Part shown: piece by piece, positions 1 to 64,000 of the stretch
Position numbering within the stretch: the first letter of the stretch is position 1
Layout: each line of letters starts with the position of its first letter
Source of the DNA: Octopus sinensis
Taxonomy: Eukaryota
Assembly (NCBI RefSeq): GCF_006345805.1
Contig: NC_043000.1
Span: forward strand, 98,580,001 to 98,644,000
Direction: 5' to 3'
DNA: 64,000 bases
Program-made: the position numbers and the translations under genes
Notes under the pieces: generated by a model
Databases searched by the model: none
What the model was told of the DNA's origin: nothing
Seen by the model: the letters and a program-made list of their open reading frames with translations, nothing else

Positions 1-130
1 GTTTTACAGGAAAAAGAAAATGAGGTTTGCAGGTAAAAAGAAACCTTATATATAAAGCTAAGCACTTTATGCATGCGAAACCATTGATCAACTTAGAGGT
101 GCTTCTTTTCGGATATATGATTCACAGACG

Positions 131-187
<57 letters not shown>

Positions 188-675
188 AAGTTAAATGCGA
201 TACAATAAAATTAATTATAATCGCCGGTGTACCAGTACACGCCATATATATACATATATAAATTACATTCAAGGCGAAGTGTGCACTAGATACACAAAAG
301 CTGGATAAATTTAGTGAGATGAAAATTAAAACTTTTACAAACTTAGCTTTTCTTATACTGCAGTTTCGCCAAATTCAGTAATAAAAATAATATTTATTAA
401 TAAAAATAATATTTAGTAATAAATATATATATATATATATATATATTCATAATTAATCAATATAGGGTGGCAGAAAAATTTTGTAGAATTTTTTTGCCAC
501 CAGCGGCCTAGTGGGAAAAAATTAAATAGTCATAGACCATTTTTAAGTTCAACATCACAATCAAGGAACGGCCATAATAGGCCATTCACCCACTAGAAAT
601 AACAGCCAAAAGTTTAACCGCAAAATAACATCAATTCCGTAAACCAGGAGAAAATTAAAAAACATTTACCCTGTA

Positions 676-782
676 ATTTCTTATACGATGCACCGTTTCA
701 TCTACTGTTTAATGGTAAACTAACCTGATTAAATTAAATCAAGCCGATCTACCATAGGCCTTAGATTCATCAGTAAGAAATA
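676..782 (-). ncRNA. Type I hammerhead ribozyme, family 1 copy 1
   Basis: Reverse complement reads atttctta-CTGATGA-atcta...tagat-GAAA-cggtgcatcg-TA-taagaaat. Confidence 0.85.
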
Positions 783-1160
783 GCCAAGTCGGAACAGATA
801 TTTTTCACGAGGCATTCCCGTCCCTGCCTCGGCAATATCTGACCTAAAATTTTCAAATCATCGCACTCGCGCCAAATTTATCGGCAGCAAATAAATATAA
901 GCCGCCGATTCCATTACGGAACTAACAGAAAATTCATAATTAATCAATATAGGGTGGCAGAAAAATTTTGTAGAATTTTTTTGCCACCAGCGGCCTAGTG
1001 GAAAAAATTAAATAGTCATAGACCATTTTTAAGTTCAATCACAATCAAGGAACGGCCATAATAGGCCATTCACCCACTAGAAATAACAGCCAAAAGCTTT
1101 AACCGCCAAAATAACATCAATTCCGTAACCAGGAGAAAATTAAAAAACATTTACCCTGTA

Positions 1161-1265
1161 ATTTCTTATACGATGCACCGTTTCATCTACTGTTTAATGG
1201 TAAATAACCTGATTAAATTAAATCAAGCCAATCTACCATGGCCCTTAGATTCATCAGTAAGAATA
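1161..1265 (-). ncRNA. Type I hammerhead ribozyme, family 1 copy 2
   Basis: Same motif in the second tandem unit. Confidence 0.82.
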
Positions 1266-1686
1266 GCCAAGTCGGAACAGATATTTTTCACGAGGCATTC
1301 CCGTCCCTGCCTCGGCAATATCTGACCTAAAATTTTCAAATCATCGCACTCGCGCCAAATTTATCGGCAGCAAATAAATATAAGCCGCCGATTCCATTAC
1401 GGAACTAACCAGAAAATTCATAATTAATCAATATAGGGTGGCAGAAAAATTTTGTAGAATTTTTGCCACCAGCGGCTAGTGGGAAAAAATTAAATAGTCA
1501 TAGACCATTTTTAAGTTCAACATCACCAATCAAGAACGGCCATAATAGGCCATTCACCACTAGAAATATTTATATTTATTGCTGCCGATAAATTTGGCGC
1601 GAGTGCGATGATTTGAAAATTTTAGGTCAGATATTGCCGAGGCAGGGACGGGAATGCCTCGTGAAAATATACTGTTCCGACTTGGC

Positions 1687-1793
1687 TATTTCTTACTGAT
1701 GAATCTAAGGGCCTATGGTAGATTGGCTTGATTAATTTAATCAGGTTAGTTTACCATTAACAGTAGATGAAACGGTGCATCGTATAAGAAATA
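1687..1793 (+). ncRNA. Type I hammerhead ribozyme, family 1 copy 3
   Basis: Stem I tatttctta(1687-95)/taagaaata(1785-93); CTGATGA 1696-1702; stem II atcta/tagat; GAAA 1769-72; stem III cggt-gc-atcg; GUA cleavage after 1784. Confidence 0.88.
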
Positions 1794-2170
1794 CAGGGTA
1801 AATGTTTTTTAATTTTCTCCTGGTTACGGAATTGATGTTATTTTGCGTGTTAAAGCTTTTGGCTGTTATTTCTAGTGGGTGAATGGCCTATTATGGCCGT
1901 TCCTTGATTGTGATGTTGAACTTAAAAATGGTCTATGACTATTTAATTTTCCCACTAGGCCGCTGGTGGCAAAAAATTCTACAAAATTTTTCTGCCACCC
2001 TATATTGATTAATTATGCATTTTCTGGTTAGTTCCGTAATGGAATCGGCGGCTTATATTTATTTGCTGCCGATAATTTCGCGCGATGTGCGATGATTTGA
2101 AAATTTTAGGTCAGATATTGCCGAGGCAGGGACGGGAATGCCTCGTGAAAAATATCTGTTCCGACTTGGC

Positions 2171-2276
2171 TATTTCGTACTGATGAATCTAAGGGCCTAT
2201 GGTAGATTGGCTTGATTTAATTTATCAGGTTAGTTACCATTAAACAGTAGATGAAACGGTGCATCGTATAAGAAAT
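2171..2276 (+). ncRNA. Type I hammerhead ribozyme, family 1 copy 4
   Basis: CTGATGA 2180-86, GAAA 2253-56, cggtgcatcg-TA-taagaaat. One stem I mismatch. Confidence 0.8.
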
Positions 2277-2394
2277 TACAGGGTAAATGTTTTTTAATTT
2301 TCCTGGTTTACGGAATTGATGTATTTGCGGTTAAAGCTTTTGGGTGTTATTTCTAGTGGGTGAATGGCCTATTACGGCCGTTCCTTGATTGTGA

Positions 2395-2777
2395 TATATT
2401 ATATATATATATATATATATATTCTATATATATATATATATATACATACATACATATTATAATATGTATGTATATATGTATGTATGTATATGTATGTATG
2501 TATGTGATTATGTATGTTATATGTATGTATGTATATATATATGTATAATATATATATACATACATAATATATATTATATAATATAAAATATATACATACA
2601 TACATATATATTTATATACATACATATATATATATATATATACATATATATATACACACATCTATATATATATTACATACATACATATATATACATACAG
2701 CTATATCTACATACATACATATATATACATGTATGTATGTATATATAGTATGTATGTATATATATATATGTGTGTAG

Positions 2778-2811
<34 letters not shown>

Positions 2812-2912
2812 ATAAATATATATATGTATGTATGTATTATATTTTTATATATATGTATGTATAATATATATATATATATTATATATATGTATATATGTTG
2901 TATATGTATATG
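2395..2912. repeat. Compound (TA)n/(TATG)n/(TACA)n microsatellite
   Basis: Seen directly. It is the source of the YI/CM-rich pseudo-ORFs. Confidence 0.95.
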
Positions 2913-2917
2913 CCTGT

Positions 2918-3042
2918 GTTCCACCGAGGTCGACTTTGCCTTTCAACCTTTCCAGGTCGATAAAGTAAGTACCAGTTGCATACTGGGGTTGATCTATTCA
3001 ACTGGCCTCCCCCCCAAAAAATTTCGGGTTTTGTGCCTAGAT
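2918..3042 (+). mobile_element. SINE family A fragment
   Basis: ccgaggtcgactttgcctttca...gtcgataaa..aagtaccag matches the core of the full copy at 63572-63803. Confidence 0.75.
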
Positions 3043-3686
3043 GTGTATGTATGTATGTATGTATGTACGTACGTATGTATATACGTATGTATGTATGTAC
3101 GTATGTATGTATATACGTATGTATGTATGTACGTATGTATGTATGCATGTGTATATGCGTATTTGTGCGCGTGTGTTTGTATGCATGTATTTATGTATGT
3201 AGGTGCGTGTACGCGTGTTTGTGCATGTGTGTGTATGTGTCTGTATGTGTATGTATGGACATAAACTGGCCGGCACTCTGTGGTTAAGATGTTCAGTGAT
3301 TATCCACATGCAATGTTGGGGCCCCATGGGCACGTGACTTCTCTTACAGTTCCGGGTTGACCAAAGATCTGTGAGTTAAATTTGATAGACAGAATCTGCA
3401 TGGAAACACGTTGGTCAAACCATCCCTCTAATTAATGGGACATCCACCTGGACTTCGGATCCGTTTAGAATTTAAATGATATCGTTCTTAAGGATTTAAA
3501 TGATATCGTTCTTAAGGATACTTTCCGTTGTTTTTGTGTGTTTGTGTGTGTGTGTGACTAGTCTTAGAAGCATTGAAAGGCATAATGATCACCACAGTAC
3601 CTTCATCATTGACACACACATACGCGCCCGCAAACACACGCAAAAACGCACACGCACACACACACGTACGTACACACACACACGTA

Positions 3687-3725
<39 letters not shown>

Positions 3726-4000
3726 TGCGTACGTGCAGAATATTGTTGGTTTCTCGACGCGAAAGCACTATTCAAGGGAGACGACTCACTTAGCACAAAA
3801 TATTTCGGAACCTAAAAAGCAACAAAAAAATCATATAATTAGATAATTCAATAAATGATAAAAAAAGAGGGAAAAGAAAGGAAAAAAATCCTACAAACAA
3901 CACTGTGCCCTTTCACCAAAGACTAACTTGCTTCATTGTAATATATTTTATCATCTATTTCTTCTCAGTTAATTTTTAAGCTTTAGTACTTAATACTCTC

Positions 4001-4733
4001 TCTTTTACTTGTTTCAGTCATTTGACTGCGGCCATGCTGTAGCACCGCCTTTAGTCGAGCAACTCGACCCGGGACTTATTCTTTGTAAGTCCAGTACTTA
4101 TTCTATCGGTCCCTTTTGCCGAACCGCTAAGTGACGGGGACGTAAACACACCAGCATCGGTTGTCAAGCAATGCTAGGAGGACAAACACAGACGCACAAA
4201 TATACACGCATATATATATATATACACGCATATATATATATATATATATGTATAAAAATTATATATAAAAAATACAAAATGGGACAAGAACGCAAAAAAC
4301 ACAAAGAGACGACACAAAAAACGGACGGGTCATTCGAAGCCTCTAATCTTCAGTTAGGAACCGGATCATCATAGCAAATTTCGGCTGATTAATCCTGATA
4401 TCGGTCAAACCCGGCCAGCCCCAAGGGAAAACTAAGCTGCGAGCATTAGATTTCTTGGAAAAAGGATCGAATGTATACGAAACAGGGACAAAAAAATGGA
4501 CGATGCCACACGAATATAGATACAAAAATAAAATTAAAAACAAGAATGGTAATAACGATACATATATACGATGGGCTTCTTTCAGTTTTCCGTCAACCAA
4601 ATCCACTCACAAGGCTTTGGTCGGCCCTAGGCTATAGTAGAAGACACTTGCCCAAGGTGCCACGCAGTGGGACTGAACCCAGAACCATGTGGTTGGTGAG
4701 CAAGCTACTTACCACATAGCCACTCTTGCGCCT
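4001..4733 (-). mobile_element. SINE family B (tRNA-like head 4568-4733, internal microsatellite, tail 4001-4200) with an insertion at ~4265-4560
   Basis: Head and tail match the intact copy at 46978-47418 in reverse complement. Confidence 0.85.
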
Positions 4734-4775
4734 ATACTAGATGATTTTATTAATAAAAGAAATATACGTGCAGCT

Positions 4776-4809
<34 letters not shown>

Positions 4810-5213
4810 GTGTATGTATATATATATTCTTTTCTTTTTTTCTTTTATTCTTTTACTTGCTTTTGCAGGCATTTGATTGTGACCATTCTGGAGCACTATC
4901 TTGAAACGTTTTTAACCGAACAAATCGACCACAAGACTTATTTCTTTTAAGTCTAGTACTCATTCTGTCGATCACTTATGCCGAACCGCCGATATTATGG
5001 GGCCATAAACAGACACTAACACCGATTGTTGGGGTGACAAGAACAGACAAAAGAACACACACAGATATAGATGCAAACATACATATACACACACATATAT
5101 ATAGAGAGAATTTACCCCCCAAAAAATACAAATGACGAAGACAGGTGTGTAAACAACATACAGATATGTTAGTTTAACGCTCGGGTAGTATATATATATA
5201 TATATATATATAT

Positions 5214-5265
<52 letters not shown>

Positions 5266-5289
5266 TGTATGTATGTATATATATATAAT

Positions 5290-5510
5290 CAGTAATCCCT
5301 CGCCATATCGCTGTTCATCTATCGCGGTTTATTATTTAAGCGTATGTCGATTCCTCCGTGGTGTTGTTTTGCATTTATAATAAAATAAATATGTACAAAT
5401 TATAAAAATAATAAAAACAATATTCAGTACAGCACTGTTTCTACTTCGCGGATTTTCACATATTGCCAGGCTTTCGGAACGTAACACCCGCGATAGTCGA
5501 GGGGTTAGTG
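5290..5510. mobile_element. MITE, Tc1/mariner (pogo/Tigger-like)
   Basis: Imperfect TIRs cagtaatccctcgccatatcgc / gcgatagtcgaggggttagtg inside TA-rich flanks. Confidence 0.65.
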
Positions 5511-5519
5511 TATATATAT

Positions 5520-5556
<37 letters not shown>

Positions 5557-5557
5557 T

Positions 5558-5839
5558 AAGTGAAATAGAAAGATGAATAATCTTGTAGTAGATTAATCAA
5601 AAGTTTAACCGATACCTTAGTAGCAAAAATCACAGCAGTAAACAGCACGGTTGGAGGTACAACTATCTGGCGTTGCAACCGTGCGTTGGTGCGGATAATT
5701 GAAATTAAAACATTATTGGTGAATTGAAGAAATGGAGCTGAACGCAGATTGAACAGAAATCGTTTTATTTCAGAATGAAATAAAACGATTTCTGTTCAAT
5801 CTGCGTTCAGCTCCATTTCTTCAATTCACCAATAATGTT
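5558..5839. repeat. (TA)n-embedded element ending in a ~64-bp perfect hairpin (5709-5839); same family as 27037-27200
   Basis: aacattattggtgaattgaag...ttatttca-gaa-tgaaataa...caccaataatgtt. Its first ~80 bp match 27037-27115. Confidence 0.85.
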
Positions 5840-5917
5840 ATATATATATATATATTATATATATATATTATATATATATATGTGCAGAGAGAGAGAGAGA
5901 GAGAGGGGAGGGGGCAG

Positions 5918-6400
5918 AGTGCGCACTCAGCTCTCGCCACGGTTCAAGGCAGCTTTGGAACCTGATGCAAGCGTCCCTCACTGTGTTCCTAGGAAGATCT
6001 TTGAATACCCCGCTGATCTTAGTCACCAGCGTGGCCTTGCGGTTGTAGGCAGAGCTATTAGTGTCTTTCTCAACCACGCACCCCTTTTTTAAAAATCAAT
6101 TTATGGAATTAAAATTAAGGGAATTAAGAGGCCAGAAATTGGTGCTGGTGTAGCCATAGAAATTCTCCGATAACCAGTACTATCTCTTTCCGGAGCTATG
6201 GATAAGAGCTGAATCCTTTAGCAACACTCTCTAGCCAGACTTTGACCACGGACTCCAACAGTTTCCTACAGCCATTTCAATATAGCCGAAGGTCCTGTCG
6301 AAAGATGTAGAGTGACTTGATGTCACCCTCACATTGAGATATACACAAAAACCATTGCATTTTGGGGGAATTTGATTTTCATGATACGTGGGACATCGCA
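5918..6400 (-). pseudogene. Tc1/mariner-superfamily transposase C-terminal remnant
   Basis: Minus strand FWPLNSLNFN...VVEKDTN...ISGVFKDLPRNTVRDACIRFQSCLE resembles the WPPNSPDLNP...WGVVE C-terminus of these transposases. Confidence 0.65.
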
Positions 6401-6588
6401 TAGATTATAGGAAAATCATCTGTTGTTCTGGGCGTTATGCAACTAGTCCTGGTAGAAGTTCTTTTTCTTTTAGAAGAACCAGATCATCTGCGGTTCAACA
6501 GAATGCCTCATCTTGTTCAGAAGCTTCTTTTCCTATGTCAAGCGGTTCTCCTTGGACTTGACAGTAAGAATTTTCGAAATTTCCCCAA

Positions 6589-6634
6589 GACACCTGATGA
6601 AAGCTAGAGGGTATATCAGCCGAAACGTTGTGTT
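6589..6634 (+). ncRNA. Minimal type I hammerhead ribozyme, family 2
   Basis: gacac-CTGATGA-aagctag...cagcc-GAAA-cg-TT-gtgtt, with palindromic ACGT as stem III. Confidence 0.65.
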
Positions 6635-7249
6635 AACAACAAACAAGATGAGGACAAATATCCGTCAAATGTAAATAATGTCCACTAATCAGGAATTTGC
6701 CTCAAAAATCATATGGCTGGAAACTAGAGCATTAACAGTGACGATGAAGTTTCCAGAGACAAAACATTGTAAAAGGTAAGCATAATCTTTTTAGGTTTAG
6801 CTATAGAAGAAAATGTAATTATAAAACCCATTTTTTGTGAAGTTAAGAACACAATGACGACCTATTTATTTGCTATAGTGTTGGTCAAGTGAAATTATAT
6901 TTGGAAAAACTTTATCCAAACTTGGTTATTTTATGGCTAAACAATAATTAACAATGAACAAGTGACATTTGTTGAACGTATTATTAATTGCAAGTGAATG
7001 ATCTTATGCTAATGGTACTTAACAAAATCAGAGGAAAATATTTACAACATTGTAAACAAATCTCATTCTAGTAAAGAATAGTAAAAAATATAAAGAAAAT
7101 GCCATAGAACATTTGTTATATAGGGGAAAAGATCGTTGATCTTTGGAGAATTATCAGTTATATGGTATTGTTTATGACATGCTAGCGGTCGAATATTTAT
7201 TACACTGTCATCTAACAAAGAGCAAAGAATAAAGCAGAAATCAATGTTT

Positions 7250-8310
7250 GGGGACAGTAAAGTAAAGAACACCTGGGTACTATCAATCCTCTCCAAGCAG
7301 TATCTAAAAACTATTATAGAAAAGCATCGGGATCAGAAGAGTTAGTTGAAAGGAAAATCATTTAGAAATTTAATCGAAACTAATCAGCAGTGTATGAAAA
7401 GAGAATCAATATGTCACTGATTCTCTTTCTCAGGAAAATACAAAGTCTGGAATCAGGCAAAGGAGCTTACTTTGGGTGTAGTGCGGCTATAAGAAATCCG
7501 AAGAGCTTACAGCATTAATGTCGTGGCCATTCAGATTGTGATTCCAAACTTTCATGATAGGAAAACTGTCAGATGCTGGAATAAAAAAAAAAAACTTCTT
7601 TGGAAGGCATATTAGGAATTTTTACCGGCAGACTCACAATGAAGGCATGTTATCAAGCTGGTAGCGCTGGCTGAAACAAAACCGATACCTGAATCAATAT
7701 CTCTCATATAGCAAAATGACTACAAGTGGTCGATTGCATGCCAGAATCTCATGTATAAAGTGTATATAAGTTGTCTGAACCTATTCTTCCAACATCACTG
7801 GGAGAAAATAGAAAAGAGTATGCTGAACAACATGGCCAGCTACACTTTGATGCGTAGCAGCATAGGAAGAATTTGGCCAGAGTCTGGTTTGTTTCCAGGA
7901 AAGTGTTCAATTCTGTTCTCCGCACGTGGTTGCTAGAGTCCCTTCGACATGATAATGTTCCAGACACTAGTACCAAGGACAGAGACAACCTGGTTTCCTC
8001 TTTGGTCACCATTCTGAAGCTATTTAGAAATTGTTCTATTCGAATTGGTTGGAAACACTATCTCAGAAAGATATATTCCAAGGGAACATTGTTTCTATGA
8101 TCTTGTGTATATTTTCAATAAAACTCATGTTTTTTCAGTTAAAGAAAATTTGAAGAGTATGTGATTGGCTCATAAGAAGACATAAGCATAAACCGAACTC
8201 ATTGCTTCCTTCTGAACGATCTAAAAATATATACCAAAAATATAAACAATATAAAGAAAATACTTCGTTTAGTTGCGATATTCTCGAAAGATATAGGGAT
8301 TGACTTTGGG
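7250..8310 (+). pseudogene. Degraded R4/Dong-like non-LTR retrotransposon RT remnant
   Basis: IFQG-like and THCFLLNDLKIYTKN segments are homologous to THCFFVDDLKLYAKN at ~31440. Confidence 0.55.
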
Positions 8311-8559
8311 CAATTTAAATGTTCTTTTTAATGTGTTTATTAGTAAATAAAGCATATACACATATATTTAATAAGTTTTAAAGAATAAAGTTAATTATAT
8401 TTCAATGAGAAAATAAAATACAAGCCTGTCTATTAAAATTACAGTAAGTGGTTTGATATGGGAGGCGGGATGTCAATAGTGGTTAGGAATAGATGCAGCC
8501 AAAGACTCTAACGTCGGGGTAAAGAAAATACGATTGTATTTGTACCTCTTTTAGGTACA

Positions 8560-8750
8560 TGGTTAGCAATTTTAAGATGGGAGGGTAAGTAAATACCATC
8601 GGACCTAATACTAGACTGACAGTTTAATTTTTCGACCCCGGAAGGATGAAAGACAATGTTGGTTTCGGTAGGATTTAAACTCAAAATGCAAAAGAGCCAG
8701 AATAGATGTCACCGAGCAGTTTTCTCAACGTTTTAATGATTCTGCCAAGA
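8560..8750 (-). mobile_element. Degenerate SINE family A (further decayed copies near 11430-11600, 12900-13260, 14570-14740, 41495-41660, 44620-44790, 56000-56190)
   Basis: tcgaccccggaaggatgaaagacaa...ggatttaaactc matches the family A core. Confidence 0.6.
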
Positions 8751-9032
8751 AAATAGTAATTAGTTTCATACAGCTTATTCAGAAGAGATACGGCGGCATT
8801 CATAAAATAACCCCGAATGATGCTTTAAATAATGTAAGCTATTACTATAAGGATAATCATTTTATCGTAAATCCTTTGAAAACACAGGTTTCTATATTCG
8901 AGAAAGAGAAGAAGAAAAAGGCAAATAGAAAGTTAAATATTGAAAATGGAATATTGCCAGAATTCCAAATATGTTGGTGTATTACTGAACCGTAATGTAA
9001 CCTTCAGGAATAGTTAATTGTTTTCAGGGCCA

Positions 9033-9033
<1 letters not shown>

Positions 9034-9072
<39 letters not shown>

Positions 9073-9109
9073 TGTATGTATGTGCATGTGGGTGCATGTG
9101 AGTGAGTGT

Positions 9110-9141
<32 letters not shown>

Positions 9142-9224
9142 ATGGAAAGGAAATCGCTAAAAGATTGCGAAATAAAAATGTGCGCATGTGAAGGAGATAA
9201 ATGGACTCTGTGTGTGTGTGTGTA

Positions 9225-9295
<71 letters not shown>

Positions 9296-9480
9296 GGAAC
9301 AGATAGATAGATAGGTAGATTTAGATAGATAGACAGATAGATGGACGGACGGACAGAGACAAATAGGCAGATAGACAGACAGACAGATAGATAAATAGAT
9401 AGATTAGACAGATAGAGAGATAGAGAGATAAACAGGCGGACAGTCAGATAGATAGATAGACAGATAGAGGGAGAGAGAGA
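9034..9480. repeat. (GT)n/(GA)n/(GATA)n compound microsatellite
   Basis: Seen directly. Confidence 0.9.
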
Positions 9481-12111
9481 GAATGAAAGGAAGAAGAAAG
9501 TAAAAAGGAAGAGAAAAGATAGATACGAATGAAAAAGAGTAAAAGTAAAAATGGGCATTTCTCCAGTCAAGCTATTAGCAAATGTTAACCTTAAGTTCTT
9601 ATTAATTCTGCTAAAAGAGTCGGTTTACTTGTAAAATAGTAAATAGGTAACTGGAATCTACTTATAAATATATTTCAGTTATGTTTCATTTGGAACTGGT
9701 TCCTTATATTTAACACATATGCCACCCTGAAAGACCGTATTTGAGAAAGATCCAAAACATATTTCTCCATTCCAAACGTTTGCATCATTCCAGAAACGTA
9801 GTCTTTTAGGGCAAAATATAATGAACAGCTTGCTACAGAAATATTAAATTAATTTTTCTTGGGAAGTATTTTATAGAAACAGTATGTTCTTTTTCTCTGA
9901 TAAGAATGTGATAGAATGGACAAGGGCATTGGCTGCCCATTTCAGAATTTCGTTTCGCAGCTACGAGATTTCATTTTCAGTCCAACTGCGCGTTATTTTC
10001 TCTTAGGCAGTTTTTGAACTTGAATCCACTGCGCACCATCTTCTTATTGCAACATCAGATTTAACCCAGTTGCGTGCCATGTTTGTAAGTATACCATTTC
10101 AGGTTCTATTGCAATGCATCGCACCTTTGGCAAGAGTGTTTTCTGCCGTAGTATTCAGATCAGTCGGAGAGACAGTTCTTATTTTGTTTGGTATATTTGA
10201 TCCATCTGTTACCAGGTTTAACACCATCACTTGGTCCAGAGAGGCATTTTGCAGATAATGCTCTTTTACAAGCATTCAGAGAGATTTGGCTTTTATTTTT
10301 AAATCTAAGTTATTTTGAGAAAGCAATTCACTTTCTTCATAAAACCACGTAAATACTCTAATTTATTACAAATCTTGAAAATTTATTGTTTATTTTAGCT
10401 CTTTACAATAAACGGACTCAAACTTTTCCTTTAAAGATCAACACTTTCATTAAATGCCCATTCATCAAACTATAATATGTTTTATCTAATTAAATTAAAC
10501 CACTCTAATATGAGGCGATTCGTTGACAGGGGAATGACAATAGATAACAACATTAGTTGCTCAGGGATTTTTGGAGCTTTGTACAGTTTCCATCGATCAA
10601 AGCTACTCATTAGGTAACTACCTTGCATAACCACACAGATAAACAAGAAAATACTTCACTATTCTCTACAAAGAGTAATATAGTAAAACAATAAAACAGG
10701 CGCTGGAGTTAAACTACTAAGTGGTCCATGGAGGCTTTTAGCCGATTGTGTATTATTGCAAGTCTTCAGATCGGGTTTCTGGACGTTTTTCAAAAATCTT
10801 CGCTCTTTTGAGAAAGCAATTGATCTCGAGACATCATGTAAAGCCTTAAAATGTGCTTTAGTATTCTGAGTTAAATTCTTACAGACATCGACTTTGTTTA
10901 AATTCTTGCTGGATCGATCAAATAAAATACCAATCAATCGTGCCTAGTTCGTGGCTTTAGTAAGAAATTATTATTATTATTATTATTATTATTACTACTA
11001 CTACTACTACTACTTAAATAAATTGGTAGAGATTGCATAACGCTAAACTGTATTTAGTTGCCTACGTTTATGCTGAGTTCAAAATCTGCCTGCATACATT
11101 TTGTATTTTCTTCTTTTGAGGTCAACAGAACAAAGTATCAGGCAAGATGTAGCAGCGATCTAATTCACAATATCACTCATCACAATCGATAACGTGAACT
11201 TGTACCTATCCTAGTAAGCATTAATTTTGATTATTATACGCGTGTTGGATGGGAGAGTAAATTGAGCGCCAGACAAAATTCCTCATATAATTTAGTCACG
11301 TCCCTTTGTCTTTCCATTTCGGATCCCACTGAGGACGATTTCATTCCAAAGCAGTCAAGTACTGGGTGGGTTAAATCAATTAACCATGCTTGACCCTATT
11401 TGTTGTCTTTATCACACGACCAAAATTTTAAGGAGAACGGAATAGAATAATTACATCGACTCTAGTACTTGACTCGTGCTTTATTTTATTGACCTAGAGA
11501 GAATGAACGGCAAAATTGACCTAGGCAGGGTTTGAAACCAGTCCGTAAAAAGTCGTAATGGTATTTTGTCCGACTCTTTAACAACTCTGCCAGCTCGCCG
11601 TTCTTCATGATCTTATAATAATTATGCTTGTCATTACGTTACTTTGACCATCGGTAATGCTTTCACGTGATTATGGTAATAGAGGGAGAACGAAAAGAAC
11701 GAAAGAGAAAAGGAGGATAAGGCGAAGAGTGAGGAAGACAGAGATAGAAAGAAAAAGTGGGAGAAAAAAAGACGGAAAGAGAAGCATCCATGACATGTGG
11801 TAGGGGAACGTAATATTTATTACATGGTTAAAAAAGTTAGTTGAAGGTTGTGATATAAAAGAGAGAAATATAATTTTAGCAGAGGGGTGATGTTCTGATG
11901 GTGAGATTAAAGAAAGGCAGAGAAAGAGAGGGAGAAAGAGAGAGAGAGAAAGAGAGAGAGAGAAAGAGAGAGAGAGTGAGAGAGATGATGAAGATAGTGG
12001 TAGTGGTGGTGGTGGTCGTCGTAGTCGTCGTCGCGTTCGTGGAGGTGGCGATGGTGAGTGCATATTGAAAACTAATTTTTTTTTATTGAACTAAGTTTTC
12101 ATATCACTTAA

Positions 12112-12384
12112 CGCATGTGCATCCCAAACTTACCATTTACTTTAGAAAGAAACCAGTTTCCCGTTCGCCTGTCATATGCAATTACTACCAATAAATCACA
12201 AGGGCAGACATTTAATAAAATGGAGCTGTTCTTGCCTGAACCTGTATTCGGCCATGGTCAGCTATATGTTGCGTTCTCAAGGGCTTGCAAATTATCTGAT
12301 GTGAGAGTTAAAGTTATCAACACTGATAAACAAGGGAAAAGAAGAGGGAGAACTTACACGAAGAATATTGCTTGCAAAGTTTGA
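12112..12384 (+). pseudogene. Helitron RepHel PIF1-like helicase C-terminal fragment
   Basis: [27 protein letters not shown]...[17 protein letters not shown] contains SF1 helicase motifs V and VI of Helitrons. Confidence 0.88.
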
Positions 12385-14049
12385 TTGAAAGTTGTACGCA
12401 AATTGAAATGTGTATTGGCTCTGACCCATCGCCTTGGCTTATAAGTTACCAGCGATGTGGTTTTCAGAGTATGCCATGTTGCGACCCCTATATTTTACAT
12501 ATAAAATTATTTCTTTTATTATATAATTTTTGTTTTCTAGATATGAAATTGTGACCATATAAATTTTAAATTTTAATTTTTTCTGTTTATGGGGAAAATG
12601 GAAAAAATAAGAGTGAATATTTATTTCATGAGTGCTGTGTATTAAGTCTATAAAATTGTGCATTATATATATATATATATATAAATAAAGTGCATTAAGT
12701 AACCATGGCACTCCAATTTCCTTCGATTTTCATTGAATAGCAGATGAGCGATTATCTTTTGATACAGATACAACACAGGCTGCGCTTTCAGGCTTTTTGG
12801 GTAAAGTTTTCAAGAATAACCCAATAGGTTTACTATTAATTCCGTGAAATATTCAAGGGTTCCGTTATTAATGAATAATCCTTTCTGTTATTGGCACAAG
12901 GACTGATATTTTGGAGGAAGACTGTAGTCGATTATATCGATCTAACTGCTTAATTGGTACTTATTTTATCGACCTTGAAGGTGGCGAACTGGCCGTTAGC
13001 AAGCCGAGCAAAATGCCTGGAAGTATTTCGTTCGACTTTACGTTCTGCGTTCAAATTCCGGTGAGGTTGACTTGCACTATCATCCTTTCGAGGTAATCGA
13101 CTTACTCTCTCCTCCGAAATTATGCCAAAATTTGAAATCAATTATATCGGCCCTGATAGGATGAACGCCAAATTCGACCTCGGTGACATTTGAACTCAGA
13201 ACATAAAGCCGGGAGAAATATTGCTAAGCATTTTGTACAATGCAGTAACAATTCTGGCCTTGTTGATAATTATGAATAATGACTGTCTGAAGTGAGAGTA
13301 ATGCCTTTAATTGATGTATTCGTCACCATTAGATTATTGGGAACTCTTTATATCTCCATACAATAGACAGGGGGAACAGGACTGATGGAAAATAACACAC
13401 GCCAAGAGACAAAGATCAGACATCGAGGATTCAAAGAGCGACTCGCACTTCCTCTCCCCCAACAAACTTTCCCCTGCCATAAATGACCCCGGCTCTTCTA
13501 TACCTTCCTTGGTCTGAGCAGCCACCTCAGACACGAGAGCCCTTCGCACCATTCAAGATGAAGAGTCTCAATCACTAGCTACAACTCTACAACTCGGATA
13601 CCAGTTAATGCCGCCGCCGACGACACTAGATCATATATGTAGATTGGTAGTAATCTGAAAATTAGTCGCAGTTTTCAGTTCATGACACTTGATCTCTTTA
13701 TCTTTTTTACCTTCAAAACTAATTTCTATCAAATTCTGTAACAGTCTCTACACCTACCGGGTCGTCCGGCTATTGATTCAATGCAACTACCCGACAAGTA
13801 CCTGCGAACCACACAACGCTCACTCCCGCCACGTACTCTACTAACGTGTCCATACTCCACCAGCTTTATGCCAACAACCTCTGGTAGCATATGCGTTTCA
13901 CTCCTGACCTATCAGAAATAGCTGCTCTGTTCAGCATGTCTCTTCACACCCAGCGGACACAATAAAACTTAATACCCTCGGTATCGTACATAGCTCACTC
14001 GGGTTTCAATGGAGCTATTTCAGCAATGTAACATTCCAAAAGACACCAG

Positions 14050-14101
14050 TGTGCGCGGGCACGCACACAGACGGACGTACACTCGCACACACGTGCACAC
14101 G

Positions 14102-14138
<37 letters not shown>

Positions 14139-14207
14139 ACACACACACACACACAGACAGACACACACACACACACGTGCACGCACACACGCACGTACAC
14201 ACGCACG

Positions 14208-14280
<73 letters not shown>

Positions 14281-14282
14281 TG
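14050..14282. repeat. (CA)n microsatellite
   Basis: Seen directly. Confidence 0.95.
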
Positions 14283-15961
14283 CTACGCCACACGGAATTT
14301 TGGCAATTCTGCTCATTGCTCCAGCTACACGATTATTGCTATTTTACAGGGTATAAGAATAACTATCGTGCTATGTCTGACAGCGTTTAGGTACACAATG
14401 AAAATACAAGTTCAATGTTTCCATTAATCTGTTACGCCCACAGGATAAGTGTATATTTTATAACATATTACTTCAAGCAGAAGGCTTTCAGTGTCGGAAA
14501 GAGTACTGCTGCCGATATAAGCCATTCCATTTCTATAATAGGTAGAAAGTCTGAAATTTAAAGCAAGTGGGGAGAATAGTGGATTATACCCACTTCAGTG
14601 CTCATCTGGTACTTCTTTTATTGACCCCGAAGGGACAAAAGGCAAAGTTGAACATCTGCGGAATTTACATTCAAAACGTAAAGCCGGAAGAAATGCGACG
14701 AATCATTTTGTCTGGCGTGCTAACGATTCTGTCTGCTCGGTGTTCTATTTAGGCCGATGTAATCAAGAAACCTCTTTCTTTAAAATTTCAGGCATTGTGC
14801 CCTTAATCAGAAATAGTTATAAACAGAAACATGAATAGCTAGCGAAATATAAGGGAGGTAACTCATACAGCATTATCGGAAATGATCATTCATAGATTTA
14901 AAGCAAATTATGTATAAGTTACTTTGAGAACGACATTTATTTCAGTGCTTTTTTCGTAATTATAAAAATGTACAGCATTTAATATATATCATAATTAGAT
15001 ATTATTAGACAACAAAATGCATTAGATAAAATAAAGTGTAATTTCTATTAGTAAAACATTACGCTTAGTTTTCTCCCTTAGACTGATAAATTCAGTGATT
15101 CTAAGCGACTAAGGGAAAAAAATATTTACTGCCTTCAGTCATTGGACTACGGCCCTACTGAAGTATTTGACTGGAGGCTATACTGGACAGTATAGAACTC
15201 ATTACTTATCTTTGAGGCTGGTATATATTTTATCGACCTATATTCGTCAAAAATCTAATTATGTGACATAATATGTTACACCGCAAAGTTTAACATGCGA
15301 TAAAAATACATAAAAAAGATAAACACACGCATACACACATTCGCACGCGCGACGAGCTTCAGTACAGTTTTCGACCACTAAGTTCCATTCACGAACCAGT
15401 GATCAACGGCCATAATCATATATACCTTTATATCTTTAACTTGTTTCAGTCGTACGTCTGAGGTCGTACTGGGGCGTCGCCTTAAATGGTATAATGTAAG
15501 AAATCGACTCCAGTTCATATTACTAAGTTTTTATTACTAGTGTACTTAATTTATCGGTCTATATTATCGAACCGCTAAGTTTACGTACCGTAAAGTGGGG
15601 GTGTCTGTAGGACCAATACAAGCACAAACATACACACAAACACAAACACATATACACACATATGTAAATATATAATGTGGGCTTCCAGCGATTTTACGTC
15701 TAGCAAGTTCACTCTCAAGGCACTGGGGCTGTCGGAAGACTCTTGACGAAGGTGCCGAGCAGTGGGATTGAGCCCGAATCAACGTGGTTGCAAATTAATC
15801 TCTTAACCGCACAACCATGTCTGTTCCGCTGACATACATACGTACATACATACATACATACATACATACATACATACATACATACATACATACATACAGA
15901 AACACACACAAACAAACACACGTACGTACATACATACATACATTCATATATTACATACATA

Positions 15962-16748
15962 CATTATGGCTGCCCCCTCGTTATCGAGTATGGCCATTGC
16001 ACCAAGCTTAACTGCTACTGGTGCTGTGATCAAAAGTGACTTTTTAGCCCAGCTAAAGATCTACAATGTCTTGTACAGAATTGGCAACTAAAACCTTTAC
16101 CGGTAATAGCCGGCTGTAGCTGTAACTGAGCTTCATGTACCTCTGCATGTCGTTTAAGTCCTCCTGCCGAATTACACTCTCTTCCACATGCCCGACAGAT
16201 ATGATTAGTATGGTGTGTTACACCACCACCACTGGCCAGGTTGTCACTCATCTGTCTCGCTTTATGACTACGAAGATGACTCTTGAGTCCAGCTTTACTG
16301 AGGCAGGGTCTTGCACAGACATTGCATGTCAGCATCAAAGGAAGACCCTTCCCTTCTGGAAGTGTAACAGTGATGCCCTTCCTGACATCCCTCCTTACTT
16401 TCTCATGTGCAACTCGAGATTTCTCAAAAGTGACTGTCCCCTCATGCATAATCCTTCTCCGCCTGCTACGATCAATAGCTATGCCTTCCCATGTGTCAGG
16501 AGAGATGCAAGCATCTCTTAAGGAAGCCTTCAGCAAGTCCTTATACCTCTTTTTTTGGTTTACGTGGAGGTCGTTCTCCTTTAGCTAACTCTCCATAAAA
16601 GAGTTGTTTTGGCATCCTTGAATCCTTCATCCTGACCAGATGACCACTCCATCTGAGCCTTTGCTTTATTACAAGAGCTTCTATACTTTCACACCGAGAG
16701 CCTTCCAATATTTCAAGATCACTGAAGCAGTCCTTCCACTTAATGCCA
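15962..16748 (-). mobile_element. RTE-BovB LINE 3' end with three C2H2 zinc fingers, copy 1
   Basis: LRWSGHLVRMKDSRMPKQLFYGEL...WEGIAIDRS, then CNVC..H..H, CRAC..H..H and CQFC..H. Confidence 0.88.
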
Positions 16749-16882
16749 TACATACATACATACATATACATACATACATACATACAACATACATACATAC
16801 ATATACATACATACATACAGAAACACACACAAACAAACACACGTACGTACATACATACATACATTCATATATTACATACATA

Positions 16883-17664
16883 CATTATGGCTGCCCCCTC
16901 GTTATCGAGTATGGCCATTGCACCAAGCTTAACTGCTACTGGTGCTGTGATCAAAAGTGACTTTTTAGCCCAGCTAAAGATCTACAATGTCTTGTACAGA
17001 ATTGGCAACTAAAACCTTTACCGGTAATAGCCGGCTGTAGCTGTAACTGAGCTTCATGTACCTCTGCATGTCGTTTAAGTCCTCCTGCCGAATTACACTC
17101 TCTTCCACATGCCCGACAGATATGATTAGTATGGTGTGTTACACCACCACCACTGGCCAGGTTGTCACTCATCTGTCTCGCTTTATGACTACGAAGATGA
17201 CTCTTGAGTCCAGCTTTACTGAGGCAGGGTCTTGCACAGACATTGCATGTCAGCATCAAAGGAAGACCCTTCCCTTCTGGAAGTGTAACAGTGATGCCCT
17301 TCCTGACATCCCTCCTTACTTTCTCATGTGCAACTCGAGATTTCTCAAAAGTGACTGTCCCCTCATGCATAATCCTTCTCCGCCTGCTACGATCAATAGC
17401 TATGCCTTCCCATGTGTCAGGAGAGATGCAAGCATCTCTTAAGGAAGCACAGTCCTTATACCTCTTTTTTTGGTTTATGTGGAGGTCGTTCTCCTTTAGC
17501 TAACTCTCCATAAAAGAGTTGTTTTGGCATCCTTGAATCCTTCATCCTGACCAGATGACCACTCCATCTGAGCCTTTGCTTTATTACAAGAGCTTCTATA
17601 CTTTCACACCGAGAGCCTTCCAATATTTCAAGATCACTGAAGCAGTCCTTCCACTTAATGCCAT
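16883..17664 (-). mobile_element. RTE-BovB LINE 3' end with three C2H2 zinc fingers, copy 2 (921-bp tandem duplication)
   Basis: Near-identical to copy 1. ORF offsets 16030 vs 16951. Confidence 0.88.
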
Positions 17665-17785
17665 ACATACATACATACATACATACATATACATACATAC
17701 ATACATACATACATACATACACATACATACATACATACATATGCGCGTGTATGTGAGTGTATGTGTGTATGAGTGAGTGTAATTA

Positions 17786-17948
17786 CGCAGGAGTGGCTAT
17801 GTGGTAAGTAGCCTGCTTACCAGCCACATGGTTCCGGGTTCAGTCCCACTACGTGGCACGTTGGGCAAGTGTCTTCTACTATAGCCTCGGGCCGACCAAA
17901 ACCTTGTGAATGGATTTGGTAGATGGCAACTGAAAGAAGCCCGTCGTA

Positions 17949-17990
<42 letters not shown>

Positions 17991-18602
17991 AATAAAAAAT
18001 GGAGTTAACGCAGGTTTAAACAAGTATTTTTTCTTTCTACATATGTTTCAAAAATTCCACTGATACTTATTCAAAAGAATAAAAGGTATAAACAATGCAA
18101 TCTTCTCTTCGGGAAAGTGAAAAAACGAAACTTGTCAATACGACATTTTAGCAAAAAATGATGGATTCGTATACGAATTCGTATACGAAGGTATAAACAA
18201 TGCAATCTTCTCTTCGGAAAGTGAAAAAACGAAACTTGTCAATACGACATTTTAGCAAAAAATGATGGATTCGTATACGAATCCATCATTTTTTGCTAAA
18301 ATGTCGTATTGACAAGTTTCGTTTTTTCACTTCCCCGAAGAGAAGATTGCATTGTTTATACCTTTTATTCTTTTGAATAAGTATCAGTGGAATTTTTGAA
18401 AAATATGTAGAAAGAAAAAATACTTGTTTAAACCTGCGTTAACTCCATTTTTTATTCCTATTATTCAAATATTCAACGTAAACACGAAGTTTCAACCTTT
18501 ATAAACAAGGAGTTACAACATCTTTACTTGTGAGATTTTTGCTGCCCTGGTAACTATTCATTCATTTATCCGTGTTAATTGTTAACAAGGTAAAATACAC
18601 TC

Positions 18603-18675
<73 letters not shown>

Positions 18676-18906
18676 GTGTGTGTGTGTGTGTGTGTGTGTA
18701 TGTTTGTGTGTCTGTGTTTGTCCCCCCCCCCAACATCGCTTGACAACCGATACTGGCGTGTTTACGTCCCCGTAACTTAGCAGTTCAGCAGAAGGACCGA
18801 TAGAATAAGTACTAGGCTTACAAAGAATGAGTCCTGGAGTCGATTTGCTCGACTAAAGGCGGTGCTCCAGCATGGCCACAGTCAAATGACTGAAACAAGT
18901 AAAAGA
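17786..18906 (+). mobile_element. SINE family B split by a fold-back hammerhead element in its internal TA tract
   Basis: Head 17786-17947, tail 18710-18906, insert 17986-18610. Confidence 0.85.
18033..18117 (-). ncRNA. Hammerhead family 3 (CCGAAGA core); inverted copy at 18330-18414 (+)
   Basis: ctttc-CCGAAGA-gaagatt...aattttt-GAAA-catatg-TA-gaaag. Confidence 0.6.
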
Positions 18907-19067
18907 ATGCACATAAAAGAATGCACATATATACATGCATACTACAGAACCTGTGGGGACGAAGTTCAAATCACACGAGCAATGCAGAACATTTGGCAAG
19001 CATCTTCTGCGAAAGATCTGGCTATAATACACCTTTGATGTAATTACTAGTACGCATTTGATGTAAG

Positions 19068-19182
19068 TACGTGGGAGTGCTGAAAAGTTCCTGGTTTTGA
19101 GGGTGTCGCGAAAGGACAGCCTGGAGGTCCAAACTTCCGAGTTCTTTTACAGGGCTAAGAAAAACTGAAGGACTACTGCAAA
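19068..19182. mobile_element. Mariner-type terminal / MITE fragment
   Basis: tacgtgggagtgctgaaaagttcctgg resembles mariner TIRs. Confidence 0.4.
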
Positions 19183-19220
<38 letters not shown>

Positions 19221-19429
19221 TGTGCGTGTGCATGTGTATTTGCTTCATGTTGTTTCCATTACTCACCGCTTGGCAACTACTGATAGTGTACATCTGCGTA
19301 AATTTGTAGTGATTGATAGATTACATACAGAATTCAAAATAAATACTGGGTCGATTTGATTGATTAAACATTTCAAGGCGATAGCCCAACATGGCTGCAA
19401 TCCAATTAATGAGATAAATAGGAGAGTAT

Positions 19430-19531
<102 letters not shown>

Positions 19532-20368
19532 GCACACACAGACATACATACACTTTCTTTTTCTTTCTCTCTTTTTTCTCTCTTACACATCTTGAGATAA
19601 TGCTTATTCCCACTTAAACGGGGAATGTTCTTTTAGAAAAAACTTTACTGCAGTAGATACCATGGGAGAAACTTTCATATAGGATTTTGATGTAAAATGC
19701 ACGCTTGTTCACACTGCTAGCGGGGAGATGAATCCCCACCAAGTCCAGCGCCGAGACTACTAGATTACATGATTTCCACTTTCCTTGGTCTCATTGGAGA
19801 TGGACCCTCGACCATCAGCGATGTAAATAAGCGTGCATTTTGCCCTAAAAGCCTGTTAATCACATAGCCATACCTACACCTTGTGTTTTTAAACACAGCA
19901 CGTCCATAAGAGATTTTATCTCGGATGAAAACTGCTGCACCATTCCTCTCAACAGTATATTCACATTAAGTGTGATACACAGGCGGTTATTATAATTTAA
20001 TATTGCTTCAATTGCATATACCGGATTATTTATTCAGCTCAGTGGCTATTCGCAATATCAGTAGGTATATCATTCGCTCTTTACTGCATAGAAGGTTACA
20101 AATCTCGTCAAGATATATAGCTAGCTATGTGTATGCTTCATTGACAAAGTTGAAAAAGGTCGAAATATATCTGGTGTTCTCACTAGTCGATGCGGGGATG
20201 GTTTTTCGTCTGTGTCTCTGATATGTATTGTTTTAAAACGCTGCAGTCCAAAAAAGATTTTCTGTTGGACGAAAACCGCAGTAACTTGCAAGTCAATGGT
20301 CTATATGCATTTAGTATGATATATTGATGTCTATTTTAATTTAATGCTGTTTCAATTGGGCACACCAA

Positions 20369-20399
<31 letters not shown>

Positions 20400-20429
20400 C
20401 ATACATACATACATACATAAATACATACA

Positions 20430-21525
20430 GAGAGATGAGGAAGGAAAATATTACCATTAAGAAAGCTCCCCCCAAGAAGATCAACAATTATTCTGATCAA
20501 AAATTTGGAACGAAAAGAAGGATTTCAACCTGAATGCATCATGATTATCTACAATGGAGAGAGAATGTTAGAAGTACCTAGGCATAGACGAAAATGTATC
20601 ATATGAATGCACTGTGAATAAAGAGAGAACGACCCAAGAGAATACTGTACCAACACTAAGAGTAAAACATACAAAATTGATGCAGAAACCTTCGCTATAG
20701 CAGTAGACAAACTGCAGAATGGGAAGGGACCTAATAGTTGGATATTGGTAAAAGAAGCTGACATTTTATAGAAACCAATTGATACGTATGTTCAAAAGGA
20801 CTATGGAAGGTCGGACTGATATACCACATTGGCTTGCTACAAGAACAAATCTTGTTGCCAAAAATGAATTCACCGAGATGGCAGTAAACTACAGGCCCAT
20901 TGCTTGCCTAAACATTATGTACAAACTGTACACAAGTTGTCTCAATCATTTCCTCCAGGACCATTGTGAGTCGAACAAGATTGTGACTGATGAACAGGCT
21001 GGTGGAAAGAAGGGAGTGTGAGGAGGTGCCAAGCAAATTTTAATAAACAAAGCTGTACTGTCTGAAGTAAGAAAACAACGCAGAAATCTTGTGACAGTAT
21101 GGCTTGACTATAAGAAGGTATTCGACTCTGTCCATCATTCATGGCTGTTGAAGTGTCTACATCTGGTAAAAGTACCTGGATGGAAAGCACTCAGCATGCA
21201 AAAATAAAAAGATCAGGGTATGTTGCCCAGAAGCTTGAAGAAGACAGTAAAATTGAAACAAAGCGCAGCCTCTCTTGGACACAAGACAACTACATCACAC
21301 TTTGAAGGCTATGCGTTTGCAATCCAAGAACCGGAAATTGCTACAAAGTACCTGGTGAACAAGAGAGACAGTGACGAACTTGTAATCCCAACCGCGTGTA
21401 TAGGCTGTGTGATGTTTCTGTGGAAGACATTACGCATGTGATTGGCAGCTGTCCTAAAATGTCGTCACGGTACTACCTCCCTATGCGGCAAGATGTTGTT
21501 GCTAAAACAATTTACAATGCCATCT
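20430..21525 (+). pseudogene. R4/Dong-like non-LTR retrotransposon remnant with internal deletion
   Basis: YRPIACLNIMYKLYT, EQAGGKKG, WLDYKKVFDSVHHSW, then a jump to FEGYAFAIQEPEI and the CCHC region (EDITHVIGSCPKM..RYYLPMRQDVVAK). Confidence 0.8.
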
Positions 21526-21604
21526 GAAACAACAAAAAACAAAAAAACAAAAACTGTCCTGAAATAAACTTAGAAAATAAGAGCCATAAGACATAGCATA
21601 TTTT

Positions 21605-22117
21605 TATATATAAGAGTACATAAATATTTATACACAGAGAGAAGACCCTTGTCAGGACTTCTTACATGCTAAAAAGGACAGTTAAAACCAAATCCAAAAT
21701 AATTCTTAAGGCACGCTGTTAATGGCACTAGAGTGAACAAAAAAAAATTAGTTAACCCCATAGTTTAAATTTATTTAGTGTTGGACTATTTGACTACGCT
21801 CGCGCACTAAATTTGAAACCATAATGTATAAAGATGGAGCTGTCTGGCGCACGTGTTTTCGGTACGTATTAAAGCTACATAATTATGCATTTTTAGCGAT
21901 CCCACTGACGAGCTACGAATGCCAAATTCATTTATTTTGTTAATAATAACGAAACTCGAGTATGGGATTAACTAATTTTTTATTTTGTTCAATCTAATTC
22001 CATTAACAGCGCGCCTTAAGAATTATTTTTTCACGGTTTGGGTTTAACTGACCTTTTTAGCATGTAAGAAGTCCCGTCAAGGGTCTTCTGTCTGTGTATA
22101 AATCTTTATACACTCAT
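21605..22117. mobile_element. (TA)n-embedded Penelope-type non-autonomous element with inverted terminal arms
   Basis: Arm 21605-21762 is the diverged reverse complement of 21961-22117. It contains a hammerhead. Confidence 0.8.
21899..21968 (+). ncRNA. Type I hammerhead ribozyme, family 4
   Basis: atccca-CTGACGA-gcta...taac-GAAA-ctcgag-TA-tgggat. Confidence 0.85.
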
Positions 22118-23097
22118 ATATATATATATATATATATATATTCACGCATACGCACGCGCATACATACATACATACATACATACATACATACATACAACAG
22201 GAATGAGGTTATGAATTTTTTTATTTATTTAAAAATATAAAGTAATATAAACACATGTATACAATCACACTCACGTGTGTATGTGGTAGCTATGTATGAA
22301 CATGAATATGTAACTATATACAAACATGAATGAACAAATGCTTACATGTATACACACATTCACACATAAACACACACATACACATACACACATACGCACA
22401 CTCACACACACAAATCACATACACACACAGACACACAAAAACACACTCACAAACGCACACAATGAGATTTTTAAGAATACAAGCATGGAAGAGTCAAGTT
22501 CTTTAAAACAACAGCAAAAAACAAAAGAAGACAAAAACAGAAACAAAACAAAATAAAATAGAATAACATCTATCTCTTTCACTCTGGAATATTCAGTAAA
22601 CTCTTGAGTATGACATCGAATCCTTCATTTTGCACAACCCTACAAAGATGCGATTTGTTAGCAAACTGAACATGATAATAATAAAGATATTGTAGATACC
22701 TGTATATTTTAGATTTGTTTTTCCCAATACTTGACAAGAATGGAGTGCGTTGGTATCCTAGCAATTATGCTCTTCTGTCATGACTATTTAGCCCTCCACA
22801 GAAAATTTATAGCTCATAAACATTTGTGTGGCTTGACAAAATTATATGTATTATTGTCATTTTTATGCGTCTAATTAACAATCGGTGCATCACAATAAAA
22901 TATACTATAAAGAACTACAGCATTTGGGTAAAATAATGTCAACAACACTTTTTTTTATTTAACTCTTCTTCCTATTGACAATATCACAAATTCAGTAGTA
23001 TTCAAATATGTATATAAATATGTGTTTATACACATTATTCATTATATATGCTTTGTGCTCCACTGTACAGCTTTCTGTTTATCGGTTTTTGCTATTA

Positions 23098-23988
23098 TAC
23101 TCTGATCAATAAGTATCAGGACTTTCGCCATAGTAACGAAGCTAAATTATGCAGAGTGAAGCCGCTTGGCAAAGATTGACCTTGAATTTGGCTGTGTATG
23201 CGCACTAAATTTTAACGTTCTATCTCACTTCCGCTGTTTACAGCAGTGCTTGGGAGGAAGGTGTGTAGCGTGTGGTCTTCGCATTGGTCATGACAGAGAA
23301 AGTTGAGCAGAGAGTCTGTATCAAATTTTGCCAAAAGCTTGGCGATACATGCTCAGAAGCGTGCGCAAAGTTTTCAAAAAGTTTTAACGGTTCTCAACAC
23401 AATCAAGGAGACCTTGTGCAACTGAAACCCGAGTGTCTTTTAGGTCAGCTGAAAGCAATTTTTGCACAAACTTTGCAGACTCGCGTCTCATACCCAAATC
23501 TCCACTGATAATGGACTGAACTGAATCGTAACTATTCTGCATATGTTCTGATAACTCACGGGTAGTTATTCGACGATTTTCCCTCACCTGCACGCACATC
23601 TGCGATGTTTTTCTCAGTCCTGCCGGCTGCGGGTCTCCCAGAAAGTCCATCAATATCAGCATTCTTCGGCCGTCTTGGAAACGCCTGAACCGTTCGCACA
23701 CTTGTGTACGCCTCATACACTCCTCTCCATAGACTTTCTGCAACTTTGCGTTGGCCCCTGAGTAGGTGTCACGATGACAACTTTCTCTGTCATGGTCAAT
23801 GCAACGATCGCACGCTACACACGTTCTTTCCAAGCACTGCTGTAACAGTGGAAGTAAGTTAGAACGTTAAAACTTAGTGCACATGCATAGCTGAGTTCAA
23901 GGTCAATCCTTTTCTAGCGGCTTCACTCTGTGTACTTTAGCTTCGTTACTATAGCAGCAATCCGGATACTTATTGATCAGACCTTGTA
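23098..23988. mobile_element. Mariner-derived fold-back element made of two 5' ends facing each other
   Basis: TIR tctgatcaataagtatc at both ends and ~270-bp inverted arms. The N-terminus EQRVCIKFCQKLG is on +, and HTH-region sequence (VYGEECM..VRENRRITTREL..AKFVQKLL) is on -. Confidence 0.85.
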
Positions 23989-23989
23989 T

Positions 23990-25018
23990 GTACTTAAATT
24001 AAAATGTATGACCTTTCTAATTTCCAAGAAAGAACAAATTTGTGAAGTTGTTTGGCTGAAGCTTCAGTTATCAAAACTGTTGAATTGTCTCATGTTTCAA
24101 GATGTACATTTTTCAAACTCACGATGGCATTCCAAAATGAGGGTAAAACCAACTCTGCCAAACATAATTCTGGACGAAATGCTAAGTTTCTATAGTAGGA
24201 CGGCAGAATAGCGAAACGTCTTGTGTCTAAGAACTCTCGAACTACGACAACAAAAATGACAGCTTATCTAAACCACTCCTTTGCTAATACCATGGGAAGA
24301 CAGTAGTTGCTAAAACTCTTCTCTCCCTTAGTAAGATCCATTAGCAGAAAAAAATGGTGTCTCGACTTTCAAAAGTTGTTAATGGTTCAACAGGACAATG
24401 TCATCTCTGATGAATCATCATTCACTCTCTTTTACTCCACTCTCAAGGCGAGTTTATTTTTGGAGAGAGCCTTCATTCAGAAATGTTTGGCCTTCAACCG
24501 TGGAGCATAGAGGTGGCTCTGTGATGATTTGGGCTGCCATATCATGGAATTCTCTCGGCTCTTTAGTTATTCTACATAGTAGAGTTAACGCAAACGATGA
24601 TCTGAGTATTTCAGCTAATGTTGTCCATCGTATACTACAAACTTTGTTCCCTGATGGTAGTGCCATCTTCAAGGACGAAAATGCATTGATTCACAAGACT
24701 AACATTTATCCAAAACTGGTACGAAGAACACAAAAGTGGAGTAGACTTCTTGGATTAGCTTACATAATTATTGGATCTCACTACAATCAAAAATTTGTGG
24801 TGGATTTTGGATCGGCAAGTGAAGTCACTTGTTTCCATCATTGTCGCTAAAAGAGCTATAGCAGGTTTGAATTAAAGAATAGTTCAAAATTCTCCAAACA
24901 ACAGTTCGGAACCAGTTCAAGCAAAATCCTTGACATATTATTACTTTGTTTGATGCCAAATGTTGAACTGACTCTGTATTAGATAATAAAACTTTCATTA
25001 TTTTGTCCGACCCCTATA
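23990..25018 (+). pseudogene. Tc1-like transposase remnant
   Basis: VISDESSFTLF, TVEHRGGSVMIWAAISW, FPDGSAIFKDENALIH. The 3' TIR-like end is ttttgtccgacccctata. Confidence 0.85.
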
Positions 25019-25564
25019 GATTGAAAAACATCAGTTGAGAACACTAGCATATTTTTTTTAGAATTCCATAACAAGCAAAACTAAAATATTTACTATAACA
25101 ACTTTAATAGCAAAATACAATAACATTTTATTGTTAATTGCATCAAATGCAAAAAAAAAAAAGCAAAAAGAACAAAGCAAAAATCTACAGATGCACTATC
25201 TGTGTAATAAACTATGAAATTAACCTTGACTTAACAACAGAAACAAATTTTTAAAATCCTGCAAAGAGGATTATATCACTTGCTATCCGATTCCCATGAT
25301 TTCAATACTAGCTACTTTATGAAGAGCAAGAATAAAAAAAAAACAAAGGAAAGAATAACACGTCAACAACAAGCACTGCTATCATCACATCCTTAAGAAG
25401 ATGGAACCAGAAAGGAGATTAAAACATTAACGGCCTAAAAAAACCTTATAGTTCCAAAGTAAACATAAAAGACTACAAAGGAAATGTGATAAACCTTTAC
25501 TGAAAAGAGAAAAAAATCCGAATAGAGTCGTGTCATCACTACTAGAACATGGTGTGTGTGTGTA

Positions 25565-25568
25565 TTAC

Positions 25569-25630
<62 letters not shown>

Positions 25631-25705
25631 TATATAATATATATATATATAGATATATATATATGTATATATATACATATATATATATGTATATATACAT
25701 ATATA

Positions 25706-25736
<31 letters not shown>

Positions 25737-25762
25737 GTGTATATATATATGTATATCTATAT

Positions 25763-25800
<38 letters not shown>

Positions 25801-25859
25801 AACAAAGATAAATGCGATACAATAGATATATATATATATGTATGTATATATACATACAT

Positions 25860-25912
<53 letters not shown>
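25565..25912. repeat. (TA)n microsatellite
   Basis: Seen directly. Confidence 0.95.
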
Positions 25913-25915
<3 letters not shown>

Positions 25916-26960
25916 TAAGAAAGTTTGTTTGGTAAAGCACGTGGGTGAATATATAAGAAAATAGTTAAGAGTGAAAAAACGACAGAAAGCTTAAATGTTA
26001 AAAAATATATATATTTGTGTCAAAATGTCTGGGGAATATTGGAAAAATATTCTTTAGAAACAAAGAAGCCTTCACCATCATCACCCAGAATTTACCAATA
26101 CTTCATAAAAACCCAAAATTAAAGGAAATTCTAAACATACACCAAATCATTAAAAGCTACAAACAGCCTAAATCACTTAAAAAGATTCTCACAAAGGCAA
26201 AATTGTCTTCTAAAATTACGGATGCAAAAGTAAAAAAATGTGGTAGATCGAACTGTGCAACATGCCCTAACCTGCTAGAAGGATCAGAATTCCTCTTTAA
26301 AGAGGGACAAAAATTCAAGATCAAATCTAACTTTACTTGTGCCTCTGAAAACATAATTTATGTCATTAAATGCTCGGGCTGCCACCAAGACTACGTGGGT
26401 TCAACGGGACCATCACTCAGGCGTAGATGCACACTGCATCGACAACAGATTGCATTCCCAGAATATAGAATGATACCTTTTAGTGAGCACATTGAGAAAT
26501 GCGCAAAGCAACTACTGCCACAATTTTTAATCTTCCCATTTTACCAATGTGCTTTCGGATCATCAACACAAATGAGACTGAACAAGGAAATATTCTTCAT
26601 TGAAAAGTACAAACCCAGACTCAACCATCCGAACATACTGACACAGAGAAATTAACAAGGGAAAGGAAAAAAAATTTTAAGCGATTATCTCCCTTACACC
26701 GGAAGAAATCACTCACTACCTCCCCTTATTTAGAAATCTCCTGAAAATAAACACAACGATAACTTCATGCAATATAAACATAACGTCACAAGAAATTTGA
26801 AAAGCTACACGCGAAACCGGTATTTCTTTAAAAATTTTAAAATTATGTCATTTTAAGGTAAGGAAAAAATTTTTCCAATATTCTCCAGACATTTTGACAC
26901 AAATATATATATTTTTTAACATTTAAGCTTCTGTCGTTTTTTCACTCTTTACTATTTTCT

Positions 26961-26965
<5 letters not shown>
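25912..26965 (+). mobile_element. 5'-truncated Penelope-like element with an inverted pLTR fragment (25912-26052)
   Basis: 26055-26965 is nearly identical to 37141-38050 (GIY-YIG: NIIYVIKCSGCHQDYVGST). The leading segment is the reverse complement of the 3' terminus. Confidence 0.92.
26790..26828 (+). ncRNA. Minimal hammerhead, family 5 (U3-A8 variant), copy in the truncated element
   Basis: aagaaat-TTGAAAA-gc-tacac-gc-GAAA-ccgg-TA-tttctt. Confidence 0.65.
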
Positions 26966-27036
<71 letters not shown>

Positions 27037-27140
27037 GTGAAATAGAAAGATGAATAATCTTGTAGCAGATTAATCGAAAGTTTAACCGATACCTTGGTAG
27101 CAAAAATCACAGCAGAATGAAATAAAACACGTGTAGAATG

Positions 27141-27183
27141 AAATAAAACGATTTCTGTGCAATCTTCGTCAGCTCCATTTCTT
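27141..27183 (-). ncRNA. Putative minimal hammerhead, family 6
   Basis: gaaatggag-CTGACGA-agattgcaca-GAAA-tcg-TT-ttatttc. Stem II is poor. Confidence 0.4.
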
Positions 27184-27196
27184 CAATTCACCAATA

Positions 27197-27265
<69 letters not shown>

Positions 27266-27532
27266 GTATATTTTACACACACAGAACACACACACATGCA
27301 ATATAATATAAGTATTTTATTGAAGTGGAAATACTTCAATAAATACATACTATTTTACTCTACATTTCTTATTAGGACAATTTGGCATTAGTACTATTTT
27401 CTCTTACTTCTTTGTTCTCTGAATGATATAGGTGGAGTTATGACTTAGGCAGAGCTTGGCCCGCAACATCAAAATACCCAAAACACGCCGAATATTTATG
27501 CCGTCCCCTCCATACATCTCCATCAGACTCAT

Positions 27533-27614
27533 AACAACAACAACAACAACAACAACAACTACAGCTACAACAACAACAACAACAACAGCAGCAGCAGCAA
27601 CAACAACAACAGCA
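27533..27614. repeat. (CAA/CAG)n trinucleotide repeat
   Basis: Seen directly. Confidence 0.9.
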
Positions 27615-27671
27615 ATATAGATACATTCATGTTTTTATGTGCACATTCATACATATATTATTTATAATTAA

Positions 27672-28153
27672 CCCCCTGATGCCGGTATGTATTACTCGAA
27701 GCATGCGAGACACTGCTCCGGTTTTCTTATCTAATGAGGCCACACAAACAGACAAGTGCCAACGAGCTCGCGTCTATTTACGTTCACCGTTACAATAACA
27801 TAGCGTCGTACATTTACGTCTACCGGTATATGAAAACGAACTATGTGAAGCTATTTATTATAATATGATATGCACGAGTTATTCTGCTCAAGTTCAAAAA
27901 ATAGCTTGCATGTGGTACAACTCGAAACAAGGTATTATGCATGTAAAGTATCCGCATGTCATTGGTCTACTGCTAGTCTCATGACTTGAACGTAACCTAA
28001 AAGAACTCAGATAACGCACGGGACGGCGACCGCGCGCACCTCAAGAGATAAAGTACACGATAGCGAACGTAAATATACGTCAGCCGCTAAGAAGTCCGTG
28101 GTAGATGTAGGGCAGCTCTACATGGTATATTTACGTCAACCGTTGTCAAGGGG
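27672..28153. mobile_element. piggyBac-type MITE
   Basis: TTAA at 27668-71 and 28154-57, termini CCCCCTGA/TCAAGGGG, and subterminal atttacgt repeats. Confidence 0.55.
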
Positions 28154-28292
28154 TTAATTATAATAATCACGCTCAAAACCGAAAAAAAAAATGATGTCAT
28201 CCTTCCGTTGAAAGTATATTTCTATACAGCGTTCTCTCTGTGGAAAATAGCTAAATGAAACTATTTCGCTGTTATTTTACTATAATAATATA

Positions 28293-28495
28293 TATTTCTT
28301 TATTACCCACAAGGGGCTAAACATAGAGGGGACAAACAAGGGGATTAAGTCGATTACATCGACCCCAGTGATTAACTGGTACTCATTTAATAGACCCCGA
28401 AATAATGAAAGGCAAAGCCGACCTCGGCGGAATTTGAACTCTTCGCCCAGTGTGCTAACGCTTCTGCTAGCTCACCGCCTCGAGCAGGCAGAAAC
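28293..28495 (-). mobile_element. Internally deleted SINE family A with a 22-bp TSD
   Basis: gttattttactataataatata occurs at 28271-28292 and 28496-28517. Confidence 0.85.
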
Positions 28496-29271
28496 GTTAT
28501 TTTACTATAATAATATATTCATTGGTGCCTAAGTCAGTATCGCTCCCCGAATCTCCCAAATCCATTTGGGCAGAGTAGTAGTATTTCTCTTATATACACA
28601 TGTGACGAATGTCTTGTAAAATAATGGCTTGTTTCAACTTGCCTTCAACCATAACATGTAATGTTTCTGTTCAGTTAATTGGTGTGATATGGTTGTAGTC
28701 ACTTCGTCTTGATATTGCAATGTAGATTTAATTAGCTTATCGCAGTATTTCAACACGAGCCTATTGGTACGGCTAGGTTAGCAAGCTTAAGAGTGTTGAA
28801 GGCCTTCATATTGGAGCTCCACTTAAAGTTAACTTTAAGAGAGACAACAATGTTTTACTGGAAAATATCTGTTTATTAGATCTAAGAAATGCTTGCCAAC
28901 TTTTGACAACTTTCAAAAAGAAAAGACTTTAAAATAAAATGTCCTATGAGTACCGTATCTGATCTAGGAAGGCTGTGGGTTAGCAGTGTAGAAAATTTTC
29001 TCCTTGAAGGCACTGTTAGCTAAAGCATTGTCAGAGAATGGGAACGCCTCAGCGAAGATGTATTTAGAGGAGTACAGGGTGGATTTTCGAAGCTGAAGTA
29101 CACAGAACTAATTACGATAAGCAAAAAATTATTTTTAGAACGAAGCAGAACACATGTTATCGAGGCTGAAAATGTTGGTTTTCTGTAGCATGAAAACGCG
29201 TATATCTTGATGAAATCAAAATACTTTATGCGCTGTTTCACAATTCTTACCTCTGTCTTAATTGCAAATTC

Positions 29272-29313
<42 letters not shown>

Positions 29314-30049
29314 CACACACATGCACACACGTACACATACACACACGCACGCACACACACACACAAACATACACACGCACATACACACATATAACTCTTA
29401 AAGAATATTATTGACAATGACTTCGATACACATACACACACGTGTGTGTGTGTGTGTGTGCGTGTGTGTATGCGTGCGCGCGCGCGTGTGTATGTGTGTG
29501 TGTATGTTTGTGTGTGTGTGTGTGTGTGCCTGTGTGTGTGCGTGTGTGTGTGTGTGTAAAATAAATGCCTGATCAGTCAATGGAAAAATACAATCAATAT
29601 AGGAATAGTCTGCAATTCTGAGAACATTTAGTAGTTTCCGTTCACACTATAAACTTCTATTCTCTTTGTCCTTCAAATGGCTTCTCCTGCTTTCTTCTGA
29701 CACACACGTTTTCATATATCGCTACACACATCAACGTATGTTGTTACATTTCTCTAACTAGATATATCCAGAAAGTTTCCAGATATCGATCATACAAGCA
29801 TCGATACATACATACATACATACATAAATACATACATACATACATACGTACATACATACATACATGCATACATTACAACATATTCCATAGTGCCTGTCAG
29901 CTAAACTACATTGCTGGCTCAAGTAACTGACCACTGTCCCCCTACTACGACTATGGTAAATAGCAGGCACAACCGCAACGGTTATTGTAGTAGTAGTGGT
30001 AGTCAGGATTAAATGCCGGTGAAATGTGCCCTTAGTGAAATTTTCCGAG

Positions 30050-31562
30050 AAAAAATAACTTTGGCTTTGAAAGACTCTCTCGGGGAGAGAACATTCTCTA
30101 CCAAAGTAAGTAAAAAGAAAAAAAACTACCAGATACGGTATTAAAAGCTGTTAACGAAATTGGTGATGAATATTTACAACAGTGTGATGAACGCACATAC
30201 TGTCTATATGCGCTGACTACTACTGTAAAACATTACATGGATGGTATTCAAAAAGCAAACAAAACCGAAATAACAAAGAAAGTACCATCATGGGTTTTGA
30301 AGACAGAAAACAGATAACTGGTTTACGGAAGACCATCAATCATGTAATGATAATTTTGCATGCAAACAAGCAAATCACTATACGTCCCACCAACAAAAAA
30401 TAAAGGAGATAGAAATGATGTTTGGAGACAGCAAAAAGGAGACACTCACTTGCAAACTTATTACTTAAAAGCAGGAGCTAAAAGCTGTCAGAGAAAATCT
30501 CCGACATTAGAGGAGAATAACCGAGACAAGAACAATAAACCAAAAATTTAACTGCAACAAGGCCAGCAGTATACCGAGACATGAGAGGAGGGGCAATAAA
30601 TATCACGAAAGCTTCTGGAGGAAAATCTGGAGTGAAGAGAAGGAATTTAACCAAGATATACTGTGGCTGGAATAAATCCGAAAAAGTTATTGCTCCTGTG
30701 TTACATTCACGACATACAACATTGATGCTGAAACACTTGCAACTGCGATCCAGAAATTCCAGGAGGGAAAAGCACCTGAAAGAGACTTGATTGTTAGATA
30801 TTGGTACAAGAAGTTAACATTCTACCGACCATACATTATCAATCTGTACCTGCAAGCTTTCATAGGCAACAACAGCATACCACACTGGCTATCTCTGGCA
30901 GAGATTAAATTGATCCCCAAATGCGGAACCTACAAGGTAAAAAAACTACCGGCAGAACTTAATGTATAAGATATATACAGCATATTGAAACCTCTTCCTC
31001 CAAGACCATTATCATAGCAGAACAAGCAGCTGGGAAGAAGGGAGTCTGGGGATGTGCTGCACAATTGCCAATCAGCAAAACTGTGATGTCAGAGGTGTGA
31101 GAGCATAAGAGGAACCTAGTTTCAATGTGGCTAGATTACAAGAATGCTTTTGACTTTGTTCCCCATTCGTGGATTCTAGAAGCCCTTTAACTTGCTAAAG
31201 TTTCCGTGAGAATAGTCAAGGCCATAGCTGACTTGACTTCATCTTGGGCCACCGTCTTGAAATTAAACACAAAGAGTGACTGTATTATAACCGATAGAAT
31301 ACTATATCGTAAAGGCATATTCCAAGGAGACAGCCTCTCTGTGATGTTGTTCATACTTTCTGTAAATCCCTTGTCATTCATGTTAAGGAAGTCTGAAGGG
31401 TATTTCACTGTTTCACAAAGAAACAGAAATACCAAAATTACACACTGTTTCTTTGTGGATGACTTAAAACTTTATGCAAAGAACATGCATGAGATGAAAA
31501 AGAGCCTTGACCTTGTTACAACATTCTCAAAGGATGTAGGGTTGGAATTTGGTCAGGGTAAA
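30050..31562 (+). pseudogene. R4/Dong-like non-LTR retrotransposon RT remnant
   Basis: EQAAGKKGVWGC, WLDYKNAFDFVPHSW, GIFQGDSLS, THCFFVDDLKLYAK. Confidence 0.85.
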
Positions 31563-33285
31563 TGGGCTGCATCTGCTACAAACGTACTCTGAGCTAGGGT
31601 TGGTTGTTAGGAATACTTTCTTTCATCATAAGTTGAAGCAAAAAGTTACCTGTATTCACCCAAAATCACAGCAAGGTCACATGATTAACTTTGTATTAAC
31701 TCGGAAAGCTGACTTACAAGATTTGTGCAGTCTCAGGGTATTGCAAGGTGCTGTTTGTGATACTGATCATAAAATGGTTAGTGCTAAGTTCAAGTTCAGG
31801 ATCTGCAAGTACCAAAGAAAATTGATGTTGAACAGGTAAAATACCCAAAAGATTTGCAGTTAGCTCAGAACAGATGCAGCAATGTTCATTTTGATTCCAG
31901 CGTTATCGTGATAAATGAGCTTTTAGCAACAAAGCGGTCCACTCGTGAAACGTAAAAAACAAAGTGCAACTAGAAAAGTTGTACAGGTCTCAGAAGGCAG
32001 ACTTGCAAAAAGAACTCAAGAGGCTTAAAGACATTTGGTGGAGAAATTCGTCTTAGGATGTATAGGCGGTTCACGACAGGAAAGACATTAAAAGTATATA
32101 TAGTTTGTTGCGGCAAGCTTTAGGACCGTAATCTTCATCATATGTTCCCTTGAAGTCAAAAGATGGAAATGAAATTATTAAAGATCCTCCTGGAATAATG
32201 GATAGATGGAGAGAACACTTTGCAGATCTTTTCCACAGTCCTTCTTTAGTTAACATGGATATCATAAACAACATTCCGCAAAGAGAGATAGTGCAACACA
32301 TGAACGATACACCTGCCATTGAAGAAGTAAATCTGGCATTATGTAAACTGAGATCAGGTAAAGCTCCTGGATTGGATGGTATTCCAGTTGAAATTCTGAA
32401 AGCAGGTGGGGATCATATTTCAGCTGAAATTCATAGCCTGATGACGCGAGTTTGGAACGAATCTGTGCCACAGGGATAGACAAATGGCATTCTAATCTCT
32501 GTATACAAGAGGAAGGGCCAAGAAGCAGTGCGTGGTAATTCTAAAGAGAAAAATTCTTCTAGCACATACCGGGAAGATACTTTTCAGTATCAAGTTAGAT
32601 CGCCTCGTTGAGAATGCGTGTTCACATGTGATTCCTGAATAACAGTGTGGTTTCAGACCTGAGCGAGGCACAGTGGACATGATATTTTCTGCGAGGCAGG
32701 TTCAAGAGAAATGCTTAGAAGAACAAATGCCACTATACTAGGTTTTCATAGATTTAAGTTAGGCATTTGACACGGTAAACAGGGAGGTGCTGTGGATTGT
32801 TTTGTGTAAACTTGGTTGCCCAACACATTTTGTGAGCATCTTTAAGGAACTACACAGAAACATGAAAGCTCGGGTAGTCTATAATGGTGAGCTATCTCAA
32901 GAATTTTCAGTGGACAACGGTGTCAAACGGAAATATTCCTGCCCATATACGTTTCTCTTTTTATTTTGCATTGCATTGTTTTGCTATGCTTCCAAGGATT
33001 GCAACAGGAGAATCGGAATCATATTTCGGATATCTGGTCGCATTTTTAATCTGACCAGGCTTAACTGCAAAGCAAAAACTTTCAAAACACTTGTTAGAGA
33101 ATTACATTATGCTGATGATGCTGATTTGTTGGCAAACTCAGAGGTGGGGGTATGCAACATATAATGGACAGATTTCCCACTGTATGTGTACATTTCGGAC
33201 TCACAATAAGTCTTGGAAAAACCAAATTAATGTTTACTCCCGCGCCAGGGCAAACATTTTTGTAAACAGAACACGGTTAGGAGTC
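31563..33285 (+). pseudogene. RTE-BovB LINE remnant (APE end plus RT)
   Basis: NTFFHHK..TDHKMV, GKAPGLDGIP, QCGFRPERGTVDMIFSARQVQEKC, AFDTVNRE, YADD. Confidence 0.88.
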
Positions 33286-33373
33286 ATACATACATACACA
33301 CATACATACATGCACACATACATACATGCACACATACATAGATACATACATCTATGTACTCACACATACATGT

Positions 33374-33419
<46 letters not shown>

Positions 33420-33739
33420 CACACACACACACACATACACACACACACGTAATGTGAGCGAGAAGTGATCAGCACTGCAGAATATAGTTATTTGAAGTAG
33501 ATGAAATTCAATTCATTGCATCGGTATTTCGGACGTTCACACCCAAACATGAAAGAAAAAGGAGAGGACGGCAAAGATGAAATTGGGTTCGAACATGTAA
33601 TTGATGACGAAGTCAACCTTGCGGAGAGAATGATTTGGTAAATTCACACCTGCCGACCAACAGAGATGACCATCCACTTTTGGTGTGAAAACGCACTGAC
33701 TGAAGGTATTAAGAAACTAGTACAAACTCGAAGAATTTA

Positions 33740-33885
33740 ATCGGACAAATTGACTCCAGTACTTATTTTTGAAACCTGGTAATTTATTCTATCGTTCTCT
33801 TTCGCCGAACCACCGAGTTACAGAGACGTCAACAAACCAACACCGGTCACTAAACGGTAAAGTGGAACAAAGACAAGCATGAAGG

Positions 33886-33916
<31 letters not shown>

Positions 33917-34075
33917 ATGTATGTATGTATATGAAGGGCTTCTTTCAGTTTCCGTATACCAAATCCATTGAAGGCCGAGGCTATAGTTGAAGATTCTTGC
34001 CCAAGGTACCACAGAGTAGGATTGCTCCCAGAAACATCTGGTTGGGAAGCAAACTTTTTACCATACAGCAGCACC
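33740..34075 (-). mobile_element. Degenerate SINE family B (others near 15120-15830, 41160-41330, 50940-51330)
   Basis: Matches family B head and tail motifs. Confidence 0.7.
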
Positions 34076-34576
34076 TATATATATTATCACCATGACTTGC
34101 GGCCTTGCGTTTCGTGTTTCGCTTTTTGTATTTTTAAACATAGTACATCCATATAACTAGCTGATTTCTCACTGGCGTCAGTGGAGTTAATTAAGGATGC
34201 TGTCAAATGTAAAAAGCTTCTTAAAAACATTGTGGAAAAAAAATCTGAGATGTTCGAAGGAAGACAAAACATCTAAAATTTCAATGCTGTCTATTTCGTA
34301 AGCAAAAATTTGGCGAATGAACTCGTAAAACTAACTAAAAAAAAACTAATTTTAAATTAATTTATGGAGATGAGCAAAATAACAATTGAAGAAGAAATAT
34401 AATGACTTAGATACAGCACACTGTGTTTCGTACAAAGAATTTTTAGCAGAGAACTAATGAATATGAAAAAAATAAAGCAACTAAAAGGATAATACACACA
34501 CGCACACACACGTACGCATTCATCTACACATAGATACACACATATATACACAAATACACAAATATATACATATATG

Positions 34577-34612
<36 letters not shown>

Positions 34613-34821
34613 ACGAATATACATCTATCTATCTACCTCTGCCCTCTCTCCCCTTGTATGTCTCTGTGTGTCAGTCTGCCTGTCTCTCTCTCCCCCTCTC
34701 TCTCTCCCTATATAATATATATATATATATTATATATATATATATATATAATACATTGGATCATTGGAAGGATTCCTGTGAGAGAGAAGAGAGAATTCTA
34801 TCTACGCTGGGAGAAAAACAT

Positions 34822-35479
34822 GGACTTCTTCCAAAAATATAGTGAAACCTTCAAAAATGAATTGGGTACAAATAATCCCTTCCTTAAGAAAATTACAATA
34901 AATAAAAAAGAAAAACCTAACAACCCACGAACAACCCCCAACTATCCTCCATACACTAAAAACAGAAATCACCCACAACCAACCTTTACAAATCACGCTA
35001 GACTTAACAGGGAACTAGCTGACAGAGGACGCGTCTATGAAAGAAATTACACCAAAAACAGAACAAACCAACAACATCCTAATACCAGACCCAACCACCA
35101 TACAGCACAATACGACACTAGGATAAGAAATACACCACACACAAATCACTACTACCCCATGAACCAAAACTACTGGTCCCCACTAAACACAAGACAAACG
35201 CAAAGAAACACTATGTCAAGCAACATCCCACATACAAGAAGTTCGAAACAAAAATATTTCCCATACAGAAATTTTACACACACCACAAGCATTAACAACC
35301 ATAGATTCCCACACACACACAACGATCGGAGGCAACAATACCACCACTCCCCCGACCAAATACCACACAACCTCACAGACAACTCATACAAACAAAATTA
35401 CACCCAACATTTTTTAGCCAGGGACCAGGGACACCAGGACACAGGCTGGAACCTAGTAATAAGGAAAAACCGAAGATAA
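34822..35479 (+). CDS. Upstream N/T/H/Q-rich ORF of the Penelope-like element
   Basis: Open frame MDFFQKYSETF...QHFLARDQ...RKNRR* overlaps the RT frame by ~65 nt. Confidence 0.55.
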
Positions 35480-37740
35480 TCAATCTTTCAACCAAACCTC
35501 TTCTAACATAAAAATTGACATCCTCGCAAAAGGGCTCAAATTTACACCAACTCCACGCAGAGCAAACCTAAATGAACTCAAGGATAATATAACAGAATTT
35601 TGCAGAAAATTAAGACTAGCAGAAGCATCAAACAGTTTCAATACTGAAGATGAATCACTAGTCAAGAACAAAAGTGAACACATCCCACACAGAGGAAGAA
35701 ATAAAGATCTTGACGAATTCTGTAACCACATTGAGAACTTCCCCTACCATACTATACATAAACAGAAAGCTAACCCAAATTTTAACACTACACAATGGAA
35801 AGAACTGATAGAACTCCAAAATGATGAAGATATAACCATTAAGGAAGCGGACAAGGGAAATGCAGTTGTAATAATGGATACATCATACTACAGAAATCTT
35901 GTAATTTCCTTACTTGATGAAGACCTACATTATGAAAAAATTACCAACTACACCCCACAAAAAATAATGAAAACTCTATCTTCACTAATTAAAACCCATG
36001 AAAAGGAACTGACAACCAAAGAGATTGATTTCCTAACAAACTTTAAATGCAAACCTAGCCTTTTCTATGGTCTGCCAAAAGTTCATAAAAGTCAAATTAT
36101 AAATGAAACCATTAAAAAATCACCAAAGACATACATACACACACCTAATCCGGGGGACCTAAAACTACGACCCATTGTAGCTGGCCCAACCTGTGAAACA
36201 CACAGACTAAGTCTACTTATGGACATCCTCCTCAAACCCTTCCTTAAACATATCGATAGCCATATCAGAGATGACTTAGATATGTTAAACCACCTTCCAA
36301 AAAAAAACCAAGGAAGAAACAATCCTGGTTTCATTTGATGTAGTCAACTTGTATACCAGTATACCTCATAATTATGGACTGGAGGCAATACAGTTCTGGT
36401 TAGACCAATTTCCGGAAGAAATACCAAAAAGGATCAGTAAGGAATTCATTACTAAATCAATTGAATTCATCCTACACAATAACCACTTCATGTTTGACAA
36501 TACATTTTACCGTCAAAAATCCGGAATTGCTATGGGTACAAGGGCAGCACCAGTCATTGCGAACTTAACAATGGGATACATGGAAATAATCATTTACCAG
36601 GAATCTCTATCAATCTTTGGAAACTCCCTCTCTCAATACATAAAAGAGAATTGGAAACGATTCCTAGACGATTGTTTCATTCTCTGGAATGAAAACATAG
36701 ATAAACTCCTAAAATTTAAAAACCTATTGAACAGCATAAACCCAAATATACAGTTCACAATGGAATACAACCAAAAGGAGCTCCCGTTCTTGGATATACT
36801 AATTAAAAAAATTAACCTTAAAATAGAAACAGACATTTTTTACAAAGCCACAGACGCCAAACAATACCTTCTTTTTAATTCATGCCACCCAAGACACACT
36901 AAAACAAACATCCCCTTCAACCTTGCAAGAAGGATATGCACAATAGTGTCAGAACAAAATACCAGGAACTTTAGACTGCAAGAACTCAAAAACACCCTAA
37001 TTGATAGACATTACCCAGCTCAACTCATAGAGGATGGGATCAGACGTGCAACAGAAATCAACATAGAAACTTTAAGAAAAGTTCAACACAACAACACACC
37101 TTCCCCGAAAATACTACCTTACATATCTACATACAACCCCAGAAACAAAGAAGCCTTCACCATCATCACCCAGAATTTACCAATACTTCATAAAAACCCA
37201 AAATTAAAGGAAATTCTAAACATACACCAAATCATTAAAAGCTACAAACAGCCTAAATCACTTAAAAAGATTCTCACAAAGGCAAAATTGTCTTCTAAAA
37301 TTACGGATGCAAAAGTAAAAAAATGTGGTAGATCGAACTGTGCAACATGTCCTAACCTATTGGAAGGATCAGAATTCTTCTTTAAAGAGGGACAGAAATT
37401 CAAGATCAAATCTAACTTTACTTGTGCCTCTGAAAACATAATTTATGTTATTAAATGCTCGGGCTGCCACCAAGACTACGTGGGTTCAACGGGACTATCA
37501 CTCAGGCGTAGATGCACACTGCATCGACAACAGATTGCATTCCCAGAATATAGAATGATACCTTTTAGTGAGCACATTGAGAAATGCGCAAAGCAAATAC
37601 TGCCACAATTTTTAATCTTCCCATTTTACCAATGTGCTTTCGGATCATCAACACAAATGAGACTGAACAAGGAAACATTCTTCATTGAAAAGTACAAACC
37701 CAGACTCAACCATCCGAACATACTGACACAGAGAAATTAA
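35410..37740 (+). CDS. Penelope RT-GIY-YIG polyprotein with two apparent 1-nt frameshifts (~35500 and the A-run at ~36300)
   Basis: ORF track 35874-36338 and 36349-37740, plus the upstream NLS/GLKFTPTP segment. Confidence 0.88.
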
Positions 37741-37877
37741 CAAGGAAAAAGGGAAAAAAAATTTTTAAGCGATTATCTCCCTCACACCGGAAGAAATCAC
37801 TCACTACCTCCCCTTATTTAGAAATCTCCTGTCAATAAACACAACGATAGCTCCATGCAATATAAACATAACGTCAC

Positions 37878-37917
37878 AAGAAATTTGAAAAGCTACACGC
37901 GAAACCGGTAATTTCTT
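37878..37917 (+). ncRNA. Minimal hammerhead, family 5 (U3-A8 variant), in the Penelope 3' pLTR
   Basis: aagaaat-TTGAAAA-gc-tacac-gc-GAAA-ccgg-TA-atttctt. 7-bp stem I and palindromic ACCGGT stem III. Confidence 0.78.
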
Positions 37918-38199
37918 TAAAAATTTTAAAATTATGTCATTTTAAGGAAAGGAAAAAAATTTTTCCAATATTCTCCAGACATTTTGACACAAATATATAT
38001 ATTTTTTAACATTTAAGCCTTCTGTCGTTTTTTCACACTTTACTATTTTCTTATATATTCACCCACGTGCTTTACCAACAAACTTTCTTATCTATATATA
38101 TATATAATATATATATATAATATATATATATATATATACACGTAAGCATACATTTATATGCAAGTGCATGTATATATGCATTATATGTTTTAAGAAACA

Positions 38200-38830
38200 G
38201 AGAACAATCTTGAAATAAGAGTCGATACAGATGTGTACCCGAGGAGCATTATTAAATTCTATTCATCTGAAGAGCAAATTGAAATAAATGGACCAGTTCA
38301 CTGAGAAGGTGGTGCATGGGTACTTGGCACGAAAGACCCAAGCCATAGAAAGAATAAATCACCTACAAGCTTGATATAGGCAATTGGCAAGTTTATGATA
38401 TTCTGCTTTGAATGTTACTCGTATGCAATTCATTAGCATCCTCAACAACTACCCGCAGCATAAAAGACAGAAAACATTAACGGACAACAAATGTAGGCTT
38501 TGCAAAATCAAAATTAAAGATATTAACCACATTATTGTCACCGCGAAAGCTTGTCTTCTAGATACTATCTTCCCATGAGGCACAATGCAGTAGTCAGAAC
38601 TATCTAGGACAGGATAAGCAGGAAAAATACCAACTGACGAAGATGAGTTTATTAAAAAAGCGATGTATTAAAGACTATTGGTGGAACTAAACAAATTAAA
38701 ACAGCCACCAAGTTAAAGTACAATTGGCCAGATGTGTGAGACTATAAGAAAAATATACTCTATTGTGGAAATCAATGTAGTCAGAAAAAGGACGCCTATG
38801 GACAACTGACAAGTGTTTAGAAATGTAGCA
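38200..38830 (+). pseudogene. R4/Dong-like LINE C-terminal (CCHC / RLE) remnant
   Basis: EKVVHGYL, CRLCKIKIKDINHI, RYYLPMRHNAVVRTI, YWWN, KTATKLKYNWPD. Confidence 0.7.
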
Positions 38831-40619
38831 TGTCGCTAGCAGGAACGTTCTGTATGAAGTCACGCAAGTCAGTGTAAAACTTTTCATTCTATGCAGGATG
38901 AACCTGAGAAGCGGGGCATGGCTACTGAAAAGTTTGGTATACCGTCAGGTTCGAACTGGGAAGCATATGGAGATGATGCGGTCTGAGGGAACCCGTTGGC
39001 AGGTTTTTATACTTCGAGGAAACGGAGTTCCTGATCTCAAATCTTACACCACAGATTTGTCTTTAATCTCCGATATGCTGGATCAGCAGGCGGTATAATC
39101 GGGGTCATGGTTCCAAATGTTACCTTTCCTTTGGAAGTAAACTTCACTCAGAGCCGTGGAAGTTCATGTACAATCAGAGCTGAATGATGTTATGAGCGAT
39201 CAGTGTTATAGTGTGAAATGAATTGTATGTTGGCTTAACAACTTTTACACAGCATTACCTATCATTGGGTGGCTAACTCTATGAATTTAACGGAAAGTTG
39301 ACAGTATTATATATGACCTTTATACTTTTCCTAACGCAATTAGAGAGGACAGAAAAATTCATCAGCTACAGGTGAGGTATGAAAGCTGATCGCAGACATG
39401 ACAAGTTGGTGGCATACTTATGCTTTAAGTTAAATAAATTTGTTGTGTTATCTTTTAGTTGATCTTAGACCTACGCAGGTTTTCTGCAAAAAAAAAAAAA
39501 ACGCAATATAGAAATTGCTTGAATCTTGGCTGCAGCGGAGCTAGTGAAAAATGCAATTAGTCTGGATACTGTCGTAATTGAGTTGCCATTTCTGTTACAT
39601 AGCCGAATATTGAATCTTTACTTGAAGTTCTTACAGACCATTTCTAAATGTGTTTTAATATGTGTAATTAAATAACACTGACACTATTAGCAGCAATAAT
39701 AACGTGGATAACTACAAATTCTGCAACAACAATAGCTCCAACATATAATCATAGTAATGACTTCAACAAAAATAACAGCTTTGATAACGGGAACACCAAA
39801 ACAATCTTGCTGTAGCAGATATTAGTCCGCACACACTGTACCACCGCACAAAAAATTATTATTAAACGAACAGAAATATTTACGAAAGCTCAGGACACTA
39901 GTATGATTCTGTCTTTAAAAACGTTCTCTTATACACTCAGCCAAGAGAAACAAAGGAATGCATGTATGCACACCGAAGTAGGTGTGTCATTAGCAATGGA
40001 CTCATTAGATAATGCCTAGCCTTTCAAATTGCACATAATATGCGAAGTAGAGGCATGACATAGCTAGAACAATAGAACTGTGGGTTTCGCCTACTTAAGA
40101 GGCCCATTGCTTATATTTCATAACACTCAATTCCGACTACACAGCAATGACAACATCGAATCAATGAATGAGCTTCTAATTTTCGTTTTAGTTGTAGGAA
40201 CTTGCAATTAAATCTCCCTGAAAATTTCTTTTCTTACTGGGTTGGAAAAAGGAGTGCATTTTAAATAATGTATTCGTAGACTTTCACAACTGAAATACAA
40301 CAAGAATATAACTGGAATATATTTCCGAGAGGTTCACAACTGGAACATATTTGATCATAGGGTTACTCGACCAGGACTGACCTGGAGTTGAAGAACAACA
40401 ACAAAAACAGTAACACTAGCAGTAGCATTAGCAGGCTGACAGTTTGATGATTTATTGATTTCCAATGCATCTACTGACAGATAGGCTCCACGAAAGGGTG
40501 CAGTTTGATGCTGCAGATTGTTGCGATAGTGCCTGATTGACGCGTTTATTCAGTGACTTCAAACGATGAGCTCAAATCCTATCATAAACCAATCTTGAAC
40601 TGTAACGTATACAGCGTCA

Positions 40620-41130
40620 TAACCTGGTATATTTTGTCTGGTTGTGAAATTGGCAAGTACGTGTGTGTATGTAAGAATGATGTGTGTGAGTGTTTATGTG
40701 TGAATGGGGGCAAGTGAGTGTGAATGGGGCGAGTGAGTGTGAATGGAGGCGAGTGAATGTGAATGGGGTCCGCGAGTGTGAATGTATGTATGGGGGGGGG
40801 GGGTTAAAATTAAGTGGGGCTGTGTGAGGTTGTGTATAGTATGCGTGTGAGGCTATTGTGTGCATGGAGGTGCGAGATGGGTTGGGGTGACGAGAAATAG
40901 GGGTTGGGAAGTATTGAGTGACTGGAGTAGGGAAGAAACAACGGGCCAGAAGGTCACACAGATTATGGGCGCGTTTGAAGGGGGGAAGGGGTGGTTTAGG
41001 GAGGATGTGGGAGGGGGAAGGTTCGAAAATGGTCAACGGAAGGCTCGGAGAATGTTACGTTGGAAGGGTAGGGTGGAGAGGGGGTATGTGAGGGTAAAAC
41101 GGAAGCGATTGCAGAGGAACGGTCAACAGA
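40620..41130 (-). pseudogene. Degraded Penelope-like fragment with a ~20-bp minisatellite (40690-40790)
   Basis: ILPKPPLPPFKRAHNLCDLLAR resembles the P..F+R..NL+D+LV+ motif preceding PLE GIY-YIG domains. Confidence 0.5.
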
Positions 41131-41392
41131 TCGTGCTCGGACAAGGGCAATTATATTGCAGCCATGATTTGAAGTCGAATGAATCTACTCCAGTACTTAA
41201 TTTTGCAAAATCTGATAATTATTCTATCAGTTCTTTTGCCGAACTACTAAGTTACGGGTACATAAACATAAAAACAGTGGCGGATGTCAAGTGGTGGTAA
41301 TGGTGAACATATACAGACAAGAAAGACACAGCAACACACACACACACACACTATATATTATATTATATATATTATATATATATATATATACA

Positions 41393-41433
<41 letters not shown>

Positions 41434-41462
41434 TATAATAATATATATATATATATATATAT

Positions 41463-41501
<39 letters not shown>

Positions 41502-41662
41502 CTGCCACTACGTCTGTGGTCAAATTCCGCCGAGGTCGACATTGTCTTTCATCATTTTGGTGTCGATAAATTAAGTACCAGTGAAACACTGGGATCGAAG
41601 TGATCAACTTGCTTCTCCCATCCAAATTCCAGGCCTCGTGCCTATAGTAGAAAAGATTAAAG

Positions 41663-41978
41663 ACTCCGCCGGTTACGACGACGAGGGTCCCAGCTGATAC
41701 GATCAACGGAACAGCTTGCTCGTGAAATTAACGTGCAAATGGTGAGCATTCCACAGACACGTGTAACCTTAACGTAGTTCTCGGGGATAATCAGCGTGAC
41801 ACAGAGAGTGACAAGCTGACCCTTTGAAATACCAGTACAACTCATTTTTGCCAGCTGAGTGGACTGGAGCAACGTGAAATAAAGTGTCTTGCTCAAGGAC
41901 ACAACGCGTCGCCGGAATCGAACTCACAACCTTACGATCATGAGCCGAATGCCCTAACCACTAAGCCACGCGCCCTCA
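41663..41978 (-). mobile_element. tRNA-derived SINE family C
   Basis: Minus strand ggcgcgTGGCTTAGTGG (A box)...GAGTTCGATTCC (B box), followed by the gtccttgagcaagacactt core. Confidence 0.8.
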
Positions 41979-42196
41979 CTTGAGTAGAAAAGATAATAGT
42001 AAAGGTAATAAAAACAATAATAATAATGATATATATATATCATATGTATGCATGTATGCATGTATGTATTATGTATGTATGTATGTAGTATTATATATGT
42101 ATGTATGTATGTATGATGTATGTATGTATCTATCTATCTATCATCTATCTATCTATCTATCTATCTATATATCTATATATCTATATATATATATAC

Positions 42197-42251
42197 TTAT
42201 TTTAAGCAGCAGAAAATTCAAATTTGTTGAATTTTCTGCTGCTTAAAATAA
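42197..42251. repeat. 25-bp perfect hairpin at the start of a TA-embedded 130-bp element
   Basis: ttattttaagcagcagaaaattcaa-atttg-ttgaattttctgctgcttaaaataa. Confidence 0.9.
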
Positions 42252-42773
42252 AGCATATTACTCTACCACTGGTATTTGAGTACTCTTTTCCACCTTGTTT
42301 CACATTTATGTGTTTACTCCGGTATATATATATATATAATATATATTATATATATATATTATATATTATAATATATATATAATATATATATGTATATATA
42401 TTATATATGTATGTGTGTATGTGTGTGTTTATGTATATATACAAACATGCATTAAACCTACTAATTGTTGTTCAGGGAAGATAGAGTACAGTGTACGTTT
42501 TTTCCAATATATATTTATGCCTACTTTTCATCGGTAATACTTTTTGTGTATGCATATAAATATGGATGTAAATGTTTACCCCACAAAATGTGCACTTGAT
42601 GTTTGAAACTCCGAAGAAGATATAGAGTGATGCTCATGCATTTAACTATGAGTGCACTGCATCTTATTACAAAAACAGCAGTAAGTTAATGAACTTCATG
42701 ACATAATTTCATATGACATTGTTATTTTATCTTTATTTTATTATATATATATATATAATATATATATAATATA

Positions 42774-42823
<50 letters not shown>

Positions 42824-43075
42824 TTAACAATTAAGGATAACTTTTTAATAAGGAATCTTAACAAGAGATTATCAGGTAGTTAGCGTGAAAAACCTCATAA
42901 GAGAAAAAAATTCGAAAATAATTTCTTTCCTTTTGAAAATATTAATTTATATTGTATAGAGGGCATTATTACACATAAATGCCTCACACTAAAAGGGACA
43001 TAAGTCATTACTACCAAAATTTCACTAATCGTACCTAATGCAGTTTTCAAAGCAGGACATTTAAAAAATGAATTT

Positions 43076-43140
43076 AGTTCTATATCACCTGTGATTTCAC
43101 ACTTAACGCATCAAATACGTCTATGTTCATCAGTAGAACT
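43076..43140 (-). ncRNA. Type I hammerhead ribozyme, family 7 copy 1
   Basis: agttcta-CTGATGA-aca...tgt-GAAA-tcac-ag-gtga-TA-tagaact. Confidence 0.88.
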
Positions 43141-43554
43141 GACTCTGAACACATTATAAATAAACGATCAATATACCTGGCGAAGTCGAACAGACATCTG
43201 CTCTCTCCGGCGAAGCACATGGAAATGTTTATAAATCATATATTCGGTAAATGGCGGGCTTTCTCGAACTGCATGTCGGGTAGGAAAAGTATTTTTTCGG
43301 AATAAATTTAACAATTAAGGATAACTTCTTAATAAGGAATCTTAACAAGAGATTATCAGGTAGTTAGCATGAAATCTAAGAGAAAAAAATTCGAAAATAA
43401 TTTTTTTCCTTTTGAAAATATTAATTTATATTGTATAGAGGGCATCATTACACATAAATGCCTCATACTAAGAGGGACATAAGTCATTACTACCAAAATT
43501 TCACTAATCGTACCTAATGCAGTTTTCAAAGCAGGACGTTTAAAAAATGAATTT

Positions 43555-43619
43555 AGTTCTATATCACCTGTGATTTCACACTTAACGCATCAAATACGTC
43601 TATGTTCATCAGTAGAACT
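43555..43619 (-). ncRNA. Type I hammerhead ribozyme, family 7 copy 2
   Basis: Identical motif 479 bp away. Confidence 0.88.
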
Positions 43620-43780
43620 GATTCTGAACACATCATAAATAAATAAATAAATATATATATATATATATTATATATATATATATTATATATTATATATATA
43701 TATATTATATATATATATATGTACAGTAATATACAGAATACGAATAGATATGCATATACGTTTGTGTGTGTGCGTGCGTG

Positions 43781-43814
<34 letters not shown>

Positions 43815-45132
43815 ATGTATGTATGTATGCATGTATGTATGAATATATGAATATATATATATGTGTGTGTTTGTGTATGAATATACTTATATATATATAT
43901 GTATGATGTAGATATATGTGTATGCGTGTATATGTGCATCTGTCTGTATATTTAGACAGAGAGTGAGAGAGATAGAGAGAGATAAAAAGAGAGAGAGAAG
44001 GAGAGAGAGTCCGAAGGCAAGAGAAAGATAAATAAATATACGAACTCTATGATATGAAAGTAAAGTAGAGTGTATTGAACTGTTATTGTGTCTATGTGTT
44101 ACATAAATGGACAGTGAAGGTTAGAGTGGAGAAACAGAGGCGGGCCATATTGGCATAATAATTGAAGAGAAAAAGCGACAAACCCGGAAACGAAATGAGT
44201 TGAAAACTCCGATTATCATCGGATATATTCGGAAACCGTTCACTTCTGTCTCCGTAATAATTTATTATTTAATGATATTCAATAATTTATTACCTAAAGA
44301 CATTTCATTGTAGTGAGCTTATATCTTATTCTATATAACATGATTTATACTGATATTAATGCTATGGACTCCATTAAATACATAGGACAGATGGAAGTCT
44401 GTGAAACATACGAACTTTCAAGAACATTTGAAATGAAAGAGAATAATATAATGAGCACTACGTTCGTCATATTTCTACCGTATGTCTGTCTTTATACTTC
44501 ACCTAGCCAAAAAGCAACCTCCACCAGAGACTTACATACATCTGCGCACACATTACAAACATATGACTGTTTCATAATTCTTTGTTATTTTAATTTCTTA
44601 TATATGTGTTCTGACTCTCTGCACGATGAGTTCAATCACGCTGAAGTCGATTTTGCTTTTCATCCTTTCGGAACCGATAAAAACTACCAGTCAAGGGCGA
44701 TGGTTGGTTAGCGGGGTTGTTAAAGTATTGAACTGAATGCCTTGCTGTAATTTTTCGGATTGGTATATTATGAGTTCAAATCACGTCCCAATCATCATCA
44801 TAAAAAAAAAATTATAATAATAATAAACGAAGTATACAGTGACCATCTGCCAGAAGTTACGACTGATACTCAGTATCTAGAAATTTGAAAAACCAATGGG
44901 AAACAGCTTCCTTAGTTCGACCGGAAGATCGACTGTCACTGCCAATACTGTCTTATCAAATTTCCATCCATGACTGATGCTTTCTAATAAGTGTGATAAG
45001 ATAATAGGAAAGTTTAATTCTTTTCTTTTCAAATATGTAAGAGCGTGAACAAAGAGGAATAGAATATTCTTAAAGCAATATTTCTATACAATTAATTCTA
45101 AAATTATTCAACAATTTATATTTTCTGTCCCG

Positions 45133-45630
45133 CTGTGGGGCGGTTATCTTCCCCTGTCAGTGCATAGACATGTGCTTTTTATGCGGTTCTAAGGGTCTTT
45201 GGCTCTTATTTCTAGCAATGTAGGTCCTACCCTACACTCTTAGTCATAATAAGTAATAAATGAATTTTTTCTTTTTGATTTTATATTGCGTATAGCCACC
45301 TTCGCTATTTTACAATTTTCACACTGCCATTTTGCGGAATCATCCATTGATTCATATGGTAAATACTGTACACTGACAGTCAGATTTAGCTCAACCATCA
45401 GCTATGGAATATTTACCACAGATGAGCTTTAATTTTAAGTGAAACTAGACTAGCATGGTGATCGCGCTTGCTATGGGGCAGTTATCTTCCCTGTCAGAGC
45501 TTTTTTGCGATTCAGAGGGTCTTTGACTCTTATTTCTAGTAATGTAGTGCTACTCTGCGTCCTAAGTCACAATTAGTGACAAATGAAGTTTTCCGTTTTG
45601 ATTTTATATTGCGTATAACCGCCTTCGTTA
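45133..45630. repeat. Diverged direct duplication with ~338-bp period
   Basis: ggggc(g/a)gttatcttccc...ttatttctag...ttttgattttatattgcgtata occurs at 45133-45305 and 45471-45630. Confidence 0.7.
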
Positions 45631-45632
45631 TG

Positions 45633-45663
<31 letters not shown>

Positions 45664-45721
45664 ATATACATACATACATACATACACACACACATACATA
45701 CATACCTATATATATATACAC

Positions 45722-45819
<98 letters not shown>

Positions 45820-46177
45820 AGAAGTGGGGACCGAAATACTTCAAAGGAATGTCAAACATATAAGTCCGCTGGTATAGTCTAAGTAAAGAATATATATAAT
45901 ATATATATATTCAGTATTTTCATAAACAATAAATGAAGTATAAAGAAAGGAAAAATTGTAGGTGCAGACGATCATTAATTCATAATCTAGGTTGGCACAG
46001 AACCAATATACATTCTACAAATTGTTTCGAAGTCTAATTAATTCCAAAGGCAAACACGAAAACCTCACCTTGAAATGAAAATTAGATTCTCCGTCAAGAA
46101 TTACATACTGGTATGAATAATTACGATCAACAAAAATATACAAAGACCTTTCATAGCCCTGATGGGAACGTCAAAAA

Positions 46178-46233
<56 letters not shown>

Positions 46234-46785
46234 TAGCAACGATTTGCCTCACCACACACCGAATTTAGAAATAGCAGTCAAAGAGTTATGGCTATTCTTT
46301 CTACTTAAAAGGTGATGTCTTCTTGAGGTGATGTCTTCTAGTGCCTCCAAATTTAATACACAATTATTAATAATTGAGACGCAATTATTTATAATTGAAG
46401 AGTCCTACGCTGAAGAGAAAAATAGTCGGGTAAGACATAATTATTTAATTTTTATGCTTTCCTATGACTTAATTTCGAAACGTACGTCCGTAGGTGACTT
46501 AATATAGAATGATTGTCGTCATTTCTTTCTCTTTTGCCTGCGTTGTTTGCCTTTTAAGTGCTGTGGTTTTACTGGGATCTCCCTTTTAAGTAGAAAGAAT
46601 AGCCATAACTCTTTGACTGCTATTTCTAAATTCGGTGTGTGTTAAGGCAAATCGTTGCTAAATCCTTATTTACTTAGTATTACTTAAACCTTCCTTGAAT
46701 GGGGCTTTTACATGCCGAAATCTACTTGGTGAAATTAATGATTATTCCAAATTAATTAATTTCACCCTATATTATTATTGATAAT
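46234..46785 (+). mobile_element. (TA)n-embedded Penelope-type non-autonomous element with an inverted arm
   Basis: 46234-46312 is the reverse complement of 46582-46660. It contains a hammerhead. Confidence 0.82.
46404..46494 (+). ncRNA. Type I hammerhead ribozyme, family 8
   Basis: cctacg-CTGAAGA-gaaa...tttc-GAAA-cgtacg-TC-cgtagg, a canonical GUC site. Confidence 0.9.
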
Positions 46786-46849
46786 TATATATATATATAT
46801 AATGTATATATACATATATATATTATATATATTATATATATATATATGT

Positions 46850-46927
<78 letters not shown>

Positions 46928-46940
46928 TATATATATATAT

Positions 46941-46971
<31 letters not shown>

Positions 46972-46977
46972 CATATA

Positions 46978-47144
46978 TAGGCGCAGGAGTGGCTGTGTGG
47001 TAAGTAGCTTGTTAACCAACCACATGGTTCCGGGTTCAGTCCCACTGCGTGGCATCTTGGGCAAGTGTCTTCTGCTATAGCCCCGGGCCGACCAATGCCT
47101 TGTGAGTGGATTTGGTAGACGGAAACTGAAAGAAGCCTGTCGTA

Positions 47145-47223
<79 letters not shown>

Positions 47224-47418
47224 CTGTGTTTGTCCCCCTAGCATTGCTTGACAACCGATGCTGGTATGCTTACGTCCCAGTCACTTAGCGGTTCGGCAAA
47301 AGAGACCGATAGAATAAGTACTGGGCTTACAAAGAATAAGTCCTGGGGTCGATTTGCTCGACTAAAGGCGGTGCTCCAGCATGGCCGCAGCCAAATGACT
47401 GCAACATTTAAAAAAGAA
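46978..47418 (+). mobile_element. Intact SINE family B (tRNA-like head, internal (TA)n(TG)n, CR1-like tail)
   Basis: ggcgcaggagTGGCTGTGTGG (A box)...GGGTTCAGTCCC (B box)...ggcggtgctccagcatggccgcag. Confidence 0.88.
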
Positions 47419-48078
47419 GAGTAATATATTTGTATGTATGTATGTATGTATGTATATATATATCCATGAACATATATGATTATTTTTCTGCATGGTCATG
47501 ATTCATCTATAAGGACTAAAAGATAGTTAATTCAGTGGTATATTCAGGTCATAGTCAATATCTATAAATCTGAAATGCGAAAAGTTTGTTGGTCTGGTTT
47601 TGGCATTGGAACGGGTTAAAGGCCACTAGATCCCGTTGGATTGACTCCAAAATTTACAGGAATGTGTAAAATGAGGTGAGAATGTGGTTGGGCTAGGTTA
47701 GAAATCCCTATTTTAAAAGGTGTGGTTACTAGGGCAAAAAATACACACTTTGACAAGTCTTCTCTCATTATTTTATGTGTCTGTCTTCCTCCGTCTCTCT
47801 CTCCTTCTTCCCTTTCTTTCACTTTCTCTCTATAACGTCGTTTGACAGTGTCTACTGTCTTTCCCCCGCCAATTTCACTCTTTCTTCCACATCCTCTCTC
47901 TCTCTCTACGTCTATTTGCATTCATAGAGAGAATTATTATCCCCACCATCACCACACAATCATGAGAACAAATATTATGAATCAGATATTTATTGGGTTA
48001 ATTTATATATGTATGTGTGTACTATATATAAATATGTATATATAATGTATATATACAAAGTGTATATATCTGTATATA

Positions 48079-48116
<38 letters not shown>

Positions 48117-48351
48117 ATATATATCATAAAATATTAGGGAATAAATCCAAACTTACAGGGAAAAATCAGATTTAGGATTAAATCCAATTTTATAGTAAAA
48201 TATATTATATTATATTATAATAAATTAGAGATAAAACCACTATTAGGCAAATCAAACAATGAAAAACATAAGCCAATACATAAAATTAATTAATTTATAT
48301 TATTTTAAATATATATCAAAAGTATTAAAAGTTTAATAAGATAAAGAGTAA

Positions 48352-48422
48352 AACACTACGATCGTTTGATAGCTGTACAATTCGTAATAATTCGAGTTAT
48401 CATTACAGTCAATCTTCAGGTT
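48352..48422 (-). ncRNA. Degenerate hammerhead, family 9, in a TA-embedded element (~48125-48470)
   Basis: aac-CTGAAGA-ttgactgta...tacagctatc-(G missing)AAA-cgatcg-TA-gtgtt. Confidence 0.5.
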
Positions 48423-48483
48423 AATTGAAATATAATTTGTATACATTTGTATATATAATGCGTATATATATTTAATGCGTCTG

Positions 48484-48582
<99 letters not shown>

Positions 48583-48627
48583 CTCTCTCTCTATATATAT
48601 ATACATATATATATATATAATATATAT

Positions 48628-49527
48628 AATGTGTGCATTATGTAGTCGGTTGAGCTGAAGATATGCACACCTATGTTAAAAGTGCTGGCGAGTTTGCATG
48701 GGAACTATATTTTCCCTCAAATGAAAGGCGTAACCTCTAGGACAAAATTCCTCATCTTATAAAATGTGGCCCGAGTAGACCCGAATGAAATCGGGTTATA
48801 TTAACCAAAATGTGAAAAGAGGTTTAAATGGGGCTGGAAGGGGATTAAAATTTACAGGACGGTTGTTTAGGAATTCTCTGTTACATCAAGCTAAAAAATT
48901 TGCGCCAACCTTTAAATCGTCAATGTGTTCCGTCCATGTTGAAGAAGTTTTGAATGCTTGCCATGGTGAGTCTACTGTCGTGAGAAAGGATCGCTTCAAA
49001 ACTTGGTATTTAGGAATTTTCTTTTACATCAAGTTTAAAATTTTACGCCAGACGTTAAACTGCCACTACATTGCTGTCCGTTGTTAAGAAATGCCAGCCA
49101 TGGTGACTCTACTATCCTCAGATTCTATCCCTTCAAACTTTGGTTTCCAATATTTTTAATTTTTATTCAGCTCGCAAGTTCGTCTGTCCCTTATAAATGT
49201 TAGTGTTTTGCTGTCTGCCTTGAATCAGACCTTTCCGTTATCCCTGCCTGATATTTATGATTGATCTTTCAAAATATATTCTTTCTCAACTTACTCAAGA
49301 TCTTTTGTTGTTTATAAATGGGAGAGAGATAGATAGATAGAGAAAGATAGAGAGTAAGAGAAAGCGAGGGAGAGTTCGAGAGAAAGGAAGAGTAAGAGAG
49401 TGGGAAAGTGAGAGAGAACGGAGAGAGAAACAAAGAGGGAGAATGTGGTGATAAAAAACAGAAAGGAAGCAACAGAAAGTAACAACCACACTCTTACCCG
49501 CGCGTAGAGCGGGTCACCTTAAGCTAG
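48628..49527 (+). mobile_element. Non-autonomous Helitron (3' end clear, 5' end uncertain)
   Basis: Hairpin acccgc-gcgtaga-gcgggt followed by CTAG|T at 49524-27. Confidence 0.55.
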
Positions 49528-51562
49528 TCTTCATTATAAATTGAAGATTAAGTAAGAAAGTAAGCGAAAATATATGAAAATAGAAATTACATTGGAATTA
49601 TTCAGTTCCTGCTTTACTAATATATACTCAGTCGTGTCATAAGATGTAAAATTATGTGTTGCATCCTGTCATGTCAGGACTGTCTCATCTCTTCAGTACA
49701 ATAACTCCCGGTATGTATATCACCTGTTTAATGTTTTAATTCTAACGGCATTTTCTTTTATTGCATTTGCTCACCATGCGTCTTTTTCTTCCTACTTATA
49801 CTGATTTAATTCAAGCCTATTATATTTCATACAAATGACCTAATTCATTTTTTATCGTATATATTTCGATTCATCTCAAAATGTCATGGTGTGTTCGTCA
49901 CTGAGGAGACAAAATGAGTTTCAAACAGCATGTCTGACGATCTGCATTCAAAATTCTGAGCAGTCTCAGTGTTTTCTCTGAGGTAACATATTATATCTAG
50001 CGCCATTATAAGTTTGTATATATATTTATAACGTATAAATGCTATATTCAACTTAATACGGTACAATGTTGCTTCAAGTACGTATATTGATTTCTTTCTT
50101 CTGGTTTTTGATCTTCCAATCTTCGCTGCAGATTTTTGTCGTAAGCTATGTATTATTTATCTCTTTGTTCTTTCTCTTTGTACTCTTGTTTTCAAGACAA
50201 GAAAAAATTTCTTTGCTAAATCTCGTACAAGTTCCTTGCCATAGATCCTAAATTGTTTATTTGTTATTTTAATTTTTGGCCTCTGATCTCATACTTTCTT
50301 TCATGTCTTAAAGTCTTTTCTCTTTTCACATTCAACTTGCACTCTGGTTCCGGCTCTATATCTTGCACTCACATTATCTGATCGTCTCACTTTCTTCATT
50401 AACCGCTGTCTCTAACCATCTCCCCTGTGTCACTCTATCTTGATGTCCTCTCTGGGCTTTCCCAAATTTGTCTTGGATAGTGAGAGACGATGATTTTGAG
50501 CAACTTGATCTCATTATCATGCTATCTCATCTACAACCTGGCATTCTTTGTTGATCCTTTTATACTTTGATTTCGCGGTATGTTACATATGTATATCCTT
50601 CTCCGAGATGTTTCGGGAAAAATGTTAATATATTTTAGATTTATGTTTATGCTGTACATATTTTCTTTTGTATTCGTTTTACATCTTGGTTATAATTTTT
50701 TAAGATATCAGTCTTATCAGAGATGACGCCAATATCTATAATTTTGAAATTGCATCATATTTTTATATCGCATACATACATACATACATACATACATACA
50801 TAATCTATCCATACTTCCCCATATACATATGTATATATGTATATACATATAGTTATATGTATATAACATACACACATTTACACACACGTAAACAAATAGG
50901 AAGACACACATGCACACACATAAGCATATATATATAGTGGCAGGTGTGGCTGCATGGCTGCGTGGTAAGAACTTCGTTTGTCAACCACATGATTTCGGGT
51001 TCAGTACCACCACTTGACACCTTTGGCAAATGTCTTCTACTATGGTCTGGGCGTTGTGGCTGAATTTGGATGAAGGAAACTACACACACATACGCACATG
51101 CACACACACACATGCACAGGCACACACAAAGATATATATATTTATCTATGTTTGTGTGACTTTGTTTTCGTCTCCCACCAAACACTGGACAAGCGGTGTT
51201 GGTTTCTTCTCATCCCTGTTTTGGAAAAAAGAGTCCGATAGAATAAGGACTAGGCTTCAAGAAATAAGTACTGGGGACGCCACATTCATATAAAACACTC
51301 CATGGCCGCTTTCCAATGACTGAAAGAAGAAAAACATAGAAGAAAGATACAATACACACACGTAAACATATACATACATACACACGAACAAATGAATCTG
51401 AAGGGGTGTGTGCGTGTGTGCTTGAAGTAATTCTATATATATATATATATATAACTAAGAAATAGAGAACAAATTTCAAAGGTCAGTGTTCATATTCACT
51501 CAATATATTTCAAAGCATCGGAATACTCCACAGTATACATAGGGGCATTAATATAATATAAA

Positions 51563-51760
51563 ATTTGATGAAAATTTTCAAAAATCTTTTCAAAAATTTT
51601 GATGAAACTTTTGAAAAAACTTTTCAAAAATTTTGATGAAAATTCTCAAAAAATTTTCAAAAATTTTGGTAAAAATTTTCAAGAAACTTTCAGAAATTTT
51701 GATGAAAATTTTCAGAAAAATTTTCAAAAACTCTGATGACAATTTTCAAAAATTTTATGA
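51563..51760. repeat. AT-rich minisatellite, ~32-bp unit (ttttgatgaaaattttcaaaaa...)
   Basis: About six diverged copies. Confidence 0.85.
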
Positions 51761-53003
51761 AATCTACCTTGATTTTGCAAAAGCTTTTGACAAGGTGGAT
51801 CATGGTATGATATGCCACAAACTGCGTGACCTCGGCATAGCTGGAAAACTTGGAGTGTGGTTACATGACTTCCTGAAAGATAGGAGTTAGGCAGTAGTGG
51901 TTAATGGAGCCACCTCTATGAACACACAAATAGTGAGCGGTGTTCCGCAGGGCACTGTCTTGGGACCACTGCTTTTTATAATGGCCCTCTCAGATATGCC
52001 CTCAAATGCCCGGATAGCCACTCTGACAAGCTATGCAGACGATACGAAAGTCTCGCAGAAAATACAGAACCCCAGCGATGTTGCACACCTGCAGCAGGAG
52101 TTGGACTCAATCTACAGATGGGCTGAGGATAATAATATGCAGTTTATTGCTGAAAAATTCCTGGCCCTGCGCTACCAGCATCCAAAACTGAATATTAAAC
52201 TTACAGGATACACCAGTCCACAGGGAATTTCAATCCCAGAGCCTAAGTCTGTTTGGGACCTGGGTATCGACATGAGTGATGATACCTCTTTCCAAGTGCA
52301 CATTACCAGGATGGCGACAAAGTGCAGACGACTGGCTGGATGGATCCTAAGAACATTCAGAACCAGAGATAAGGAAACCATGATGGTCCTCTGGCGGACA
52401 TTCGTCCTCAGCCGCCTGGATTATTTCTCACAGCTATGGTCACCCACCAGTGTGAAATTAACAGCGGACCTTGAAGCAATCCAGAGAAGATACACAAAGA
52501 TGATCGTCTCTTTGCAACAGCTCAGCTACTGGGAAAGGTTGAAACAGCTAAGACTTTACTCCCTGGAGAGATGACGGGAGAGGTAAGCTGTAATATATGT
52601 ATGGAAGATCCTGGAAGGAATTGTGTCAAATTTTGGCATTGTAAGCTACACCAATGCTAGAACGGGACGACACTGCATAGAGCCAAAGATCCCAGCAATG
52701 CCATCACGCTTCAGGACCAGCTTCTGCAACTGCCTGGGTTTCAAAGGCCCACAGCTTTTTAATATTCTCCCAAAGAGTCTGAGCAACTTGCACAGAGTAG
52801 ATGTAGCGGTTTTTAAATCAAAGCTGGACATCTTCCTGTCGAGAGTACCAGATGAACCTACCTCACGGCAAGAGGTGCAAATGAGAGTAGCTATATCAAA
52901 CTCCATTCTTCACCATTAGATGAGGTTCTTCGTAATAACAGTGTTGTACAAAACGGCGGTGCATCAGCATGGCCGCAGCTCTGAGCTGAAACAAGAAAAA
53001 AAA
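51761..53003 (+). mobile_element. 5'-truncated CR1-clade LINE (RT plus 3' tail)
   Basis: YLDFAKAFDKVDH, GVPQGTVLGPLLF, YADDTK, YWERLKQLRLYSLER, with in-frame stops. Confidence 0.9.
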
Positions 53004-53277
53004 ATTCCTGGTAAAAGTTAAAACACACACACACACACATACACACGTATGTATGTATGTATGTATGTATGTATGTATGTATGTTTGTGAGTCTGTGTGT
53101 GTGGGTTTGTGTGTGTGTAGAATACTCAACGAAGTGTATTTCCATATATGCATATGCTTACACATGAATATTATCAAAAATAATGCGAAAACTGTTTTAA
53201 AAAAGTATAACCTCGAAAACGTCTGCAATACGACGCACAAATAGAAATACCAGAAGAAACCAAAAAAGAAATACCTG

Positions 53278-53318
<41 letters not shown>

Positions 53319-53456
53319 GGGGAATGAATCAGACAAAAGCTAGTCTCAGTTGATATCAACTGAAGTAGAAGGGAAATCTGAAGTTCTGCGGAAGATTTAT
53401 AGAAAAATTAAAAGAAGAATTAAAAAATAATTCTCTTTGTCTGGTACAAAATCGCA

Positions 53457-53520
<64 letters not shown>

Positions 53521-55279
53521 GCGCGCGTGTATGTGTTATATATATATGTGTGTGTGTGTGCGTGTGTGGTGTGTGTATATATATGTATGTATACATATTG
53601 AATTATTAAGAACATATATACACATTACACACACACACACACACATATTTATATAATATACAATTGCGTGTGTGCCTACACATGTATGTGTATCTACGTG
53701 TGTATATGATTGAAGCTACTAACAAGTATCTTTCGTTCGTCTTCTTTGTTAGGTTACTATTGTATTTCTTTCGTTTGTATAAAAAAGAAAGTCCACTCAT
53801 TTTTGTCTGTCTGTCTATTTCTCTCGCTTTCTCTCTCTCTCTCTCGCTCTCTTTCTCTCTCTCTCTAACTCTTTCTCAGTATTATTTATTCAGAAAGTTT
53901 CAGTAATAGGTTTTAACAATACGACCTATCGTTCAAAGAAGACGCTCCAATCTGGTTTCCGTTTGACCAGACTGGATCGTCTATATTTCTGCTTTTAACC
54001 GAAGGGACGCATTTTACTCATCAGCGCCCTCTAAAAAGCTACTGATGCTATAGACTTGCACTGTGAGACTACGACACCTTCAGCAATTTTTGGACGATTA
54101 GAATATGCACTGTCTTTTTGTAATACACTTGTTTCCACAACTCAACTTTTGATATATCTGAAGTCCTGTGTGAAGAAAAGGCCAAGATTGAGTGTCGAGC
54201 CTGTGTATTATTGTTAATCGCTCACAACCTTCTATAAGTCGGGTAATGCAGTCGCTGGGAATTTCACTTTAACAATATATAAAGGACAAGTGATTAGAGT
54301 GATGATGTCCTCGGAGAAATGAAGACGAATTGGCTGACTTCTAGAAATTATTAGCCAAGCAATGTTACTGAGAAACACTGCCAGTCTGAGATCAAATTCT
54401 TCATATGCGGAAGTGCTGTCATACAGGTCTGTTCGAGATGTGAGCAGAATGTTGAAACCGATCTGTATGCACTCGTGTAGTACGGTTTCGTTTTCAACAA
54501 ATATCAGTAATTCCACAGTATTACTGACTTGTAAAGTTATATTGAACTAATATTGTAGCATGTAAGACAGATAGGATTATCGGCCGAGTCTATAATGAAA
54601 ATCGTCCCACCACCTTCTTTTAATAGGACTGGGTATGCCGTTCTCCTCTCTCTGGAGTCTATGGCGAAAGAAGCTGAGTGGTGGATGAATCTGAAAGGAT
54701 TGAGGACATATACTTTATTCTTTGATCAAGCTCTTGTCGAGATTTTTCAAGACTCATTTGGAAACGAAGGTGAGGGTGGAAATGGAATTGTGATCCTGCA
54801 ATGAATTTTTCAAAAGGTAGGTGACTGTCATAAAAACGGTTAATATGGTTAATAGAACTACTCTAAGCATGTGCCTGTAGATCGGCAACATTTGGCAGAG
54901 AGTACTTACGCTTGGTCGTCAGGAAGATATTGAATCCTTGGTCAGCCTTACATTGATAGCCTCCGGTATAAGGACAAATATATTATCCGAACATTCATAT
55001 ATTTTGTATACTGCATATCATCTTCATTTTGTTTTTTCTTAGCCCCACCACTTACTCTTATGTATGTCTCCGCACATATTGTAACCTATCTTTGTGATGT
55101 ACGCTCCAAGTGATGCCCCTGTTGCAAATAAAAGAAATTATTGTTCTTCTCATCATTAGTCCAAAGTTAGAAATCAACTGTATAATTATTATTCTTTATG
55201 CGACTGCTTTAGAGTTGAGGTAAACGGGCAGCAACCATTTGAAATAGAAATAGAGAGAGAGAGAGAGAGAGGGAGAGAA

Positions 55280-55320
<41 letters not shown>

Positions 55321-56419
55321 GAGAGAGAGAATGAGAGAGGCGATAGAAAGAGAGAGAGAATTAATTTGGGTCTCTATATCTAATGAAGACATTCGTGGTA
55401 CTGGATAGTTCTAGCGGATTCAGCTCAATCCGCCGATTTTAGCTATCCGTGCATGATTGTTAATTATTAGTGTCATATTTAAACCACTCTATGCAATGTC
55501 ATTATCAATAATATTAACCATTTGTTTTGATTCTCGTCTTTCTCTAGTTTCTCGTCTTTCAAACACCTAGAATCTATTTGTTTTGACTTCTCAGATTTTT
55601 ACACATGATTTTATACACTTGCCAAAACCCCACTCGGACCAAACCATATTGACTACACTTTGCAATTAACTATTCTATTTAAATCTTGTTTTCTTTCTGT
55701 AGTACTTAGGATCTATTGATTTGTATAAATATGTAATACAATAGATATATGAAGTTGAATCCTTGCATAGTTGTACCATAGACCTTTAACCCTGTTATTT
55801 TTCATAAAATTCTTTCAGAGACGAACTGTAGCAGTAACATGTAAGTTTATAGTTTCTTACATGCAGTTTCATTAGCATCTTCGAACCCCCAACAAAATAT
55901 TTCAAAGTTTAGGGAGTCTATTTAGCAGTTAGATTACAACAGCTAAGCCATCTTTAAACATCAATTTAAGGAGAGATTATTTCAGCTACTTACACTATTG
56001 GATTGGCAGAATCATTAGCGAGTTGGCAAAATAACCTGCAGCTCTTTAACATTTTTAGTTCAAACCGCATTGATGTCAATTTTGCTTTTCAGCCTATAGG
56101 ATCGGTATAAAATGTTCCAGTAAACTACTGGCGTTGATTGAATCAGCTAACCAATTCCCATCTAATATCCATCCTTGTGACTGTGGTCAAAACAATTATT
56201 TCAGGTACCATCTATCCTTAACGTTACCATTACTACTATAATAATCTAGTAAATATTAATTTCCCTTTTCTCGCAAGCGAAACATGAATTCCAGAGAATC
56301 TAATCATTTTTGTTATCGTCTCGCTTTTTCGTTGTCGGGTATTCAGAATCTATTTTTCTGCATTGCTCTAAAGACTTTTCTTTGCTTAGATCTTTATGCT
56401 GAGAAAGGGGAACATTAAA

Positions 56420-57226
56420 TCTCTATATATATAAACGGCAGTTTGTCTGTCTGTGTGTCTGTGTGTCTGTCAGGTTGTACCCTCACCTTGACCATGGCTT
56501 TCAACTGATTCTGATGAAACTTGACACACACATTGCCCAATGTCATAATTCAAAACTAACGCAGCGAAAATTTTGAAAAGTTCCTCCAGTTCTGAAAAAA
56601 AATCGTTAAATTCGACATGGGTCGAGAATCTAAGCTTTTTATATGCAACACATTTTCTACAGACTGTCTAGGGGACGCAACTCGACCTTTTTAACTCTCG
56701 GAACACGTGGGGTAAGTATCCCAAAATGTATAAAAATGTACAAAAACGGCAAAAAAGCGGGCAGCAATGTGAGTGACAACAACGAAAAAGTCAAAAGTGA
56801 CCAAACTGAACAAACGAATGGAAAAGGTTTTTTGATGCACACGACAAAAGCGGTTTATAATAAACCAAGAGTTTGCAAGTAGCGTCCAAGGACCCTTAGG
56901 GTACGTCAAAAATTTAAGGTAAAACGTTTGGGGTGGTAGTTATAAAGAAAGTGTAAACAAAAAAAGTATTCGAATAACTAGCGGCTGCAACAGCTATTAG
57001 CAGAAGTGGCGGTGTTAGGGGTAAAGTCTCGAATGTAATTTCTTCCTGGTAGGAATTGGTTGGGTTGAATTATCGATAGCTGTTTGATAGTTATTTGGGA
57101 GTGAAGAGAAGACATTGCAACCTACACATGCGCCTTCGTTCCCTAGAGGGAAAGGACTAGATTGGGATTAGTCGTTGCCTACTAGGGGCTCATACATACT
57201 CGGGCAACGCCGGGCTATGCTGCTAG
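56420..57226 (+). mobile_element. Non-autonomous Helitron
   Basis: A|TC start, hairpin ctcgggcaacgccggg at 57199-57214, CTAG|T end, no TSD. Confidence 0.8.
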
Positions 57227-57809
57227 TTCAATATATAATACATATTCCCCATTAAAATCCGAGCAACAAACTGTGGCCTTCAACTGGGATAAGTTAATAT
57301 AGCTTAAGATAAGATAATTTATTCTATTACAGGTTTAAGTTTATTGATTACCTGATAAATATGCTCTATATTCTTGTTATAGCCAACAACACTAACGATA
57401 GAATGCGACTCAGCTATGGGAAGGATGCTTTTTGACCAAGTCCAATCCTCAGTAGTATTCACTCAGTTAGCCAATATTATAATACTTTTCAGAGCTTTAG
57501 CTGAATGCTGATTATAATTAGGAGGCGAGTGGTACGATGATTTTTGTTTTTCCTGGTGTATGTGTAGTGTTTCTACTTTATGTCGAAAAGGACAAGACTG
57601 ATATATTCCCAACAGAGAACAATTTCTAGGTCTCTGTTCATAGAGTCAATTCGAGTTTTGTGTGGAGTGTCTCAGTTGCGAATAGACACTGCATAGTTGG
57701 GGTAAGTTATGGAGTAATGCCATCTGTGTAGACGTTAGTATTGTTGGATATGACGAGAAGTCATTAGCGGTAACTTAACAATAATATAGAGCATATTTCT
57801 CAGGTAATC

Positions 57810-58480
57810 TGGCACTCAAGACACAGGAAGAAACATACCCATTAAGACAAGCAATAACAACAACAAACAGAAGCAACACACCCATAGGTTCACCAAAAAA
57901 AAAGAAAAAACATCACAAGCAAAACGGAATCACCAAGTAAACACACAGACATACAGCCACACAAAGATACAGACACACAGACACACAAAATGCACAACAG
58001 GGTGAGAACTGAAAGAAAAATTACAAAAATGAAAGGCATTACCAACGTAAAATTACCAGAAGGTTATGATAAAGGCATGAGGTGTATTTTGATAAATGAA
58101 AAAAGATATAAAACACTAAAAAAAGCATTTCCATCAGATGTGAATCCACTGGGGCTGGAGGTGAGAAATGGACTCCACACCCCAGTGGTAGAATATGACG
58201 AGATAAAGAAAGACATCAAGTGATAGTAGAAACAATTATTGAGAATTAATTTTTAGGAAAAACAGAAAACTGAATGAACAATGGACGTTTTAAAAGAATA
58301 AAACCCAGAAAAATTATAGAAACATTTTGAATTAATCGTAAAAACGTAACCATCCCGGAGTGGGGCTGGTGTGACCGTCTCATCTTCATTTGTACAAACC
58401 CATATCATTCACATGTTATATGTCCCCATATGTCCTGTATTGTCCTCTCTTCGTTGGTCCCTTGTGGGCAATAAAGAAAG
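57810..58480 (+). mobile_element. Short Tx1-related element (ORF1 C-terminal remnant fused to 3' UTR)
   Basis: Ends in cccttgtgggcaataaagaaa like the downstream LINE. ORF 57990-58223 weakly resembles the ORF1 end at ~59900-60075. Confidence 0.5.
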
Positions 58481-58727
58481 ACATTTCTTAGAAAATTCGT
58501 TGCTTAGTTTGGACTCGCCCGTAGATTGTGTTACTATTGAGGTGAGAGATTTTGTTCGTTGCTGAAAGTTGTTATTACTTGTGAAAAAGCTGTTTATTGC
58601 TTGTTTAGAAGCAAGTTGTTGTTTATTCCTCCGCGCGGGGGAATTATTATTTTTTGCTGTAGAAGCAAATCTCTTCTGTGTGGCGTAAGCCACAAATTTT
58701 TGAAATATAATTTGTGCCATTTTTGAA

Positions 58728-60076
58728 GTGGAGTATGAAGCAGTGTCCTCGGAGAGTGACTCTCCAAGTAAGTACCAAGCAGTGTCTTTGGAGTGTGAAT
58801 CTCCAAGAAAGTACCATGAAGTGTCTTCGGAGAGTGAATCTCCAAAAGCTCTAAGAAAGTGCCAATCGGTGGAATCGCCAAAGCTAAGCACGAGCAAGGA
58901 GACACCGAGAAAGGAAGAAGACAGGAGGCTAAATGTAAGAAGAAACGTAGAGGTGGCTAGTTTGACAACTGGCGAACCGGCAAATGAGATAAAACGTATG
59001 AATTTTGCAGCAGTGGCCGGGGGTAAAACCCGGAAAGTAAACACTGAAAATTTAAAAGGATACAGAGAGATATTAACAAAGGAGGGGACTGAAGTGAAAG
59101 TGGCCCCTCCTCAAACTATCCAAACATACGTTCTGGAAAGAACAATAGTGTTTAAAACATACAACGTAGAAAAGAAAAAAATTGATAATATTAACGAAAA
59201 AGAACTAGAAAAATGTTTAAAGCCGATACGACACGAAGTAAAGTATGTAAAGCGTGGAAAAATATACGCAACAATAGACGTTCGAATGGAGTCGGCCGAG
59301 AAGGCGAAACAGTATTCGGTGGAGCCATTGCGAACAGAGATAGAGGTGCTCCTCCCCACATATATATATGGGGAAGAGAACCTCGAAGGTGAAAATTGCA
59401 AATGTCCCACCGGAGGTGAACGCAGAATGGCTGGTAGCAATGGTTGTATTAGGCCTGGAAGATGAAATAACGATGCTATCAGCCGAAGTGGAGGTGCAAA
59501 AAAACTGGGCGGGACAGACGAATAAGTTCCTCATACAATCGGAGCCGCTGACCCTGGGAAAAATTCCAGAGGTTATAGAAGTAATGGACACCAAACTAGT
59601 AGTGATGGTAGAGGGGAGAAAGCCTCGTTGTTTTAAATGCGAACTAAAAGGTCATGTGCGGTCGAATTGTAAGAACGAAACAGAAAAAGGTGAGGAGGAA
59701 GACGACCGAGAGGAGAGCGGGCCAAAGAAAACCAGAGAAGCAGAAAGGAAATTGTGCGTCAGAAAACAGCAAAGAAGGGGAGGGTTGGGAAACGATCAAA
59801 ATCAAAAGGAAAATTACCCCCCCCCCCCCAGAAAGGACACCATGAGAAATAAATAAGGCTAAAAAGCCAGAGAGAAAAGATGAAAAAAGGGAGGGTCTGT
59901 ATATGGCAGTGAGGGTATCTAACAGAGAATTCATGAACCGTTTAAAATGTGTAAAAGAAATTGAAAAAATTGAAAAAGACAATGTGAGGGAGGGATTCGA
60001 AATCTACAAAGTAGACAAAAAGATATATAATATTGTTTACAATGACCATAGAAAAGATGTCGGACCTCTTAGATGA
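58728..60076 (+). pseudogene. Tx1 ORF1 (gag-like, CCHC knuckle, N-terminal 39-bp repeats), frameshifted
   Basis: ORFs 58728-59465 and 59368-59856, with repeats of VSxExxSPxKY. Confidence 0.75.
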
Positions 60077-60188
60077 GATATTTCACCGCAAATTTACGAT
60101 AGACTATGCACCCCGACTCCACGAGCCCGCGAAAAAGAAAGGGAGACGGAGTCCTCTCCGCCGCAAAGTGGAGATAAGCTAAGCCACT

Positions 60189-62742
60189 ATGGTAAAACTT
60201 ATGGCACTTCACGTAGGATTGTGAATGTGCATGGCCTGACGGCGAGCTGGAAGCATGGGCGTTTTCTAAACGACGTCAGGTCTCGTAAGTTAGATGATAT
60301 TGTTGCTACTGAAACTTGGTTAAGAGGGCCTAGAGAAAGCTATGGCGACTGGTGTTGAATCTCAAGTGAAGGCAAAGAGACTGGAATTAAACCAGCTACT
60401 CGAAGCCAAACACATGGGGGTGTATTGTCAGGGCTAGACTTTGTGCAATGGCTTGCGAGGGGATCAGAATCGCTGGATGGGCCCAACGTGGAAATGATTC
60501 CACAATTCGATCGGTGGAGAACATACAAAGGGAGTTGGTAAACGAACCCGAGGAGATGTGTAAGACTTTTCAGGAGCACTTCGCTCAGCTTTTCGTGGGG
60601 AGCAATGGATCGGATAGTAGGTTGGATCTTACGGATTTCCTCGCCGGGCTGCCGCGTTTCTCGGGGCGGGATGCGGAGTGCTGTGAAGGATTGATCACAC
60701 CTGAGGAAGTGATAGAGGCTATAGCGGACTGCAGCGTTAGTAAGGCGCTGGGTCTTGATGGTCTACCGTACGAATTGTATAAAAGTATGCCAGACTTGCT
60801 CGGGCACATACTGGCCGGAGTTTACGCGAACTAGCAGCAGAACGGGATGAATCCCAGATCTGTGCGCCGGGCAGTAGTGGCTCTGGTCAGAAAGGACCTG
60901 GACAAGGGGCATAGAATAGATAATTTTAGGCTCATCGCTCTGTTAAATACAGATTTTGGCCAAGGTGTTAGCAAAAAGATTGGCGCTTGTCGCCGATGGC
61001 CTGAACGGCAAGGCACAGACTTGTGCAGTCACCGGCAGAAGCATGCAGGATAATTTCCGTCTTATACGTTACACCCTAGAAGGGTCTGGTAACGATTTTG
61101 GCAAGGGTGGGGCTTTGGTCCATTTAAAGCAATCCAAAGCATTCAATAGGGTTGACTATCGCTACCTGGTTTCTGTTCTCGCGCAGTTCGGGCTGGGTCT
61201 TGGCATACTCAGGTGGATCATACAGTTAAATGATAACATCGACTCGATCGTTCGGGTGAACGGCTTTCTTTCTAAACTGTTCTGTATCAAGCATTCGGTC
61301 GCCAAGGATGTTCGCTCTCGCCGCTTTTGTATGTGATGGCTCTGGAGCCGTTACTGCGAAAGTTGAGTGGCATCCTGGGGAACCAGTTGATGGAGGATCG
61401 GTTTCAGCATATGCGGACGACATCACCATCATCGTGACCAAGATGGAACACCTGCAGAGGGTAGGCGAAACCATTAATGTTTATGAGACAGTGGCAGGAG
61501 CAAAGATTAACCGGAAAAAATCAGTTGGCTTACAACTCGGCACCTGGAGGAGTAAGTCGATGCCTTCGAATAGCGTCGTTGGACGTCGGACGGAGGGCCC
61601 GGTTAAGTTGCTAGGAATCTAGTTTGGCCCTGACCTCCAGGTAGAAAAGAACTGGGCAGAGGTATCGTGCAAGTTGACCTTCATAGTCAAGACCTGGTCT
61701 TGGCGGTGGTTATCCTTGAAAGGGAGGGCGGAGGTGGCCAATATTTATTTGCATCGGTCATCATTTACCGCCTTCCGTCGTTCCCTGTCCTGATTCGTAG
61801 TTGAGCAAGTTGGAGACACAAATCTGCTTTTTGTGGAAGGGCTCGACTCCACTTGTGAGGCGTTCTATCTGCTATCAGAAGCCGTTGAAGGGAGGACTAG
61901 GGATGCCTTGGCTGATGAGGCGCAAGCATGCGCTGAGGTTGAGTACCTCTGGTTTCTCCTTGACGGTGAACGGGTGTGGTATCCGCTTGCGAAACGGATG
62001 TTTCCTAGGTTCACCAGTTTCGGTGGACGAGAAAGCTGCTTTCGTCGAAGATCGAGGTTTGGTACATGTTTTACGAAGTGCCGTAAGGCCCTCCTACTGT
62101 TCCGTCGCTCGGGTAATGCCAGCGGTTTTGGTACGACCGCATCTTTCTATAGCAGGTTGGTAGAGGTTGGAAACGATGGTGCCCTGGGGAAGACCCTGGG
62201 TCTCGATGATAACCAGTTCGACAGTCTGTTCCAAAGGACACTCGGGCCGGGGACTTTGGATAACTTCCAAAATTCTCTGGCCTGGCAATGTTACCGAGGA
62301 GCCTTACCCGTTCGGGATAAACTCACCAGATACGGCTAGCCTGGCCCATCGGCTTGTCCAAGAAGTGAGCAGGATAGGAAAACCGTCCCGCACGTTCAGT
62401 ATTCGGATGTGTCAGAAGTGTGGACTTATACGGAACACCTGTTGTCGGATTTAAGAAGAGTACAGCTGTCGTCTGAGTCAATTTTAAGAATTGACCCGAG
62501 GGATTTTCTCACGAAAGAAGGTAAGAATTACTTTCTCGCAGTAATAGCAATTGCGAAAGAGGCGATACGGAAGACGAGAATGAAAGGAATGACGACAGGC
62601 AACTTCATCTCCGGTTGGTGAGATTCTTCACCTTTCACCTGAAAAGGAAAGAGAGGCTCGAGAGAAGATGCCTATCGGAGAGGATGTTAAAGACAGATGG
62701 ATGCGTGTAGCGAGAATACTGGGTGTGAAAGACTCCTCGTGA
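60189..62742 (+). pseudogene. Tx1 ORF2 (APE largely deleted; RT; degraded)
   Basis: NVHGL...LDDIVATETW, then an abrupt jump to the linker and RT. Many stops and frameshifts. Confidence 0.8.
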
Positions 62743-63571
62743 ACGTGCCATAAGGCTGAAGAAAAAGGTACCGGTAGCAGAACAGGCTCATGGAGTCGGA
62801 GCTTAACCTGTTTTTACTACCTCATTGTGTGTTTGTAATTTTGTCTTTTATGTTGTATTTCATTCGATTTCATTATAACCACACTTGAATTTTTAATTAT
62901 ACTCATCTATGTGTCTGACCCCGATCAGGCTGTGCTGTCCCCTCTATGTTAGCCCCTTGTGGGAAATAAAGAAACACATTTCTTAGAACATGCATTTATA
63001 AAAATATTTCCAGACGGTCAACCCTTTAATAATTGCTTTCTTTTAGTACTTTTAGTAATCGTTACGTACCGAATTAATCAGCAGCTTTTTCCATTATAGT
63101 ATAGACATGTATATGTGATGTTTAGAGGTTCGCGCACTTGTATATTTGTGTCTATTAATGTAGCATGTGAAATATAGATATCTATGTCAGAGCAGGTACG
63201 AATACATTAGTAAGAAAAATTGTTTCGCTATCACGTGGTTCCGGTTTCAGTCACAAGAGTTTTCGTGGAACTGGGTAGATAGACACTACAAAGGCGTCTG
63301 ATGGATGGATTGTAGCTGATGAATCATAATTTCATGAACATTTAAATTCTACAAAGCTTACAAGCTCTTCCGTTCGTTTTCAGCTTGCATTATAAAGTAT
63401 AAATGAAGGAAAATGGTCTAGCAAAGTGGTGGTGTCAATCTGTGTAGTAAACGAAAATCTACCACGCAGGCATGGGCACAGTCCAACGGGTTTTTGCACT
63501 ATTAGTCTTTCTCAATTTTATTCTCAAGTGTAGGGACATTTGAGTTTACGTGAGAAGAAACACGGCCATAC

Positions 63572-63803
63572 CTATTTCTTTATTACCCACAAGGGGCTAA
63601 ACACAGAGGGGACAAACAAGGACAGACATAGGTATTAAGTCGATTACATCGACCCCAGTGCGTAACTGGTACTTAATTTATCGACTCCGAAAGGATGAAA
63701 GGCAAAGTCGACCTCGGCGGAATTCGAACTCACAACGTAACGCAGACGAAATACCGCTAAGCATTTCGCCCGACGTGCTAACGTTTCTGCCAGCTCGCCG
63801 CCT
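63572..63803 (-). mobile_element. Full-length SINE family A (tRNA-like head, Tx1-like tail)
   Basis: ggcggcgagcTGGCAGAAACG...GAGTTCGAATTCC...tgtcccctctgtgtttagccccttgtgggtaataaagaaata. Confidence 0.88.
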
Positions 63804-64000
63804 TTAAATAGCTAAATACCTGCTATGTAGCTAGAACTACATGACTCAGAATGTTCTGAGGAGAGTTGGTTGTTATTTCTAGTGAATAAGATGACTAGAA
63901 ACTGGTACGTTAGCTCAAAATATTTTTTAAAAAGACAGAATATAAAATGAATAAATGAAGAAGTAAAATTGTTTATAAAGAGTGTATAAACGAACGGATT

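Follow-up and report, generated by a model that had tools for sequence, protein, structure and literature searches.

Is a short tandem repeat lying in a TA microsatellite of Octopus sinensis the retroposed trace of a self-cleaving circular RNA, and which machinery placed it there? This question is raised by the locus at 42822..43648 of the window (the whole stretch of DNA analysed here, 64,000 nt), for which an earlier note had proposed a tandem hammerhead monomer of about 480 nt. Animal non-LTR retrozymes have already been described, with units of 170-400 nt in coral, mussel and axolotl (PMC7229834), and the value of this locus is that of a test case: both the retrotransposon that mobilises animal retrozymes and the use of the circle as template are still matters of inference (PMC7229834, 10.64898/2026.07.22.740005).

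Tandem organization and insertion site

Based on period, alignment, repeat and ORF scans together with the circle fold, the insertion and its flanks were divided into the following features:

42822..43648, minus strand: whole insertion, segments a (with hammerhead), b and a', non-coding (period, alignment, ORF scan)
43302..43643, minus strand: copy 1, segment a, with a 5' truncation some 30 nt upstream of the core of the ribozyme (alignment)
43165..43301, minus strand: segment b, single-copy, GC-richer than the rest (alignment, circle fold)
42822..43164, minus strand: copy 2, segment a', reaching the 3' end of the element (alignment)
42742..42821, no strand: (TA)n target flank on the 3' side (repeat scan)
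43649..43917, no strand: (TA)n-rich target flank on the 5' side (repeat scan)

Read on the minus strand from 43648 to 42822, the insertion has the structure a + b + a', or 1.73 units (827/479) of a repeat with a best period of 479 nt. Alignment of the two copies (43643-43302 and 43164-42818) showed 95.7% identity across 347 columns, the differences amounting to 9 substitutions and 2 gap events per 342 columns. The approximately 1.7 tandem copies and the TA flanks described in the earlier note were thus both recovered, the TA microsatellite being present on each side with no readable target duplication (longer than 4 bp in non-LTR retrozymes that have one). TRF did not include this 1.73-copy locus in its repeat calls. 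All nine substitutions between the copies are transitions, and RNA editing was considered as their source and rejected, the controls in the window being 13/5, 18/7 and 21/8 (approximately P 0.05).

The longest Met-started frames of the element, among the top three per strand, were 46 aa in the sense and 60 aa in the antisense direction, and the ORF scan detected no stop-free circular frame in the 479-nt unit, in agreement with the absence of an ORF reported before. The unit is also unrelated to that at 445-2394, as had been stated, the local alignment scores being equalled by 157/200 and 28/200 shuffles. ARAGORN returned zero tRNAs in 41500-44200, and the ribozyme strand contained neither a Pol III A box nor a B box that matches the consensus exactly. 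Segment b contains two B-box-like GTTCGA motifs (43186 and 43264), which are inexact against the consensus. Outside the element, 41903-41973 (minus strand) gave a weak Rfam tRNA match of 26.5 bits, under the gathering threshold and without an ARAGORN call, which is possibly a SINE head.

Two identical type I hammerheads

Descriptor scans of the minus strand detected two identical 65-nt hammerheads (43619-43555 and 43140-43076):

43555..43619, minus strand: hammerhead 1, type I, predicted cut after the A at 43562 (descriptor scans)
43076..43140, minus strand: hammerhead 2, type I, predicted cut after the A at 43083 (descriptor scans)

Each motif contains the core CUGAUGA (at 43612 and 43133), GAAA, and an A-U-A site with H17 at 43562 and 43083, so that the predicted cut sites are spaced 479 nt. 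The CUGANGA / GAAA / UH core, three helices and open end at stem I are those of type I, and not of the type III hammerhead that characterizes plant LTR retrozymes. Stems I, II and III comprise 7, 4 and 5 pairs; the last pair of stem III would leave a loop of just 2 nt, so that a realistic stem III has 4 pairs and a tetraloop. The 4 bp of stem II are followed by an extension of another 7 bp, and stem I can be extended by 4 pairs past a small internal loop. A strict hammerhead descriptor matched the window at 6 places, compared with none in any of 200 shuffled windows. The two identical ribozymes 479 apart, with their 7-bp stem I and AUA site, were found exactly as the earlier note had them.

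Two further statements in that note required qualification. Neither in the window (E 1) nor in 43040-43640 (E 10) did the Rfam hammerhead models give a match, the returns being microsatellite-driven miRNA noise, and these models also miss family A (unit 445-2394), whose loop 2 is long. In light of this miss, the label 'canonical' applies to the core and stems of the motif and not to its loops. As for the identity of the ribozyme between copies, the 65-nt motifs are indeed identical, but the selection that this implied is not borne out, since identity of a fixed 65-nt stretch is within chance (P 0.12), and so is the longest stretch free of differences, 83 nt (P 0.59).

Predicted RNA and its folds

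Cleavage at both sites would release one unit, for which the following features were predicted:

43083..43561, minus strand: predicted 479-nt monomer or circular RNA (circular fold)
43603..43632 (same at 43124-43153), minus strand: predicted alternative hairpin in which the CUGAUGA core pairs with the upstream strand (fold)

The predicted 479-nt product has a GC content of 32.6% and is 63% paired as a circle. Its circular minimum free energy was -108.5 kcal/mol, compared with -84.1 +/- 6.4 kcal/mol for dinucleotide shuffles, not one of which in 100 was as low (z -3.8), and the circle of the opposite strand reached -85.2 kcal/mol, leaving the ribozyme strand 23 kcal/mol better.

The hammerhead itself is not the preferred fold of this RNA in nearest-neighbour models. 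The free fold with the alternative hairpin was more stable than the forced hammerhead fold by 5.3-5.5 kcal/mol, and the motif alone gave -14.7 kcal/mol free and -11.8 kcal/mol forced. Relative to the ensemble, the active fold was higher by 4.0 kcal/mol for the motif alone and 5.8 kcal/mol in the circle, and in the full transcript by 4.1 kcal/mol at site 2 and 11.5 kcal/mol at site 1. In the predicted circle, the upstream strand that otherwise pairs with the core is taken up by segment b; copy 1 has no segment b upstream. Because the folding model contains no tertiary term and was run without an active control, the disfavoured active fold is a reason for caution rather than a disproof. Double cleavage giving a 479-nt RNA able to circularize, as proposed earlier, is partly supported: it fits the anatomy, the strand-specific circle fold, the family and the published animal retrozymes, but the nearest-neighbour models disfavour the active fold. 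That the 479-nt family makes circles appears somewhat favoured; efficient release of the 479-nt RNA from the locus 42822-43648 itself is rather doubtful.

The 479-nt family in public contigs

The 479-nt unit was partly present (at most 0.45 of its words) in 20/24 listed runs, representing 10 studies and 4 coded organisms, none of the 24 being recorded as RNA. Contigs of four of these runs (X1, X8, X13 and X17) were aligned to 42816-43320. The fitting contigs numbered 24 and 46 in two of the four and 488 and 2676 in the others, and their variants were numerous. Contig depth along the unit, which jumps with variants, does not represent copy number here. Two runs of guessed RNA type (46 and 24 contigs) hold variants, the longest piece being 386 nt with 34 differences; these may be DNA, and as contigs they carry no information on strand, ends or circles. 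Contig ends did not accumulate at the cut site, a signal that contigs would not retain in any case.

The head-to-tail order of the unit was recovered from both sides. The order a to b was bridged by X1 record 8, X13 record 16 and X8 record 32, and the order b to a by X8 record 30 and X17 records 22 and 24. In X8, a joint from 43282 to 42823 was found at a depth of 478 with 22 letters between, giving a unit of about 482 nt. No loose end fell at the b/a junction among the loose ends listed for the four runs' contigs, and the share of laid contigs continuing into unlike sequence was 0 in X1 and 0.05 in X8.

Most of the ribozyme variants listed preserve its pairing. At 43123/43102, U-G is replaced by A-U (both changes are listed, their co-occurrence in one molecule not being directly seen), and U-G to U-A at 43109, C-G to U-G at 43119 and A-U to G-U at 43134 were also detected. 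No core nucleotide varied in the 40 of 79 variant rows listed. Other variants do not keep pairing: at 43099 the commonest family letter is C compared with U here, which breaks A10.1-U11.1 unless 43126 changes (not among the rows listed), and another, at 43140, disrupts the outermost pair of stem I.

Three letters common to both copies (42867, 43031 and 43055) differ from approximately 100% of the X1 family depth, and the copy differences at 43155, 43143, 42993 and 42925 are private to copy 2, copy 1 carrying the family letter. Descent of both copies from a single template, followed by decay, would produce such shared letters and copy-2-private changes. A subfamily or species difference would also fit the letters common to both copies.

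One hairpin region of the unit marks a possible end of other family members:

42948..42990, minus strand: hairpin region beyond which other members seem to run out into TA repeats, giving an alternative 3' end at 42948 (loose ends, fold)

Contigs leaving the unit at 42948 into TA-like letters numbered 40 in X1 and 1 in X13, which suggests a second 3' end of the family at this position. Beyond these runs, a ribozyme pattern scan of metagenome contigs gave 0 matches, and the viral-contig match L001 was rejected as chance, consisting of 23 nt in a long phage-type ORF with the rest of the ribozyme absent.

A Penelope-like element and other hammerhead repeats in the window

The same window contains a possible partner and several comparable insertions:

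34752-38090, plus strand: Penelope-like element, near full-length, candidate mobiliser (RT, linker, GIY-YIG-like end, TA on both sides)
25905-26960: 5'-truncated Penelope-like copy with an inverted 5' arm
445-2394: unit A, 2.3 minus-strand copies plus 1.7 inverted copies
46236-46776, plus strand: element C, third hammerhead element, with 5' inversion and TA repeats
45132-45635, plus strand: older, decayed two-copy repeat with a period of about 338

The Penelope-like element matched Pfam RVT_1 at E 2.7e-6, short of the curated cut-off, and carries a C-x4-C-x2-C linker as well as a GIY-YIG-like end at the C terminus; its top Atlas match (0.97) was an RVT_1/GIY-YIG/HTH_animal cluster, and a PDB sequence search with its RT frame gave nothing significant. 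The coding frames are interrupted near 35477 and 36300. A minimal hammerhead with a U3-A8 core lies inside the element at 37878-37917, a variant already described for Penelope-like elements (PMC4209133). The divergence of the two Penelope copies (18 substitutions/911) is close to that of the 479-nt copies (9/342). In the truncated copy, the inverted arm bears a terminal 'tail' of about 36 nt that is missing from the direct end.

Unit A has TA flanks and contains full hammerheads in which loop 2 is long and whose cut sites are spaced 485 nt; its copies differ mostly by 1-nt gaps, as from long-read errors. Element C likewise has a full hammerhead with a long loop 2, its core at 46410 and a GUC site at 46488. 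The 3' ends of A and C are related to each other (z 4.5-6.0) and unrelated to the 479-nt element. The decayed repeat at 45132-45635, 1.5 kb from the 479-nt element, has a hammerhead-like core at about 45420 that is one letter off; an 18-nt motif of this repeat is common to units A and C and to 63866-63884. The Penelope-like element, its truncated copy and units A and C all lie in (TA)n, three of them with 5' inversions. Partial tandems, 5' inversions and a (TA)n bias are marks of Penelope-type insertion (PMC8557442).

No sequence kinship between the 479-nt unit and the Penelope-like element was significant in the window. Against the Penelope pLTR, one of 14 comparisons was reached by only 4/200 shuffles, which is not significant for that number, and against the Penelope 3' end the unit ranked 5 of 53 locally (z 2.0) and 17 of 53 globally; a relationship of the last 126 nt of the element to the Penelope 3' end was rejected for this lack of significant similarity. 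A shared 3' hairpin signal was also rejected for the 479-nt element, whose own end, at -6.2 kcal/mol, falls in the lower half of 55 TA flanks; in hairpin strength, units A and C stand at ranks 4 and 8 among these 55, and the Penelope ends have almost none. The strongest of the 55 is a near-perfect 27-bp hairpin (-33 kcal/mol) adjoining a TA run at 42196-42255. Two other repeats of the window are a two-copy tandem of about 920 bp at 15832-17739, with a zinc-finger-like LINE 3' end and near-identical copies, and a palindromic 104-nt repeat at 18083-18339 that forms a long hairpin. Because the TA target is common to the 479-nt element and the Penelope-like element and no significant sequence match joins them, the partner is inferred and the neighbour indicates only the kind of candidate.

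The earlier note had also suggested that the similar unit lengths (479 and 485 nt) reflect a constraint of the mobilizing machinery. This idea is weak in view of the period of about 338 nt only 1.5 kb away and of the published range of 51-972 bp for non-LTR retrozyme units (10.64898/2026.07.22.740005), and a size constraint near 480 nt has little support. It enters a broader joint reading, in which several viroid-like hammerhead circles without kinship to one another (the 479-nt and 485-nt units as a minimum), not derived from any Penelope pLTR, would borrow one Neptune-type RT/endonuclease by structure alone; rolling reverse transcription would copy them into (TA)n, their size would be set near 480 nt by that protein, and the upstream hairpin, freed by segment b, would act as a switch of the ribozyme that restricts cleavage to full units. 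Taken as a whole this combination is improbable; if true, it would provide a natural pair for asking who mobilizes animal retrozymes.

Origin of the insertion

We consider the element at 42822-43648 to be a non-LTR retrozyme of a many-copy 479-nt family, whose RNA would self-cleave and form circles and which a Penelope-like RT/endonuclease would have copied into a TA microsatellite (probability roughly 0.7). Its parts differ in strength: membership of a retroposed hammerhead family is very probable, and mobilization by Penelope-type machinery is quite probable. In the proposed mechanism, the minus strand would be transcribed by read-through, cleavage after AUA at each ribozyme would give unit-length RNA, and a host ligase would close this RNA to a circle; RtcB is known to ligate mussel and axolotl retrozyme RNA in vitro (PMC7229834). 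Target-primed reverse transcription by a Penelope-type protein would then begin, at the 42822 end, from a nick in (TA)n and extend over 827 nt, and post-insertion decay would account for about 1.3-1.6% per copy. Since the insertion spans the intact cleavage junction twice, this mechanism calls for a circle or an uncleaved multimer as template; a cleaved linear monomer would have stopped the copy after 261 nt. The insertion fits a circle and an uncleaved multimer alike.

That ambiguity is the starting point of another account, in which the element is a non-autonomous repeat of Penelope type whose template was multimeric RNA left uncleaved, its ribozyme being weak or held off and circles irrelevant to mobility. 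The disfavoured active fold and the upstream hairpin that pairs with the core agree with this, as do two published cases: ribozyme mutants of anole Poseidon do not lower insertion, unprocessed RNA being its main substrate in vitro (PMC11167929), and among nine Xenopus dimers one was cleaved in vitro and eight were not (10.64898/2026.07.22.740005). We regard it as unlikely, given the full core, stable stem III and pair-keeping variants of the ribozyme, the strand-specific circular fold, and the similarly laid-out coral and mussel retrozymes that cleave and accumulate as circles (PMC7229834). A further possibility is that the unit belongs to an autonomous Penelope-like element as its pLTR, which would make the locus a 5'-truncated insertion of tandem pLTRs; the earlier note itself had raised the pLTR of an autonomous element. 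A partial tandem, a TA target and a hammerhead 261 nt from the 3' end do resemble Penelope pLTRs (PMC4209133, PMC8557442), and 24/57 Xenopus retrozyme families match Repbase, 21/22 of them Penelope-like (10.64898/2026.07.22.740005). The contigs listed do not support this origin: several runs link b with a at both of its ends, the listed loose ends avoid the b/a junction, the run-on shares in X1 and X8 are those given above, and no RT/GIY-YIG ORF lies beside the unit at the locus or among the loose ends listed. Together with the usually minimal form of metazoan Penelope ribozymes (PMC4209133), as at 37878-37917, compared with the full stem III here, and the lack of a significant match to the neighbouring Penelope-like element, this makes a pLTR origin quite improbable.

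Insertion of a single ribozyme monomer that was later duplicated as DNA, as in the birth of a satellite, would also produce letters common to both copies and absent from the family, and local amplification is favoured for some tandem arrays (10.64898/2026.07.22.740005); it is very improbable, since the head-to-tail junction is the family form in the runs of two organisms and a one-off local duplication would not produce such a form. An endogenized infectious viroid-like RNA unrelated to retrotransposons would match the circle-like fold and a size within the viroid range, and it is scarcely credible for a ribozyme present on one strand only, in a large genomic family in DNA-like runs, with no metagenome match and, as the lone viral-contig match, the 23 nt of phage-type ORF mentioned above. 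The retrozyme reading thus remains the one preferred here. With a near full-length Penelope-like element and several TA-inserted hammerhead repeats bearing Penelope-type insertion marks within 64 kb, a test of trans-mobilization could easily be designed.

Comparison with known systems

Neptune-type Penelope elements share with the 479-nt element the partial tandem, the 5' truncation, the (TA)n target, a hammerhead near the 3' end and, apparently, two 3' ends (PMC8557442, PMC4209133, PMC11167929). Unlike them, the 479-nt element has no RT/endonuclease ORF, its hammerhead is full rather than minimal, and its 3' ends are 126 nt apart compared with the 30-40 nt 'tail' of the Neptune type. It also differs from the retrozymes regarded as Penelope derivatives in 10.64898/2026.07.22.740005, in that no pLTR relative of the 479-nt unit was found in the window. 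The set analysed in that source comprises 31 vertebrates, 3 insects and 1 coral, apparently without this kind of host, and we found no report of cephalopod retrozymes in the literature searched, although supplements may hold this host.

The closest likeness is to the metazoan retrozymes of PMC7229834. As in those, each unit carries a type I hammerhead, the tandem is non-coding and of low GC content (32.6%), the predicted circle is self-paired, neither PBS/PPT nor an LTR pair around an inner domain is present, and Penelope-like elements co-occur. The standard loop 1-loop 2 layout is absent here, as it is from the mussel ribozymes described in that source. The element departs from its retrozymes in a unit of 479 nt compared with 170-400 nt and in insertion into (TA)n with no readable target duplication. 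The size lies inside the 51-972 bp range of 10.64898/2026.07.22.740005, and the locus presents the two consecutive units with complete hammerheads and motif MFE below -5 kcal/mol of the working definition given there. Tandem non-coding hammerhead units, a GC content below 50%, a head-to-tail family and a stable predicted circle are the features of non-LTR retrozymes, and the element at 42822-43648 is, as far as its letters indicate, likely to be a further animal member of this described class.
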